From Candidatus Saccharimonadales bacterium (lineage in GTDB: Bacteria > Patescibacteriota > Saccharimonadia > Saccharimonadales > SZUA-47): 44,760 bases of DNA. Below the pieces are notes generated by a model, which saw only the letters and a list, made by a program, of their open reading frames with translations, ran no database searches and was not told the DNA's origin. Location of the stretch: the NCBI GenBank assembly GCA_041737385.1, contig JBGSRU010000010.1:1-44760 (forward strand), in the 5' to 3' direction. Position numbers and translations under genes: made by a program. Of the stretch, positions 1 to 44,760 are shown one piece after another. The stretch's first letter is position 1; the number at the start of each line of letters is the position of its first letter.

Positions 1-70
1 ACCCCAACCCCAACCCCAACCCCAACCCCACCCCCAACCCCAACCCCAACCCCAACCCCAACCCCAACCC
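1..70 (+). repeat. (ACCCCA)n hexamer tandem repeat encoding Thr-Pro
   Basis: About 11.5 copies, with one variant unit (CCCCCA at 31-36). Confidence 0.95.
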
Positions 71-285
71 CTGCTCCTGCTCCTGCTACTGCGCCTTGGG
101 GAGCTCCAACACTGACACCACCACCAGCTCCAGCTCCTGCGCCTTGGGGAGCTCCAACACTGACACCACCACCACCAGCTCCAGCTCCTGCGCCTTGGGG
201 AGCTCCAGAATATGGATCTCAAGGAGCTAGCGCAACTGACAGATTCGGTGATGCTCCTTCGCCACCTCCGCCGACCGAAGGCTAA
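1..285 (+). CDS. 3' end of a Pro/Thr-rich protein (partial, starts before window)
   Basis: Frame +1 is open from base 1 to TAA 283-285: (TP)n-APAPATAPWGAPTLTPPPAPAPAPWGAPTLTPPPPAPAPAPWGAPEYGSQGASATDRFGDAPSPPPPTEG*. Not in the ORF track (no start codon in window). Confidence 0.8.
   Translation, partial: TPTPTPTPTPPPTPTPTPTPTPTPAPAPATAPWGAPTLTPPPAPAPAPWGAPTLTPPPPAPAPAPWGAPEYGSQGASATDRFGDAPSPPPPTEG
91..207 (+). repeat. Three coding direct repeats with core GCGCCTTGGGGAGCTCCA (APWGAP)
   Basis: Core starts at 91, 139 and 190; periods 48 and 51 nt are multiples of 3. Confidence 0.9.
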
Positions 286-332
286 ACATGATTTGATTAA
301 TAACCAGAAGTATGTTTAGCCATAAATTGTAC

Positions 333-361
333 TTTACATTTTAGCAATATTATGCTAATGT
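333..361 (+). promoter_or_regulatory. Putative sigma70 promoter, probably leaderless, for ORF 368
   Basis: TTTACA (333-338), 17 bp, TGc-TAATGT (353-361), then 6 nt to ATG 368; no SD. Confidence 0.55.
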
Positions 362-367
362 TAATCC

Positions 368-2917
368 ATGGTTCAAACGCTTCCTCCACCACCATCTCCA
401 GACTTATTGCCACCGCCAAGTGCAGGTGATCAAGTTCTTGCCGGATCTACCCAGCTCAACTTAGGAAAAGTGGGACTTGAAGCGGTCCGGGTTTTATATC
501 TAAATAATCCTGAAGATGGAGTTGTTACAGAAGCAAGTTGGCTTGGTCATTGGGTAGAGGCCAATCTCGGAAAAGACGAAAAACTCCAAGACAGATCAAA
601 TGACCCAACAATTTTCGCGAATGCTGAATATAGGGGCAACCACTTAAGAATAGAGCCGACCGAAGATCAAGAAGCATGGATTAAAGCCATGAACAGGAAA
701 GACATGGTTCTCAGCGAGACAGCAATACGCAGACTATGGCATTCAATAAAAGCCCGATCAAAAGCAAAAACAGCTATGTTGAAGTTTTTGGGAGAAATTC
801 CGAAACGACCGCACGGAATGGCTGTCGAAAAGGCGAATACTCTAGAACCAAAACATAAAAACCCAGAAACAGGCTCATCACCTGAAAGAGGGCCAAGTAT
901 ATATGATTTTGCTATTGATATTGATAAGATTGAGAGTTCTTTTGAGAATAGATATGCATTAGACGACAGTAACGGAAGAGCTCCTAATGACCCTAATTGG
1001 AAACCAACTTTCGAAACAACCAAGGATATTAATGGGCGAAAGGTGGGCGAAGACGGTTATATCGAAACGTTCAAAAATCGTATTAGCGTCGAGGAGGTAC
1101 GAGACTATCTAACTGGCGTTAACCTCTCTGACACAAAGGACCCAGAAATGGAGCAATACCTCCGGAATCCTTTTGAGCGCGAAGCAACAGGCTTAAGCTT
1201 GTGGGACAAGTGGAGCGATAGCATAAAGGCTAGAGCCCACAAATTTTTGACCTCAAAAGTCGACAGCACAAAGCCTTGGAGTATCGAAACAGTAATCGCT
1301 GAAGCAAATAAACATGCGCTCGAGGTAATGCAAAAGACAACTGGCACAGGCCCAGATGGAATCCTACGCCTGCTTATGAAATACAACATGAGTGGTGATA
1401 ATGACGGCAGAATCGTTGATTTTGAGGGTGATGAACTAACTGGTGTCGAGCTGGAGATGCGTAAAAACATTCTCAAATTACTTAGATCTGACTCAGGATC
1501 TTATGTACAGGCTTTGGCAACTTATGAGTTTACCAAAAACCCTCACCAAGATTATTACAAATTCTTTGAGCGCTATATGGATGTCTTATCTGTGGAGTTC
1601 AATTACAGCAAAGAGCAAGTTGAAGGCGCAGTAATCGGTCTTGCATATTCACACAAATCTCTCGGTAATGTCGCGAAAAACTCAATGCTCGTGTATAGAG
1701 AAATGCTCGACAGGAACGGCAATACCATGATGTCACCGAAGCTCAACGACAATGGCGAAAGACAATATCTAGACAAAGAAGGTAACGCCGTCGGGGAAAG
1801 TGAAGTGAAAGACCTAAACACCACTAGTCCGTACCGCCTCATTGAAGTACCCTATACACAGCCAAATGGAGTACAGACTATTGTCACTCGTCGAGTCAAT
1901 ATTGAGACAAAAAACGAGCTCACTATTGGCGCAGACGGTAGGGCATATGCAACGTACACGGATCATGAAGGCAACGCAGTCAGCAAGGACCAGATTATAG
2001 ACTTTGACGGGCGGTCACCATATCACGAAGTTACAAGAAGTAACGGCACAGTCGACAGAGTAGCAATAAGAGCAGGCTCCACAGTACCTGACGAACAGGG
2101 TAATCCACAACGCATGTTCTTAGACGCTCGTGGACAAAAAATAAGAGAAGATAAAATCTTAGGACTGAATACAGCCAATCCTTACCATGAAGTTACTGCT
2201 GGAGGCACGACACTACAGATACCAGTAGACATTAGTGCTGGCGAGCTACCAATAATGATTGCGAGAAAAATACCAAAATTAATCGTTGAACCTGCCACAG
2301 ATAAGTCTAGGTACATGTTCAAGGAACTTAAGTTACGTGAATGGGTTATGGAAGTCGGTTCAAGAATGAGCGCCCAACAGTTTGCTTTTGAGCCAGCACA
2401 AATGGAAGATATACTTGAAAAAGTCATAGAAATATCTATGGTTATGAGACGAAGTTTCTATGAACCAAACATTCAAGAAACAAACGGAAAAAGAATTAGA
2501 CGTACTCGATGGCACGGTACTTCGTTTGATGATCGACGATTTGTTGGGCGCAAAAGTGCTGAATTTGCAGAAATGCAAACAGCTGCCCATTTCTTGTGGA
2601 GCGCGTTCAGCGAGCTACTTACAAACACACCTGGCGGTCCGGACGGCGGTGGTGGTGGTGATGGTGCACAGATAACTCCTGAGCAGTTGAATGCAGCAAG
2701 AAACGCACTGCTATTAAACCAGAAAATGAACGCGGAAAAAGGTGGCTATTTTGATCCTAGAATGTACGGAGCAGGAGGAATATCTAACAAGATCTTAGCG
2801 GATATCGCACACCAGCTACAATTTCTGATGATACAGTTCCCATCAGCCACAGAGACGCCTCACGGTGACTATTACACACTTGAGCAAAGATTTAAAACAA
2901 TTCCTCGTAAAAAATAA
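368..2917 (+). CDS. Hypothetical 849-aa protein with three internal repeats, upstream of the T4SS genes
   Basis: Long ORF, Pro-rich N-terminus, three copies of a [YF]xDxxG..SPY/NPY repeat; no family recognised. Confidence 0.85.
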   Translation: MVQTLPPPPSPDLLPPPSAGDQVLAGSTQLNLGKVGLEAVRVLYLNNPEDGVVTEASWLGHWVEANLGKDEKLQDRSNDPTIFANAEYRGNHLRIEPTEDQEAWIKAMNRKDMVLSETAIRRLWHSIKARSKAKTAMLKFLGEIPKRPHGMAVEKANTLEPKHKNPETGSSPERGPSIYDFAIDIDKIESSFENRYALDDSNGRAPNDPNWKPTFETTKDINGRKVGEDGYIETFKNRISVEEVRDYLTGVNLSDTKDPEMEQYLRNPFEREATGLSLWDKWSDSIKARAHKFLTSKVDSTKPWSIETVIAEANKHALEVMQKTTGTGPDGILRLLMKYNMSGDNDGRIVDFEGDELTGVELEMRKNILKLLRSDSGSYVQALATYEFTKNPHQDYYKFFERYMDVLSVEFNYSKEQVEGAVIGLAYSHKSLGNVAKNSMLVYREMLDRNGNTMMSPKLNDNGERQYLDKEGNAVGESEVKDLNTTSPYRLIEVPYTQPNGVQTIVTRRVNIETKNELTIGADGRAYATYTDHEGNAVSKDQIIDFDGRSPYHEVTRSNGTVDRVAIRAGSTVPDEQGNPQRMFLDARGQKIREDKILGLNTANPYHEVTAGGTTLQIPVDISAGELPIMIARKIPKLIVEPATDKSRYMFKELKLREWVMEVGSRMSAQQFAFEPAQMEDILEKVIEISMVMRRSFYEPNIQETNGKRIRRTRWHGTSFDDRRFVGRKSAEFAEMQTAAHFLWSAFSELLTNTPGGPDGGGGGDGAQITPEQLNAARNALLLNQKMNAEKGGYFDPRMYGAGGISNKILADIAHQLQFLMIQFPSATETPHGDYYTLEQRFKTIPRKK

Positions 2918-3037
2918 CCTACCGTTGGCACAAGTTTCTGTAAGTACCAGACAGGCCGTGTAAACTTCTACAGACATTACCTGCGCGTTGAATTGCTCGT
3001 TACGAAAAAGCTTTTCATCTGTTAAACTATAAGCATT

Positions 3038-4204
3038 ATGGCGGTGTATAAAGTTCCTCAAGATGTTGAAGCTGAAGATAAATTCTTTGGTCCGTTTTCA
3101 TTTAAGCAGTTCATCTTTTTTGGTGGAGTTGCTGTCTGTGGCTATCTCGTATTCTTAACTGCCTCGAATGGCATATGGCCCCTATCAATTGTGTTTGCCG
3201 TGCCGATGATTGCCTTTGGGTTCCTTGCGTTTCCATGGAGCAAGGAACAGCCAACTGAATTATGGCTGGCGGCTCATGTACGATTTCTTTTCATGAAGCG
3301 AAAACGAATCTGGGACCAAGCGGGCATAAAAGATCTCGTCACCATAACCGCTCCCAAGCGCGAGTTTCATGCACTAACAGATGGACTCAGCCAAGACGAG
3401 GTACGCAACAGATTTAATGCGCTGGCGTCTGTTGTCGATAGTAGGGGGTGGGCGGTAAAAAACCTCGTGAACAACGGGCAAGATAGTGACCGATTGGCAA
3501 CTGCAAGTGCTACAGCTTCAACTTTCTACGAAGAAGCCCTGACGCAAGAAAAAGACGTACTAGACGCTGAAACCAACCCGCTTGCTAGACAGTTTGACGA
3601 GCTTATCGACGAATCAGCTAACAAACAAAAGCAACAAGCACTAAACAGAATTCAGGAAGCTCGTGATGCATCGCGCGGGGGTGGCGTAAACTTGCCGGCC
3701 GTATCACCGCAAAGTTCTGCGTCTATAACACAGGCTACTCCAGCAGTAGACTATTCGTTCTTAGACAAGCAAGAACCTACCGAACCAGGACTGGCAAGCT
3801 TTAAACAACAAAGCGTAGTGCAACCAGGGACGCCTGCCGTGCAAAAGACGGCGCCTATAGGCATGGGTGTGCCAGTCGCGGCTATTAATGAAAACGACGA
3901 GCAGGAACTACTCAAAAAAGTTCATCAACAGCAACAGCTCGATGCAGAAATTAAGCAACATAGTCATCTAAAAACTATCCTTCCGGCCGGAGCTCAACAA
4001 CAGGCACAAGTAGCGAGCAATCATACGGCTACAGATGACGATGCAACTAAAGCAATAGAAAATGCTCAAGCTTCTAGTGCAACCCCTGTTAACCCTGCTA
4101 TACTTGAGCTAGCAGGCAATGACGACCTCAACGTAGAGACTTTAGCGCGTCAAGCGAAAAAAGATATGCCAGATGAGGGCGAAGTAATCATATCGCTTCA
4201 TTAG
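3038..4204 (+). CDS. PrgI-family (VirB3-like) T4SS membrane protein with long low-complexity C-terminus
   Basis: N-terminal YKVPQDVEAEDKFFGPFSFKQF followed by two TM helices is the typical PrgI-family pattern; lies upstream of VirB4. Confidence 0.8.
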   Translation: MAVYKVPQDVEAEDKFFGPFSFKQFIFFGGVAVCGYLVFLTASNGIWPLSIVFAVPMIAFGFLAFPWSKEQPTELWLAAHVRFLFMKRKRIWDQAGIKDLVTITAPKREFHALTDGLSQDEVRNRFNALASVVDSRGWAVKNLVNNGQDSDRLATASATASTFYEEALTQEKDVLDAETNPLARQFDELIDESANKQKQQALNRIQEARDASRGGGVNLPAVSPQSSASITQATPAVDYSFLDKQEPTEPGLASFKQQSVVQPGTPAVQKTAPIGMGVPVAAINENDEQELLKKVHQQQQLDAEIKQHSHLKTILPAGAQQQAQVASNHTATDDDATKAIENAQASSATPVNPAILELAGNDDLNVETLARQAKKDMPDEGEVIISLH

Positions 4205-4224
4205 AATATAAGGTGGAAAAGTAA

Positions 4225-5016
4225 GTGAACCCAAACCAACAAGCTCAACAAGGGATACCGCAGCCAGCTGCTGCAGTACCACCGTTAGCGACGCCGACAA
4301 ATCGGACGAGCACACAGAATACGCTAGAGATTGCTGAGATTCGTGATGGCATCGTTATTATGAACGACGGGAGCTATCGAGCAGTTATCAACTGCCAGAG
4401 CATCAACTTTGATCTCATGAGTCCGCAAGAACGAGAAGCGGTTGAGTTTAGTTACCAAGGGTTTTTGAACTCTTTGTACTTTCCGGTGCAGGCGTTTGTG
4501 CGCAGCCAAAAAGTCGACCTGAGGCCATACATCGAACGACTTGATAAAATTCGCTCAGAACACGACAATATGTTGCTAGCGCTGCTAATGGATGATTATC
4601 TCAACTACATTGAAGATTTAGCTCAGCAAACAAACATCATGGACAAAAAGTTCTACATGGTGATTCCGTTTTTCAAGCAGCTCGATGCGCAGAAAGCCGT
4701 TCAAGCAAGTAAAAGTTTCTTTGCGACAGCGTTTGGCAAAAAAGATCAGCACGTGGTGATTAATGAAGTTGACCTAGAGCAGGCGAAAACCGAACTAAAA
4801 AATCGTATTCAAGCCGTCATGTCAGGGTTGCAACAGTGCGGTGTTAGCTCTGTTCCACTCGACACACAAGAGCTTATTGAGCTGTACTATGATGCATACA
4901 ATCCTGACACCGCAACACGCCAACCACTTAAGAATTTTGAAGCGATGAACGAGCCGGTGATCGAAAAGGGTGTCGGTGAAGCTGCACAACCGCAGCTTGA
5001 AAAGGAACTCGGCTAA
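4225..5016 (+). CDS. Conserved T4SS-associated protein (resembles VirB4/TraC N-terminal region)
   Basis: GTG start; motifs EIRDGIVI, SINFDLMS..E, FLNSLYFPVQ, LDTQELIELYY..YNP; located between prgI and virB4. Confidence 0.7.
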   Translation: MNPNQQAQQGIPQPAAAVPPLATPTNRTSTQNTLEIAEIRDGIVIMNDGSYRAVINCQSINFDLMSPQEREAVEFSYQGFLNSLYFPVQAFVRSQKVDLRPYIERLDKIRSEHDNMLLALLMDDYLNYIEDLAQQTNIMDKKFYMVIPFFKQLDAQKAVQASKSFFATAFGKKDQHVVINEVDLEQAKTELKNRIQAVMSGLQQCGVSSVPLDTQELIELYYDAYNPDTATRQPLKNFEAMNEPVIEKGVGEAAQPQLEKELG

Positions 5017-5018
5017 AA

Positions 5019-5429
5019 ATGAAACACGAAGCTCGAAACACGAAGCTCGAAACAAATTCGAATTCAGAAAAAGCTAAACCCCTTTATGATTTAGAGGAGC
5101 GTACTTTAGAGTTTGCAAAGTCCACAAGAAGCCTGAGTAGGGTTTTAGCTCGAGATATCGCTAACAATGAAGACATTAAGCAGTTAGTGAGATCTTCTGG
5201 ATCTGTTGGTGCAAATTATATTGAAGCAAATGATTCATTGAGCAAGAAAGATTTTTTAATGCGGGTTAAAATAGCTAAAAAAGAAGCCAAAGAAAGTATA
5301 TTTTGGCTAAGACTTTTAAAAGTGACTGACGCACAGGAAGCATCCCGAATTTCTCTCATGAAAGAAGCGGCAGAGATAATGAATATTTTAGGCGCTATTC
5401 AAAGAAAATCAGAAGGAGATTCTAAATGA
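5019..5429 (+). CDS. Four-helix-bundle protein (23S rRNA IVS protein / Avd-like family)
   Basis: YDLEERT..F, QLVRSSGSVGANYIEA, SKKDF...KIAKKEAKESIFWLRLL match the family pattern. Confidence 0.9.
   Translation: MKHEARNTKLETNSNSEKAKPLYDLEERTLEFAKSTRSLSRVLARDIANNEDIKQLVRSSGSVGANYIEANDSLSKKDFLMRVKIAKKEAKESIFWLRLLKVTDAQEASRISLMKEAAEIMNILGAIQRKSEGDSK
5021..5062 (+). repeat. Left arm: 7-nt periodic repeat GAAACAC GAAGCTC GAAACAC GAAGCTC GAAACAA
   Basis: Exact 14-mer duplication at 5021-5034 and 5035-5048; encodes the N-terminus MKHEARNTKLETNS. Confidence 0.9.
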
Positions 5430-5515
5430 CTCCTACGTTTCTAATCTCCAGCTTCTCGTTTGTTTCGTATTTCGAGTTTCGTATTTCGAGTTTTGCCTCC
5501 AAAGGAGGCATATAG
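5426..5515 (+). CDS. Putative 29-aa coupling peptide MTPTFLISSFSFVSYFEFRISSFASKGGI
   Basis: SD AAGGAG 5413-5418; ATG overlaps the upstream TGA (ATGA); its TAG 5513-5515 overlaps the virB4 GTG (TAGTG). Confidence 0.5.
   Translation: MTPTFLISSFSFVSYFEFRISSFASKGGI
5459..5494 (+). repeat. Right arm: inverted copy of the left-arm heptamer repeat
   Basis: TTTGTTTCGTATTTCGAGTTTCGTATTTCGAGTTTT; its reverse complement AAAACTC GAAATAC GAAACTC GAAATAC GAAACAAA closely matches the left arm. Confidence 0.9.
5494..5510 (+). promoter_or_regulatory. Perfect hairpin TGCCTCC-AAA-GGAGGCA containing the virB4 Shine-Dalgarno
   Basis: 7-bp stem; AAGGAGG (5502-5508) ends 6 nt before GTG 5515. Confidence 0.7.
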
Positions 5516-7416
5516 TGGGTTTGTTTAAAAAGAAAAACAACGTCGTTGATCCTATTGCTCTTGCACAGATGCAGGCTGCTCGTGAGCAACAAGAAGTACA
5601 AGTTGCCTTCCAAAAAGGTGTCACTGCATTGCGTGATTTTATCGCACCAGCTAGCCTAGAGTTTGAGTCAAGTATGTTCAAAATCGGCACTCGACTAGCG
5701 AGAACCTATTACGTGTATGGTTACCCTCGCCGTCTGTATACCGGTTGGCTCAGTAGTATGGTGAACCTGGACGAAGTCATGGATATGTCGATTTTTATCT
5801 ACCCAGTTGAGAGCCAGGTTGTCCTCGAAAGTCTTCGTAAAAAAGTAGGACAACTTGAAGCCGGACTCCAAATCGATGCCGAAAAGGGTAAAGTTCGCGA
5901 TCCGGGCAAGCAAGCGGCTATTGTTGACGCTGAGGAGCTACGCGACAAACTGCAGGTTGGCGAAGAGCGATTCTTCCGTTTTGGGCTATATTTTACTCTC
6001 TACGCTAACTCTATGGAAGAAATGGAATATGTAACGCACAAAGTTGAAAGTGTACTGGCTCAACAGCTGGTCTACAGTAAGCCAGCCAGCGCCCAGCAGG
6101 AGCAAGGACTCAACTCAACGCTTCCGCAGTTTACTGATCAACTGCAGATTCGTCGCAACATGAACACCGGAGCAATTAGTACCAGTTTCCCGTTCACTAG
6201 TGCAGACCTTAGCCAAGAAAACGGCATTTTGTACGGCATTAATATGCACAACTCTGGGCTGGTTATATTTGATCGGTTCTCTCTAGAAAACGGCAACAGT
6301 GTCGTGTTTGCAAAGTCTGGTGCGGGTAAAAGCTTTACGGTGAAACTAGAAGCGCTCAGAAGTATGATGTTTGGCACTGAAGTATTTATTATTGATCCGG
6401 AAAACGAATACGAAAAGATGTGTGACGCAGTTGGTGGCGCCTATATTCGGCTCAGCCTCAGCAGTAAAACCCGCATAAATCCGTTTGACCTACCGAAGGT
6501 TTCTGAACAAGAAGAGGCCGACAATGCGCTTCGTAGCAACCTTATCACCCTTCACGGATTGCTCCGACTAATGATGGGCGGGGCGCAGGCACAAGCAGCT
6601 GGCAGCACAACGCCGGCGATGAACCCAGTCGAAGAAGCCGACCTCGACGCGGCACTTATCGAAACGTATGCAAGAGCAGGTATCACCAACGATCCACTGA
6701 CGCATAATTCACCGCCGCCAACGATTGCGAGCCTATATGACACATTGCTACACATGGGCGGAACTGGCCCACAACTCGCACAGCGTCTACGAAAATACAC
6801 GACTGGAACTTTTGCTGGTATATTCAGCCAACCAAGCAACGTGGAGATCAATAATCCACTTGTGGTCTTCAACATTCGTGACCTAGAAGACGAGCTTCGA
6901 CCAGTAGCAATGTATATCGTGCTTAATTATATCTGGAATAAAACCAAAGCTGACCAACGCAAGCGAATACTTATCGTCGATGAAGCTTGGCAATTAATGA
7001 AGTACGAAGACAGCGCGAGCTTCTTGTTCAGTCTCGCAAAACGAGCAAGGAAGTATAACTTAGGCATCACCACAATCACACAAGATGTGGAAGACTTCAT
7101 GGGCTCTCGTATGGGACGAGCAATAGTCGCAAACGCGAGTATGCAAATACTACTAAAGCAGTCACCGTCTGCGGTTGACGTGCTCGCGGGAGTCTTTCGG
7201 CTTACCAGCGAGGAGAAGAAGCGGTTAAGCCAGTTCCCAGTTGGACAGGGTTTGTTTTTTGCAGGACAGAACCATGTCCATATTCAGATTGCTGCGAGTC
7301 CAACCGAAACACGTCTAATCACTACCAATCCAAACGATGTACAACAACCAAAACAAGAACAGCAAGTAGACTTAAGTCAAACAGGGTACAATAACACTGT
7401 GGAATTAAACCAATAG
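5515..7416 (+). CDS. virB4: VirB4-like T4SS ATPase
   Basis: Walker A AKSGAGKS, IIDPENEY, INPFD, Walker B ILIVDEAW, KRARKYNLG..ITQDV motifs. Confidence 0.92.
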   Translation: MGLFKKKNNVVDPIALAQMQAAREQQEVQVAFQKGVTALRDFIAPASLEFESSMFKIGTRLARTYYVYGYPRRLYTGWLSSMVNLDEVMDMSIFIYPVESQVVLESLRKKVGQLEAGLQIDAEKGKVRDPGKQAAIVDAEELRDKLQVGEERFFRFGLYFTLYANSMEEMEYVTHKVESVLAQQLVYSKPASAQQEQGLNSTLPQFTDQLQIRRNMNTGAISTSFPFTSADLSQENGILYGINMHNSGLVIFDRFSLENGNSVVFAKSGAGKSFTVKLEALRSMMFGTEVFIIDPENEYEKMCDAVGGAYIRLSLSSKTRINPFDLPKVSEQEEADNALRSNLITLHGLLRLMMGGAQAQAAGSTTPAMNPVEEADLDAALIETYARAGITNDPLTHNSPPPTIASLYDTLLHMGGTGPQLAQRLRKYTTGTFAGIFSQPSNVEINNPLVVFNIRDLEDELRPVAMYIVLNYIWNKTKADQRKRILIVDEAWQLMKYEDSASFLFSLAKRARKYNLGITTITQDVEDFMGSRMGRAIVANASMQILLKQSPSAVDVLAGVFRLTSEEKKRLSQFPVGQGLFFAGQNHVHIQIAASPTETRLITTNPNDVQQPKQEQQVDLSQTGYNNTVELNQ

Positions 7417-7429
7417 GGACTAAAACAGT

Positions 7430-10400
7430 ATGGCGGCGCGCAACCAGAACCTGAAGGACAGAGATGCACCACTCATTCCTGATGACAATGAACTACAGAA
7501 TATGTACGATACCTCTTATCAAGGGAGGAATACAGATGGCTTAGAGGGTTCTTGGAATACGCCTTTTAATGGCAGAAATACCGATCCTGTTGACGATTTA
7601 GATAACTCTCGGGATACACCGATTCAAGAAAATGATACAGACGACGGTTCAGGCTCACCAGGAAAAGCTGAATTGGCAGCGTCTCTTTCCGACGGAATCT
7701 CTGGCGGGATGAGCAAAGAAGAATCAGCGATCCCAAAAATTAACACAAGCAATCTCACCTCTCCTAAAAAAGGTCTAAGCAAAGTGCTCATAAGAGGTGT
7801 TTCTCGTAAGCGTGGGGCGCAGATTGGAGGAGGTGTTGGTTTAGCGGGCGCTATAACCGCTCTTTTATTTTTAGTGTCATCTTCTTATCTAGTACATCTG
7901 AAAAATCAATTTTTTGGCCCCACAAATCAGTATGAAAATGCAGTTGTAAGCGGCTCACAACGTCGAAGGGTTAATTCGCTTTTTAAAATAGCTAAAAGTG
8001 CATCATTAGAGAACAGCTCAAAGAAAATAGTTACACGCTTGCAGGCTGAAGGCTTTGAAGTAGTTGCCGATGGAGCAATTATAAAGTCTGTAAAAATTGG
8101 TGGAGTTGGCTTAGAAGGAATGGACAAATTATCTGCCAAACAACTCTCTAAGGAGGTAAAAAAGCTCGCGACAAGCAATGATCAATTAGAGCGTGCTTTT
8201 ATTTTAAAAATAGACGACGTTAGCAGGGAGTTTGGACTGCGATTTGGCGGACCAGTTGTACGGCGTAATTATTTTAAACGCTTTCTAGGAGTCTTAACCA
8301 ACTTTAACTGGATACGGGCAAGCAAGGCGGTACAAGCAGCTGGCGATGATGCGGGTACACGCCAATTAGCCATGGCGCTCGGTGAAGCAAAAGGAAATGA
8401 AAAAAGACTGCTAACTCAAACGCTCACCCCCAACGAAGCAGCAAGAGTGTTTGGTGATGAAGGCCTGCCCCCGGGATCTTCTGTTGATGACATAGTTGGT
8501 GCGGCGACGACAGAAGCAGACGACTACGTAAAAAAAATTAGTGATGGAGTGGTGAGCGGATCCGACGAAATTGCAGAGAAAGCAGCGAGAGAAGTAGCTG
8601 AAGATACCGCTAAAGCACTTGCTGGCAGCACAGACGATGAGCTCACGAAAGCATTGCCAGGAATTGCAAAAAGACTCGGCTCTTCAATTGTGAAGAAAAT
8701 TGACGATGTTGTGAAGGGTAGCTTTGATGTAGGTACTCCCTTAAGACAAGCCTGTCGGGTCTCTGGCACTCTGCAATTTATTAAATTTGCTCGCAATGCT
8801 TTACTTTCTGTAGAGCTCGCAAAATTGGGTGTCCGCTTCATGCAGATTGCAGATTCACAACAAGCTGGGCTTGCAGACTCTCAGTCAACCAGCTTAATGG
8901 GGCGTTATTTTTCAGGTGCTGCGGGTTCAAGCGGTTTTCAGTCGTTAGCCGGTAATGTTGCCATAAACCCGGAAAGTATTGCGCGCTGGAGCGTGGGCTT
9001 TGCAAACGTTGGAGTCCTGTCTGTTTTAGCCAACTATGTAGAAAAATTTCCTGGCAATAACTCTGAAAACTGTAAAAAAGTTAACACGCTTGCCTACCAA
9101 GCGGGTGGAACGGTTGCAGGGGGGCTGATAGCGTTTGCTACAGCTGGAACTAGCGTTGCTGCAACACTCGGGCAAACAATTGCTATGACCGTAGTTAACG
9201 AAGTAGTGTTTGCCGTCGGTAAGACAGTCTTGCTTGGAGCCGTATCAGGAGCAATAATAAACGGGTTTGAAGAGCCGGGAGAAGATACCGGAAGTTTACT
9301 TGGCTCGGCACTTGGCTCAATGTCGTCAGGAGCTAATGCCGTGAACGGGGGACTGCTTGGAGGCTCAGACACTTTTGAGCCAGCCAGTGAAGACAGTTCT
9401 GTGTTCCGAACCATAAAAATGAATAATACGAGTATTTTCGATCGCTATGCTAATTTCTCAAACACCAACTCTTTAATCGCACAAGCATCACTATACCTTC
9501 CACAATCCGCCACGGGATATGCAGGCTTTATAAAAAACAGTGTTAGTTTGTCGTCATTTGGATCAATCTTTAGCTCTCCCTTTAAATTAATAACCGGTAA
9601 GTCACAGGCGCAGCTAGACGTACACCCAAGCTGTAACGATGTTTCCGTAGAAAAATATAGATACATAACTGATGGGTTTTGTAATCCTGTACCCTTCTAT
9701 ATCCCCGTACTGGACAACGAAGCGACCAACGATATACTTAAGAGCAACGCACAAATTAGCTCCTCTGGAGATCCGATATCTGGATCAGAGTACGAAAAGT
9801 TCATAGAAAACTGCTTTAGCGGACGCCCCGGTTTAGGTCACCCCCCTGAGTTTAAAGATGATGGTAGCTCAGAGCCTATCGACCCGACATGTATCGTTGG
9901 CGCTGGAGACCCTTATGATGACCCTATAGCAGGCGACGTTCCAGACGAAGAAGGAGAGAAAACTCCATCTAAAAAGGAGCGTTATGCTGCGTTGTATGGG
10001 TACAAGGTTGATGAAGAAAACTTCCTTGCTGATCTGAACAATGATTACGGGTTTGCAAACGAATCCACTGATCTAGTCGCCAATAATAAAGTTTTTGTTC
10101 TGGGAGATTCGTTAACGGTAGGAATGCAAAATCTCGCAGGAACTGATCAAGCCAAAAATTACCTACAGCGAACTTTAAACGAGACTGGATGGAGTGCAAC
10201 GGTTAACGCACAAGGGTGTCGAGCTGTCTATCAGACTCAAGGCCCTATTAATGGCGACGGCAGATCTTGCCCTGGAGAAACGATTGTCGATGGCCTGAGC
10301 GTAATTAACGACCCTAATAATGCGGAAAAAATAAAGTCGAGCGGCACCGTAGTAATCAGTCTCGGCACAAACAGGTATGAAACAGACCCAAATGGTGATA

Positions 10401-11278
10401 CGTCTCCTGATTTTTTTAAACAAAAAGCAGTTGAACTGGTTGAAGCAATCCGACAAAAATCACCAAATGCCCAAATCTATTGGGTCAACCTAGCCTTCAA
10501 TTCATCAACGGATTCAGAGACTTCTAGAAACAGCAAGATAGCTGAGCTCGTCAGGTCAGAAAATATATCTTTATTAGATTGGAAGACAACCGTAACATCA
10601 GCCAATAGCAACTCTAGTACCTCCGATGATATAGGATACGCTGTTTCTGCGAATAATACTGTTGATCTTGTCCACCACGACGCTGATGGGTACAAGAAAA
10701 AGGCTGATTGGCTCATTCAAAGCTTAGGATCTCCACCAAAACCGTCAACTTCAGCAATTAGCAATGGGGGAGAAGCCGCCAGTATTGGTGAGTATAGAAA
10801 CGTCGACATCCAGGTCGACAGAGCAACTGAGTGCACCGGCGTTGAGCAAGCAGGAGCAAAACAAATTCAGTTAGACATAAATACAATGTGGGGGGGTGGA
10901 ACTGGGTCCATTTTAGCTTGTAGAGAAGTTTCAACTGGCGGCGGAAGTCGGAGCGTACACAGTGAAGGAAGAGCAATCGACTCGTTTTTTAACGTTAGTA
11001 CACCTGAAGAGCTCAGGGAAGGGAACCAAGCATTTGGCTGGCTTTTGGCGAATGCGGACAATATTGGCATTCAATACTTGAAGTTTTGGCGAGTACAATG
11101 GTCACCCTCTAGGGGCATAAATTGTGTTAAATCGCGAGACGATCAGTCGGTTCACTCCAACCACCTCCACGCCGAATTGAATTGGTCTGGATCAAATAAA
11201 CAAACCCCTTATTTTACATCAGGAGAGAAGGATGATTTTGCTGTCAATATCGATCAAGGGATTTGTCCGCTGCTATGA
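7430..11278 (+). CDS. Large membrane-anchored T4SS-locus protein with C-terminal SGNH hydrolase and M15/Hedgehog-like Zn peptidase domains
   Basis: Several hydrophobic segments; VLGDSLT..G..LGTN..DLVH (SGNH blocks); SVHSEGRAID..HSNHLH (SxHxxGxAxD + HxH Zn motif). Confidence 0.75.
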   Translation: MAARNQNLKDRDAPLIPDDNELQNMYDTSYQGRNTDGLEGSWNTPFNGRNTDPVDDLDNSRDTPIQENDTDDGSGSPGKAELAASLSDGISGGMSKEESAIPKINTSNLTSPKKGLSKVLIRGVSRKRGAQIGGGVGLAGAITALLFLVSSSYLVHLKNQFFGPTNQYENAVVSGSQRRRVNSLFKIAKSASLENSSKKIVTRLQAEGFEVVADGAIIKSVKIGGVGLEGMDKLSAKQLSKEVKKLATSNDQLERAFILKIDDVSREFGLRFGGPVVRRNYFKRFLGVLTNFNWIRASKAVQAAGDDAGTRQLAMALGEAKGNEKRLLTQTLTPNEAARVFGDEGLPPGSSVDDIVGAATTEADDYVKKISDGVVSGSDEIAEKAAREVAEDTAKALAGSTDDELTKALPGIAKRLGSSIVKKIDDVVKGSFDVGTPLRQACRVSGTLQFIKFARNALLSVELAKLGVRFMQIADSQQAGLADSQSTSLMGRYFSGAAGSSGFQSLAGNVAINPESIARWSVGFANVGVLSVLANYVEKFPGNNSENCKKVNTLAYQAGGTVAGGLIAFATAGTSVAATLGQTIAMTVVNEVVFAVGKTVLLGAVSGAIINGFEEPGEDTGSLLGSALGSMSSGANAVNGGLLGGSDTFEPASEDSSVFRTIKMNNTSIFDRYANFSNTNSLIAQASLYLPQSATGYAGFIKNSVSLSSFGSIFSSPFKLITGKSQAQLDVHPSCNDVSVEKYRYITDGFCNPVPFYIPVLDNEATNDILKSNAQISSSGDPISGSEYEKFIENCFSGRPGLGHPPEFKDDGSSEPIDPTCIVGAGDPYDDPIAGDVPDEEGEKTPSKKERYAALYGYKVDEENFLADLNNDYGFANESTDLVANNKVFVLGDSLTVGMQNLAGTDQAKNYLQRTLNETGWSATVNAQGCRAVYQTQGPINGDGRSCPGETIVDGLSVINDPNNAEKIKSSGTVVISLGTNRYETDPNGDTSPDFFKQKAVELVEAIRQKSPNAQIYWVNLAFNSSTDSETSRNSKIAELVRSENISLLDWKTTVTSANSNSSTSDDIGYAVSANNTVDLVHHDADGYKKKADWLIQSLGSPPKPSTSAISNGGEAASIGEYRNVDIQVDRATECTGVEQAGAKQIQLDINTMWGGGTGSILACREVSTGGGSRSVHSEGRAIDSFFNVSTPEELREGNQAFGWLLANADNIGIQYLKFWRVQWSPSRGINCVKSRDDQSVHSNHLHAELNWSGSNKQTPYFTSGEKDDFAVNIDQGICPLL

Positions 11279-12780
11279 TGCGACATCTAAAAAAATCACT
11301 ATTATTGTTCTTTGTTCTGGCGTACACTTGTATTCCTGTTTCAAATGTAGCAGCTCAAGATGGTGCTAAATATTGTGAAGATCGAGGAATAACAGATTTG
11401 AATGAGTGTACTTCAATACTACGGCGCCAAGGGATAACTTTTGTAGACGTTATTAAAACAGAAGAGCTTTGTAGTACTACTGTCTCTAGCCAGTCAGCCG
11501 GTGGACCCGTTCAGTTTGATAATAATTCAAGTCGAATTGGTTTTGATCCTTTGTCACTAAACTACCCAGCGTTTCCGAACGAGAACGAACTTATACAGAA
11601 TTTGAAAAACTACATACTAGAAAAATATCCTCGGTCTCCTTTCGCTAAAAACCTACAGTATGTAGATCAGATTTTTGCGACCAGCAAGCAGCCTGACAGG
11701 AACATCAACCCCTTGCTCGTAATAGTGATTGCACGACAGGAAAACGGGTTTGGTCAAGCAAATAGTAGTGCCACGCAAAACAACAATTACTTTGGTATTA
11801 CTCAAGGCCCAAGGAGCTATAGGCAGTTTTCTTCTGTTGAAGCAGGAATAGACTACTTTGTAGAAAAAGTGAGCAGACATGTTACAAACCCAACGGGACC
11901 CTATACAGGACTTACTAACTTTTACGAATATCTTTCTATCCATCAAGTTGGGCTAATAGCATATCCAGATGAATATCCGGATAACGCTCCCGGCAAAAAT
12001 TCGACCCCTCCTTACTTAACATATGACGAAAGGATGGACGTATACACTAGCTGGGACGTTACACGAAACAGCCACAGGCCAGGATGGAACTCAGGATCGA
12101 ATCCGTTGCTTTATAATCCGGGAATTTATTATCGAAACGGCATCAATACGATCAACGCACTTACTGGTTTAAATTTATCAACGACACCTGATAGGGGCTC
12201 AGCTAACGCAACATTTGGTTCGTGTGGTGAAATTACCACGCAATCTACCGGGACCGCAGCGAGCTACATTGAAGATTGTAGCGTTAATAATGGAAATGCC
12301 GCCATAGCCTGTACGGCTATAAATCAACTAACGGGGGTCTCATATAGCCAAGCGTTACGTGCAAGCGCTACTGACACGAGCCCAGAGTACTTAGACTGTA
12401 GTGCACTTACTGGAATGGCTATTTATAGAACTTTTGGAGTCGATTTAAAAGGTTTATGTTCTTTAGGCTATCTGACAAATTCGAATTTTGAGATTATTGA
12501 TGTTAAAGATGTTAAGCCGGGTGATTTTGTCGGAAAAGGCACAATATGTGGAGAAAATGATGACGGGATAGCAGGGCATATTGCTATTGTTATTAGCTAT
12601 GACACTATTGAGAAAAAACTTATAACCGTTGAGACGGGTAGTGAAAAGTACTTGTCGGGAATAAGGGGGAATGGAGAAGCTGGAACCTATAATGTTGGAT
12701 TTGCGATTGACGGTAACGGCAATTATACTTGGGCTGTGAGATATATAGGCGAAAAAACACTCCAGCCAGAGGCCCTTTAA
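11275..12780 (+). CDS. Secreted bifunctional peptidoglycan hydrolase (lysozyme/GH73-like + NlpC/P60), VirB1-like role
   Basis: Signal peptide; INPLLVIVIARQENGFG..NNYFGI..YRQFSSVEAGI; LDCSAL..PGD..GHIAIV. Start adjusted to the ATGATG overlapping the upstream TGA. Confidence 0.8.
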   Translation: MMRHLKKSLLLFFVLAYTCIPVSNVAAQDGAKYCEDRGITDLNECTSILRRQGITFVDVIKTEELCSTTVSSQSAGGPVQFDNNSSRIGFDPLSLNYPAFPNENELIQNLKNYILEKYPRSPFAKNLQYVDQIFATSKQPDRNINPLLVIVIARQENGFGQANSSATQNNNYFGITQGPRSYRQFSSVEAGIDYFVEKVSRHVTNPTGPYTGLTNFYEYLSIHQVGLIAYPDEYPDNAPGKNSTPPYLTYDERMDVYTSWDVTRNSHRPGWNSGSNPLLYNPGIYYRNGINTINALTGLNLSTTPDRGSANATFGSCGEITTQSTGTAASYIEDCSVNNGNAAIACTAINQLTGVSYSQALRASATDTSPEYLDCSALTGMAIYRTFGVDLKGLCSLGYLTNSNFEIIDVKDVKPGDFVGKGTICGENDDGIAGHIAIVISYDTIEKKLITVETGSEKYLSGIRGNGEAGTYNVGFAIDGNGNYTWAVRYIGEKTLQPEAL

Positions 12781-13463
12781 TGTTTAGGAAGTACATTGAC
12801 GGTTCTTATCTTAAGCTTGGTGTTGGAGCTTTTCTTATTATTGCGACTGCTTTCTTTCTTTTGTTTTTAGGAACTAGTAACACTACTAACAAAGATACTA
12901 CTGATGGAGAGTTTTTCGCACCAAACGTTGCCGCGTTTCTTTCATACCAAGGTAGGCCTTTTTCGGCAACCGATAGCGTTGTGTCTGAGACCTTTATTAA
13001 AGAAGATTTAGCTGATTTTGCTCGTATAAACTACTCTTCTTACGGCAATGATAATCGCATACCTGTTGAATTTTTAGTTGAAGATTTTTCAAAAGAAGAT
13101 AACCGTATTGTAATTAATGGTAGTTTCGATATGGTTAGTAGTAGAATACAGGTTTTTATAGATCTCCTAAAAAACGACCGTTTAAAACTGTCAATAGTTG
13201 ATTCCACCAAAAATATTCAACAGGATGAAAAACTGACTTCTAACAGCGTAGAGAATCAACTAATTGGTTCTCTACCGATCACTGAAGATGATTATATTAT
13301 TTCCTATGAGCCACCGAGTTTTATTTCAGTTTCAGCAAACTTTCGTGACACTTCGATATTCGAAGCTGCACGGGCTAGGCTAGCAAGCCTAGTTGGCGAA
13401 GAGAATTTATCTAAGCTCGAAATTAGTATTAGCTATCCAACCCCTGGATTTTTAGACGAATAG
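12780..13463 (+). CDS. Hypothetical single-pass membrane protein, last gene of the operon
   Basis: ATG overlaps the upstream TAA (TAATG); N-terminal TM helix. Confidence 0.75.
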   Translation: MFRKYIDGSYLKLGVGAFLIIATAFFLLFLGTSNTTNKDTTDGEFFAPNVAAFLSYQGRPFSATDSVVSETFIKEDLADFARINYSSYGNDNRIPVEFLVEDFSKEDNRIVINGSFDMVSSRIQVFIDLLKNDRLKLSIVDSTKNIQQDEKLTSNSVENQLIGSLPITEDDYIISYEPPSFISVSANFRDTSIFEAARARLASLVGEENLSKLEISISYPTPGFLDE

Positions 13464-13547
13464 CAGTATTTATTATAGTTTCTTTTTTTGTATTTATTCA
13501 TACCCAGTACGCTCGTTTTATTTTTAGCCTGTTGCGGTAATCTGTCT

Positions 13548-14594
13548 TTACAAAGGGATGATGTTGCAGGTTTTATTGAAGTGATCGACGACCACGTCGG
13601 CGTCGGTTGTGGTTATGAATGTCTGGTAGTGTTGTAGCGTCTCAGATAGCGTCCGACGTCTCTTGCCGTCTAGTTCACTGAAGACGTCGTCTAGAAGTAG
13701 TAGTGGTTTTTTACCAGTTTTTTCTTCTAGGAGTTTAAGCTCGGCTATTTTTAATGCCAGTATAATACTGCGTGTTTCGCCCCTTGAGGCGCTTTCGCGG
13801 GCGTCGTTATAATTCAACGTAATTTTTAAGTCATCGCGGTGGGGGCCAATACTACTAAACCCTCTTGCTCTATCTCTAGAAAAGGAGTTTTTGAGTTCTT
13901 TTAGAATAGTATTGGCGTAATTCTCGGTAGCTGTTTTTGATTCATAGATTATTTCAAGTATTTCTTTGTTGCCGCTAACTGATTGATAGTTTTCTGAAAG
14001 TTGTTTTTGTAGTTTATCTACGTAAGCAAGGCGCATGGCTACTATTTTGCCGGCGAGATCTGCCATCTGCACGTCCCATACGAACAGGTGATCTTGAGGG
14101 AGTGTTTCTTGTTTCAGGAGTCTATTGCGCTGTGCAAGTACTCTCCGGTAGTCCTTAAGAATTTTGCTGTAGGTTGGTTCGGTTTGGGACAGTAAGTCAT
14201 CAATATAGGTTCGCCGTCTATCTGGCTCGCGAGATAATAACAGCATATGAGATGGTTCGAACAGCACTATCGGGATTTTATCAGAAGACTGTAGTCGTTT
14301 CTTCTCTACGTCGTCAATTATAAAGGTCTTAGACGATGGTGAGTTCGTTAACTTAATGTTTCGGCTGTGGTTTTCACTATAGGTGCTATCGATACGCCCC
14401 CACTGAGCGTCTCTTAGTATCATATGAGCGTCTTCGCTTTTAAAAGCACTGCCAAGCGCAACCATATATATCGCTTCTAGTAAGTTTGTTTTACCACTCG
14501 CATTCGGGCCTACCACTATATTTACGCCGTCACTAAACTCGAACAACCCACTTTTATATGACCGTATGTTGGTTAATTCAAGTGTTTGTAACAT
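13548..14594 (-). CDS. recF: DNA replication/repair protein RecF
   Basis: NIRSY, GPNASGKTNLLEAI, GPHRDD, ASRGE, LLLDDVFSELD; ATG at 14594 preferred over TTG at 14609. Confidence 0.95.
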   Translation of the reverse strand: MLQTLELTNIRSYKSGLFEFSDGVNIVVGPNASGKTNLLEAIYMVALGSAFKSEDAHMILRDAQWGRIDSTYSENHSRNIKLTNSPSSKTFIIDDVEKKRLQSSDKIPIVLFEPSHMLLLSREPDRRRTYIDDLLSQTEPTYSKILKDYRRVLAQRNRLLKQETLPQDHLFVWDVQMADLAGKIVAMRLAYVDKLQKQLSENYQSVSGNKEILEIIYESKTATENYANTILKELKNSFSRDRARGFSSIGPHRDDLKITLNYNDARESASRGETRSIILALKIAELKLLEEKTGKKPLLLLDDVFSELDGKRRRTLSETLQHYQTFITTTDADVVVDHFNKTCNIIPL

Positions 14595-14602
14595 GGTTTT
14601 AA

Positions 14603-14630
14603 GTATCAACTATCAGATATAAACTATCAA
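14603..14630. repeat. Short 7-nt periodic tract in the dnaN-recF spacer
   Basis: GTATCAA CTATCAG ATATAAA CTATCAA. Confidence 0.6.
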
Positions 14631-14633
14631 GCT

Positions 14634-15725
14634 TTAGCTTTTTACCGGCATAATGACGTGAAGATACGAGCTGTCGTCTGGATCGGTTAACACACAGGGA
14701 TCAAGTTTACCATTCACGTTCACTTGGATAACCGAACCATCAAACGCTTGCAGCGCGTCTAGAATATACCTTGAGTTCATCGTTATTGTGGCGCTACCAG
14801 TCACTTCAGCTTCTGCCTGGGCGGTGTTTTCTCCAACTTGAGAGGCGATAGATGAGATGCTTATTTCTTGTGCTTGCTCGTCGATTTTAAGCGTAATACT
14901 TCCCGCAGCTTCTCTGGCGAACAGGCTAGAGACTTTAGTGATTTCTGCGAGGGCTTGTTTAGTGAGTTTTGCGGTTGTTTCAAACTTTGCGGGTAATAGT
15001 TTTTTGTAATCAGGATAAGCGCCGTCAACAAGTCGAGTAACGATTTCAATATCAGCTACTTTGAAGCGGGCTTGTTGTTCGTCATAGGTTACCTGTACGA
15101 CGTCTGCGTCGTCTTTTAGTGCTCGAAGTAACTCTTGGAGCGAATGGTTAGGGATAAGTAGTCCTAGCTCTCCTGTGTCCTTTTTAAGCGTTTTTTCTGC
15201 GAGTCGGTATGAATCGGTTGCAGCGACGTAAATGCTTTTATTTTCGCTATGTAGGTACACTCCGGTGAGTACCGGACGAGCTTCGTCAGAAGACGCAGCA
15301 AACAATACTTGCTGCAGGGTCTGTTTCATCTCTAGGCTCGAAAATTCTATGGTTGCACCACCATCTATTGTTGGCATAACCGGGAATTCTTCCGCAGAAA
15401 CGCCATTAATTGTTGAATGAAACCTATCTGCATTTAGTTGCAGTTTGTTTTCACTCACATCTAGTTCTAGGTTGCCGGAGGGAAGACTGCTGATAAAATC
15501 TTGCATAAGTCTAGCTGGAACAGTTAGCGTACCTGGCTCAGCTATCTTGGCGCCGATGGTTTCTGATATGGCAATATCTAGGTTTGTCGCTGCAACAATC
15601 AGTCTGTTTCCTTCAGTTTTTAATAATACATTCGAAAGTATTGGTAACGATGTACGCGAGCTTGCGACTCGTGAAACGGTAGATAGTGCTCTACTTAAGT
15701 TTTCCTGGGTTACGGTTAGTTTCAT
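14634..15725 (-). CDS. dnaN: DNA polymerase III beta clamp
   Basis: LPILSNVLL, ATNLD, RPVLTGV, ATDSYRL, YPDY, C-terminal VIMPVK. Confidence 0.98.
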   Translation of the reverse strand: MKLTVTQENLSRALSTVSRVASSRTSLPILSNVLLKTEGNRLIVAATNLDIAISETIGAKIAEPGTLTVPARLMQDFISSLPSGNLELDVSENKLQLNADRFHSTINGVSAEEFPVMPTIDGGATIEFSSLEMKQTLQQVLFAASSDEARPVLTGVYLHSENKSIYVAATDSYRLAEKTLKKDTGELGLLIPNHSLQELLRALKDDADVVQVTYDEQQARFKVADIEIVTRLVDGAYPDYKKLLPAKFETTAKLTKQALAEITKVSSLFAREAAGSITLKIDEQAQEISISSIASQVGENTAQAEAEVTGSATITMNSRYILDALQAFDGSVIQVNVNGKLDPCVLTDPDDSSYLHVIMPVKS

Positions 15726-15754
15726 GATTTATGGGCTCCTTGTCTTTCTTGTTT

Positions 15755-15990
15755 CTTAATAGTATTTAAAAGTAGTAGTAGTTATAGACCGTGTGGATAG
15801 TGGGTATAACCCTACACTAACAGATGTAATAATACGTGACACTGTGTGCACAAGTATGCGGGTTAGCCTGCGGAAAGATTGTGGGCGAAGGATACGTGTA
15901 TAAGTTTGTAGTGGGACAACTATACACGTATTAGCATGATATGCACACGATGAAAAAATGTTTCCCATAGTTTTCCCATACTTATCCTCA
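15755..15990. other. oriC: oriC unwinding region (dnaA-dnaN spacer): AT-rich tract, DnaA-trios, DnaA boxes
   Basis: TAGTAGTAG 15773-15781 next to GACCG and tandem boxes TGTGGATAG (15792-15800) and TGGGTATAA (15801-15809); more degenerate boxes up to ~15990. Confidence 0.8.
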
Positions 15991-15993
15991 GCT

Positions 15994-17367
15994 TTAAACA
16001 TACAAACGCCCTTTAAGTTCGACCACTTGTTGCCGAAGCTGCGGATCTACCGCGAGCTCTTTCGTTATCTTGTCAACCGCATGTATAGCGGTTGTGTGGT
16101 CTTTTCGGCCGCATTCACGAGCAATTTTCGGATAGCTCAACTTTAGCTCACTACGAAGTAGGTGCATTGCAATTTGCCTCGGCACAACGATGTCTTTGTC
16201 TCGTTTAGGACTCATAATCTCTTCTACTTCAAGTGAATAATACCGAGCTGTTTGCTCAATAATCTGTTTTGGGGTGATATGTTTTGGTCGGTTTTTGCTT
16301 CCTGCAAATAAAGCTTCCGCAACGGCAATATCTGGTTGCAGATCACGCATTTCACAATACGCAAGTAACTGGTTCAAGACACCTTCTAGTTCACGAATAT
16401 TGGAGTGGACAAGGTTTGCGAGAAACTCAACAACATCAGGCTCCAGCTGGAGATTGTGTGCTTGGGCTTTTGATTGGATGATTGCGCAGCGAGTTTCGAA
16501 GTCTGGTGTTTGCATATCGATTGACATGCCCCACGCAAAACGACTCTGTAGGCGCTCTTCAAGCGTCGGAATATCTCTTGGTGGTTTGTCACTACTAATA
16601 ATAATCTGCTTGTTGGCTTGGTGTAGCGCGTTAAAGGTATGGAAGAATTCTTCCTGTGTTTTTTCCTTGCCGGCAATAAACTGAATGTCGTCAACAATTA
16701 AGACATCAGCACTTCGGTAGTAGCCAGCAAAGTCAGTGTTTTTCTTGAACCGAATTGCGTCAAGAAACTCCTGTATGAATTGCTCGGTTGAAAGATAGAC
16801 AACATGGGCGCTTGGATTATTTTTGATTACTTCGTTGCCCACAGCCTGTATAAGGTGAGTTTTTCCTATCCCTACGCCACCATAGAGAAACAGTGGATTA
16901 TATTTCTCGCCTGGTTTCTGTGCGATCGCCTGACAAGCGGCATAAGCAAGCTCGTTGGCGCCTCCGACGATAAAATTATCAAATGTATAACGAGTGTTTA
17001 AGCCTTGACGATAATTGTGTCCCACGCCAGAACGTTTACTCTCAACCTTTTTCGGGTTAGCCGTGGCTGGGCTGAGGACAACAGTATCGTTTGTGTTCCG
17101 CCTAGACTTGCTACCGGGGGAGGTATATATATCAAACTGAACAATTTCTGGAGCGACACCATTTTTACCTAAGACGTCGCGCAGGAGATCGGCATATTTT
17201 CGTTCAAGTTGTTGTTTGATGAATACATTAGGCACGCCGATAATTGCTTTTTCAGGAGTGTAGTCAAGGAGGTGAGTGTTTTTGAACCAAGTCAGGAAGT
17301 TGCCGCGTGACACAGTCAGCTCGACTTCGCCGAGTACGGCCTGCCATATACCAGCTGTTTCCTGCAT
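15994..17367 (-). CDS. dnaA: Chromosomal replication initiator DnaA
   Basis: YTFDNFIVG, YNPLFLYGGVGIGKTHL, LIVDDIQF, QEEFFHTFN, RKDHTTAIHA. Confidence 0.99.
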   Translation of the reverse strand: MQETAGIWQAVLGEVELTVSRGNFLTWFKNTHLLDYTPEKAIIGVPNVFIKQQLERKYADLLRDVLGKNGVAPEIVQFDIYTSPGSKSRRNTNDTVVLSPATANPKKVESKRSGVGHNYRQGLNTRYTFDNFIVGGANELAYAACQAIAQKPGEKYNPLFLYGGVGIGKTHLIQAVGNEVIKNNPSAHVVYLSTEQFIQEFLDAIRFKKNTDFAGYYRSADVLIVDDIQFIAGKEKTQEEFFHTFNALHQANKQIIISSDKPPRDIPTLEERLQSRFAWGMSIDMQTPDFETRCAIIQSKAQAHNLQLEPDVVEFLANLVHSNIRELEGVLNQLLAYCEMRDLQPDIAVAEALFAGSKNRPKHITPKQIIEQTARYYSLEVEEIMSPKRDKDIVVPRQIAMHLLRSELKLSYPKIARECGRKDHTTAIHAVDKITKELAVDPQLRQQVVELKGRLYV

Positions 17368-17428
17368 CTTGACGTTTACTCCCTCTTTTTGATCAGTTGT
17401 CCCTCTAGCATAGACTAATCAACAGGAC

Positions 17429-17551
17429 TTTTCCACAGCCATTAACACAACATTTTATAACCATAAATAGTGTTTAAAGAGTTAGTACTTATCCACAGAA
17501 ATCTATTACCCCTGTTAATTGTGTGGATAACCAATGTGGACGAGTGGATAA
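17429..17551. promoter_or_regulatory. DnaA-box cluster upstream of dnaA
   Basis: TTTTCCACA 17429-17437, TTATCCACA 17489-17497, TGTGGATAA 17522-17530, TGTGGACGA 17535-17543, AGTGGATAA 17543-17551. Confidence 0.9.
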
Positions 17552-17645
17552 ACTATGTTTCCCCAGAATTTTGGCTTTTCGAAAAATTGCGTGTGAAATT
17601 AGTGTTGCCGACGCCTGTTTCATTTACGCGTGTACCACCTAAGCC

Positions 17646-17674
17646 TTGTTAAAGAAGTAAAACAGTGGTAAAAT
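17646..17674 (+). promoter_or_regulatory. Putative rpmH promoter
   Basis: TTGTTA, 17 bp, TGg-TAAAAT; ATG 10 nt downstream. Confidence 0.65.
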
Positions 17675-17684
17675 GTCCTGTAAT

Positions 17685-17822
17685 ATGCCAAAGCGAACAT
17701 ACCAACCAAAGAAACGACACCGCGCAAGGGAACATGGGTTCTTCAAGCGTATGGCGACGAAAGCAGGACGAAATGTCCTTAACAGACGCCGTAACAAAGG
17801 TCGCAAGCTACTAACCAGATAA
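17685..17822 (+). CDS. rpmH: 50S ribosomal protein L34 (absent from the ORF track)
   Basis: Manual translation [45 protein letters not shown]; canonical position. Confidence 0.98.
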
Positions 17823-17858
17823 TCCGAATCTACTCGGGGGTGAAAGGCTACAAATATA

Positions 17859-18224
17859 GTGATATCCCAAAAGAATCGGTTTCATGGTCATAACGCAGTC
17901 TCCAAAGTTCGGGGCAACGTTGCGCATGGAAAATTTCTGTCGCTGCGTTACGCGAAAAATAAACGAAAGTCATACCGACTCGCAGTGGTGGTCAGTAAAA
18001 AAGTAGCTGCCAAAGCAGTGACTAGAAACCGGATTAGAAGAAGGCTCTACGAACAAATTAGAACACAGAAAAGGTTTGAAAACCTTCCTATTGATGCGGT
18101 ATTGTATGTTAAATCAGCCCACCTTGCTGATATAGACAGCGAACTACTCGCAGAAGAAGTCTTGTCGCTCTGCAAAAAAGCACTAGCTGACCTCTCGCAA
18201 AAGATATCCAACCCCGTGCTATAG
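17859..18224 (+). CDS. rnpA: Ribonuclease P protein component
   Basis: RLAVVVSKKV..KAVTRNRIRRRL RNR motif; follows rpmH. Confidence 0.95.
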   Translation: MISQKNRFHGHNAVSKVRGNVAHGKFLSLRYAKNKRKSYRLAVVVSKKVAAKAVTRNRIRRRLYEQIRTQKRFENLPIDAVLYVKSAHLADIDSELLAEEVLSLCKKALADLSQKISNPVL

Positions 18225-18251
18225 TTGGTATAAAGGAGTTTATAAAACCAT

Positions 18252-19178
18252 ATGTTTACGACATTTATCGTCCAGCCGATTTTTAACGTTCTTTCGCTGA
18301 TTTACGCACTCATCCCTGGACATGATTTCGGGATTGCGATTATTCTCTTCACGATTGTTGCTCGTTTTGCGCTGTATCCACTTCTCAAGAAGCAGCTGAA
18401 GCACACAAAAGCAATGCGCGAAATGCAGCCAGAACTCAAAAAGATAAAAGAAGCCTCTAAAGGCAACAAACAGCAAGAATCTGTCATGATGATGGAGTTG
18501 TATAAAGAGAAACAGATAAAACCACTGTCACAGATAGGGTTAATGATCGTGCAGATTATTGTATTCTTGGCGCTGTTCTCTGGGCTCAATCGAGTAGTGA
18601 ACAACCCTCAACAGATTGTGGACTTTTCATATTCTCCTATTCAAAACACCAGCTGGATGCAGGAAGTTGCCGCTGATCCAGCCAAGTTTGACGAAAGGTT
18701 TTTGGGAAGTATTGATTTGACCCGTGCTGCGGTTGAATCTGGCAGGGCGCTCTATATACCCGCACTGTTGTTGGTTTTAGGCTCTGCTATCGTGCAGTTC
18801 TTGCAGATTAAACAGACGCTACCAAAAGACAAAAATGCGCGTAAACTTAGAGATATCCTAAAAGACGCCAACTCTGGTAAGCAGGCTGACTCTATGGAAG
18901 TTAACGCGGCCATGGGGCGCACCCTCGTCTACTTTATGCCAGCGCTTATATTTGTGCTGACTATCGGATTCCCCGCAGCATTGTCACTCTACTGGTTCGT
19001 TGGTGGGCTGATTGCTTACGCGCAACAAAGTCGTCTACTCAACCAAGATGAGTTCATGATGAAAGAAGCTAGCGCCGTCGTTGTCCGCAAAAAATCACTT
19101 AAACCAGAAACAACCTCAAAAACTAAAACAGCAAAGAAAAGAAAAACCAGTACATCTTCAAAAAATAGGAGGAAGTGA
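18252..19178 (+). CDS. yidC: Membrane protein insertase YidC (short, monoderm type)
   Basis: GIAIILFTI..R..LYPL, MQPELKKIK, PAALSLYW; basic C-terminal tail. Confidence 0.95.
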   Translation: MFTTFIVQPIFNVLSLIYALIPGHDFGIAIILFTIVARFALYPLLKKQLKHTKAMREMQPELKKIKEASKGNKQQESVMMMELYKEKQIKPLSQIGLMIVQIIVFLALFSGLNRVVNNPQQIVDFSYSPIQNTSWMQEVAADPAKFDERFLGSIDLTRAAVESGRALYIPALLLVLGSAIVQFLQIKQTLPKDKNARKLRDILKDANSGKQADSMEVNAAMGRTLVYFMPALIFVLTIGFPAALSLYWFVGGLIAYAQQSRLLNQDEFMMKEASAVVVRKKSLKPETTSKTKTAKKRKTSTSSKNRRK

Positions 19179-19273
19179 TGCAAAAAGGGAAAAGAGCAGC
19201 CAGAGCAACGGATTCATTTCGTTCCCTGAGCGTTGAGAAAAACCGCAGGTTTGTCTCAAGGATGGAGAGGTAA
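19178..19273 (+). other. Possible 31-aa sORF with internal hairpin between yidC and jag
   Basis: AGGAGG SD, TGATG overlap, MQKGKRAARATDSFRSLSVEKNRRFVSRMER*; hairpin at 19233-19259. Confidence 0.4.
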
Positions 19274-19279
19274 GGCGTT

Positions 19280-19744
19280 ATGGAAGAGTCAATTCGTTTT
19301 GCAAAAAAATATCTTGAGGATCTACTGTCGTTCTTTGGCCTCAACGTCGATGTCTATGCAACGTCTGAGGATGAAGAAGTCATCGAGCTAAGCGTCCCCA
19401 GCACTCACATGAACGGGTTTTTGATAGGAAACCGCGGAGAGACGATGCGCAGCCTGCAATACTTGACGAGTATGGCGCTGAAGTCTGGTGAGCATACACT
19501 GACACGAGTTAACGTAGACATTGCTGATTACAAGAAACAACGAGCCCACCGGCTAGAAGAGCGCGCTGAGGTGTGGCTGAAGCAAGTCAAAGATTCTGGT
19601 GAAGACAAAGCGCTTGAACCAATGGGTTCCGCCGACAGACGCACGATTCACAAGCTAGCAGGTGATTACGGCCTGGAAACTGAATCAGTCGGTGAGGGCA
19701 GAGACCGACACATCATACTGAAAGCCCCAACTAAAGCAGAGTAA
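19280..19744 (+). CDS. jag: Jag/EloR (KhpB) RNA-binding protein, KH + R3H, without Jag_N
   Basis: LIGNRGETMRSLQYL (KH), DRRTIH (R3H), ESVGEGRDR. Confidence 0.93.
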   Translation: MEESIRFAKKYLEDLLSFFGLNVDVYATSEDEEVIELSVPSTHMNGFLIGNRGETMRSLQYLTSMALKSGEHTLTRVNVDIADYKKQRAHRLEERAEVWLKQVKDSGEDKALEPMGSADRRTIHKLAGDYGLETESVGEGRDRHIILKAPTKAE

Positions 19745-19808
19745 ACTCGCTTTAGGCAACAGGCAACACCTTATTTACTTACTTATTAATCAGGGCTATA
19801 GTTACACT

Positions 19809-22670
19809 ATGATAAGGTGGTTTTTAGCGCTAGTCGTAGGTGTGCTGTTTCTGTTATTGGCTGTGCCACCAGAAAGAGACATAACGGTATCCGCAGAAAA
19901 CGAAGGACTGTGGTCAAATGGGCTACAGCTTGTAGATAAGACAGAGGAAGTCTATCTAGAATCAGAAAAACAAACATGTGACGAAACAGAGATGCAAGCC
20001 GTTCGAAATAGACGAAGTTATACAAACAAATCATACGCCCAATTACTCCTTGAGAATAGGACTGTTGTAGCGCCAAAACTGTATAAAACCTGTATTGTTG
20101 AAAATAAACTTGGAGTATTTGGGGACGGAGTATGGTCTCCTAGCGGAAACCTGAAAGACTCAATAGAAATATCACCGGATATTGTCGCTGCTCCTACAAG
20201 TAATGTCGTCATACATAAGTCATATTTTGGCTCAGATCCATATGGCAGTTTTAGGATTAGCATAAATTATAACTTTGAGGCGATTGGGAGGCTAGAGCCA
20301 ACCTGGTCTGGCAGTGGTGTAAACACGACGTATGGAAAGAAGTGGACGCTGCTTTCACCAGCACCAAGCCTGACTTATTCGAATGGCTCACCAGTGCTAG
20401 TTTACGAGCTGAGTTTCTCACAGAACGGCCGTTTTGCGGTGGCTTTGCTGTCTTCTGGGCAAGTAGTACAAATAAACCTTGAAACGCAGGAAATAACACC
20501 TCTTACCATGTTTGCTGGTGCGAAGAGAGCTAAGTTAGCAGTTAGTAACGACGGAATGTATGTGTCTGGATTTGCAGCCGCCGTGCAGTCCAGTATCAAC
20601 ATGTACGATCTTAAAAATTGTGAAAACAAGTATAGTAAGGGACTCTTTCCAATTTTGTCGTTTGGTCATGAAGGTTGTGAGTCGACCGCGGTTTACGGTG
20701 ACATAAACAGTCAGTTGGCAGCAGGAAACTACACGTTAATTAGACTTGAATTTAATCCTGGAGCTTCATTGCGCGTTGATACGCTTCATTTCTATGAAGG
20801 TAAATTTCTAAAATTCATTATGAATTTTAAGCCAGTAGGCTATACTTCTTCGGCGCGTGGTTATCTAGCGATGGGTGATAGCTTCAGTTCTGGTGAAGGA
20901 GATACACAGGGCGGAACGTGGTACGAACCAGGAACAGACGAGCAGGGAGATAAGAGTACATTTGCAGGCCGCAACCTGTGCCACTTGTCTCGCAGGAGCT
21001 ATCCATATCTTATTGCCAAACAGCTAGATTACCTAGATGGGGTGTCAACGGAGCCAGTAACTCCTTCACCTAACGGGTTGTTTCACTCTGTAGCCTGTAG
21101 CGGTGCCAAAATTCATAATGTTATAGGTGCCGTTGGTGAAAAACAGGATAATGGGGCGGCGGTTGATTTTGCCATTACCGATAATCAATATAGGTTCGAT
21201 TTTATATCTAGCCTAGCTAACTGGCAGCCTGGATTTGAGAAGCAAGTTGGTTACATCGTGGGTAGAAACGATAACACTGTAGAAAATCGTTTACCTTTCT
21301 CGCCTGAGGTTATTACAGTTGGTGTCGGCGGAAACGACGCAGGTTTTGGCAAACGACTCGCATCATGTCTTGGTTTAAGCAACTGCGAATATGTAACAAA
21401 CGAAAGCAAAAGAGCGCAGCTTATTACAGAGCTTGCTGCACAAAAATCGCGACTTGAGCAAACCTATTTAAAGCTAAAGCAAGAAGCACCAGAAGCGCGA
21501 GTTTATGCCATAGGATATCCGCAGTTCGTACATTATCCGGTGGTGGATTGTGCTAATAACGTTAGGTTGGGCGCTCCAGAAGTGAGATTTATTCATGAAG
21601 CTGTCGACTATTTTAATCAAGTGATACAAGCTGCAGCACTATCCAGTGGAGTCCAGTTTATAGACGTAGAAGATACGCTTGAAGGAGGCAATCTCTGTAG
21701 TGGAGCATCGGATAGCGATATGTTAGTTAATGGTATTACAGCAGGAAACGATATTGATAAAGAAGTTATTTTTGGAATAGGCTGGTGTTCACCCAACTCT
21801 GGGTGTTTGGGGAGTGAAACTTATCACCCTAACCATAAAGCGCAAGATTTCTATAAAAGAGCTATTCTCAGTCAGACATTAGATTTTGTGAGACCAAACA
21901 CAGAACCAACGCCCGTTGCCGTGCCGCTGCCAAGTGATTATTTTGGTGTTGGCGCGCGTTCCTACGTAGAGGCGCTTAATGATCCTGAATCTTCTGAAAG
22001 AATGCGTTCAGAATTCAGGGAAATGATCGCTGGAGCTACAAACTATAGACAGCCTAATGTACATCTCGATGGATTACTACCTTATTCATCGGTTAGTTTT
22101 TCTATACACTCAGAGCCTTTTGACCTTAGAACGTTCACGGCCGATCTTAACGGAGAGGTTGATGCGACCTTAATGATCCCGTTAGACTTTGAGGGTGGTT
22201 ATCATGAGATCCATGCCGTGGCTATAGACTACGCCGGCAAAGAGGTAGAGTATTATGAGCCTATAGTGCTCAGCACGTCAGAAACAGATTTTGATGGTGA
22301 CGGCGTACTGGATAATCTTGACAGTTGCCCAACAATAGTGAATTTAAGTATTGACGAAAACAATAACGGCATAGACGCCGCCTGTGAGCCAGAAGTTACT
22401 AGCCTTCAAGACAATGAAGGGGAGCCTCTCATTAAGGGCGTTCCGAGTATTGAAACAGTAGCTGGTAATGAGCAAATAACATCAGGAGCGGTGCTCGGAG
22501 TAAACACCCAGAAGAGTGAAACAAACGTGCTCGGTGCTACCCTAGAAGCAACAGGTACCAGACAAGACTACCCATTAATTGTAGGGATAGTTCTAGCTAT
22601 GACGGCTGCTGGGCTTTTGATCATGAGCTTATCGAACAAAAAGCAATATAAGCATAAACTAAACAAATAA
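19809..22670 (+). CDS. Surface-anchored SGNH/GDSL esterase-lipase (SEST-like) with N-terminal beta-rich region and TSP3-like Ca repeat
   Basis: Signal/TM; YLAMGDSFSSGEG, ACSGA, GGND, YHPN; DFDGDGVLDNLDSCP; C-terminal LEATG-TM-basic tail. Confidence 0.85.
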   Translation: MIRWFLALVVGVLFLLLAVPPERDITVSAENEGLWSNGLQLVDKTEEVYLESEKQTCDETEMQAVRNRRSYTNKSYAQLLLENRTVVAPKLYKTCIVENKLGVFGDGVWSPSGNLKDSIEISPDIVAAPTSNVVIHKSYFGSDPYGSFRISINYNFEAIGRLEPTWSGSGVNTTYGKKWTLLSPAPSLTYSNGSPVLVYELSFSQNGRFAVALLSSGQVVQINLETQEITPLTMFAGAKRAKLAVSNDGMYVSGFAAAVQSSINMYDLKNCENKYSKGLFPILSFGHEGCESTAVYGDINSQLAAGNYTLIRLEFNPGASLRVDTLHFYEGKFLKFIMNFKPVGYTSSARGYLAMGDSFSSGEGDTQGGTWYEPGTDEQGDKSTFAGRNLCHLSRRSYPYLIAKQLDYLDGVSTEPVTPSPNGLFHSVACSGAKIHNVIGAVGEKQDNGAAVDFAITDNQYRFDFISSLANWQPGFEKQVGYIVGRNDNTVENRLPFSPEVITVGVGGNDAGFGKRLASCLGLSNCEYVTNESKRAQLITELAAQKSRLEQTYLKLKQEAPEARVYAIGYPQFVHYPVVDCANNVRLGAPEVRFIHEAVDYFNQVIQAAALSSGVQFIDVEDTLEGGNLCSGASDSDMLVNGITAGNDIDKEVIFGIGWCSPNSGCLGSETYHPNHKAQDFYKRAILSQTLDFVRPNTEPTPVAVPLPSDYFGVGARSYVEALNDPESSERMRSEFREMIAGATNYRQPNVHLDGLLPYSSVSFSIHSEPFDLRTFTADLNGEVDATLMIPLDFEGGYHEIHAVAIDYAGKEVEYYEPIVLSTSETDFDGDGVLDNLDSCPTIVNLSIDENNNGIDAACEPEVTSLQDNEGEPLIKGVPSIETVAGNEQITSGAVLGVNTQKSETNVLGATLEATGTRQDYPLIVGIVLAMTAAGLLIMSLSNKKQYKHKLNK

Positions 22671-22693
22671 ACCAAGGTATACTAAGCATAACT

Positions 22694-23215
22694 ATGAAGA
22701 AGAAAAAGCAGAAAACCCATGTACCAAATCAATTATCTAACTTTGTGACGTCTCATAAATTGATTGTATTTTTGCTACTTATAGTGCTACTGTTTCCAGC
22801 AAATTTTGCTTTTAATAAGTATAAAGACTGGGATAACGCACAGTTGATTAAAGGCTTAGCACGAGACTTCCCAGCACTAACTGCAGAAATAGAGCAAGCG
22901 ACAGGGCTCGATTTGGAAGAAAAGAATGATTGCATGACAACAACCGAGAAATTCAGTAGTGGCGTAAGGACTTGTGAGTTAGCATTTGGCCTACAAGCAC
23001 CACTTGACGACGTAACGAAAGCGGCTAGTGTTATAGAGAGCTCAAGAAATTTCGATAAACTCTCAACTACGTTAACTGAAAGGGGGGGTAGGTATAATTA
23101 TCGAAACAAGGAGAGCTGTACTTTTTCTAGTATCTCACCAATCTACGGAAGTTGTGTTTTTGCGGTGAGGGAGGCGAATGTGAAGCTCGCTCAAGAAGTG
23201 TTTTCTGGCCTTTAG
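22694..23215 (+). CDS. Hypothetical membrane-anchored Cys-containing protein
   Basis: Basic N-terminus, one TM helix, four Cys. Confidence 0.75.
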   Translation: MKKKKQKTHVPNQLSNFVTSHKLIVFLLLIVLLFPANFAFNKYKDWDNAQLIKGLARDFPALTAEIEQATGLDLEEKNDCMTTTEKFSSGVRTCELAFGLQAPLDDVTKAASVIESSRNFDKLSTTLTERGGRYNYRNKESCTFSSISPIYGSCVFAVREANVKLAQEVFSGL

Positions 23216-23290
23216 CGAGACTTAATCGACCGAAGTTCAGCCGATGAATGTAGTCCTGTAATGAATATTAAAAACTTTGCAGTCCCCATA

Positions 23291-23318
23291 GAGCTGCTTA
23301 ACGTTAAAGCCCAGCTCT
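23291..23318. terminator. Possible hairpin between convergent genes
   Basis: GAGCTG...CAGCTC outer stem enclosing the palindrome TTAACGTTAA; no clear U-tract. Confidence 0.3.
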
Positions 23319-23344
23319 CGCGGGGTGGCGATAGTTACTAGTTG

Positions 23345-24466
23345 CTATTTAGTTAAAGCGTCTTTGTAGACTTGGAGGGTTTGGGTGGCCATGCGGCGCC
23401 AAGAGAATCTTTTGGCGTTTTCGTAACCTTTTTCTATTAGTTTTTTGCGCAGAGCTTCGCTAGATATAACTTTATCTATCTTTTCGGCCATATCTGTAAT
23501 GTCTAGCGGGTTGAAGTACTCTGCAGCGTCACCGTTAACCTCAGGCAAGCATGTAGCGTTGCTCGACACCACAGGGCAACCATGGGCCATAGCTTCTAGG
23601 CCTGGCAAGCCAAACCCTTCAGAAAGAGAAGGGAACACATAGACCAAAGCGTTTTGGTAGTACCATTTCAGCTCTTCGTCTGGTATAAATCCTGTAAATA
23701 GTATGTCTTCGTAGAAAGGTTGCTTTTTAGCCCAATTTTGCAGTTTTTTATGGTGATATTTGCGTTTTCCTACGAATATTATTTTTAGATCTTCATGCTG
23801 TTCTTTGAGAATTCCAAAAGCGCTAATTAATCTTTCCAGGTTTTTGTATTCATTTGCGTTTCCGACGTACATAATAAATTTATCTGGCTGGATTTCTGGA
23901 GTTTTAGGTTTTCCGGGTAATGGAGGATCGCTCGCTTCTAATGTCACAGTAGTTTTTCTGTTAGTAAACAAGTACTTCTTGTTTACGTCATCAGCAACAT
24001 ATTGAGTGGGCACTATTATGTGTCTAGCTTTTTTATTTGTTTGCCACATCAAAAATCTATAGCCTTTTTGTCGTAAGTAGTTAACCCAAGCAGGAAGTTT
24101 GCTTGTAATCTTATATTTCAAAACAGTTAAGTCGTGAGTAGTTGTGACGATCTTTTTTCTATAAAAAACTGGGTCCTGCGGAGACATAGTAAAGTGTACG
24201 AGGTCTGCATGGAGCTTATACAGCCAATACGCAAAGGTTATCTGCTTTATTGGGTTAAATGAGTACGGCTTATATTTGCACACTTCAGTAGAAAAGTTTT
24301 TAGCAGTTGGTTTCCAGTCGTCTTCTGGCTTGAGCATTACGGTAAATTTGTAATCATCACCTAGCCCCTGCAAGTTTTCAATTAGCCCGTCCATATATCT
24401 ACCAGTGGTAGTTTGGCGCATGCGGGCATCTATTACGATATGTTTTTTGTTTTTTTTCGATGTCAT
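23345..24466 (-). CDS. Glycosyltransferase family 4
   Basis: TTHDL, KNLERLI, FPSLSEGFGLPGLEAMAHGCPVV. Confidence 0.92.
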   Translation of the reverse strand: MTSKKNKKHIVIDARMRQTTTGRYMDGLIENLQGLGDDYKFTVMLKPEDDWKPTAKNFSTEVCKYKPYSFNPIKQITFAYWLYKLHADLVHFTMSPQDPVFYRKKIVTTTHDLTVLKYKITSKLPAWVNYLRQKGYRFLMWQTNKKARHIIVPTQYVADDVNKKYLFTNRKTTVTLEASDPPLPGKPKTPEIQPDKFIMYVGNANEYKNLERLISAFGILKEQHEDLKIIFVGKRKYHHKKLQNWAKKQPFYEDILFTGFIPDEELKWYYQNALVYVFPSLSEGFGLPGLEAMAHGCPVVSSNATCLPEVNGDAAEYFNPLDITDMAEKIDKVISSEALRKKLIEKGYENAKRFSWRRMATQTLQVYKDALTK

Positions 24467-24528
24467 AGTTTTATTATACCTCTAGAGTCGTTTTGTATGA
24501 AGCGGGCCAATATGTGACAATAGGTGTA

Positions 24529-24906
24529 ATGACAAATTTACAAGGTGGAATAACTTCAAGTCAGCTTTCTCCGCAAGCATTCAAAAACAGTAGCCAGAGT
24601 TCGAGTTTCCAAGATACGTTTAATAGCCAAAACCAAACAAGTTCAACCAGCAACCAGTCGCTACTGTACGCTACACCATCCGCCACTAAACTAAAGGTTG
24701 ATGTAAAACAAAGTAGTTCTGTGCTCGGTGCTTCATTTACTTCTTCGGCTCAGAATCAGGTTCAATCTAATCCTTCAAACAACTTCGTCCCCTTAGTACT
24801 GATTGTGTTGGTTGTTTCCATTGTAGCATCGGTGTATTTTTTGCGAAAATTTAGTAGTTTTGCTACCAAAGTAGACGCGCTAGATAGTTCAACCACAGAA
24901 GATTAA
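24529..24906 (+). CDS. Small Ser/Gln-rich protein with C-terminal TM helix
   Basis: ATG 24529 lies 7 nt after TGt-GACAAT, with TTGTAT 17 bp upstream of that -10; contains a VLGA motif. Confidence 0.65.
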   Translation: MTNLQGGITSSQLSPQAFKNSSQSSSFQDTFNSQNQTSSTSNQSLLYATPSATKLKVDVKQSSSVLGASFTSSAQNQVQSNPSNNFVPLVLIVLVVSIVASVYFLRKFSSFATKVDALDSSTTED

Positions 24907-24918
24907 CGGGTATAAAAT

Positions 24919-26268
24919 ATGAATTTTGGAATACGTAAATTTATAGAGAAATCATCATTATATATTTTCTTGATCCTACTGGCCTATATGCCTTTCTACG
25001 TTTTTATTTCTACTTGGGTTGGCACCAATACGGGGCTTTTAGACGCGGTAAAGATATCTAAAGAAATTATTCTTGTGTTTGGTTTTGTGCTTGCGCTGGC
25101 AACGACTTCTAAGGCCACAATTATCAGAATGGTAAACGACAAGCTTGTTTGGCTTATTGCTGGGTATGCCGCCCTAACTGTTGCTCTAGCCTTGATTAAG
25201 CCAGCAGACCAAGATGCGGAAGCTATAGGGGTTGTTTATAATCTACGATTTCTGCTCTTTTTCATATACGGCGCACTACTAATCCAAAAAGTAGACAAAT
25301 CATTATTCAATAAAACAGTGAAGATAGTTCTTGCCGTTGGTACAATCGTGTCTCTTCTTGGTGTATTCCAGGTCGCCTTGCTTCCAAATGATGCATTGGC
25401 AAGTGTGGGCTATTCCAGAGCTAACGGCACGCCAGTAGCCTTTTTCATCAGCGACCAAACTCAGGCAATAGAGAGGGCGTACTCTACGGCAAAAGACCCG
25501 AACTCATTTGGTTCTTATCTGATAATAATCCTTACTATTAGCCTGCTATTTCTGTTTTCTAAATGGCCTAAACACAGAAATCTGTTTGGCGGCATTGTTC
25601 TTGCAGTTACGCTATGTTTGTTTCTGACTTATTCACGTAGCGCGTGGATCGGATCTATCGCCGCATTGATGGTATTTGTTTTATTGCTTCCAAAAACTAG
25701 ACAACTATTAATAAAATACAAAAAAATAGTAATTAGCTCAGGGCTAATAGCCATAATAATAGTGTCCGCAGGACTATTCTCGTTAAGAAACACGTCAACT
25801 GTACAAAATCTTATATTCCACGTTGGCGATGATGCCGAAATCACCTCTAACTCTGGCAGAGCTAATGCCCTTAAATATACAACGGAAGAAATTATAGATA
25901 ATCCGTTGGGTTATGGTCCTGGCACGGCAGGTCCGGCATCATTTAAAAACGATAATCAAGGAGCTGTAATTTCAGAAAATTACTATTTGCAGCTGGCGCA
26001 TGAAGTTGGAGTACTGGGGCTTGCTCTGTTTGTAGCAATTTGTCTAGTAGTAGCAAAACGACTCTACGGGAGTAGGAATACTGATCGCCTGGCCATACCT
26101 CTGCTTGCTAGCTTTGCGGGTATAGCTATAACAAACATGCTGGTACATATATGGTTTTTTGAACCAGTGGCGTATACATGGTGGGGGTTAGCAGGGCTTG
26201 TTTTGTATGCGCCTAGAACCAAGGTTGTTTCTTTCAAAGCTAAAAAATCGAAGAAGCCAATTAAATAG
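24919..26268 (+). CDS. O-antigen ligase / Wzy_C family membrane protein
   Basis: Many TM helices; RAYST..DPN, LTYSRSAWIG, NPLGYGPG, ENYYLQLAHEVGVLG. Confidence 0.88.
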   Translation: MNFGIRKFIEKSSLYIFLILLAYMPFYVFISTWVGTNTGLLDAVKISKEIILVFGFVLALATTSKATIIRMVNDKLVWLIAGYAALTVALALIKPADQDAEAIGVVYNLRFLLFFIYGALLIQKVDKSLFNKTVKIVLAVGTIVSLLGVFQVALLPNDALASVGYSRANGTPVAFFISDQTQAIERAYSTAKDPNSFGSYLIIILTISLLFLFSKWPKHRNLFGGIVLAVTLCLFLTYSRSAWIGSIAALMVFVLLLPKTRQLLIKYKKIVISSGLIAIIIVSAGLFSLRNTSTVQNLIFHVGDDAEITSNSGRANALKYTTEEIIDNPLGYGPGTAGPASFKNDNQGAVISENYYLQLAHEVGVLGLALFVAICLVVAKRLYGSRNTDRLAIPLLASFAGIAITNMLVHIWFFEPVAYTWWGLAGLVLYAPRTKVVSFKAKKSKKPIK

Positions 26269-26293
26269 TCGCTTTATATTATACTTATCAACT

Positions 26294-27409
26294 TTATTTA
26301 CTTACAGAATCATACGTTTCGATATGTTTAGAAGCTATTGAGTCCCAATCAAAATAATTCGCTAGCTTCTTTGACTCCAACTTTATTTTATCCATCTTAT
26401 CAGGAGAAGATAGCAGTTTATTGCAAGCCATTGATAGACTTTCCGTATCCATCGTTTCTAACAATAGCGAATTTGAACCGTCTACATAAGGTAGATTGTA
26501 CTTTGGATTTTGAGATGCCTTTGAAATTATCGGTACACCATGGATAGCGGCAGCGATAGCCGTACTAGATTTGGCGGTTAACGGTAGTTGTTGAGATAAC
26601 ACAAAAAGCTGACTATTGTGTAGAATAGCTGATACTGTGTCATCGTCTAAATAGCCAGATACATAGATCGACGCTCCACTTTTTGTAGATTCTTCTACAA
26701 GACCAACTAACATGTTTTGATATTCTGAGTTTTTGTCTAGCTCGGTAAGCAGTAGAATATTTGCTTTGATGTTTGGAGCTGATTTTATGAGTGTTTCAAG
26801 CCCTTTATTTCTATTTGCAAAGCCAAAATAAACAATAGTAGGCTTACCGGGATTCATGTTTGCTGTATTTATCAACTTATCGAATTCACCTTGTTTTATA
26901 GATGACGGTAAAAGGTTTGAACCTATTGGAATGATTATGCATTTTTTTCTAAGAAACCAAGGTAGCGCGTCGAGATCATAGTTATTTGAAATAATTATTT
27001 TGTTTACAAATATTGCAGTAATTATGTTTCTGGTTTTTCCGATCATTCTGGTTTCATGATGTTCGTGTAGGGTTAACAGTAACGGCTTCTTTGGCAAGCT
27101 TACTTTCATAAACAATGGGAGTAAGTTAATACCCAGATCTCTTCCATACCCCTTTGCATGGTACTGGATATGAACAAAATCAGGGTTTGAAGACTTGATG
27201 AATGACAACATCTTTGGAAGCTGTCTAATCTTCCAATTAGCTAATCTGTAAATTTCTGACGCACCCGGCATGTTGATACCTAGTTTTTTGGTGGTTAATA
27301 AATCAACTTCGAGACTATTTGAAAGTTTTTCAATTAGTTTTTCGCCATAAAAACCAACGCCACACCTTAAGGGTGGAGCTGACCCGTTTATTAGTAAGAC
27401 TTTATTCAT
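26294..27409 (-). CDS. Glycosyltransferase family 4
   Basis: PPLRCGVG, VHIQY, TLHE, IPIGSN, YFGF...KG, FDWDSIA. Confidence 0.85.
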   Translation of the reverse strand: MNKVLLINGSAPPLRCGVGFYGEKLIEKLSNSLEVDLLTTKKLGINMPGASEIYRLANWKIRQLPKMLSFIKSSNPDFVHIQYHAKGYGRDLGINLLPLFMKVSLPKKPLLLTLHEHHETRMIGKTRNIITAIFVNKIIISNNYDLDALPWFLRKKCIIIPIGSNLLPSSIKQGEFDKLINTANMNPGKPTIVYFGFANRNKGLETLIKSAPNIKANILLLTELDKNSEYQNMLVGLVEESTKSGASIYVSGYLDDDTVSAILHNSQLFVLSQQLPLTAKSSTAIAAAIHGVPIISKASQNPKYNLPYVDGSNSLLLETMDTESLSMACNKLLSSPDKMDKIKLESKKLANYFDWDSIASKHIETYDSVSK

Positions 27410-28317
27410 TTTAATGCTCCTGTCACGTTTCTAATGCCATCAATAGTAGCTTTGATAACGTACACTACCGTTTTAGGGGTGCTGGCTGGTCGTTTTAACG
27501 ACAAAACGATATATTTAAGGCCTATGACTATATTGCTCGGTAAAGCACTATTCAAAGACGACCATCTGTGACCAAACAAAAGCCTGTTTCTGATATTGTA
27601 ATAGGCATATGTACTTGATCTAATACCGAGCGAGCTTGAAGTGTTGTGGAGAATTTTTGCGTCAGGAACATACAACAGCTGTTTGTTGTTTTGAAGCATA
27701 CGCGCACACCAATCAGTATCTTCCCAATATAGAAAGTAATCTTCAGAGAGCAACACATCCAATGTTTTGTCTCTCAAAGAGATCATTAGACAACAGCCAG
27801 TCAAAAAACTCACCTGTTTAACGGATGTTGAATTAATTGAGTCCGGATCAACGCCAACATTGTCATGGTGGACGTTAGCGGATTTGATGTTCATTGTGCC
27901 ACCTCCGTACCAAACAGTTGGGGGCTGTAGTGAAGACAAAATTGTAGGTGCTGACGCAACAGCATTATCATTATCCTCTAATTCATCAATAAGTTTTTCA
28001 AACACGAGGCTATCTATGATTTCTGTATCATTATTAAGCAAGCAAACGTAATCATACTCACCGTCTAGTGCATATCTAATTGCGTCATTGTGCCCACCAG
28101 CAAAACCTTTGTTCGTTGAATTATTGTTTACGGTTATAGACTTAAGAGAATTTAAAATGCTCTTATCAATTACTAACTTCTCCTTTTGGGAATTATTGTC
28201 GGTTAAGTAAACATCTGGCTGTATTGTTTTGTCGATGTTAGTGATTCCAGACAAACACTCATTTGTTCGGGAACTGTCATTCCAGTTAATTATTGAGACT
28301 AATGTTTTTTTGCGCAT
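27406..28317 (-). CDS. Glycosyltransferase family 2
   Basis: IINWN, DNNS, NKGFAGGHN, LLNND, YFLYWEDTDW. Confidence 0.92.
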   Translation of the reverse strand: MRKKTLVSIINWNDSSRTNECLSGITNIDKTIQPDVYLTDNNSQKEKLVIDKSILNSLKSITVNNNSTNKGFAGGHNDAIRYALDGEYDYVCLLNNDTEIIDSLVFEKLIDELEDNDNAVASAPTILSSLQPPTVWYGGGTMNIKSANVHHDNVGVDPDSINSTSVKQVSFLTGCCLMISLRDKTLDVLLSEDYFLYWEDTDWCARMLQNNKQLLYVPDAKILHNTSSSLGIRSSTYAYYNIRNRLLFGHRWSSLNSALPSNIVIGLKYIVLSLKRPASTPKTVVYVIKATIDGIRNVTGALK

Positions 28318-28321
28318 ATAC

Positions 28322-29356
28322 TTACCGCCAAAACATAACTGATCTAGCGAAAGACCTTATCTTAAGAATTTTTGCTTCAGGAGGCAGGCCCGGCGGCAGC
28401 CCAACTACTATCATAGACTTGATATATTCCGTACTTACTTTATGGTTTTTCTGTATCACGTGCCTTTGGTGTAGTTTTTTTGGGAAAAGTACTATTGCTA
28501 TAAACAGTGCTTTTATTGTGAGCCTGCTGTTGCCCTTCGTAAAACCCGCATAAACTGTTGCGATATGAGCTATCACGAACCGTGGGTACATGTGAGGAAC
28601 TAGCCTTAAGGGTACGTTTTTCCAGAACAACCACGGATAGTTTTTTACTGTTTGATGTAGAGTAAATCCTTTTATTTTCCCGCTTGTACCACCGACTTTG
28701 TGGTGAACAATTGCTTTGGGTGTGTAGTATACTTTCCAGCCAGCTAGTTGCGCCCGGAAACTCAAGTCTACATCTTCGTAATAAGCAAAGAAATCTTCAT
28801 CAAACAGGCCAATTTCATTGAGCATTTGTACTCTGTACAGACTTGCACCACCGCATGCAGAGAAAATATATTCTTCGTCTTCATATTGTAGTGTGTCTTT
28901 AGAATCTCTACCTCTTGGATATGGAATACCCCAAGTGGTATACATGTCTCCGGTCGTATCAATTGTGTGGCCGTCCATTTTTAAGATTTTACCTGTGGCT
29001 ATGCCTACTTCTGGTCTTGAATCTAAAACGCCCACCAGTTCGTTTAGCCAGTTGGGTTCTGGCAAAGCGTCGTTATTTATTAGAGCTATATAGTCAAAAT
29101 TATTATCAATGGCATAGCGAATACCTGTGTTTACTCCACCAGAAAAGCCTTTGTTTTCAGAGTTTTCTAGTACAATAATTTCTGGGTATTTTTGGGCTAC
29201 AACAGAAACAAAATTATCCGATGATGCGTTGTCTACAGCAATTATAGAATGTTCGGCCAATTGTTTTTTTAGCGCTGCAATACACTTAAGAGAATCTTCT
29301 TCTCCATTCCAGTTAAGCACAATTACTGCTATCTTAGATTGTTTATTACTAGTCAT
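28322..29356 (-). CDS. Glycosyltransferase family 2 (WbbL/rhamnosyltransferase-like)
   Basis: VLNWNG, VDNASSD, NKGFSGGVN, LINND, FFAYYEDVDL. Confidence 0.92.
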   Translation of the reverse strand: MTSNKQSKIAVIVLNWNGEEDSLKCIAALKKQLAEHSIIAVDNASSDNFVSVVAQKYPEIIVLENSENKGFSGGVNTGIRYAIDNNFDYIALINNDALPEPNWLNELVGVLDSRPEVGIATGKILKMDGHTIDTTGDMYTTWGIPYPRGRDSKDTLQYEDEEYIFSACGGASLYRVQMLNEIGLFDEDFFAYYEDVDLSFRAQLAGWKVYYTPKAIVHHKVGGTSGKIKGFTLHQTVKNYPWLFWKNVPLRLVPHMYPRFVIAHIATVYAGFTKGNSRLTIKALFIAIVLFPKKLHQRHVIQKNHKVSTEYIKSMIVVGLPPGLPPEAKILKIRSFARSVMFWR

Positions 29357-29383
29357 CTACTCTATAATGATACAAGATTATTC

Positions 29384-30184
29384 ATGAAACAACTTTATAG
29401 TAAACAAAACCGTGCTTTATTAGCAGAACTAGTGCGCACTGACTTCAAACTACGCTATCAAGGATCAGTACTTGGTTATGCGTGGTCTTTGCTTCGACCG
29501 CTTTTCATGTTCGTCATTTTATACGTTGTTTTTGTATACGTGTTCAAGATAGGGGAATCGATACCTAACTATCCTATATATTTACTTGTTGGTATTGTCA
29601 TGTGGAACTTTTTTGCAGAAATTACACAACAGGGTTTGGGCTCAATTGTGGCCCGTGGAGATTTGATACGCAAAATTAGAATCCCTCGCTGGATGATTAT
29701 TGTATCGACAAGCATAGGAGCTACGATTAACTTAGGGCTCAACCTGATTATAGTGATGCTACTAGTATTAATTAGCGGCATGGATTTGCTTGCAACTAGC
29801 ATACTCTTTCCGCTATTTTTGCTCGAAGTTTATCTATTTGCACTAGGAATTGGGCTGCTGTTGTCCGCACTATTTGTTAAATATAGAGATATTAGCTATA
29901 TATGGGAAGTATTTTTGCAAGCAGGCTTTTATTTGACTCCTATTCTGTATCCTCTGAGTTTGATTACAAACGTAAATGCACTAAAACTAATACTACTAAA
30001 CCCAATGGCACAGGCCATACAGGGCGCGCGTAATGTATTAGTAACGCCAGAGACAGATACAATAGGAGTAGTGTGGCAAAATCAGTGGGCATTTTTAATA
30101 CCTTTAGCAATCGTTTTGGTTACTTTAGTAATCGGAGTTTTATATTTTAAGAAAGAATCCAAGAATTTTGCGGAGAACCTCTAA
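29384..30184 (+). CDS. wzm: ABC polysaccharide export permease (Wzm/RgpC-like)
   Basis: DFKLRYQGSVLGYAWSLLRP, KYRD, FYLTPILYP, NPM; start at MKQLYS. Confidence 0.93.
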   Translation: MKQLYSKQNRALLAELVRTDFKLRYQGSVLGYAWSLLRPLFMFVILYVVFVYVFKIGESIPNYPIYLLVGIVMWNFFAEITQQGLGSIVARGDLIRKIRIPRWMIIVSTSIGATINLGLNLIIVMLLVLISGMDLLATSILFPLFLLEVYLFALGIGLLLSALFVKYRDISYIWEVFLQAGFYLTPILYPLSLITNVNALKLILLNPMAQAIQGARNVLVTPETDTIGVVWQNQWAFLIPLAIVLVTLVIGVLYFKKESKNFAENL

Positions 30185-30238
30185 TGGTCTATGGGATGTT
30201 GGTAGTTAGTATATGGGGAAAAGAAGTGGGTTCTTCTA

Positions 30239-31462
30239 ATGAGTAAATCTGATGAAATTGCTATTAAGGTTAGTGGAGTTAGTAAGTCATTTAAGCTTCC
30301 GCATGAAAAGAACACGTCAATCAAGAGTTTGATAGTTCACCCATTTAGAAAACGCACATACGAAAAACAAGAAGTATTGAAGAATATAAATTTTGAAATC
30401 AAAAAAGGCGAATTCTTCGGAATAGTTGGGCGAAATGGTAGCGGTAAAAGCACTCTTCTAAAGCTTTTAGCAGGTATATATTCACCAGACAAAGGGCATA
30501 TTCAGATAAATGGGAAATTGACGCCGTTTATAGAGCTTGGGGTGGGCTTTAACCCGGAGCTTACCGGTAGGGAAAATGTTTTCCTTAACGGAGCTCTGCT
30601 TGGCTTTAACCGCAAAGACATGACCGCCATGTATCAAGAGATTGTAGACTTCGCAGAAATTGAAAAATTTATGGATCAGAAACTAAAAAACTACTCAAGT
30701 GGCATGCAGGTGCGCCTTGCGTTTAGTATTGCTATTAGGGCCAACTCAGAGATTTTGTTATTAGATGAGGTGCTTGCTGTAGGTGATGCTGCATTTCAAC
30801 AGAAATGTTATGATTATTTTGAAGAGTTAAAGAGGAATAAAAAAACAGTAATACTGGTCTCGCATGATATGGGTGCCGTTACGCGTTTTTGCAATAGGGC
30901 TATCTATCTCAAAGACGGAAAGATCATTCAAGAAGGCAACACTCTGGAGGTTGCGGAAACCTATGCAGTTGAAAATATTCGGGTAGATAATCCAGAGTTA
31001 CTCGATAAGGACACAGATGATGATAATACAAAAACTAAAAGTACTGAAGATATAAGGAAAGAAACAGAAGAGAAGAACCGCCAGAAAGCATATTCTATCA
31101 CGGGCAGTATTGTTAAACAGACAAAAGAAACTATTATAATAAACATAAAATATAAATCAAAAAATGACAGTAAGATGTATGTCGGTATATCGATAACAAA
31201 GGATGGCGTTTCCATTGGTGAGATCGCAACAGACTATAATAAGCCGTTGCATGGATCAGGCGAGCTGTATTATGAGTTGGATCAAAGAATGTTTAATGTA
31301 GGTACGTATAGGTTTGCGGGTATTACTCTCTTCAGGCTTGAAAACAGAGAGGTTCTAGCTGTGAACAAAAAGAATAACGAGTTCTATATTAAAGGCGACG
31401 ACGATAGAAGGGGGGCGGCTGTAAGACTGCCAGATAGCTGGAAGTATGCAAAAAAGAATTAA
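30239..31462 (+). CDS. wzt: ABC polysaccharide export ATPase with C-terminal extension (Wzt/RgpD-like)
   Basis: GRNGSGKST, YSSGMQVRLAF, LLDEVLAVGD. Confidence 0.95.
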   Translation: MSKSDEIAIKVSGVSKSFKLPHEKNTSIKSLIVHPFRKRTYEKQEVLKNINFEIKKGEFFGIVGRNGSGKSTLLKLLAGIYSPDKGHIQINGKLTPFIELGVGFNPELTGRENVFLNGALLGFNRKDMTAMYQEIVDFAEIEKFMDQKLKNYSSGMQVRLAFSIAIRANSEILLLDEVLAVGDAAFQQKCYDYFEELKRNKKTVILVSHDMGAVTRFCNRAIYLKDGKIIQEGNTLEVAETYAVENIRVDNPELLDKDTDDDNTKTKSTEDIRKETEEKNRQKAYSITGSIVKQTKETIIINIKYKSKNDSKMYVGISITKDGVSIGEIATDYNKPLHGSGELYYELDQRMFNVGTYRFAGITLFRLENREVLAVNKKNNEFYIKGDDDRRGAAVRLPDSWKYAKKN

Positions 31463-32522
31463 TGTTACTCAATCTTTCCTGCCTCCCATACGGGAATATC
31501 AGGCTTATTTAAAGTGTATATGGGATAATCAACAACTCACAAACCAGGGCCCTCTACTTAAAAAGCTTGAGTCTAACATTAAGGAATATCTTGATGTAGA
31601 AAATTTTCATTTTGTTACCAACGGTACAATTGCACTGCAAGTATCATTGCGTGCATTAGGCATTACAAGTGGAGAAGTTATCACTACCCCTTTTTCATAT
31701 GTGGCGACAACGTCCTCGATTTTATGGGAGCACTGCAAACCGGTTTTTGTAGATATAGAGCCTGACACTTTTTGTATCGACGCAGATAAAATAGAAGTGT
31801 CAATCACAAAAGATACGAAGGCAATATTAGCAGTTCATGTTTTTGGTTTTCCATGTGATGTAGAAAAGATAGCAATTATTGCAAAAAAACATAACCTTAA
31901 AGTCATATACGACGCGGCGCACGCATTTGGCGCGACCTACAAAGGAAGGTCTTTATTGGATTATGGGGATATTTCTATTTCTAGCTTTCACGCAACAAAG
32001 CTATTTCATACTATCGAAGGGGGCGGGATAGTAGTAAAAGAAAAAGATATAAGCCAAAAAGTTGAGCTTATTAAACGGTTTGGTCACGAAGGTGACGACC
32101 ATATTATGTTGGGCATTAATGGTAAAGCATCCGAGTTCCAGGCGGCCATGGGTCTTACGAATCTTAAATACATTAACGGAGTCATAGCCGAGAGAAAATT
32201 AATATCTGAATTATATGATTCGTTACTAACAAAAAATCTATACATTCCTAAGGTCAGTAAAGGTGTGGGCAGAAATTATGCATACTACCCGGTAGTTTTT
32301 AAAAGTGAAGAATCTTTGCTTGATGCAATAAAAATATTGAATTCAAAAAAAATATATCCAAGAAGATATTTTTATCCTTCTCTGAATAAGTTAGGCTATT
32401 TGCAAAACATGCAGTCATGTCCAGTGTCCGAAGACATTGCTAGTCGCATAATTTGCTTACCTCTTTACGCTGGGCTGGATCCTAAAGATGTAGTTATAAT
32501 ATGTAAGGCATTAATAGGATGA
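31446..32522 (+). CDS. DegT/DnrJ/EryC1/StrS sugar aminotransferase (VioA-like)
   Basis: TNGTIAL, TTPFSYVAT, IYDAAHAFG, SFHATKLFHTIEGG, RRYFYP. Confidence 0.92.
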   Translation: MQKRINVTQSFLPPIREYQAYLKCIWDNQQLTNQGPLLKKLESNIKEYLDVENFHFVTNGTIALQVSLRALGITSGEVITTPFSYVATTSSILWEHCKPVFVDIEPDTFCIDADKIEVSITKDTKAILAVHVFGFPCDVEKIAIIAKKHNLKVIYDAAHAFGATYKGRSLLDYGDISISSFHATKLFHTIEGGGIVVKEKDISQKVELIKRFGHEGDDHIMLGINGKASEFQAAMGLTNLKYINGVIAERKLISELYDSLLTKNLYIPKVSKGVGRNYAYYPVVFKSEESLLDAIKILNSKKIYPRRYFYPSLNKLGYLQNMQSCPVSEDIASRIICLPLYAGLDPKDVVIICKALIG

Positions 32523-33805
32523 AAAAAATGAATGTTTTAGTTTTTCCATGTGGTTCAGAGATAGGTTTAGAGTTGCATAGGTCGCTTTGTTATTCAACGC
32601 ATTTCACATTGTTTGGCGGGTCGTCAATTGCTGATCATGGTCGATTTGTTTATAAAAACTATATTGGCAATATACCTTTTGTTGAAGATTATAGATTTAT
32701 TGATGATATAAATAAAATTATTGATGATAATGATATAGAATATATTTTTCCTGCCCACGACAGTGTAGTCTTGGAATTAGCAAAAGCAGAATCTATTGGT
32801 AAATTACATTGTAGGGTAATAACATCTGACCTAAAAACTTGTCAGTTAACACGCTCAAAAGAAAAGACTTATAATCTCCTGAAAGATAGCCTTCCAACAC
32901 CTAAGATATTTGGTTATAGCGAAATAACTCGGGATGATTACCCGCTTTTTTTAAAGCCAGACATTGGACAAGGCTCAAAAGGTACGCATGCGGTTTATAA
33001 TAAGGAAGATTTAGATTACTATCTCAATAAGGATCCAGAACTCCTTATCTTAGAGTACTTACCTGGAAAAGAATTTACCATTGATTGTTTTACAGACAAA
33101 ACAGGCACTCTGCTTTTTAGTGAAGGGAGGCTTCGAGCACGCATTCAAAACGGTATAAGTGTGAACTCGGTGCATATTAAAGATAAGCGGTTTTTGTTGT
33201 ATGCACAAAAAATCAATGATTTGTTATCATTCCGTGGTGTTTGGTTTTTTCAAGTTAAAGAAAGAGCTAATTCGGAACTGGTGCTTATGGAAGTTTCGAC
33301 TCGAGTTGCTGGCACTATGGGGTTTTCGCGTAGTAGGGGAGTAAACTTAGCACTATTAAGTCTTTTTGATGCTTTGAACTTTGACGTATCCATCGATGAG
33401 AACGATTATCAAATTAGCATCGACCGTGCACTACAAAATGTCTATCAACACAATATTTCATACGAACATGTCTACTTAGATTTTGACGACCTTGTAATTT
33501 TAAATGGAAAGGTTAATCCCATGGTCATGGCGTTCGTGTATCAGTGCTTTAATAAGGGAGTAAAAATTCATTTGCTGACAAAACATAAACAAGATCTACC
33601 CGCCACACTAAAAAAGTATCACTTAGAAAAAGTTTTCGATGATATCATTTGGATTACGGACAAAAATGATAAGTATAAAAGTATAAAGGAGAAAAATGCT
33701 ATTCTAATAGATGACTCATTCGCTGAACGAAAAGACGTATCTTTTAATCTTGGATTACCGGTATTTGATGCTCATACGATAGAATGTTTAATAGAACCTT
33801 TATAG
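32519..33805 (+). CDS. ATP-grasp protein with C-terminal HAD-like domain
   Basis: FLKPDIGQGSKG, EYLPGKEFTID, LMEVSTR; YLDFDD..LIDDS. Confidence 0.8.
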   Translation: MKKMNVLVFPCGSEIGLELHRSLCYSTHFTLFGGSSIADHGRFVYKNYIGNIPFVEDYRFIDDINKIIDDNDIEYIFPAHDSVVLELAKAESIGKLHCRVITSDLKTCQLTRSKEKTYNLLKDSLPTPKIFGYSEITRDDYPLFLKPDIGQGSKGTHAVYNKEDLDYYLNKDPELLILEYLPGKEFTIDCFTDKTGTLLFSEGRLRARIQNGISVNSVHIKDKRFLLYAQKINDLLSFRGVWFFQVKERANSELVLMEVSTRVAGTMGFSRSRGVNLALLSLFDALNFDVSIDENDYQISIDRALQNVYQHNISYEHVYLDFDDLVILNGKVNPMVMAFVYQCFNKGVKIHLLTKHKQDLPATLKKYHLEKVFDDIIWITDKNDKYKSIKEKNAILIDDSFAERKDVSFNLGLPVFDAHTIECLIEPL

Positions 33806-33815
33806 GAGAAATAAT

Positions 33816-34520
33816 ATGATAAGTAATTCATTACGCGAAAAATATAAGAAGCAAGGCTATGCTATTTATCAGTATGATGAAAGCGGGCTTCATAGCTACC
33901 CTTATGATCAGCCTTGGATTAGTGATAAAAAATTCAGTGTAATTTATAATAAAATCAAGAAAAATACTTTAGTCGATAGGGTCCGCTGTTATTCGATCTA
34001 CAACCTAACAAATCAGTTCTTGTCTGTGAAGGGTGACATTTTAGAGGTTGGTACGTGGCGCGGAGGAACAGCAGGTATTTTTACAACATTAGCTAGCGAT
34101 AGGACAGTTTATCTGGCTGATACTTTTACGGGTGTTGTTAAAGCATCAAAGTGGGAGCACTACAAAGATAAAGCACACGATGATAAAAGTAAAAAACTTG
34201 TGACTAACTTTCTTGATAATGATATGAAAGTAGCAAACTATCAAATCCTTCAAGGTATTTTCCCGGAAGAAACGGGAAAAGAAATTGCCGATGAAGTTTT
34301 TGCTATCGTTTATTTGGATCTGGATGTTTATGAGTCTACTAAAGATGCATTTAATTATATATGGGAGAAAGTATCAAAAAACGGTATAGTAATTTTTGAT
34401 GATTATGGTATGACATCTGCCTGCGTGGGTATATCTAGGTTTGTAGATGAGATTAAAAGTGATGATGACAAAATTTTTATTACGAATCTTAACGGCCAAG
34501 CATATATAATAAAGAAATAA
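33816..34520 (+). CDS. TylF/MycF/NovP-family O-methyltransferase
   Basis: GDILEVGTWRGG, DTFTG, GIFPE, LDLDVYEST, GIVIFDDY. Confidence 0.9.
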   Translation: MISNSLREKYKKQGYAIYQYDESGLHSYPYDQPWISDKKFSVIYNKIKKNTLVDRVRCYSIYNLTNQFLSVKGDILEVGTWRGGTAGIFTTLASDRTVYLADTFTGVVKASKWEHYKDKAHDDKSKKLVTNFLDNDMKVANYQILQGIFPEETGKEIADEVFAIVYLDLDVYESTKDAFNYIWEKVSKNGIVIFDDYGMTSACVGISRFVDEIKSDDDKIFITNLNGQAYIIKK

Positions 34521-36764
34521 ATGAGCGTAAGGCCAAAAGTCAGTATTATCACATTAACATATAATCATGAAAATTATATTGAAGATGCGCTAAGAAGTTT
34601 TGTAAATCAAATAGTTAGTTTTGATTTTGAAGTCATTGTCAGCGACGATGCATCTCAGGATGAAACCCAGAAAATTATAAGAGAGTATGCAAAACTTTAT
34701 CCAAATATTATAAAACCTATTTTTCATAAAAAAAATATTGGTGCTGTACCAAATTTACATAATGCACTAAAACAAGTTAAAGGCGAGTACCTTTCGCTCT
34801 GTGATGGTGATGATTACTGGACCGACACTTTAAAACTTCAAAAGCAAGTGACGTTTATGGATAAAAACCCAGAATATTATTTGTATTTTCATGATGTAAA
34901 TATTATTTTTCAAGATGCGAAAGTGCGTAACGAGATATATCCCAGATTAAAATCAGATAATGAAGTCTCTTTAAGTGGATTAATTAAAAATAATTTTATT
35001 CCAACAAATTCTGTTATGTATAGATCACTAGACTATAAAAATATACCAGATGACATTTTACCACCCGATTGGTATTTACACATTTTCCATGCAAAAAACG
35101 GCAAGATAGGTTACTTAAAAGAGACTATGGCCACATATAGAAGACATTCTAATGGAATTTGGTGGGATTCTATAAAAAATCCTGATGAGCTTTGGATAAA
35201 ATATGGTGCTATGCATCAGAAATTTTATAAAGAACTTAAAAAATTATTTAATTCAGACAGAGACGCACTGGATATAATTAATGAATCAATGTCAAAATTT
35301 ATGCTTCAATTAGCTGATATTGACAAAAGAAAAGGAACAAAACTTTTTGAAAATGCAATAAAAGTTGACCCAACCGTAATAGAAATAACTTTACAGTATG
35401 CATACGAGCAAAATATGAAATTTGAAGCATATTGGCTCGAATCTTCCACATATACTAAAAAATTACAAAAAGATATTGATTTGCTAAATCATGAAAAACA
35501 TACTTATAAAAATAAATACGAAGATCTACATCAACAGTTAATCAATATTGATAATTCTAGAATTTGGAAGCTACGCAACTTAATTAGAGGCAAAAATAAT
35601 CAACAAAGTAAAAATATAATTAAAAAAGCAAATATAATAGAGAATTTTAGTGATTCTAACTTACCCCACGTATTAGTAACTATGCCTTGGATGACGTTTG
35701 GCGGTGCCGAGACGTTAACCTATAACTATTGTCGTGAGATTTCAAAAGACATAAATATCACATTTATGACTGGACTTCCGTCTGAAAATGAATGGGAATA
35801 TAAGTTTAAAAAAATATCTCAAAACATATATCATTTACCAGAAATGTTCAAACAGCCGGCTCAATATTTTGATTTTATATCAGATTACATAACAAATAAT
35901 AAGGTTGATATACTGCACCTCGTACATAATGGATTTATGTTTTATATGCTGCCAGAACTAAAAAAAAGGCACCCTAGACTAAAGATTGTATTGACACTAT
36001 TTAACGATCGTGTGCCCGAATATGTTAATGGAGCAATAAATTATCAAAAGCAAGTAGACCGCTACGTGACAGACAATAACAATGTAGCCAATAGCATATC
36101 TAAACAACTAAAGACTAAAACTAAAATTACTGTGATACCTAATGGTATAGACACAGATAATGAGTTTAACCCAGACCTTTTTAACCATCTAGAAGAGCGA
36201 AAAAAGTTAGGAATAAAAGTAGACGAATTGGCAATCTTTTTTATAGGCAGATTATCAGAAGAAAAGAATCCAAATGTATTTATTGAAGCAGCACAAATAT
36301 GTTCTAAGCGAAATAAAAAGAACAAACTTAAATTTTTTATAGTTGGTGATGGTAGTATGCGCAAAGAAGTAGAAGATTTGATTATTAAAAATAAATCTGC
36401 AAGTATTACGTATTTAGGCTACCAAACCGATGTGGCAAAATATCTAAGTGCAGCTGACATATTTGTTTTACCTTCATCAATAGAAGGATTTCCTCTTTCG
36501 TTATTAGAGGCAATGGCCATGAATGTAGTGCCAATTGCATCAGACGTAGGTGCTGTATCTGATGTCTTAGAAACAGATGCTTATGGTTTTGTTGTTAGAC
36601 CTGAATCTGCAGAAGAAATTTCAGAAAAGATTATTTTATTATCCAAAGACACTAAAAAATTAATAGCAATGAAAAAACTTGCACGCGGTAAGGTCGAACA
36701 AAAGTATTCGAGTCGTATGTTGGTGGCTAATTACAGAAATTTGTATGAAGAGGTAATAAAATGA
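34521..36764 (+). CDS. Bifunctional glycosyltransferase GT2 + coiled coil + GT4
   Basis: TYNHENYI, DDAS, CDGDDYW; GGAE, IPNGID, GRLSEEK, PSSIEGFPLSLLEAM. Confidence 0.9.
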   Translation: MSVRPKVSIITLTYNHENYIEDALRSFVNQIVSFDFEVIVSDDASQDETQKIIREYAKLYPNIIKPIFHKKNIGAVPNLHNALKQVKGEYLSLCDGDDYWTDTLKLQKQVTFMDKNPEYYLYFHDVNIIFQDAKVRNEIYPRLKSDNEVSLSGLIKNNFIPTNSVMYRSLDYKNIPDDILPPDWYLHIFHAKNGKIGYLKETMATYRRHSNGIWWDSIKNPDELWIKYGAMHQKFYKELKKLFNSDRDALDIINESMSKFMLQLADIDKRKGTKLFENAIKVDPTVIEITLQYAYEQNMKFEAYWLESSTYTKKLQKDIDLLNHEKHTYKNKYEDLHQQLINIDNSRIWKLRNLIRGKNNQQSKNIIKKANIIENFSDSNLPHVLVTMPWMTFGGAETLTYNYCREISKDINITFMTGLPSENEWEYKFKKISQNIYHLPEMFKQPAQYFDFISDYITNNKVDILHLVHNGFMFYMLPELKKRHPRLKIVLTLFNDRVPEYVNGAINYQKQVDRYVTDNNNVANSISKQLKTKTKITVIPNGIDTDNEFNPDLFNHLEERKKLGIKVDELAIFFIGRLSEEKNPNVFIEAAQICSKRNKKNKLKFFIVGDGSMRKEVEDLIIKNKSASITYLGYQTDVAKYLSAADIFVLPSSIEGFPLSLLEAMAMNVVPIASDVGAVSDVLETDAYGFVVRPESAEEISEKIILLSKDTKKLIAMKKLARGKVEQKYSSRMLVANYRNLYEEVIK

Positions 36765-37633
36765 AGATAGTAATATTTGGATCGACTGGTTTTATTGGTA
36801 GAGAATTAGTTAAGCTTCTAAAAAGTGAATCAGACCACACAGTTATTGAATCCATTGACAGTGTGAGTAAAAATAGAGTTGATCTCTTAGATAAAAATGC
36901 TATAGAATCTTTTTTACGCAATAATCAACCGGACGTAGTAATTAATTGCGCTGGGATAGTAGATAATTCAGAAATCGCTGATAGCAACCCAGTGTTTACC
37001 GCCAACTTAATAGAAGCAGTTGCTGGTAGCGGTATAGTAATTAGGCAGATAATTATTACGGGGTCCGCGGCAGAATATGGGGAATTATTAAAAAGTGACG
37101 TACCTGTAGACGAATATACACCCACTAATCCCAAGTCTATTTACGGCAAAAGCAAACTCGAAGAAACTACTAAAGCGCTAGAACTAGCAAAGAAGTACAA
37201 GCTAAACGTTACTATAGTGCGTATATTTAATCCTATAGGTAAAAATATGCATCCTAAGTTTCTGGTTTCAAAGCTTATAAAGCAAGTAAACGAGATAAAG
37301 TCAGGTAAAAGCACAGAGATTGAAGTTAACAGGCTGGATGCCAAGCGTGACTATATTGATGTGCGTGACATTACAAGTGCGATAAGAGTGATGGCAGAAA
37401 ATAAGCCGCTACAAGATGTATATAATGTAGGTTCAGGGATAGCCACAAGTAATGAAAATTTATTAAAAGAGGTTGTAGCTAATAGTGGGCTCACAGATTT
37501 TCCTAAAATACACGAGGTGTCTAACAAGCCAGAACCTAGAGTTGCTGAGCAGGCAGATGTTACAAGAATAAAAAAAGAGTTTGGGTGGACTCCAAAATAT
37601 ACACTTAAACAAACAGTCAAATGGATTATTTAA
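36761..37633 (+). CDS. NAD-dependent epimerase/reductase (extended SDR)
   Basis: GSTGFIG, GSAAEYG, YGKSK, RIFNPIG, RDYIDVRD. Confidence 0.9.
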   Translation: MKIVIFGSTGFIGRELVKLLKSESDHTVIESIDSVSKNRVDLLDKNAIESFLRNNQPDVVINCAGIVDNSEIADSNPVFTANLIEAVAGSGIVIRQIIITGSAAEYGELLKSDVPVDEYTPTNPKSIYGKSKLEETTKALELAKKYKLNVTIVRIFNPIGKNMHPKFLVSKLIKQVNEIKSGKSTEIEVNRLDAKRDYIDVRDITSAIRVMAENKPLQDVYNVGSGIATSNENLLKEVVANSGLTDFPKIHEVSNKPEPRVAEQADVTRIKKEFGWTPKYTLKQTVKWII

Positions 37634-37634
37634 A

Positions 37635-39083
37635 ATGAAGAATAAAGATAGCATCAGACTAGTTATTGTAGGGGCCGGTAAGGCCGGAGAGTTACTCTCT
37701 GCTGAAATACTAAATGACAAAGAATCAACTTATGAGATTGTCGGATTTGTTGACGACAGTGTCAGTGGTAGTATTAACGAATTAAATATTTTAGGTAAGA
37801 TTAGTGATTTGAGAAGTGTCGTTGTGTCAAATGAAGTTGAAGAAATACTAATTGCTATACCTTCAGAGAGAGGCAGGGTTACGAGGGACATAGTAAAGAA
37901 AACTGCAGGTTTAAAACTCGTATATAAAGTACTACCAAGATTATTAGAAGTTTTAATACAAGACTTTAACGAGCACTACCTAAAGTTCGTCAGGCTAGTT
38001 ACACCGGAAGATCTGCTAGGAGGTGAGATTCTGAAATCAGACCAAAAGGAAATAACAGATTTTTCAAATAATCAAACGGTATTAATTACCGGTGCTGCAG
38101 GTTCCATAGGATCAGAATTAAGCCGTCAGATTGCAGCACATCGTGCTAAAAAAATAATATTTTATGACTGGTGGGAAAACGGTATGTTTGATCTTCAAAA
38201 CCAACTTTTAGAATTGTACCCAGAACTTGATTGCGAGTTTATCATTGGTGATGTTAAGGATGGAAGAAAACTCGACCATGTAATAGAAACTTACCAACCT
38301 ACTACAATATTTCATGCAGCCGCCTATAAACATGTTCCGTTAATGGAGAATAACCCTTCCGAAGCTATAAAAAATAACCTAATAGGCACTAAAACTCTTG
38401 CAGAAATAGCAATTAAATATAAGGTAGAAAAATTTATACTCGTCTCAACTGATAAGGCGGTTAATCCGACCAATATCATGGGCGCTACTAAACGCGCTGC
38501 AGAAATGATGATACATATTTTGGCAAGTAGTCAAAGTACAACTATCTTCTGTGCTGTTAGATTTGGAAACGTTATTAATAGTAATGGCAGCGCTATACCA
38601 ACATTCAAAAAACAAATTATTCAAGGCGGACCAGTAACTGTTACACATAAAGACGTTACTCGTTTCTTTATGACAATTCCTGAGGCTGTACATCTGATAC
38701 TACAAACATGGGTTATGGGAAAAAATAACGATTTGTTTGTATTAGATATGGGAGAATCAATCAAAATAATTGATCTCGTTAGGCTATTAATAGTTTTGGA
38801 TGGGTATGTCCCTGATGAGGAAGTTAAAATTAAAATAACTGGTCTGCGACCTGGTGAAAAGCTTTATGAAGAGGTGCTGGTTAAGGAAGAGGAGGTTCGA
38901 GCTACTTCAGTCAAGAAAATATTTCGCACTACAAACTATATGAATTTTGATAAACTAGCATATCTTAGCAACCTTAATTTATTAATAGAATCAATCAAAG
39001 CAGATTCTTTAAATACTGAATACCCTAGAAATATGCTTAAGGAAATGGTATCAACATATAAGCCTTCAAAAGAGCGTAAATAA
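37635..39083 (+). CDS. NDP-sugar 4,6-dehydratase, CapD/PglF family, without N-terminal TM domain
   Basis: IVGAGKAG; ITGAAGSIGSEL, HAAAYKHVP, STDKAVNPTNIMGATK, VRFGNV, GLRPGEKLYEE. Confidence 0.92.
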   Translation: MKNKDSIRLVIVGAGKAGELLSAEILNDKESTYEIVGFVDDSVSGSINELNILGKISDLRSVVVSNEVEEILIAIPSERGRVTRDIVKKTAGLKLVYKVLPRLLEVLIQDFNEHYLKFVRLVTPEDLLGGEILKSDQKEITDFSNNQTVLITGAAGSIGSELSRQIAAHRAKKIIFYDWWENGMFDLQNQLLELYPELDCEFIIGDVKDGRKLDHVIETYQPTTIFHAAAYKHVPLMENNPSEAIKNNLIGTKTLAEIAIKYKVEKFILVSTDKAVNPTNIMGATKRAAEMMIHILASSQSTTIFCAVRFGNVINSNGSAIPTFKKQIIQGGPVTVTHKDVTRFFMTIPEAVHLILQTWVMGKNNDLFVLDMGESIKIIDLVRLLIVLDGYVPDEEVKIKITGLRPGEKLYEEVLVKEEEVRATSVKKIFRTTNYMNFDKLAYLSNLNLLIESIKADSLNTEYPRNMLKEMVSTYKPSKERK

Positions 39084-41354
39084 ATGCCATTTAAGAATAA
39101 AAATATTGATTATAAAGTTGACATATCGGTCAATATTACGACACACACCGAAGGTATATTAGTTCATAAAACACTGCGATCAATTTATGCGGGTATGCAG
39201 TATGCAATTGCTCGTGGGCTTAAAATTGAGTGCAATATATCTAGCGATAATGGCGATGAAGTAACGTTAAAGGCTATTGATGACTTTATAAAAAAGCATA
39301 AAGATATCAAAATTGTACTTCATAAAATTTCCGTAAAAGACCCTAGTTTAAGTCGTAATTTTTTGATAGATATTAGTCAGGGCAAGTATTTGGCTTTGTT
39401 TGACGGCGATGATTTTTTTACTGAAAACTATCTTCACGAATCGTTTATATGTGCCGAAAGAAATAAAGAACCTGCAATATACTCAGCGCGATATATTATT
39501 GTTTTTGAAGCGGATCACTATTTAGTAGAAAAATACGATAGTGAATCTTTGGTAGATGTTTCAAAAAATATGTTCGAAACAAATTACTATATAAGCCAGA
39601 GTTTTATACATAGTGACGTATTTAAAAAAATAAAGTTTGCGCAAAATACTGAAGGCTACGGAATGGAAGACTGGCACTTTTTTTGCGAAGCAACAGCAAA
39701 CGGCTTTAAGTTTTATAATGTCAGTAATACTATATTTTTCTATAGACGTAAAAAAACTGGCAGTCTACTAACGAGCCATTTGCAGTGTTCAGCTGTTATT
39801 AGACCAACTAAACTTTTTGAACCAGAGATATTTTCTGCGCTATCAAGCAACAACAGAAAGGCCAAAAAAATCGATACACTTTCAAGCAAACGGCTAGTAT
39901 TGAAGCAAACGATATCTCGCCAACTTAGTAATTTTGAACTTACGCACCACTATACAAAAGTACAATATACACTGCACAGAAATATTTTAAGTGTCCTAAA
40001 AAAACGTTATTTAAAGCCAAAATTAGCAAGTGCAGACCTTGATTTGATAGAGGTACCAGTACCTAAAAGGCTTGAAGAAATTGGCTTTACGGACGAACTT
40101 GTACATTTATGGGGTAAGGTGAACCGGTTCGAGCCTATGATTCGAGCGTCTGCAGATATGCTTAGGTATATTCCTATTGTAGGATATCCCACAGAATCAG
40201 TGGTGAGTGACTTTTATTTAGATTTCTGTAAATCAAATCTAGGTTCATCAATTAGTGACATTGTATTAGTGCCACATCTAACAAAAGGTGGGGCGGACCT
40301 TGCTGCTATTAATTTAGTAAAGACACTTGACCGTAAGAGTAGCAACAAAAAGATATTAGTAATTACGACTATTAATGCAGAGTCACCATGGCTAGGTACT
40401 TTAAATAGTTTAGAAAACGTCATATGCGTAGAAAGTAAGTCACTAGACCCAGCATTAACTGACGACGAACAAATTAGTTTAATCGTTAGAATTATTCAAA
40501 ATTGGAATGTTCAGCGCTTAACTATTATTAATTCAGAGATTGGATATAAAGTAGCCACCCAGTATAGCCAGGTGTTAAAAGATGTCGGGTGTATGACTTA
40601 CCTACACACATTTGCATTTAATATGACAGACGATGGATATATATTTAACTGGATTGCAAACGGTCTAGTGGATGCCTACAAAGGCGTTGATATGTATATG
40701 ACAGACTCGAATATATATAAAAATCAACTCGAGGAAATTAATGGATTCTTGCCCAATAAGGTTGCTGTACTCTATTCACCCGTGGAAGTTAGTAAGAATC
40801 AAAAAAATAACTATAAGATTAAAAAGCGTGTTCTTTGGGCCAGTAGGGTATGTGATGATAAGTTAGCTGATGTATTAGTAGAAGTTGGTAAACTGCTAGA
40901 TATTAGCGGAATAGAGTTGGATATTTTTGGTGCAATGGATGAAAAGTATATAAATAATAACCGTTTTATGAATTCCATCGCACCCTATAAAAACATCTCG
41001 TACAAAGGTGAGTATGATGGATTTACGTCAATAAATACTGACGATTACGATATGTTTTTGTTAACATCAAAGAATGAAGGATTGCCTTTTGTTATTTTGG
41101 AAGCGTGTGCAGCAAATATATTTATAGTTAGCGCTAGCGTTGGTGGTGTAGTCGAATGTATAAATGATGGAAAAAATGGACATCTGGTTATAGATAAGTT
41201 CAATCCGGTTGCATATCATGATGCAATAATTAAATCTTATAATAATAAGTATTTTTCAGACCAAAAAAGCATAAAAATGACCAATGACAATATACTCCAT
41301 AGGCATTCCGCTCAAGAATATGCAAATAATGTAGCTAAATTGATGCTGAATTAA
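39084..41354 (+). CDS. Bifunctional glycosyltransferase GT2 + GT4
   Basis: SRN..FDGDD..EDW; GGAD..TSKNEGLPFVILEA. Confidence 0.85.
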   Translation: MPFKNKNIDYKVDISVNITTHTEGILVHKTLRSIYAGMQYAIARGLKIECNISSDNGDEVTLKAIDDFIKKHKDIKIVLHKISVKDPSLSRNFLIDISQGKYLALFDGDDFFTENYLHESFICAERNKEPAIYSARYIIVFEADHYLVEKYDSESLVDVSKNMFETNYYISQSFIHSDVFKKIKFAQNTEGYGMEDWHFFCEATANGFKFYNVSNTIFFYRRKKTGSLLTSHLQCSAVIRPTKLFEPEIFSALSSNNRKAKKIDTLSSKRLVLKQTISRQLSNFELTHHYTKVQYTLHRNILSVLKKRYLKPKLASADLDLIEVPVPKRLEEIGFTDELVHLWGKVNRFEPMIRASADMLRYIPIVGYPTESVVSDFYLDFCKSNLGSSISDIVLVPHLTKGGADLAAINLVKTLDRKSSNKKILVITTINAESPWLGTLNSLENVICVESKSLDPALTDDEQISLIVRIIQNWNVQRLTIINSEIGYKVATQYSQVLKDVGCMTYLHTFAFNMTDDGYIFNWIANGLVDAYKGVDMYMTDSNIYKNQLEEINGFLPNKVAVLYSPVEVSKNQKNNYKIKKRVLWASRVCDDKLADVLVEVGKLLDISGIELDIFGAMDEKYINNNRFMNSIAPYKNISYKGEYDGFTSINTDDYDMFLLTSKNEGLPFVILEACAANIFIVSASVGGVVECINDGKNGHLVIDKFNPVAYHDAIIKSYNNKYFSDQKSIKMTNDNILHRHSAQEYANNVAKLMLN

Positions 41355-41357
41355 GTT

Positions 41358-42692
41358 CTACTTATAAGTATCTATTAGTTCAGATTGATTAGTGCCCCAT
41401 GTACTAATATGCTTATTAGCATGGGATCGATAATACATCACTTCTACAGATAATTTTTCACTGTTTATGTACCATGGTTCGTGTCGAGCTACTAGCTTTC
41501 CACCTGTACGTAAACCAGGTCCAAGTGTGTACGGTGTATTTTGTCTATAAACTGCAAATGTAGTATCGATTTCTGCGTCAAACACTTCGTTTTCTACGCT
41601 TGAGACCCAAAATTGATTTTCCCACTCTATAACGTAATCTTTTAGTTCATATGTATCTGGTAGGTCGTCAATTTTCAGTCCAAATCCTACCTTTGTTCGT
41701 TCAGGATATTTAGTTAGTAAGTTGCAGAAGTGTCTAACTGCGCCAAGTGAATTGGATGTGGGTATTATATCTGGGTCGGTGACTATGAATGGTTGGTTCT
41801 TAGCAAATATTTTGGTGGCGCCGCTCACCCAAGGAGATGTGTGTCCTATATTTTCGTTAAGACTTATAACTTCATAAGGAGTTTTATCAAAATATTCCAG
41901 AAGTTTAGGATAGGTAGATGCATTGTCTATAAAATATATATTTTTTAATCCTTCTTCCTCAAACCACTTAACAAGTTTTTTTAAAGGCTCTACTCTGTCC
42001 CTGCAAATAATAAATACTGGTATGTTTTTACTAAACTTTACAGGAGGTACATTATTTCTAAGTCTCTGTACTCTTCGCTTTTCGAAGTAATCAAGTAGAC
42101 TCTTTTTGTGGTTTAAATATCTATATTTAATAATCGATGCATACGGCCCTGAAAATATAGACCTTTTAACAATATATTCGGGTAGTTTTATATGTTGTGG
42201 TTGCAGCTTTAGTAATGCGATATCTTTATCAGCTTTTTTAATCGCTGAGATGACGTTCTCGAACAACTCACTGTTATTTTTAGCAAATTCGCTGTTGGAA
42301 ATTATAAACGGGACGCTGTTAAGTCTTCTTATTCCTAGCAACGACAGTAACTTGCCACTGTTTAAGTGAACTCCAATGTGATAATTAGTATTTTTAGGAA
42401 GGAAAGCTGATAATTTGTCATCAGTATCAGAAAGCAGATTATTACAGGTAGTCAGTATAATATGCTCCCCACAGGCCTCAACTATAGACATTTGTATTGC
42501 GTTTAATTTATTTGGCTTGAACACTACGCTCAAGTTTGTATAGTCGCTATAATAATTTGGTTTTCGTGTTGAAAATATAATTATTTCTCTTAATAAAGAA
42601 TTATGTTTCTGGGTAGTTAGTAACCAGTTATTTAAATGGTCAATATCTTGTTGGGACAAGTCGTTTCCACCTATTAAGTATGTAATGTTCAT
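41358..42692 (-). CDS. Glycosyltransferase (C-terminal GT2-like domain)
   Basis: FIICRDR, IDNASTYP, NIGH, VTDPD, DTTFA; ATG at 42692 preferred over 42710. Confidence 0.75.
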   Translation of the reverse strand: MNITYLIGGNDLSQQDIDHLNNWLLTTQKHNSLLREIIIFSTRKPNYYSDYTNLSVVFKPNKLNAIQMSIVEACGEHIILTTCNNLLSDTDDKLSAFLPKNTNYHIGVHLNSGKLLSLLGIRRLNSVPFIISNSEFAKNNSELFENVISAIKKADKDIALLKLQPQHIKLPEYIVKRSIFSGPYASIIKYRYLNHKKSLLDYFEKRRVQRLRNNVPPVKFSKNIPVFIICRDRVEPLKKLVKWFEEEGLKNIYFIDNASTYPKLLEYFDKTPYEVISLNENIGHTSPWVSGATKIFAKNQPFIVTDPDIIPTSNSLGAVRHFCNLLTKYPERTKVGFGLKIDDLPDTYELKDYVIEWENQFWVSSVENEVFDAEIDTTFAVYRQNTPYTLGPGLRTGGKLVARHEPWYINSEKLSVEVMYYRSHANKHISTWGTNQSELIDTYK

Positions 42693-42779
42693 TAAAATCA
42701 ATAGTAACACGATTTACAAGTAAGCTGTAGATTTGAAGTTGTGTGGTAACAGGATAAAACTGTTAGAATAATAGATAGC

Positions 42780-44639
42780 ATGATAAAAAAAGCTATTAAA
42801 AAAGCAGCACATAAGACTATTAGAACTGGCAAGTCGGTGATTAGTAAAAACCCAAGACTAAAAGGCTATGCAAAAACTATTGTAAATCAGTATTTGCCTA
42901 GTAGCGTTATTGGTCAAGACCAATATACACAATGGGTTAAAAACAACATGCCTGATGCAATAGTATTGACGAAGCTAAAAAGTAAATCAGAGGTGTTCAG
43001 CTATAAACCTAAGATTTCTATAATAACCCCAACCTTTAACACGGATGAAGCGTTTTTGCGTGAATGTATAGAATCTGTCCAGTCTCAGGTCTATGAAAAT
43101 TGGGAGCTATGCATTGTAGACGACGCATCCACAGACAACACTACGAGGTCAATAATTAAAGAATATGCAGATGTCGATACGCGCATTAAGTATAAGTTTA
43201 ATAAGAAGAATCAACATATAGCCAGCTCTAGTAATGCTGCAGTTACAATCGCAACTGGCGAGTTTGTCGCTTTTCTAGACCATGACGATTTATTGTGGCC
43301 CAATGCATTGTTTGAAGTAGCTAGTGCACTTAACGAGAACCGTAAACTAGACTTTATGTATACTGACGAAGATAAAATTACTGATGATAGGCATCACCAT
43401 GCACTTCCATTTTTTAAACCAGACTGGAACCCTGAATTTTTACGTAGTATAAACTATATAACTCATTTTGCAGTTGTGCGTAAAAAAATATTTGAAGAGA
43501 TTGGTGGATTTAGAAAAACATATAATGGCGCACAAGACTGGGACCTATTCTTGCGCATTACAAACGTAACTAAAAACATCCATCATATACCTACTGTATT
43601 GTATAGTTGGCGCATTTCTGAGACTTCTACAGCTGGTAGTACGGATGCTAAGCCGTATGTTTTTGAAGCCCAAAAAAACGTTCTCAAAGATGACTTAAAA
43701 CGTCGAGAACTAAAGGGCATTGTCCGTCAAAGTACATATATTGCTGATTATTGGTTTATTGACTATGAAATTATAGGAAAACCGCTTATTTCTATAGTAA
43801 TACCAACAAAGAATCAGTTCAAAATTATGAAAACATGCATTGAATCGATACTTAATCGTACTACATATAGTAATTATGAAATAGTTATTGTAGATACCGG
43901 AACTACAGATAAAAAAATGCTACGTTGGTATGATAATTTAAAAAAAAGTAATAGAAATATTAGAGTTATTAAATGGCATGAGACACCATTTAGTTATGTA
44001 AGGACTTGTAACGAAGGTGCAAGGCAAGCTAAAGGTGAGTATTTGGTAATGCTAAACAACGATACCGAAGTTATAACTCCAGATTGGTTAAAAAAATTCT
44101 TGGGTTATGCACAACAAGAAGGTATTGGTGCGGTGGGCGCAAAGCTGCAATATCCAGGCGAAAAATTAATACAGCACGCAGGTGTAGGAATAGGCTTTGG
44201 TGGCTATGCCGCAAACGCACTAGCAACACTACCTGAACATGTTGGAACACCACAGCAAATCCTGTACATGTATACGACTCATAACATGAGCGCAGTTACA
44301 GCCGCATGTTTAATGATTAAAAAATCTACATTTGATCAAGTTGATGGGTTTGCAGAAGAATTTAGGATAACCTATAACGACGTAGATTTGTGTCTAAGAT
44401 TACTAGAAAAGGGATACCGTAATGTATACCTGCCAGAAGTCCAATTGATTCATTATGAATCAATAAGCTTAGGTAGACCAGAAGAGATTAAAAAGCGAGA
44501 TACAACCGAATTTGATAGTGCCAAATCATTATTTAAAAAGACTTGGCTGAAATATATTACCCACGACCCTGCTGTTAATCCGAATATATCTCGTGATAAT
44601 GCGTCCTTTGACATAGATACAGAAATTAAACGCTACTAA
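42780..44639 (+). CDS. Tandem GT2-GT2 glycosyltransferase
   Basis: WELCIVDDAS, FLDHDD, YTDEDK, GAQDWD; SIVIPTKN, LNNDTEV, AVTAAC, YNDVDLCL. Confidence 0.93.
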   Translation: MIKKAIKKAAHKTIRTGKSVISKNPRLKGYAKTIVNQYLPSSVIGQDQYTQWVKNNMPDAIVLTKLKSKSEVFSYKPKISIITPTFNTDEAFLRECIESVQSQVYENWELCIVDDASTDNTTRSIIKEYADVDTRIKYKFNKKNQHIASSSNAAVTIATGEFVAFLDHDDLLWPNALFEVASALNENRKLDFMYTDEDKITDDRHHHALPFFKPDWNPEFLRSINYITHFAVVRKKIFEEIGGFRKTYNGAQDWDLFLRITNVTKNIHHIPTVLYSWRISETSTAGSTDAKPYVFEAQKNVLKDDLKRRELKGIVRQSTYIADYWFIDYEIIGKPLISIVIPTKNQFKIMKTCIESILNRTTYSNYEIVIVDTGTTDKKMLRWYDNLKKSNRNIRVIKWHETPFSYVRTCNEGARQAKGEYLVMLNNDTEVITPDWLKKFLGYAQQEGIGAVGAKLQYPGEKLIQHAGVGIGFGGYAANALATLPEHVGTPQQILYMYTTHNMSAVTAACLMIKKSTFDQVDGFAEEFRITYNDVDLCLRLLEKGYRNVYLPEVQLIHYESISLGRPEEIKKRDTTEFDSAKSLFKKTWLKYITHDPAVNPNISRDNASFDIDTEIKRY

Positions 44640-44760
44640 GGCTGATACCAGGCAATACCTTCGTCTATCCAGAAGCCATTTTGAAGTAGTGTGTTTCTTT
44701 CGTTTACGTCACCCGTCAGAAGATGTACTCCCCCTAAAGATGGAGCATAAAGTCTGTAAG
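44636..44760 (-). CDS. 3' end of a surface protein with a DUF5648-like repeat (partial)
   Basis: Manual translation ..YRLYAPSLGGVHLLTGDVNERNTLLQNGFWIDEGIAWYQP*; its stop overlaps the convergent GT stop. Confidence 0.7.
   Translation of the reverse strand, partial: YRLYAPSLGGVHLLTGDVNERNTLLQNGFWIDEGIAWYQP

What the first reader, a model, noticed from the sequence alone, without database searches (positions are those of the whole stretch)
5017..5517. Four-helix-bundle cassette bounded by inverted heptamer-repeat arms inside the T4SS operon
Seen: a ~500-bp unit between the VirB4-associated gene and virB4. It holds one four-helix-bundle gene flanked by 7-nt periodic arms (5021-5062 and 5459-5494) that are imperfect reverse complements and could pair in more than one register, looping out the gene. 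There is no transposase, RT or obvious target duplication. Known: this protein family occurs in 23S rRNA intervening sequences (stem-bounded, excised by RNase III) and is related to the DGR RNA-binding protein Avd. Inference: an IVS-like element in an mRNA, either excised/processed or acting as a mobile or regulatory cassette whose protein binds its own repeat arms. Best candidate here for an undescribed system.
Basis: partly seen in the sequence, partly recalled or inferred. Interest (0 to 1): 0.9.

Follow-up and report, generated by a model that had tools for sequence, protein, structure and literature searches.

The report
rRNA-type intervening element inside T4SS operon
A 500-base cassette (one small four-helix-bundle gene between two mirror-image arms of 7-base repeats) of the kind known from ribosomal RNA genes sits here between two protein genes, and relatives show it comes and goes at this site.

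Summary
Between gene A (4225-5016, an N-terminal VirB4-like piece) and gene B (5515-7416, the VirB4 ATPase part) lies a 498-nt insert. It has one PF05635/TIGR02436 four-helix-bundle ORF (5019-5429). The arms, 5021-5056 and 5459-5493, are tandem 7/14-nt units that pair in several registers. An anti-SD/SD hairpin (5495-5509) precedes B.

The insert is not fixed. Of 54 relatives' A|B junctions, 42 are empty, 5 carry a four-helix-bundle gene of two subfamilies with different arms, and 4 carry gene-less mini-versions.

The architecture is general. 42 of 70 such genes in relatives have cognate heptamer arms, as do 61 of 80 from other phyla. So does a classical 23S rRNA intervening sequence (Azospirillum plasmid), and published Coxiella data report heptamers.

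It is therefore an rRNA-type IVS element sitting in an mRNA operon, almost always in sense orientation and hugging the neighbouring stop and start codons.

RNase III processing (the gene is present) and protein-arm binding are inferred, not shown. The arms have no G:U excess, and no genome holds near-identical copies, so how the element moves is unknown.

Verdict: a new variant of a known kind, interest about 0.68.

The parts
4225..5016 (+). Gene A, 263 aa: a free-standing N-terminal VirB4-like piece (TrsD/TraD-like), the upstream half of a split VirB4. Its last codons hold the Shine-Dalgarno sequence (AAGGA) that now serves the inserted ORF.
   Evidence: CD1110-family VirB4 profile positions 2-119 of 752, TrsD/TraD family 5e-6; weak TraC_F_IV match; a separate open frame of 267-367 aa in full-length matches of relatives (56 of 61 genomes have a match).
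5019..5429 (+). [quoted passage not shown] The left arm encodes its first ~19 residues, which are predicted disordered.
   Evidence: Subfamily alignment A3. It keeps the Q..R...S...N..E motif of the family.
5021..5056 (+). Left arm: tandem GAAACAC/GAAGCTC heptamers (14-nt unit x2.4) with a CGAA box every 7 nt. It is purine-rich and starts 2 nt after the ATG of H and 5 nt after the stop of A.
5459..5493 (+). Right arm: tandem GTTTCGT/ATTTCGA heptamers (14-nt unit x2.3). It is pyrimidine-rich and the imperfect reverse complement of the left arm in several registers.
5495..5509 (+). Small hairpin GCCTCC-AAA-GGAGGC. Its 3' half is the Shine-Dalgarno sequence of gene B and its 5' half is an anti-SD. 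It forms the last part of the insert.
   Evidence: Read and formed in the MFE fold; the 38 nt before B's start fold at -12.2 kcal/mol here, with a median of -11.5 in the 10 inserted junctions against -3.9 in the 42 empty ones.
5515..7416 (+). Gene B, 633 aa: the ATPase part of VirB4 (downstream half of the split gene), with a GTG start.
   Evidence: CD1110-family VirB4 8e-108, profile positions 183-735 of 752. TraG P-loop, AAA_10.
5017..5514 (+). The whole insert (498 nt between the stop of A and the start of B), absent from the same junction in most relatives.

Best explanation
This is a member of the S23p-type intervening-sequence (IVS) element family: a promoterless cassette made of one four-helix-bundle (Avd-like) gene bracketed by inverted arms of tandem heptamers. 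Here it lies not in an rRNA gene but at the stop/start junction between the two halves of a split virB4 in the T4SS operon of a Saccharibacteria-like genome.

Shown:
- It is an insertion that is present or absent, in different versions, at this junction among relatives.
- Its architecture (purine-rich 5' arm starting at the upstream stop, ORF, pyrimidine-rich 3' arm ending at the downstream start, sense orientation) is shared by most PF05635 genes sampled, including a true 23S rRNA IVS.

Inferred:
- It is transcribed by read-through as part of the operon mRNA.
- The arms pair into a duplex of about 24-35 bp that loops out the ORF and brings the stop of A next to the start region of B.
- As in rRNA IVSs, this duplex is a substrate for the genome's RNase III.
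- A cut would separate the A and B messages and sever H from its start codon. H would then be made only from uncut, translated transcripts.
- B keeps its translation through the SD the element carries in a small hairpin.
- The element is selfish or near-neutral and long-lived.

How it is gained or lost at the DNA level is unknown.
For: Family and fold of H.

Arms and fold.

Presence and absence at the A|B junction (built), 54 junctions assessed:
- 42 are empty; 24 of these have the TAATG/TAGTG stop-start overlap.
- 2 are intermediate.
- 10 carry inserts of 100 nt or more.
- 5 inserts have a PF05635 gene: G000, G041 and G056 carry the H subfamily with CGAA/GAAG-type arms; G007 and G019 carry the canonical subfamily with GAACGAG-type arms.
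- 4 inserts are gene-less minis with tandem heptamers on both sides (G018, G054, G058, G051). Folds give z = -3.9, -5.0, -1.7 and 0.
- 1 insert is an unrelated inverted-repeat element (G040).

Filled/empty pairs in two genera:
- G019 versus G006 (both genomes unpublished).
- At another site, G027 versus G024: a clean insertion of about 455 nt between a stop codon and the next SD.

Generality:
- Arms with z>=4 and length>=18 in 42 of 70 testable PF05635 genes of 61 relatives.
- The same in 61 of 80 loci from many CPR classes plus Gammaproteobacteria, Bdellovibrionales and Kiritimatiellales MAGs.
- Cognate arms beat non-cognate ones: median 17 versus 9, and 100 of 149 lie above the 95th percentile.
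- Period 7 is essentially the only period: 48 of 150 upstream and 57 of 152 downstream windows, 1 each at period 8, and 0 of 153 control windows inside the ORF.

Geometry in 100 armed elements, as medians:
- left arm starts 3 nt after the upstream stop;
- ORF start lies 2 nt before the arm's end;
- right arm starts 2 nt after the ORF stop;
- downstream start lies 5 nt after the right arm's end.

Orientation: both neighbours are co-directional with the ORF in 49+54 cases against 5+1 antisense.

Polarity: left arm A39 G24 C9 %, right arm T37 C24 G9 %.

Link to classical IVSs:
- The Azospirillum lipoferum 4B plasmid ORF lies inside a 23S rRNA gene with GAGGACG/GATGACA heptamer arms, z = 18.
- The Coxiella IVS has an S23p ORF, a 28-bp terminal stem and 2-3 tandem GACAGAT heptamers, and RNase III cuts at the first repeat (PMC4990558; introduction, discussion and passages read).

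An RNase III gene is present in this genome.
Against: - No direct RNA evidence. No RNA run holds the stretch, and the contigs laid show no alternative form.
- Mismatches in the arms show no sense-strand G:U excess. Counts are G:U 77 versus A:C 100 in relatives and 70 versus 86 in the wide set. Selection for pairing in the sense RNA is therefore not visible. Complementarity may be made or kept at the DNA level.
- The right arm is often a cleaner tandem array than the left, so each arm homogenises on its own.
- No two copies within one genome are near-identical; the best same-genome pair is 78% over 134 nt. Recent transposition is not seen, and some same-site copies may be old vertical inheritance with losses.
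- Short mini-ORF spacers of 16-25 nt at six 'empty' junctions could be deletion scars. The direction of change (gain or loss) is not settled.
- In 28 of 70 and 19 of 80 genes the arms did not reach the threshold. This includes this genome's second copy (z = 3.1).
Confidence: 0.7

Rival explanations
1. A DNA-level foldback/TIR element. On this reading the arms are terminal inverted repeats used by a DNA transaction, such as hairpin or cruciform recognition, template switching, or an unknown recombinase that may involve the four-helix-bundle protein. The RNA stem would be incidental.
For: - No G:U excess over A:C in the arms.
- A clean insertion without an evident target duplication.
- GTAATG and ATATG direct repeats at the two ends in G007 and G018.
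- Gene-less minis in genomes that carry a PF05635 gene elsewhere: 4 of 4, against 32 of 61 genomes overall.
- Arms that stay complementary while differing between elements.
Against: - No transposase or RT in the unit. RVT_1 was found in 11 of 61 genomes, none in this one, and 23 of 32 PF05635-positive genomes have no hit.
- No near-identical copies within a genome.
- A strong sense-orientation bias, 103 versus 6, and a fixed purine/pyrimidine polarity. A symmetric DNA signal would not need these.
- The arms hug stop and start codons.
Confidence: 0.2
2. A fixed, host-serving regulatory module of the T4SS operon that tunes the A:B ratio of the split VirB4 and is not a mobile or selfish element.
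For: - It sits exactly at the split point of VirB4.
- It brings an anti-SD/SD hairpin in front of B.
- The ORF is intact and keeps the family motif.
- Copies are old.
Against: - 42 of 54 relatives run the same operon with an empty junction.
- The same cassette type sits between many unrelated gene pairs, in cmr operons (PMC3936711 passage) and in rRNA.
- Different subfamilies and gene-less versions occupy this one site.
Confidence: 0.07
3. A remnant of a diversity-generating retroelement, that is an Avd gene that has lost its reverse transcriptase and template repeat.
For: H has the Avd fold. One weak PF05635 hit in relative G016 does lie next to an RT gene.
Against: - No RT hit anywhere in this genome at E<=1e-5.
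- The only repeats in the unit are the heptamer arms.
- The 498-nt unit is complete in the same form in many genomes.
Confidence: 0.02

Closest known systems
S23p-encoding intervening sequence of 23S rRNA (Coxiella burnetii helix 45; also Leptospira, Brucella, Xanthomonas as cited in PMC4990558), together with the Azospirillum lipoferum 4B plasmid 23S copy examined here (L214)
   Same: - ORF of the same family.
- Terminal inverted repeats that enclose the ORF.
- Tandem purine-rich heptamers at the 5' side near the start codon.
- ORF in sense to the host transcript.
- Size of about 430-500 nt.
- Sporadic distribution.
- No transposase.
   Different: - The host site is a junction between two protein-coding cistrons, not an rRNA helix loop.
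- The element carries an SD hairpin for the downstream gene.
- The left arm is translated as an N-terminal tail.
- RNase III excision is proven for the rRNA elements and only inferred here.
Avd, the accessory protein of diversity-generating retroelements (PDB 4dwl, 8ub7)
   Same: Four-helix-bundle fold (Foldseek TM to target 0.65-0.79). Avd is a positively charged pentamer that binds RT and RNA (10.1101/2023.10.23.563531, passage read).
   Different: No RT, no template or variable repeats, and 13-18% identity. The cassette stands alone between inverted heptamer arms.
PF05635 genes noted inside CRISPR-cas operons (Zhang et al. 2013, PMC3936711, passage read)
   Same: The small four-helix-bundle gene is squeezed between two operon genes in sense orientation. 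The Picosynechococcus plasmid example between cas10/cmr2 and cmr3 also has repeat arms.
   Different: In the passage I read, that paper discussed the genes as possible cas-associated functions and did not mention flanking arms or presence/absence. Here the host operon is a T4SS.
MITEs and foldback-type elements (recalled general knowledge)
   Same: Short units bounded by inverted repeats, gene-less miniature derivatives, and insertion in intergenic spots.
   Different: - No family of near-identical copies.
- Arm sequences differ from element to element.
- No clear target-site duplication.
- The arms are internally tandem heptamers.
- Strong orientation bias.
Insertions in CPR rRNA genes (Tsurumaki et al. 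preprint 10.1101/2024.02.27.582315, passages read)
   Same: The same phylum-level host group. [quoted passage not shown]
   Different: Those are in rRNA genes. In the 20 of 61 relatives with an assembled 23S gene, none of the PF05635 matches lies inside it.

Membership tests
S23p-type IVS element | ORF of the 23S_rRNA_IVP / four-helix-bundle family | tested here: met
   PF05635 3e-11 (43.9 bits, cut-off 33.8). TIGR02436 1.1e-16. Fold matches 2rld and 2gsc.
S23p-type IVS element | Complementary termini that form a long stem enclosing the ORF | tested here: met
   Arms 5022-5056 and 5459-5493. They pair in the MFE and centroid structures, z = -4.05.
S23p-type IVS element | Tandem heptamers in the 5' arm next to the start codon (Coxiella, PMC4990558; Azospirillum 23S copy) | tested here: met
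   TRF gives period 7/14 at 5021-5054 and 5462-5493.
S23p-type IVS element | Located inside an rRNA gene (helix 9, 25 or 45 of 23S, or 16S) | tested here: not met
   No Rfam family matches in the window. The insert lies between two protein genes.
S23p-type IVS element | Excised from the transcript by RNase III without religation | not testable with these tools
   An RNase III gene is present. The duplex is long enough by analogy. No RNA data exist.
S23p-type IVS element | Sporadic presence among related strains or species | tested here: met
   10 of 54 junctions carry an insert and 42 are empty.
Diversity-generating retroelement | Reverse transcriptase gene next to the Avd-like gene | tested here: not met
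   The neighbours are the VirB4 halves. No RVT_1 hit in the genome at E<=1e-5.
Diversity-generating retroelement | Template repeat and variable repeat pair | tested here: not met
   Only short chance-level direct repeats and the heptamer arms occur in 4950-5600. A genome-wide search for a TR/VR pair was not done.
MITE / TIR transposon | Terminal inverted repeats | tested here: met
MITE / TIR transposon | Target-site duplication | tested here: inconclusive
   None is evident in G027 versus G024 or G019 versus G006. GTAATG in G007 and ATATG in G018 flank the insert, but these overlap the functional stop/start motif.
MITE / TIR transposon | Many near-identical copies and a cognate transposase | tested here: not met
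   The best same-genome pair is 78% over 134 nt. There is no transposase ORF in the unit. This genome has only two PF05635 genes.

The most novel reading that the evidence does not exclude
Heptamer-armed four-helix-bundle cassettes may be a distinct, transposase-less class of genetic element, with rRNA IVSs as only the special case first noticed.

On this reading their natural home is the junction between cistrons. Arm pairing 'splints' the host transcript so that the upstream stop and the downstream start stay adjacent. The flanking genes, here the two halves of a split VirB4, then remain translationally coupled or are cleanly separated by RNase III.

The Avd-like pentamer would recognise its own heptamer array. 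That would explain why each of up to ten copies in one genome has a different heptamer. Such elements could also be agents of gene fission, as they are of rRNA fragmentation.
Probability: 0.2. Interest if true: 0.85.

Novelty: new variant of a known kind. Interest (0 to 1): 0.68.

Why it matters
IVS elements and their S23p/four-helix-bundle ORF have been unexplained since the early 1990s. The family (PF05635/TIGR02436) is annotated in many genomes as a stray 'four helix bundle protein'.

In the 150 genes sampled here, most carry the same signature:
- inverted tandem-heptamer arms with fixed polarity;
- a position tight against the neighbours' stop and start codons;
- sense orientation.

Most of these genes lie in protein-coding operons, not rRNA. 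That turns a curiosity of ribosomal genes into a general cassette-type element with clear, testable predictions:
- RNase III cuts within mRNAs;
- coupling of the flanking cistrons;
- protein-arm recognition.

It also gives a simple sequence rule for finding gene-less relatives. For this genome, the T4SS operon, which is thought to be central to the epibiotic life of Saccharibacteria (recalled, not checked here), carries a possible processing or translation-control point between the two VirB4 halves.

Tried and rejected
- RNA evidence: the look-up of sequencing runs listed no RNA holder. It found only the probable source sample and two runs of the same study. Laying their contigs gave no joint, empty-site form or variant. 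Short contigs of other organisms matched only the arms. Nothing is concluded from this.
- Own 23S rRNA: none is assembled in this genome, so I could not ask whether its rRNA carries an IVS.
- Other armed elements in this genome: a strict heptamer-tract scan found four tracts. An 8-mer-seeded inverted-repeat scan found no second armed element. That scan also missed the window's own arms, so it is insensitive.
- The tract in the ArgRS-like gene (C16:45658) resembles the left arm. It lies in a hypervariable linker of similar length in the 24 relatives' loci aligned, so I dropped the idea of a 'solo arm' insertion.
- Target duplication as a duplicated SD-to-stop segment: the left and right junctions share only functional motifs, so this is not accepted.
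- 'Arms are copied from the target' (ATTCTA at the G027 site, GAACAGG at the G019 site): too few cases, left as an idea.
- RT dependence: rejected.
- Defence-system or phage family: H has no PADLOC or PHROGs match.
- A tree of the four-helix-bundle proteins was not built. The two subfamilies at the A|B site are separated by about 20% identity and different motifs.
- Literature: six searches found no description of IVS-type cassettes in protein-coding operons, or of heptamer arms as a family trait, apart from the Coxiella paper. Subscription journals are not in the library, and supplements were not opened. The primary papers by Ralph and McClelland 1993 and Lin et al. 2006 were not read; I know them only as cited in PMC4990558.
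Full report
**What is there.**

The window is contig C11 of a 1.16-Mb, 97%-complete genome. The titles of the nearest named loci say Candidatus Saccharibacteria.

Three co-directional ORFs meet at the finding: A (4225-5016, 263 aa), H (5019-5429, 136 aa) and B (5515-7416, 633 aa).

NCBIfam places A on the first ~120-285 positions of VirB4-type profiles and on the TrsD/TraD family. It places B on positions 183-735 of 752 of the CD1110 VirB4 family at 8e-108. A and B are therefore the two halves of a split VirB4. The split is order-wide: A is a separate frame of 267-367 aa in the full-length matches of relatives (56 of 61 genomes have a match).

- PF05635 at 3e-11 and TIGR02436 at 1.1e-16.
- PDB 2rld at 2.6e-10.
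- An AlphaFold model built on 12 subfamily sequences has pLDDT 85.8, with helices 22-42, 50-71, 76-99 and 104-133 and a disordered tail 1-19.
- Foldseek ranks BT_0352 (2rld), Xcc0516 (2gsc) and then DGR Avd (4dwl, 8ub7).

**The arms.**

TRF reports 5021-5054 as 2.4 perfect copies of GAAACACGAAGCTC and 5462-5493 as 2.3 perfect copies of GTTTCGTATTTCGA. Both also score as period 7 at 70-72%.

The repeat finder pairs them in five registers, which differ by multiples of the heptamer. The best is 24 nt at 88% Watson-Crick. The pair is the longest inverted repeat within 700 nt in the 44.7-kb window.

Folded as RNA, 5005-5520 reaches -140.8 kcal/mol (z = -4.05, 0 of 100 shuffles as stable), with the arms paired in both the MFE and the centroid structure.

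Between the right arm and B's GTG lies GCCTCC-AAA-GGAGGC (5495-5509), which holds B's Shine-Dalgarno sequence against an anti-SD. The left arm begins two bases after H's ATG, so it is translated as the disordered tail. The only correction is that the true unit is two alternating heptamers.

**It is an insertion.**

I fetched the A|B junction from 54 of the 56 genomes that have A. The other two were not assessable: one contig ends there and one genome has only a paralogue.

| Junction state | Count of 54 | Detail |
|---|---|---|
| Empty | 42 | 24 have the stop of A overlapping the start of B (TAATG/TAGTG) |
| Intermediate spacer | 2 | 58 and 80 nt |
| Insert of 100 nt or more | 10 | see below |

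The ten inserts are:
- Five with a PF05635 gene.
  - This genome, G041 and G056 (three different families of the order) carry the H subfamily (55-57% identical) with related CGAA/GAAG-type arms.
  - G007 and G019 carry a canonical-subfamily gene (about 20% identical to H) with GAACGAG/CGTTC arms.
- Four gene-less units of 114-160 nt with tandem heptamers at both sides and, in three, the same kind of SD hairpin.
  - G018: GTTTACA x4 and CTGTCTA x4.
  - G054: CAGATGG-type and CTACCAT-type arms.
  - G058 and G051.
  - Two of the four fold significantly (z = -3.9 and -5.0) and two do not (-1.7 and 0).
- One, in G040, is an unrelated element with 22-bp inverted repeats.

Two same-genus comparisons show clean presence/absence:
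- G019 filled against G006 empty, both unpublished.
- At another gene pair, G027 filled against G024 empty. There about 455 nt lie exactly between a stop codon and the next gene's SD, with no evident target duplication.

The 38 nt in front of B fold much more stably where there is an insert: median -11.5 against -3.9 kcal/mol, Mann-Whitney p = 3.6e-4. The genomes are related and not independent, so this p-value overstates.

**The architecture is a family trait.**

A PF05635 scan of 61 relatives found matches in 32 genomes, about 80 rows, with up to 10 in one genome.

| Test | Result |
|---|---|
| Arms, z>=4 and >=18 nt, symmetric ungapped score on 130 nt before the domain and 130 nt after the stop, relatives | 42 of 70 testable genes |
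| Same test, 80 loci from genome contigs (many CPR classes plus Gammaproteobacteria, Bdellovibrionales, Kiritimatiellales MAGs) | 61 of 80 |
| Own arms against other elements' arms | median 17 vs 9; 100 of 149 above the 95th percentile of mismatched pairs |
| Periodicity at >=75% self-match | period 7 in 48 of 150 upstream and 57 of 152 downstream windows; period 8 once each; 0 of 153 windows inside the ORF |
| Both neighbours co-directional with the ORF vs both antisense | 49 vs 5 (relatives), 54 vs 1 (wide set) |
| Base composition of arms on the sense strand | left arm A39 G24 C9 %; right arm T37 C24 G9 % |
| Commonest 4-nt box | GAAT/ATTC |

Geometry of the 100 best-armed elements, as medians:
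- the left arm starts 3 nt after the upstream stop;
- the ORF start lies at the arm's end;
- the right arm starts 2 nt after the ORF's stop;
- the next gene starts 5 nt after the right arm.

**Link to classical IVSs.**
- In the 20 of 61 relatives with an assembled 23S gene, no PF05635 match lies inside it. In this clade the 'IVS protein' gene is therefore an operon resident.
- The plasmid collection gave a true rRNA case. In Azospirillum lipoferum 4B plasmid AZO_p2 the ORF (locus 2501-2818) lies inside a 23S rRNA gene (Rfam LSU match 1277-4475). It is bracketed by GAGGACG/GATGACA heptamer arms, z = 18.
- The Coxiella IVS paper (PMC4990558; introduction, discussion and passages read) describes an S23p ORF, a 28-bp terminal stem and an SD followed by two or three tandem GACAGAT heptamers whose number varies among strains. 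It also reports RNase III cleavage at the first repeat, and an SD that is removed by the cut so that S23p is probably not made from processed RNA.
- A Picosynechococcus plasmid copy sits between cas10/cmr2 and cmr3 with repeat arms (z = 3.8). A Riemerella copy has AACCTTG arms (z = 7.1). A Nostoc copy has heptamers on both sides that are not complementary.
- Zhang et al. 2013 had noted such genes inside cas operons. The passage I read does not mention arms (PMC3936711).

**How it most likely works.**

Shown: it is an inserted, promoterless cassette of the S23p-IVS type.

Inferred by analogy and geometry:
- It is read through from the T4SS promoter.
- The arms form a 24-35-bp duplex that loops out H and juxtaposes A's stop with B's start region.
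- RNase III, whose gene is present, can cut this duplex.
- A cut would separate the A and B messages and remove H's start codon, which lies 2 nt before the arm.
- H would then be translated only from uncut RNA, where ribosomes coming off A keep the left arm open.
- B depends on the SD that the element supplies in a hairpin.

I put about 0.9 on 'IVS-type insertion', about 0.5 on RNase III processing in vivo, and 0.7 on the package as stated.

**What speaks against an RNA-centred view.**
- Among arm mismatches, sense-strand G:U is not favoured over A:C: 77 against 100 and 70 against 86.
- Right arms are often cleaner tandem arrays than left arms, so each arm homogenises on its own.
- No genome holds two near-identical copies. 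The best same-genome pair is 78% over 134 nt, and the only close pair is orthologous between two genomes of one genus.

These facts fit complementarity being created or maintained at the DNA level, for example by template switching in quasi-palindromes (recalled mechanism). They also fit slow turnover: the copies are old and individually distinct.

Six 'empty' junctions carry a 4-7-codon mini-ORF spacer that could be a deletion scar. Gains and losses therefore cannot be told apart without a reconciled tree.

RT involvement is unlikely. RVT_1 was found in 11 of 61 genomes, not in this one, and 23 of the 32 PF05635-positive genomes have none.

**Comparison and novelty.**

By ORF family, terminal stem, heptamer arms and sporadic distribution the unit passes the tests for the S23p-type IVS. 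It fails the one that gave the family its name, residence in an rRNA gene, and the RNase III step is untested. It is not a DGR (no RT, no TR/VR). It is not a conventional MITE (no copy family, no transposase, variable arms).

Six literature searches found no account of IVS-type cassettes in protein-coding operons, of the generality, polarity and geometry of the heptamer arms, or of gene-less versions outside rRNA. The library lacks most subscription journals, and supplements were not opened.

I rate it a new variant of a known kind. The instance in this window is one ordinary member. The interest lies in what the family turns out to be.

**Limits.**
- All comparative counts come from MAG-dominated samples of related, non-independent genomes.
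- Arm detection is ungapped and misses shifted or decayed arms.
- ORF neighbours were called mechanically.
- Claims resting on the unpublished genomes G019 and G006 are the genus-level filled/empty pair and one filled and one empty junction in the tallies.

Noticed in passing
window 4225-5016 and 5515-7416: VirB4 is split into an N-terminal 263-aa protein and a 633-aa ATPase protein. The split is present in all 56 relatives that have gene A, usually with overlapping stop/start (TAATG). The IVS-type inserts sit exactly at the split point.
   Followed up: partly
G000:C27:15873-16190 (-), locus L001: This genome's second PF05635 gene lies between a 482-aa and a 379-aa gene. Its stop overlaps the next start, and it has only a 12-bp perfect inverted repeat (TGAGGTTTGAGG/CCTCAAACCTCA) and no heptamer arms. 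The same junction is occupied in several other genomes (neighbours of 470-482 aa upstream and 375-458 aa downstream), which looks like an old, arm-less, possibly domesticated copy.
   Followed up: partly
G000:C16:45658-45693 (locus L218) and G000:C23:507514-507554 (locus L219): Tandem heptamers lie in frame inside an ArgRS-like gene (GAAACTC x3 ... GAAACAAA, very like the window's left arm, encoding RNSKLETN as against RNTKLETN in H's tail) and inside a PrmC-like gene (CTCAAAT x4). The ArgRS tract lies in a hypervariable linker of similar length in relatives, so it is not an insertion. The resemblance to the arm is unexplained.
   Followed up: partly
L024 (G040) A|B junction: A different insert of about 295 nt with 22-bp perfect inverted repeats (ATAGCCCCCGCAAAACAAATTC / its complement) and no heptamers occupies the same junction. 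The site therefore accepts more than one kind of element.
   Followed up: no
G056 contig C23 and G041 contig C2: PF05635 matches cluster on the contigs that carry the T4SS genes: 7 of 10 rows in G056 on one 74.6-kb contig, and 4 of 4 in G041 on one 62-kb contig. One of these (L058) lies antisense, just upstream of gene A. T4SS neighbourhoods may be hot spots for these cassettes.
   Followed up: no
L067 (G007) A|B junction: The left arm is duplicated (two blocks of GAACGAG x4 separated by about 40 nt). The insert is flanked by GTAATG on both sides, and B's start lies in an 11-bp hairpin (TTACAAAACCC-AAG-GGGGTTTTGTAA).
   Followed up: partly
window 1-207: Tandem repeats occur at the start of the window (ACCCCA x11.8, and 48/51-nt units x2.6-3.1), upstream of or at the start of the 849-aa ORF 368-2917, which has no Pfam or NCBIfam match.
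   Followed up: no
window 5021-5063 and 5459-5496: Short contigs from three metagenome runs of one study match only the two arms (85-95% alike) and run on into unrelated sequence. Similar CGAA-type heptamer arms therefore exist in other organisms or elements of the same habitat.
   Followed up: no

Follow-up and report, generated by a model that had tools for sequence, protein, structure and literature searches.

How is virB4 reached by ribosomes when an element resembling an intervening sequence (IVS) of 23S rRNA has settled directly in front of it? The question is raised by the window, i.e., the whole stretch of 44,760 nt that was analysed (contig JBGSRU010000010.1 of a Candidatus Saccharimonadales bacterium), in which a four-helix-bundle gene with complementary repeat arms lies between p263 and virB4, two genes of a type IV secretion operon. 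Judging from its anatomy and from comparison with other loci, the insert is probably a cassette of the rRNA-IVS type that has been shaped to keep ribosomes on the message.

The p263/virB4 junction with and without an insert

The features of the junction in the window are as follows, in order along the sequence.

4225..5016, forward strand: p263, with its TAA stop at 5014-5016 (from the ORF list and homologues in relatives)
5002-5007, forward strand: native SD-like AAGGAA, within the final codons of p263
5019..5429, forward strand: four-helix-bundle gene (23S rRNA IVS protein/S23p/Avd-like family), 136 aa, TGA at 5427-5429
5021..5056, forward strand: left arm, two and a half tandem 14-nt units with a 7-nt sub-period
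5413..5418, forward strand: AAGGAG, the SD of the short ORF, 7 nt 5' of its ATG and in the last four-helix codons
5426..5515, forward strand: short (relay) ORF, 29 codons, TAG at 5513-5515
5459..5497, forward strand: right arm, complementary to the left arm, with tandem 14-nt units at 5462-5493
5494..5510, forward strand: hairpin TGCCTCC (5494-5500)-AAA-GGAGGCA (5504-5510), perfect over 7 bp, enclosing the virB4 SD
5515..7416, forward strand: virB4, 633 aa, complete, GTG start, with P-loop_TraG, AAA_10, and DUF87 matches

Homologues of p263 (65-77% identical) are located immediately 5' of virB4 in relatives, and p263 is probably TrsD-like, judging from this gene order and from the description in PMC12102498. 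The VirB4 proteins of relatives (80-87% identical) can be aligned with the 633-aa ORF beginning at its residues 1-11, indicating that the GTG at 5515 is the real start and that virB4 is not split. A split virB4 had been suggested by a weak TraC_F_IV match in p263 (E 0.0016, below the cut-off), and was ruled out by this alignment; all relatives have p263 as a gene of its own.

At empty junctions, the stop of p263 mostly overlaps the start of virB4. With the virB4 starts projected from the alignment, the distance separating them is at most 18 nt in 24 of the relatives' 29 loci, and at most 2 nt in 21 of those; TAATG and TAGTG overlaps are common among them, and the SD lies within the last p263 codons. 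An out-of-sample set of 80 metagenome loci was fetched with p263, and 75 of these have both genes. Stop and start overlap in 37 of the 56 empty metagenome loci and are no more than 5 nt apart in 50. The junction is occupied in seven genomes and 21 metagenome contigs, and is empty in the rest.

In the window, the four-helix ATG lies 2 nt past the p263 stop, leaving a gap and no overlap. The left arm (Tandem Repeats Finder period 14, 2.4 copies, 100% matches, array 5021-5054) falls inside the four-helix ORF and is translated as the N-terminus of the protein, as the earlier note on this DNA had claimed; it shows 77-79% complementarity to the right arm, the two being inverted repeats. The four-helix TGA is overlapped by the short-ORF ATG (5426) as ATGA, and the G of the short-ORF TAG is at the same time the first letter of the virB4 GTG (5515-5517), as TAGTG. 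The virB4 SD, GGAGG at 5504-5508, is placed 6 nt ahead of this GTG. All of these elements (the 29-codon ORF, the two overlaps, and the hairpin around the SD) had been described in the earlier note, and all are present in the sequence.

Ribosomes would thus end p263 and restart 2 nt on at the four-helix gene, reading the left arm on the way. At the four-helix TGA they would restart on the overlapping ATG, aided by the AAGGAG 7 nt upstream, and translation of the right arm would melt the hairpin around the virB4 SD. Termination at the TAG would then allow virB4 to start, either through the same ribosome re-initiating or through a new one on the unmasked GGAGG. The peptide made on the way probably carries no meaning. 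We infer both the passage of ribosomes along this chain and the dependence of virB4 output on it. Among the points that speak against such a relay are the 2-nt gap in place of an overlap after p263, the strong GGAGG of virB4, from which it could initiate independently when the hairpin breathes, and the possible inefficiency of three successive re-initiations.

Linked frames in cassettes and gene-less inserts

The anatomy described above is conserved at the p263/virB4 junction and not at other junctions. Seven junction cassettes are complete: G000, G155, G035, G050, and G098 (subfamily A), and G019 (unpublished) and G007 (subfamily B). One more (G092, locus L036), a junction cassette followed by a scaffold gap, was left out of the counts; on its upstream side, stop and start overlap as ATGA. 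The earlier note had proposed to check whether arms in other cassettes keep open frames with start/stop overlaps. A strictly overlapping chain from the four-helix stop through a short ORF to virB4 is kept in all seven complete junction cassettes, whereas such a chain was found at other sites in 2 of 24 cassettes of the same order and in 6 of 73 across phyla (8/97 in total; Fisher p 3e-7 for the junction versus elsewhere, in which relatives are not independent). At the upstream end, the four-helix start overlaps or abuts the preceding stop, with the left arm translated, in 7/7 junction cassettes (six strictly) versus 12/99 elsewhere (nine strictly); inspection by eye of the cross-phylum cassettes placed the four-helix ATG mostly past the arm. 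In a quick tree, subfamily B is far from A (support 100), indicating at least two acquisitions. The junction cassettes perhaps derive from only two insertions, in which case the counts overstate independence.

The equivalents of the short ORF in the seven cassettes have 21-39 codons. It may be asked whether such ORFs arise by chance, as a low-complexity arm that is coding in one sense would lack stops in its reverse complement. Actually, there are few stops in any arm frame, and 29 open codons are not rare alone; an open frame through the arm is by itself weak evidence for cassettes, because low-complexity arms hold few stops. Chance leaves unexplained, however, that the overlaps are kept, that the spacers (85, 112, 79, 85, 79, 61, and 97 nt) are all 1 mod 3 despite arms built of 7-nt units, and that 7/7 junction cassettes versus 8/102 elsewhere have an SD-like motif ahead of the short ORF. 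As judged from this comparison, the phase and both overlapping junctions exceed chance.

Inserts that carry no gene bear on the same point. Hairpin inserts of 79-244 nt without a four-helix gene occupy the junction in 19 of the 75 two-gene metagenome loci, and in each of these 19 the p263 stop and the virB4 start are bridged by one ORF, 27-81 codons long, linked by overlaps of -1 (12 inserts), -4 (three), or -8 (two), or abutting (two). The relay frame is stop-free, and stops are present in the +1 frame of 19/19 and in the +2 frame of 18/19; the relay frame alone is open in 18 of the 19, which also counts against a chance ORF and leaves that explanation scarcely credible. Openness is strong evidence in these inserts because the other frames are closed. 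Two further gene-less inserts, L180 and L192, were seen by eye to be ORF-linked as well, with a virB4 overlap, so that the chain is unbroken, overlapping or abutting, in 21/21 complete gene-less inserts.

The insert of G034 is a 167-nt MITE present in at least 40 copies and spanned by one 97-codon ORF. Its support for a relay is weak, because each of the 11 copies examined has two of its three frames open.

The short ORF might instead encode a functional micropeptide, and it does possess an SD and an ATG and a frame that is kept open. We regard this as very improbable, since the number of codons is not constant (21-39 in the cassettes, 27-81 without a gene) and the peptide sequences are unlike one another, being dictated by the repeat arms. 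Another explanation is that unbroken ribosome cover is selected against polarity or decay of an untranslated stretch, and not for delivery to virB4. Untranslated gaps in operons can cause Rho termination or decay, as described in a review (PMC12548453), and the chain leaves no gap untranslated. Against this, no Rho RNA-binding domain was found in the genome (97% complete), the gap needing cover is just 61-112 nt, and the exact -1 and -4 overlaps together with the SD hairpins indicate coupling at the start codon; we therefore consider selection for cover quite improbable.

Folding of the inserts and the fate of the stem

The perfect hairpin that the earlier note placed around the virB4 SD pairs 7 bp over GGAGG. 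A 51-nt segment comprising it and a further small hairpin has a predicted fold of -15.5 kcal/mol (z -3.2), and two of 300 shuffles were as low. A perfect hairpin within 34 nt 5' of the virB4 start is present in 5/7 cassettes, 9/19 gene-less inserts, and 3/56 empty sites (pooled, 14/26 inserts versus 3/56 empty sites). In most gene-less inserts, the stems vary round a constant CC-GGA-GG core. A strong local hairpin is absent in three of the seven cassettes (G155, G035, and G098). Among the 19 gene-less inserts, the 3' hairpins reach z < -2 in two (dinucleotide shuffles) and the whole-insert folds reach z < -3 in only six; the hairpin claim for these inserts rests on the direct count and not on the shuffle scores. 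The SD hairpin is a genuine feature, not a universal one, found in about half of the inserts and rarely at empty sites. A search for a terminator or promoter inside the cassette gave nothing that stood out from shuffled sequences, and the hairpin does not resemble a terminator.

The earlier note had also proposed that the SD region of the short ORF can itself pair. Pairing of GGAGATT with AATCTCC (5443-5449) is predicted in the window (-11.5 kcal/mol, z -2.4); it occurs in 1/7 cassettes, namely that of the window's genome, and thus does not hold as a shared trait. Apart from this element, the comparison strongly favours the relay that the earlier note had put forward, by the chain in 7/7 cassettes and 21/21 gene-less inserts and by the SD-like motif in 7/7. 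The other proposal of that note, in which arm pairing against ribosome transit could switch VirB4 synthesis (with or without the four-helix protein), is a separate hypothesis.

The arms also suggest a different fate for the transcript. In the minimum-energy fold of the whole insert they are paired over 50 base pairs, and they pair in the minimum-energy folds of all seven cassettes (33-65 pairs). Processing of the IVS type would have RNase III cut this stem, freeing the four-helix mRNA and splitting the p263 and virB4 messages, with virB4 relying on its own SD and the short ORF arising as a by-product. The PF05635 gene, the terminal complementary arms, and the heptamer repeats all match ORF-bearing rRNA IVSs as these are described in PMC4990558, the genome has a gene for RNase III, and the strong SD belongs to virB4 itself. 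However, processing leaves the phase, the start/stop overlaps, and the short-ORF SD unexplained (7/7 and 21/21 here; rare elsewhere), and translation across both arms would itself block formation of the stem. While we hold processing as the sole explanation to be unlikely, it may coexist with the passing of ribosomes to virB4, translation shielding the message from cleavage.

Comparison with known elements and significance

The four-helix protein matches PF05635 (E 3e-11, 43.9 bits versus a cut-off of 33.8), and the profile of its subfamily matches PDB 2RLD (E 4e-18). The cassette resembles the 23S rRNA IVS of Coxiella burnetii with S23p, an element of ~0.4-0.55 kb with a PF05635 four-helix gene, as described in PMC4990558. 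According to the same source, ORF-bearing 23S rRNA IVSs have complementary termini forming a long stem, and the Coxiella IVS has tandem heptamers beside the ORF start; the cassette shares both traits, the latter in its period 7/14 arrays. Unlike the 23S rRNA IVSs, which are located in helix 25 or 45, the cassette sits in a protein-coding operon flanked by p263 and virB4, with both arms translated and start/stop overlaps with its neighbours. Rfam families were found neither in the window nor near the second four-helix gene of the genome. That second gene (contig C27) is without arms and hence is not a cassette of the same kind. A related four-helix-bundle fold family includes Avd of diversity-generating retroelements (PMC10053308, as far as described there). 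The cassette differs in having no template/variable repeat pair and in having type IV secretion genes as neighbours, and identity with this Avd was ruled out, no reverse transcriptase domain (RVT_1) being found in the genome (97% complete). Eighty cross-phylum cassettes were checked for a TA target-site duplication and showed nothing consistent, and a literature search for such a cassette in operons or in Saccharibacteria type IV secretion loci found nothing specific.

The principle of a relay is already known from MIRUs and from ORF-11 of integrons. The mycobacterial MIRU is described in PMC12548453 as a small mobile repeat at operon start codons, whose short ORF is coupled at -4 to the gene it enters by overlapping the downstream start, with little harm. 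The same link to the downstream start is found here as an overlap in 7/7 cassettes and, among the 21 gene-less inserts, as an overlap in 19 and an abutting junction in two. The inserts differ from MIRUs in being heptamer-repeat hairpins that may carry a gene, so that the relay can be two-step, and in often having an SD hairpin within the 3' end; a sequence relation is not expected. In integrons, ORF-11, ORF-17, and ORF-18 of attI1 and the short ORFs of attC are indifferent to sequence and have their own SD, and they pass ribosomes to the next cassette gene and stop a stem-loop from blocking translation, as PMC8876359 describes them. These ORFs belong to a different element and recombination system, and lie in recombination sites, not in an IVS-type hairpin arm. 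Coupling by RNA unfolding or by re-initiation has been described (in PMC12548453), and the masking of a downstream SD and start in a hairpin that is opened by the upstream ribosome, with a stop/start overlap, as predicted here, is described there for MS2 coat/lysis and rpmI-rplT. The upstream "gene" here is, unlike in those pairs, a spacer ORF that arose in inserted DNA.

The junction offers unusually clean comparative evidence of selection maintaining translational coupling: dozens of independent-looking insertions, unrelated in sequence, length, and cargo, keep one frame open between genes of a reportedly essential secretion system. It indicates that rRNA-type intervening sequences occur in messenger RNAs too and how they are made harmless there, and it links them functionally with MIRUs and integron relay ORFs. 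The spacer ORFs and SD hairpins of the inserts make up a natural series on which the re-initiation and unfolding models of coupling can be tested. For annotators, such short ORFs are functional as conduits though their peptides are unconserved.

A more far-reaching and improbable idea is that the heptamer-repeat hairpin, whether or not it carries the four-helix gene, would be a mobile module of pan-bacterial range, in which a pentameric Avd-like protein would bind its own arms. At the p263/virB4 junction, either this binding or cleavage of the paired arms by RNase III would compete with ribosome transit as an autoregulated gate on VirB4 synthesis. If it were true, the same hairpin design would explain the tolerance of both rRNA IVSs and operon cassettes, and the cassette would gate the secretion machine that Saccharibacteria need for epibiotic life.

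The p263-virB4 junction and its insert

The window is contig C11, from a genome of 1.16 Mb that is 97% complete. In it, a cassette composed of a four-helix-bundle gene and two repeat arms lies between virB4 and the gene directly upstream (p263), in the following gene order:

3038-4204, PrgI-family gene
4225-5016, p263, 263 aa, with a sub-threshold match to TraC_F_IV
5019-5429, four-helix-bundle gene, 136 aa (PF05635, E 3e-11)
5426-5515, short ORF of 29 codons between the four-helix gene and virB4
5515-7416, virB4, 633 aa (P-loop_TraG, AAA_10, DUF87)

The stop codon of the four-helix gene overlaps the start of the short ORF as ATGA, the stop of the short ORF overlaps the GTG start of virB4 as TAGTG, the hairpin TGCCTCC-AAA-GGAGGCA (5494-5510) surrounds a GGAGG 6 nt 5' of that GTG, and the left arm (5021-5056) encodes the N-terminus of the four-helix protein, all as described in the earlier note. 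The arms consist of 14-nt units, each with a sub-period of 7 nt, show 77-79% complementarity, and are paired with each other in the predicted fold of the whole insert. No promoter or terminator signal in the cassette exceeded those of shuffled sequences. A role in a DGR was ruled out, as a reverse transcriptase domain was not found in the genome. Elsewhere in the window, positions 1-207 hold tandem repeats of a hexamer (ACCCCA) and of 48-51-nt units upstream of an 849-aa ORF (368-2917). A second PF05635 gene of this genome (contig C27, L001:1477-1839, minus strand, 120 aa, E 7e-33) is without repeat arms, is flanked by sugar transferase and glycosyltransferase genes, and has an ATGA overlap to its downstream gene.

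The TraC-like match in p263 raised the possibility that virB4 had been split by the cassette, which was ruled out by VirB4 alignments and by the existence of p263 as a separate gene. In 37 of the 40 relatives searched, the VirB4 alignment begins within residues 1-11 of the 633-aa ORF (77-87% identity among the best matches listed), and p263 is conserved in relatives directly upstream of virB4. We infer that p263 is probably the TrsD protein, which a survey of Patescibacteria T4SS describes as remotely like the VirB4 N-terminus and usually associated with virB4, citing transposon data by which epibiotic growth requires these T4SS genes (PMC12102498).

At most 18 nt separate the p263 stop from the virB4 start (as projected from the alignment) in 24 of the 29 relatives' loci having both genes, and at most 2 nt do so in 21. 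TAATG and TAGTG overlaps are common at this junction, and a GGGAG- or AGGAG-type SD lies within the final p263 codons. The remaining five loci (the window's, G035, G007, G019, and G034) carry an insert at exactly this position. Among 56 empty metagenome loci, p263 and virB4 overlap in 37 and are no more than 5 nt apart in 50. Judging from these sequences, we regard the native junction as coupled.

Open frames across cassettes and gene-less inserts

The arms of other cassettes were checked mechanically, as proposed in the earlier note, for frames with overlaps at both ends. A strict chain was defined as an ORF starting at -4 or -1 on the four-helix stop, with its own stop overlapping the start of the following long ORF; a lenient chain allowed gaps of up to 3 nt. 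All seven complete cassettes at the p263-virB4 junction (7/7 by either definition) hold such a chain, versus 2/24 (strict) and 4/24 (lenient) at other sites in the same order, and 6/73 and 13/73 at other sites across phyla, where the denominator is the 75 of 80 loci with enough flank minus two junction copies. These counts take in related genomes, and because relatives are not independent, the Fisher p values for junction versus elsewhere (3e-7 strict, 1.6e-5 lenient) make the contrast look stronger than it is. G019, the source of one of these seven cassettes, and G006, which provided an empty-site comparison in the same genus, are unpublished genomes whose data may be published only with the depositors' permission.

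The spacers of the junction cassettes (85, 112, 79, 85, 79, 61, and 97 nt) are all 1 mod 3, the phase that the overlaps need. An SD-like motif stands 5' of the short-ORF start in 7/7 junction cassettes versus 8/102 other cassettes at the same place, 4-8 nt from the start in the sequences displayed and as AAGGAG in four of the seven. The start of the four-helix gene touches or overlaps the preceding stop in 7/7 junction cassettes (6 strict) versus 12/99 controls (9 strict), the one non-strict case being the window's, with a 2-nt gap after p263. Most cross-phylum cassettes examined by eye have the ATG 3' of the left arm; therefore, the junction cassettes have moved the start to the left end.

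After the cassette test, 80 metagenome loci (L153-L232) were fetched with a p263 profile as an out-of-sample test, and 75 of them show both genes, with gaps of at most 40 nt in 56 and of 79-244 nt in 19. About a quarter of the junctions (19/75) thus carry inserts, none of which (0/19) holds a four-helix gene. By inspection these gene-less inserts are mostly runs of heptamer repeats plus a complementary run, and the fold of the whole insert beats shuffles (z < -3) in 6/19. A single ORF of 27-81 codons extends from the p263 stop (mostly as ATGA) to the virB4 start in 19/19, overlapping the latter in 17 (twelve at -1, three at -4, two at -8) and abutting it in the other two. The relay frame is without a stop, and stops occur in the +1 frame in 19/19 and in the +2 frame in 18/19. 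Among the five loci without a virB4 match, L180 and L192 have complete inserts with the same relay, L176 has a four-helix cassette of subfamily B (that of G019 and G007) that is cut by the contig end and has ATGA at its upstream junction, and two are too short to judge. The relay prediction held in 21/21 new complete cases. The G034 insert (L143-L152), a 167-nt MITE, has perfect terminal inverted repeats of 12 nt and occurs at least 40 times in a genome of 0.8 Mb; the 97-codon ORF spanning it at the junction counts for little, because each of the 11 copies examined has two of its three frames open. In one gene-less insert (L201), arm motifs from two distinct types of four-helix cassette occur together, suggesting that the gene-less inserts are cassettes that lost the gene.

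The relay-ORF feature is real, and the interpretation that the cassette preserves a ribosome relay into virB4, as first put forward in the earlier note, is well supported at the sequence level by the 7/7 cassettes and 21/21 gene-less inserts. At each overlap a ribosome would terminate and then restart, aided by the SD at every junction, and the last ribosome would melt the structure masking the virB4 SD, so that unfolding and re-initiation, both proposed mechanisms of coupling, would be served. Processing of the paired arms by RNase III is plausible, rnc being present in the genome, and is not exclusive of the relay, but it leaves the conserved ORF chain unexplained. An explanation of the chain by Rho polarity is weakened, as the Rho RNA-binding domain was not found in this 97% complete genome.

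The hairpin before virB4

The 51 nt preceding virB4 in the window fold at -15.5 kcal/mol (z -3.2). Strong local structure over the SD and/or start (z < -3) is present in 4/7 four-helix cassettes (G000, the window's genome, G050, G019, and G007; not G155, G035, and G098), in 1/19 gene-less inserts, scored over a different span (32 nt upstream plus 6), and in 0/19 empty sites of relatives. A perfect stem of at least 5 bp with a loop of 3-6 nt, at most 34 nt upstream of the start, occurs in 5/7 four-helix cassettes, 9/19 gene-less inserts, and 3/56 empty metagenome sites. The stems vary around a constant CC-GGA-GG core. In gene-less inserts CTAATG or CTGATG usually comes next, and the short hairpins seldom beat shuffles by energy (z < -2 in 2/19). 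The SD hairpin is frequent and insert-associated, but not universal. In the window, the SD of the short ORF can itself pair with 5443-5449 (z -2.4), a pairing that does not extend to the other six cassettes (z -0.9 to +0.6). A switch in which arm pairing versus ribosome transit would set VirB4 synthesis is hypothetical. Two Planctomycetota cassettes (L070 and L091) have an AGGAG-loop-CTCCT hairpin, with differing loops, at their 3' end just before a GTG start, and SD-masking hairpins at cassette ends therefore occur outside Saccharibacteria too.

Spread of the cassette family and known counterparts

Of 401 genomes searched within the order, 60 hold relatives of the four-helix protein. The closest five (G155, G035, G092, G050, and G098) are all at the p263-virB4 junction, while 24 further fetched loci have the cassette at other sites. 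In G092, the junction cassette stop is followed by another arm-like stretch and an ORF of 114 codons that run into a scaffold gap (L036:449-700), which may represent cassettes in tandem or a faulty assembly. Scanning one genome per species gave 567 relatives, the best 80 of which (L063-L142) belong to Planctomycetota, Verrucomicrobiota, Thermodesulfobacteriota, Pseudomonadota, Bacteroidota, Chloroflexota, several CPR phyla, and others; these elements carry genes of the same four-helix subfamily and are ~420-530 nt long, with near-identical, heptamer-built arms. The cross-phylum cassettes lie between unrelated genes, no consistent target-site duplication was seen in L063-L142, and the sequences imply that the four-helix cassette spread horizontally.

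In a tree made by a quick method, with seven rows containing stops left out, subfamily B is far (support 100) from subfamily A, which comprises G000, G155, G035, G050, and G098, and the junction cassettes of A cluster with four non-junction rows (support 91), which requires at least two acquisitions at the junction. On another Saccharibacteria contig, a four-helix cassette (L119:744-1121 and downstream) lies directly upstream of a PrgI-like T4SS gene; therefore, other junctions within the T4SS operon have been colonised too.

The cassette family has the same architecture as the ORF-bearing 23S rRNA IVS, in which an S23p gene is accompanied by tandem heptamers and terminal inverted repeats and which RNase III excises in Coxiella (PMC4990558). 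Unlike these IVS, the cassette sits between protein genes. The closest precedents for the relay are the short ORFs of MIRU, coupled at -4 (PMC12548453), and integron ORF-11 with the short ORFs of attC (PMC8876359). Our literature searches found no published account of these cassettes in operons or of this relay. The principle, a MIRU-like relay and coupling by unfolding, is already known; what is new is the carrier, an rRNA-IVS-type hairpin cassette with gene-less relatives at a T4SS junction. The simplest and most likely reading is that translational coupling into virB4 would be kept alive across foreign DNA.
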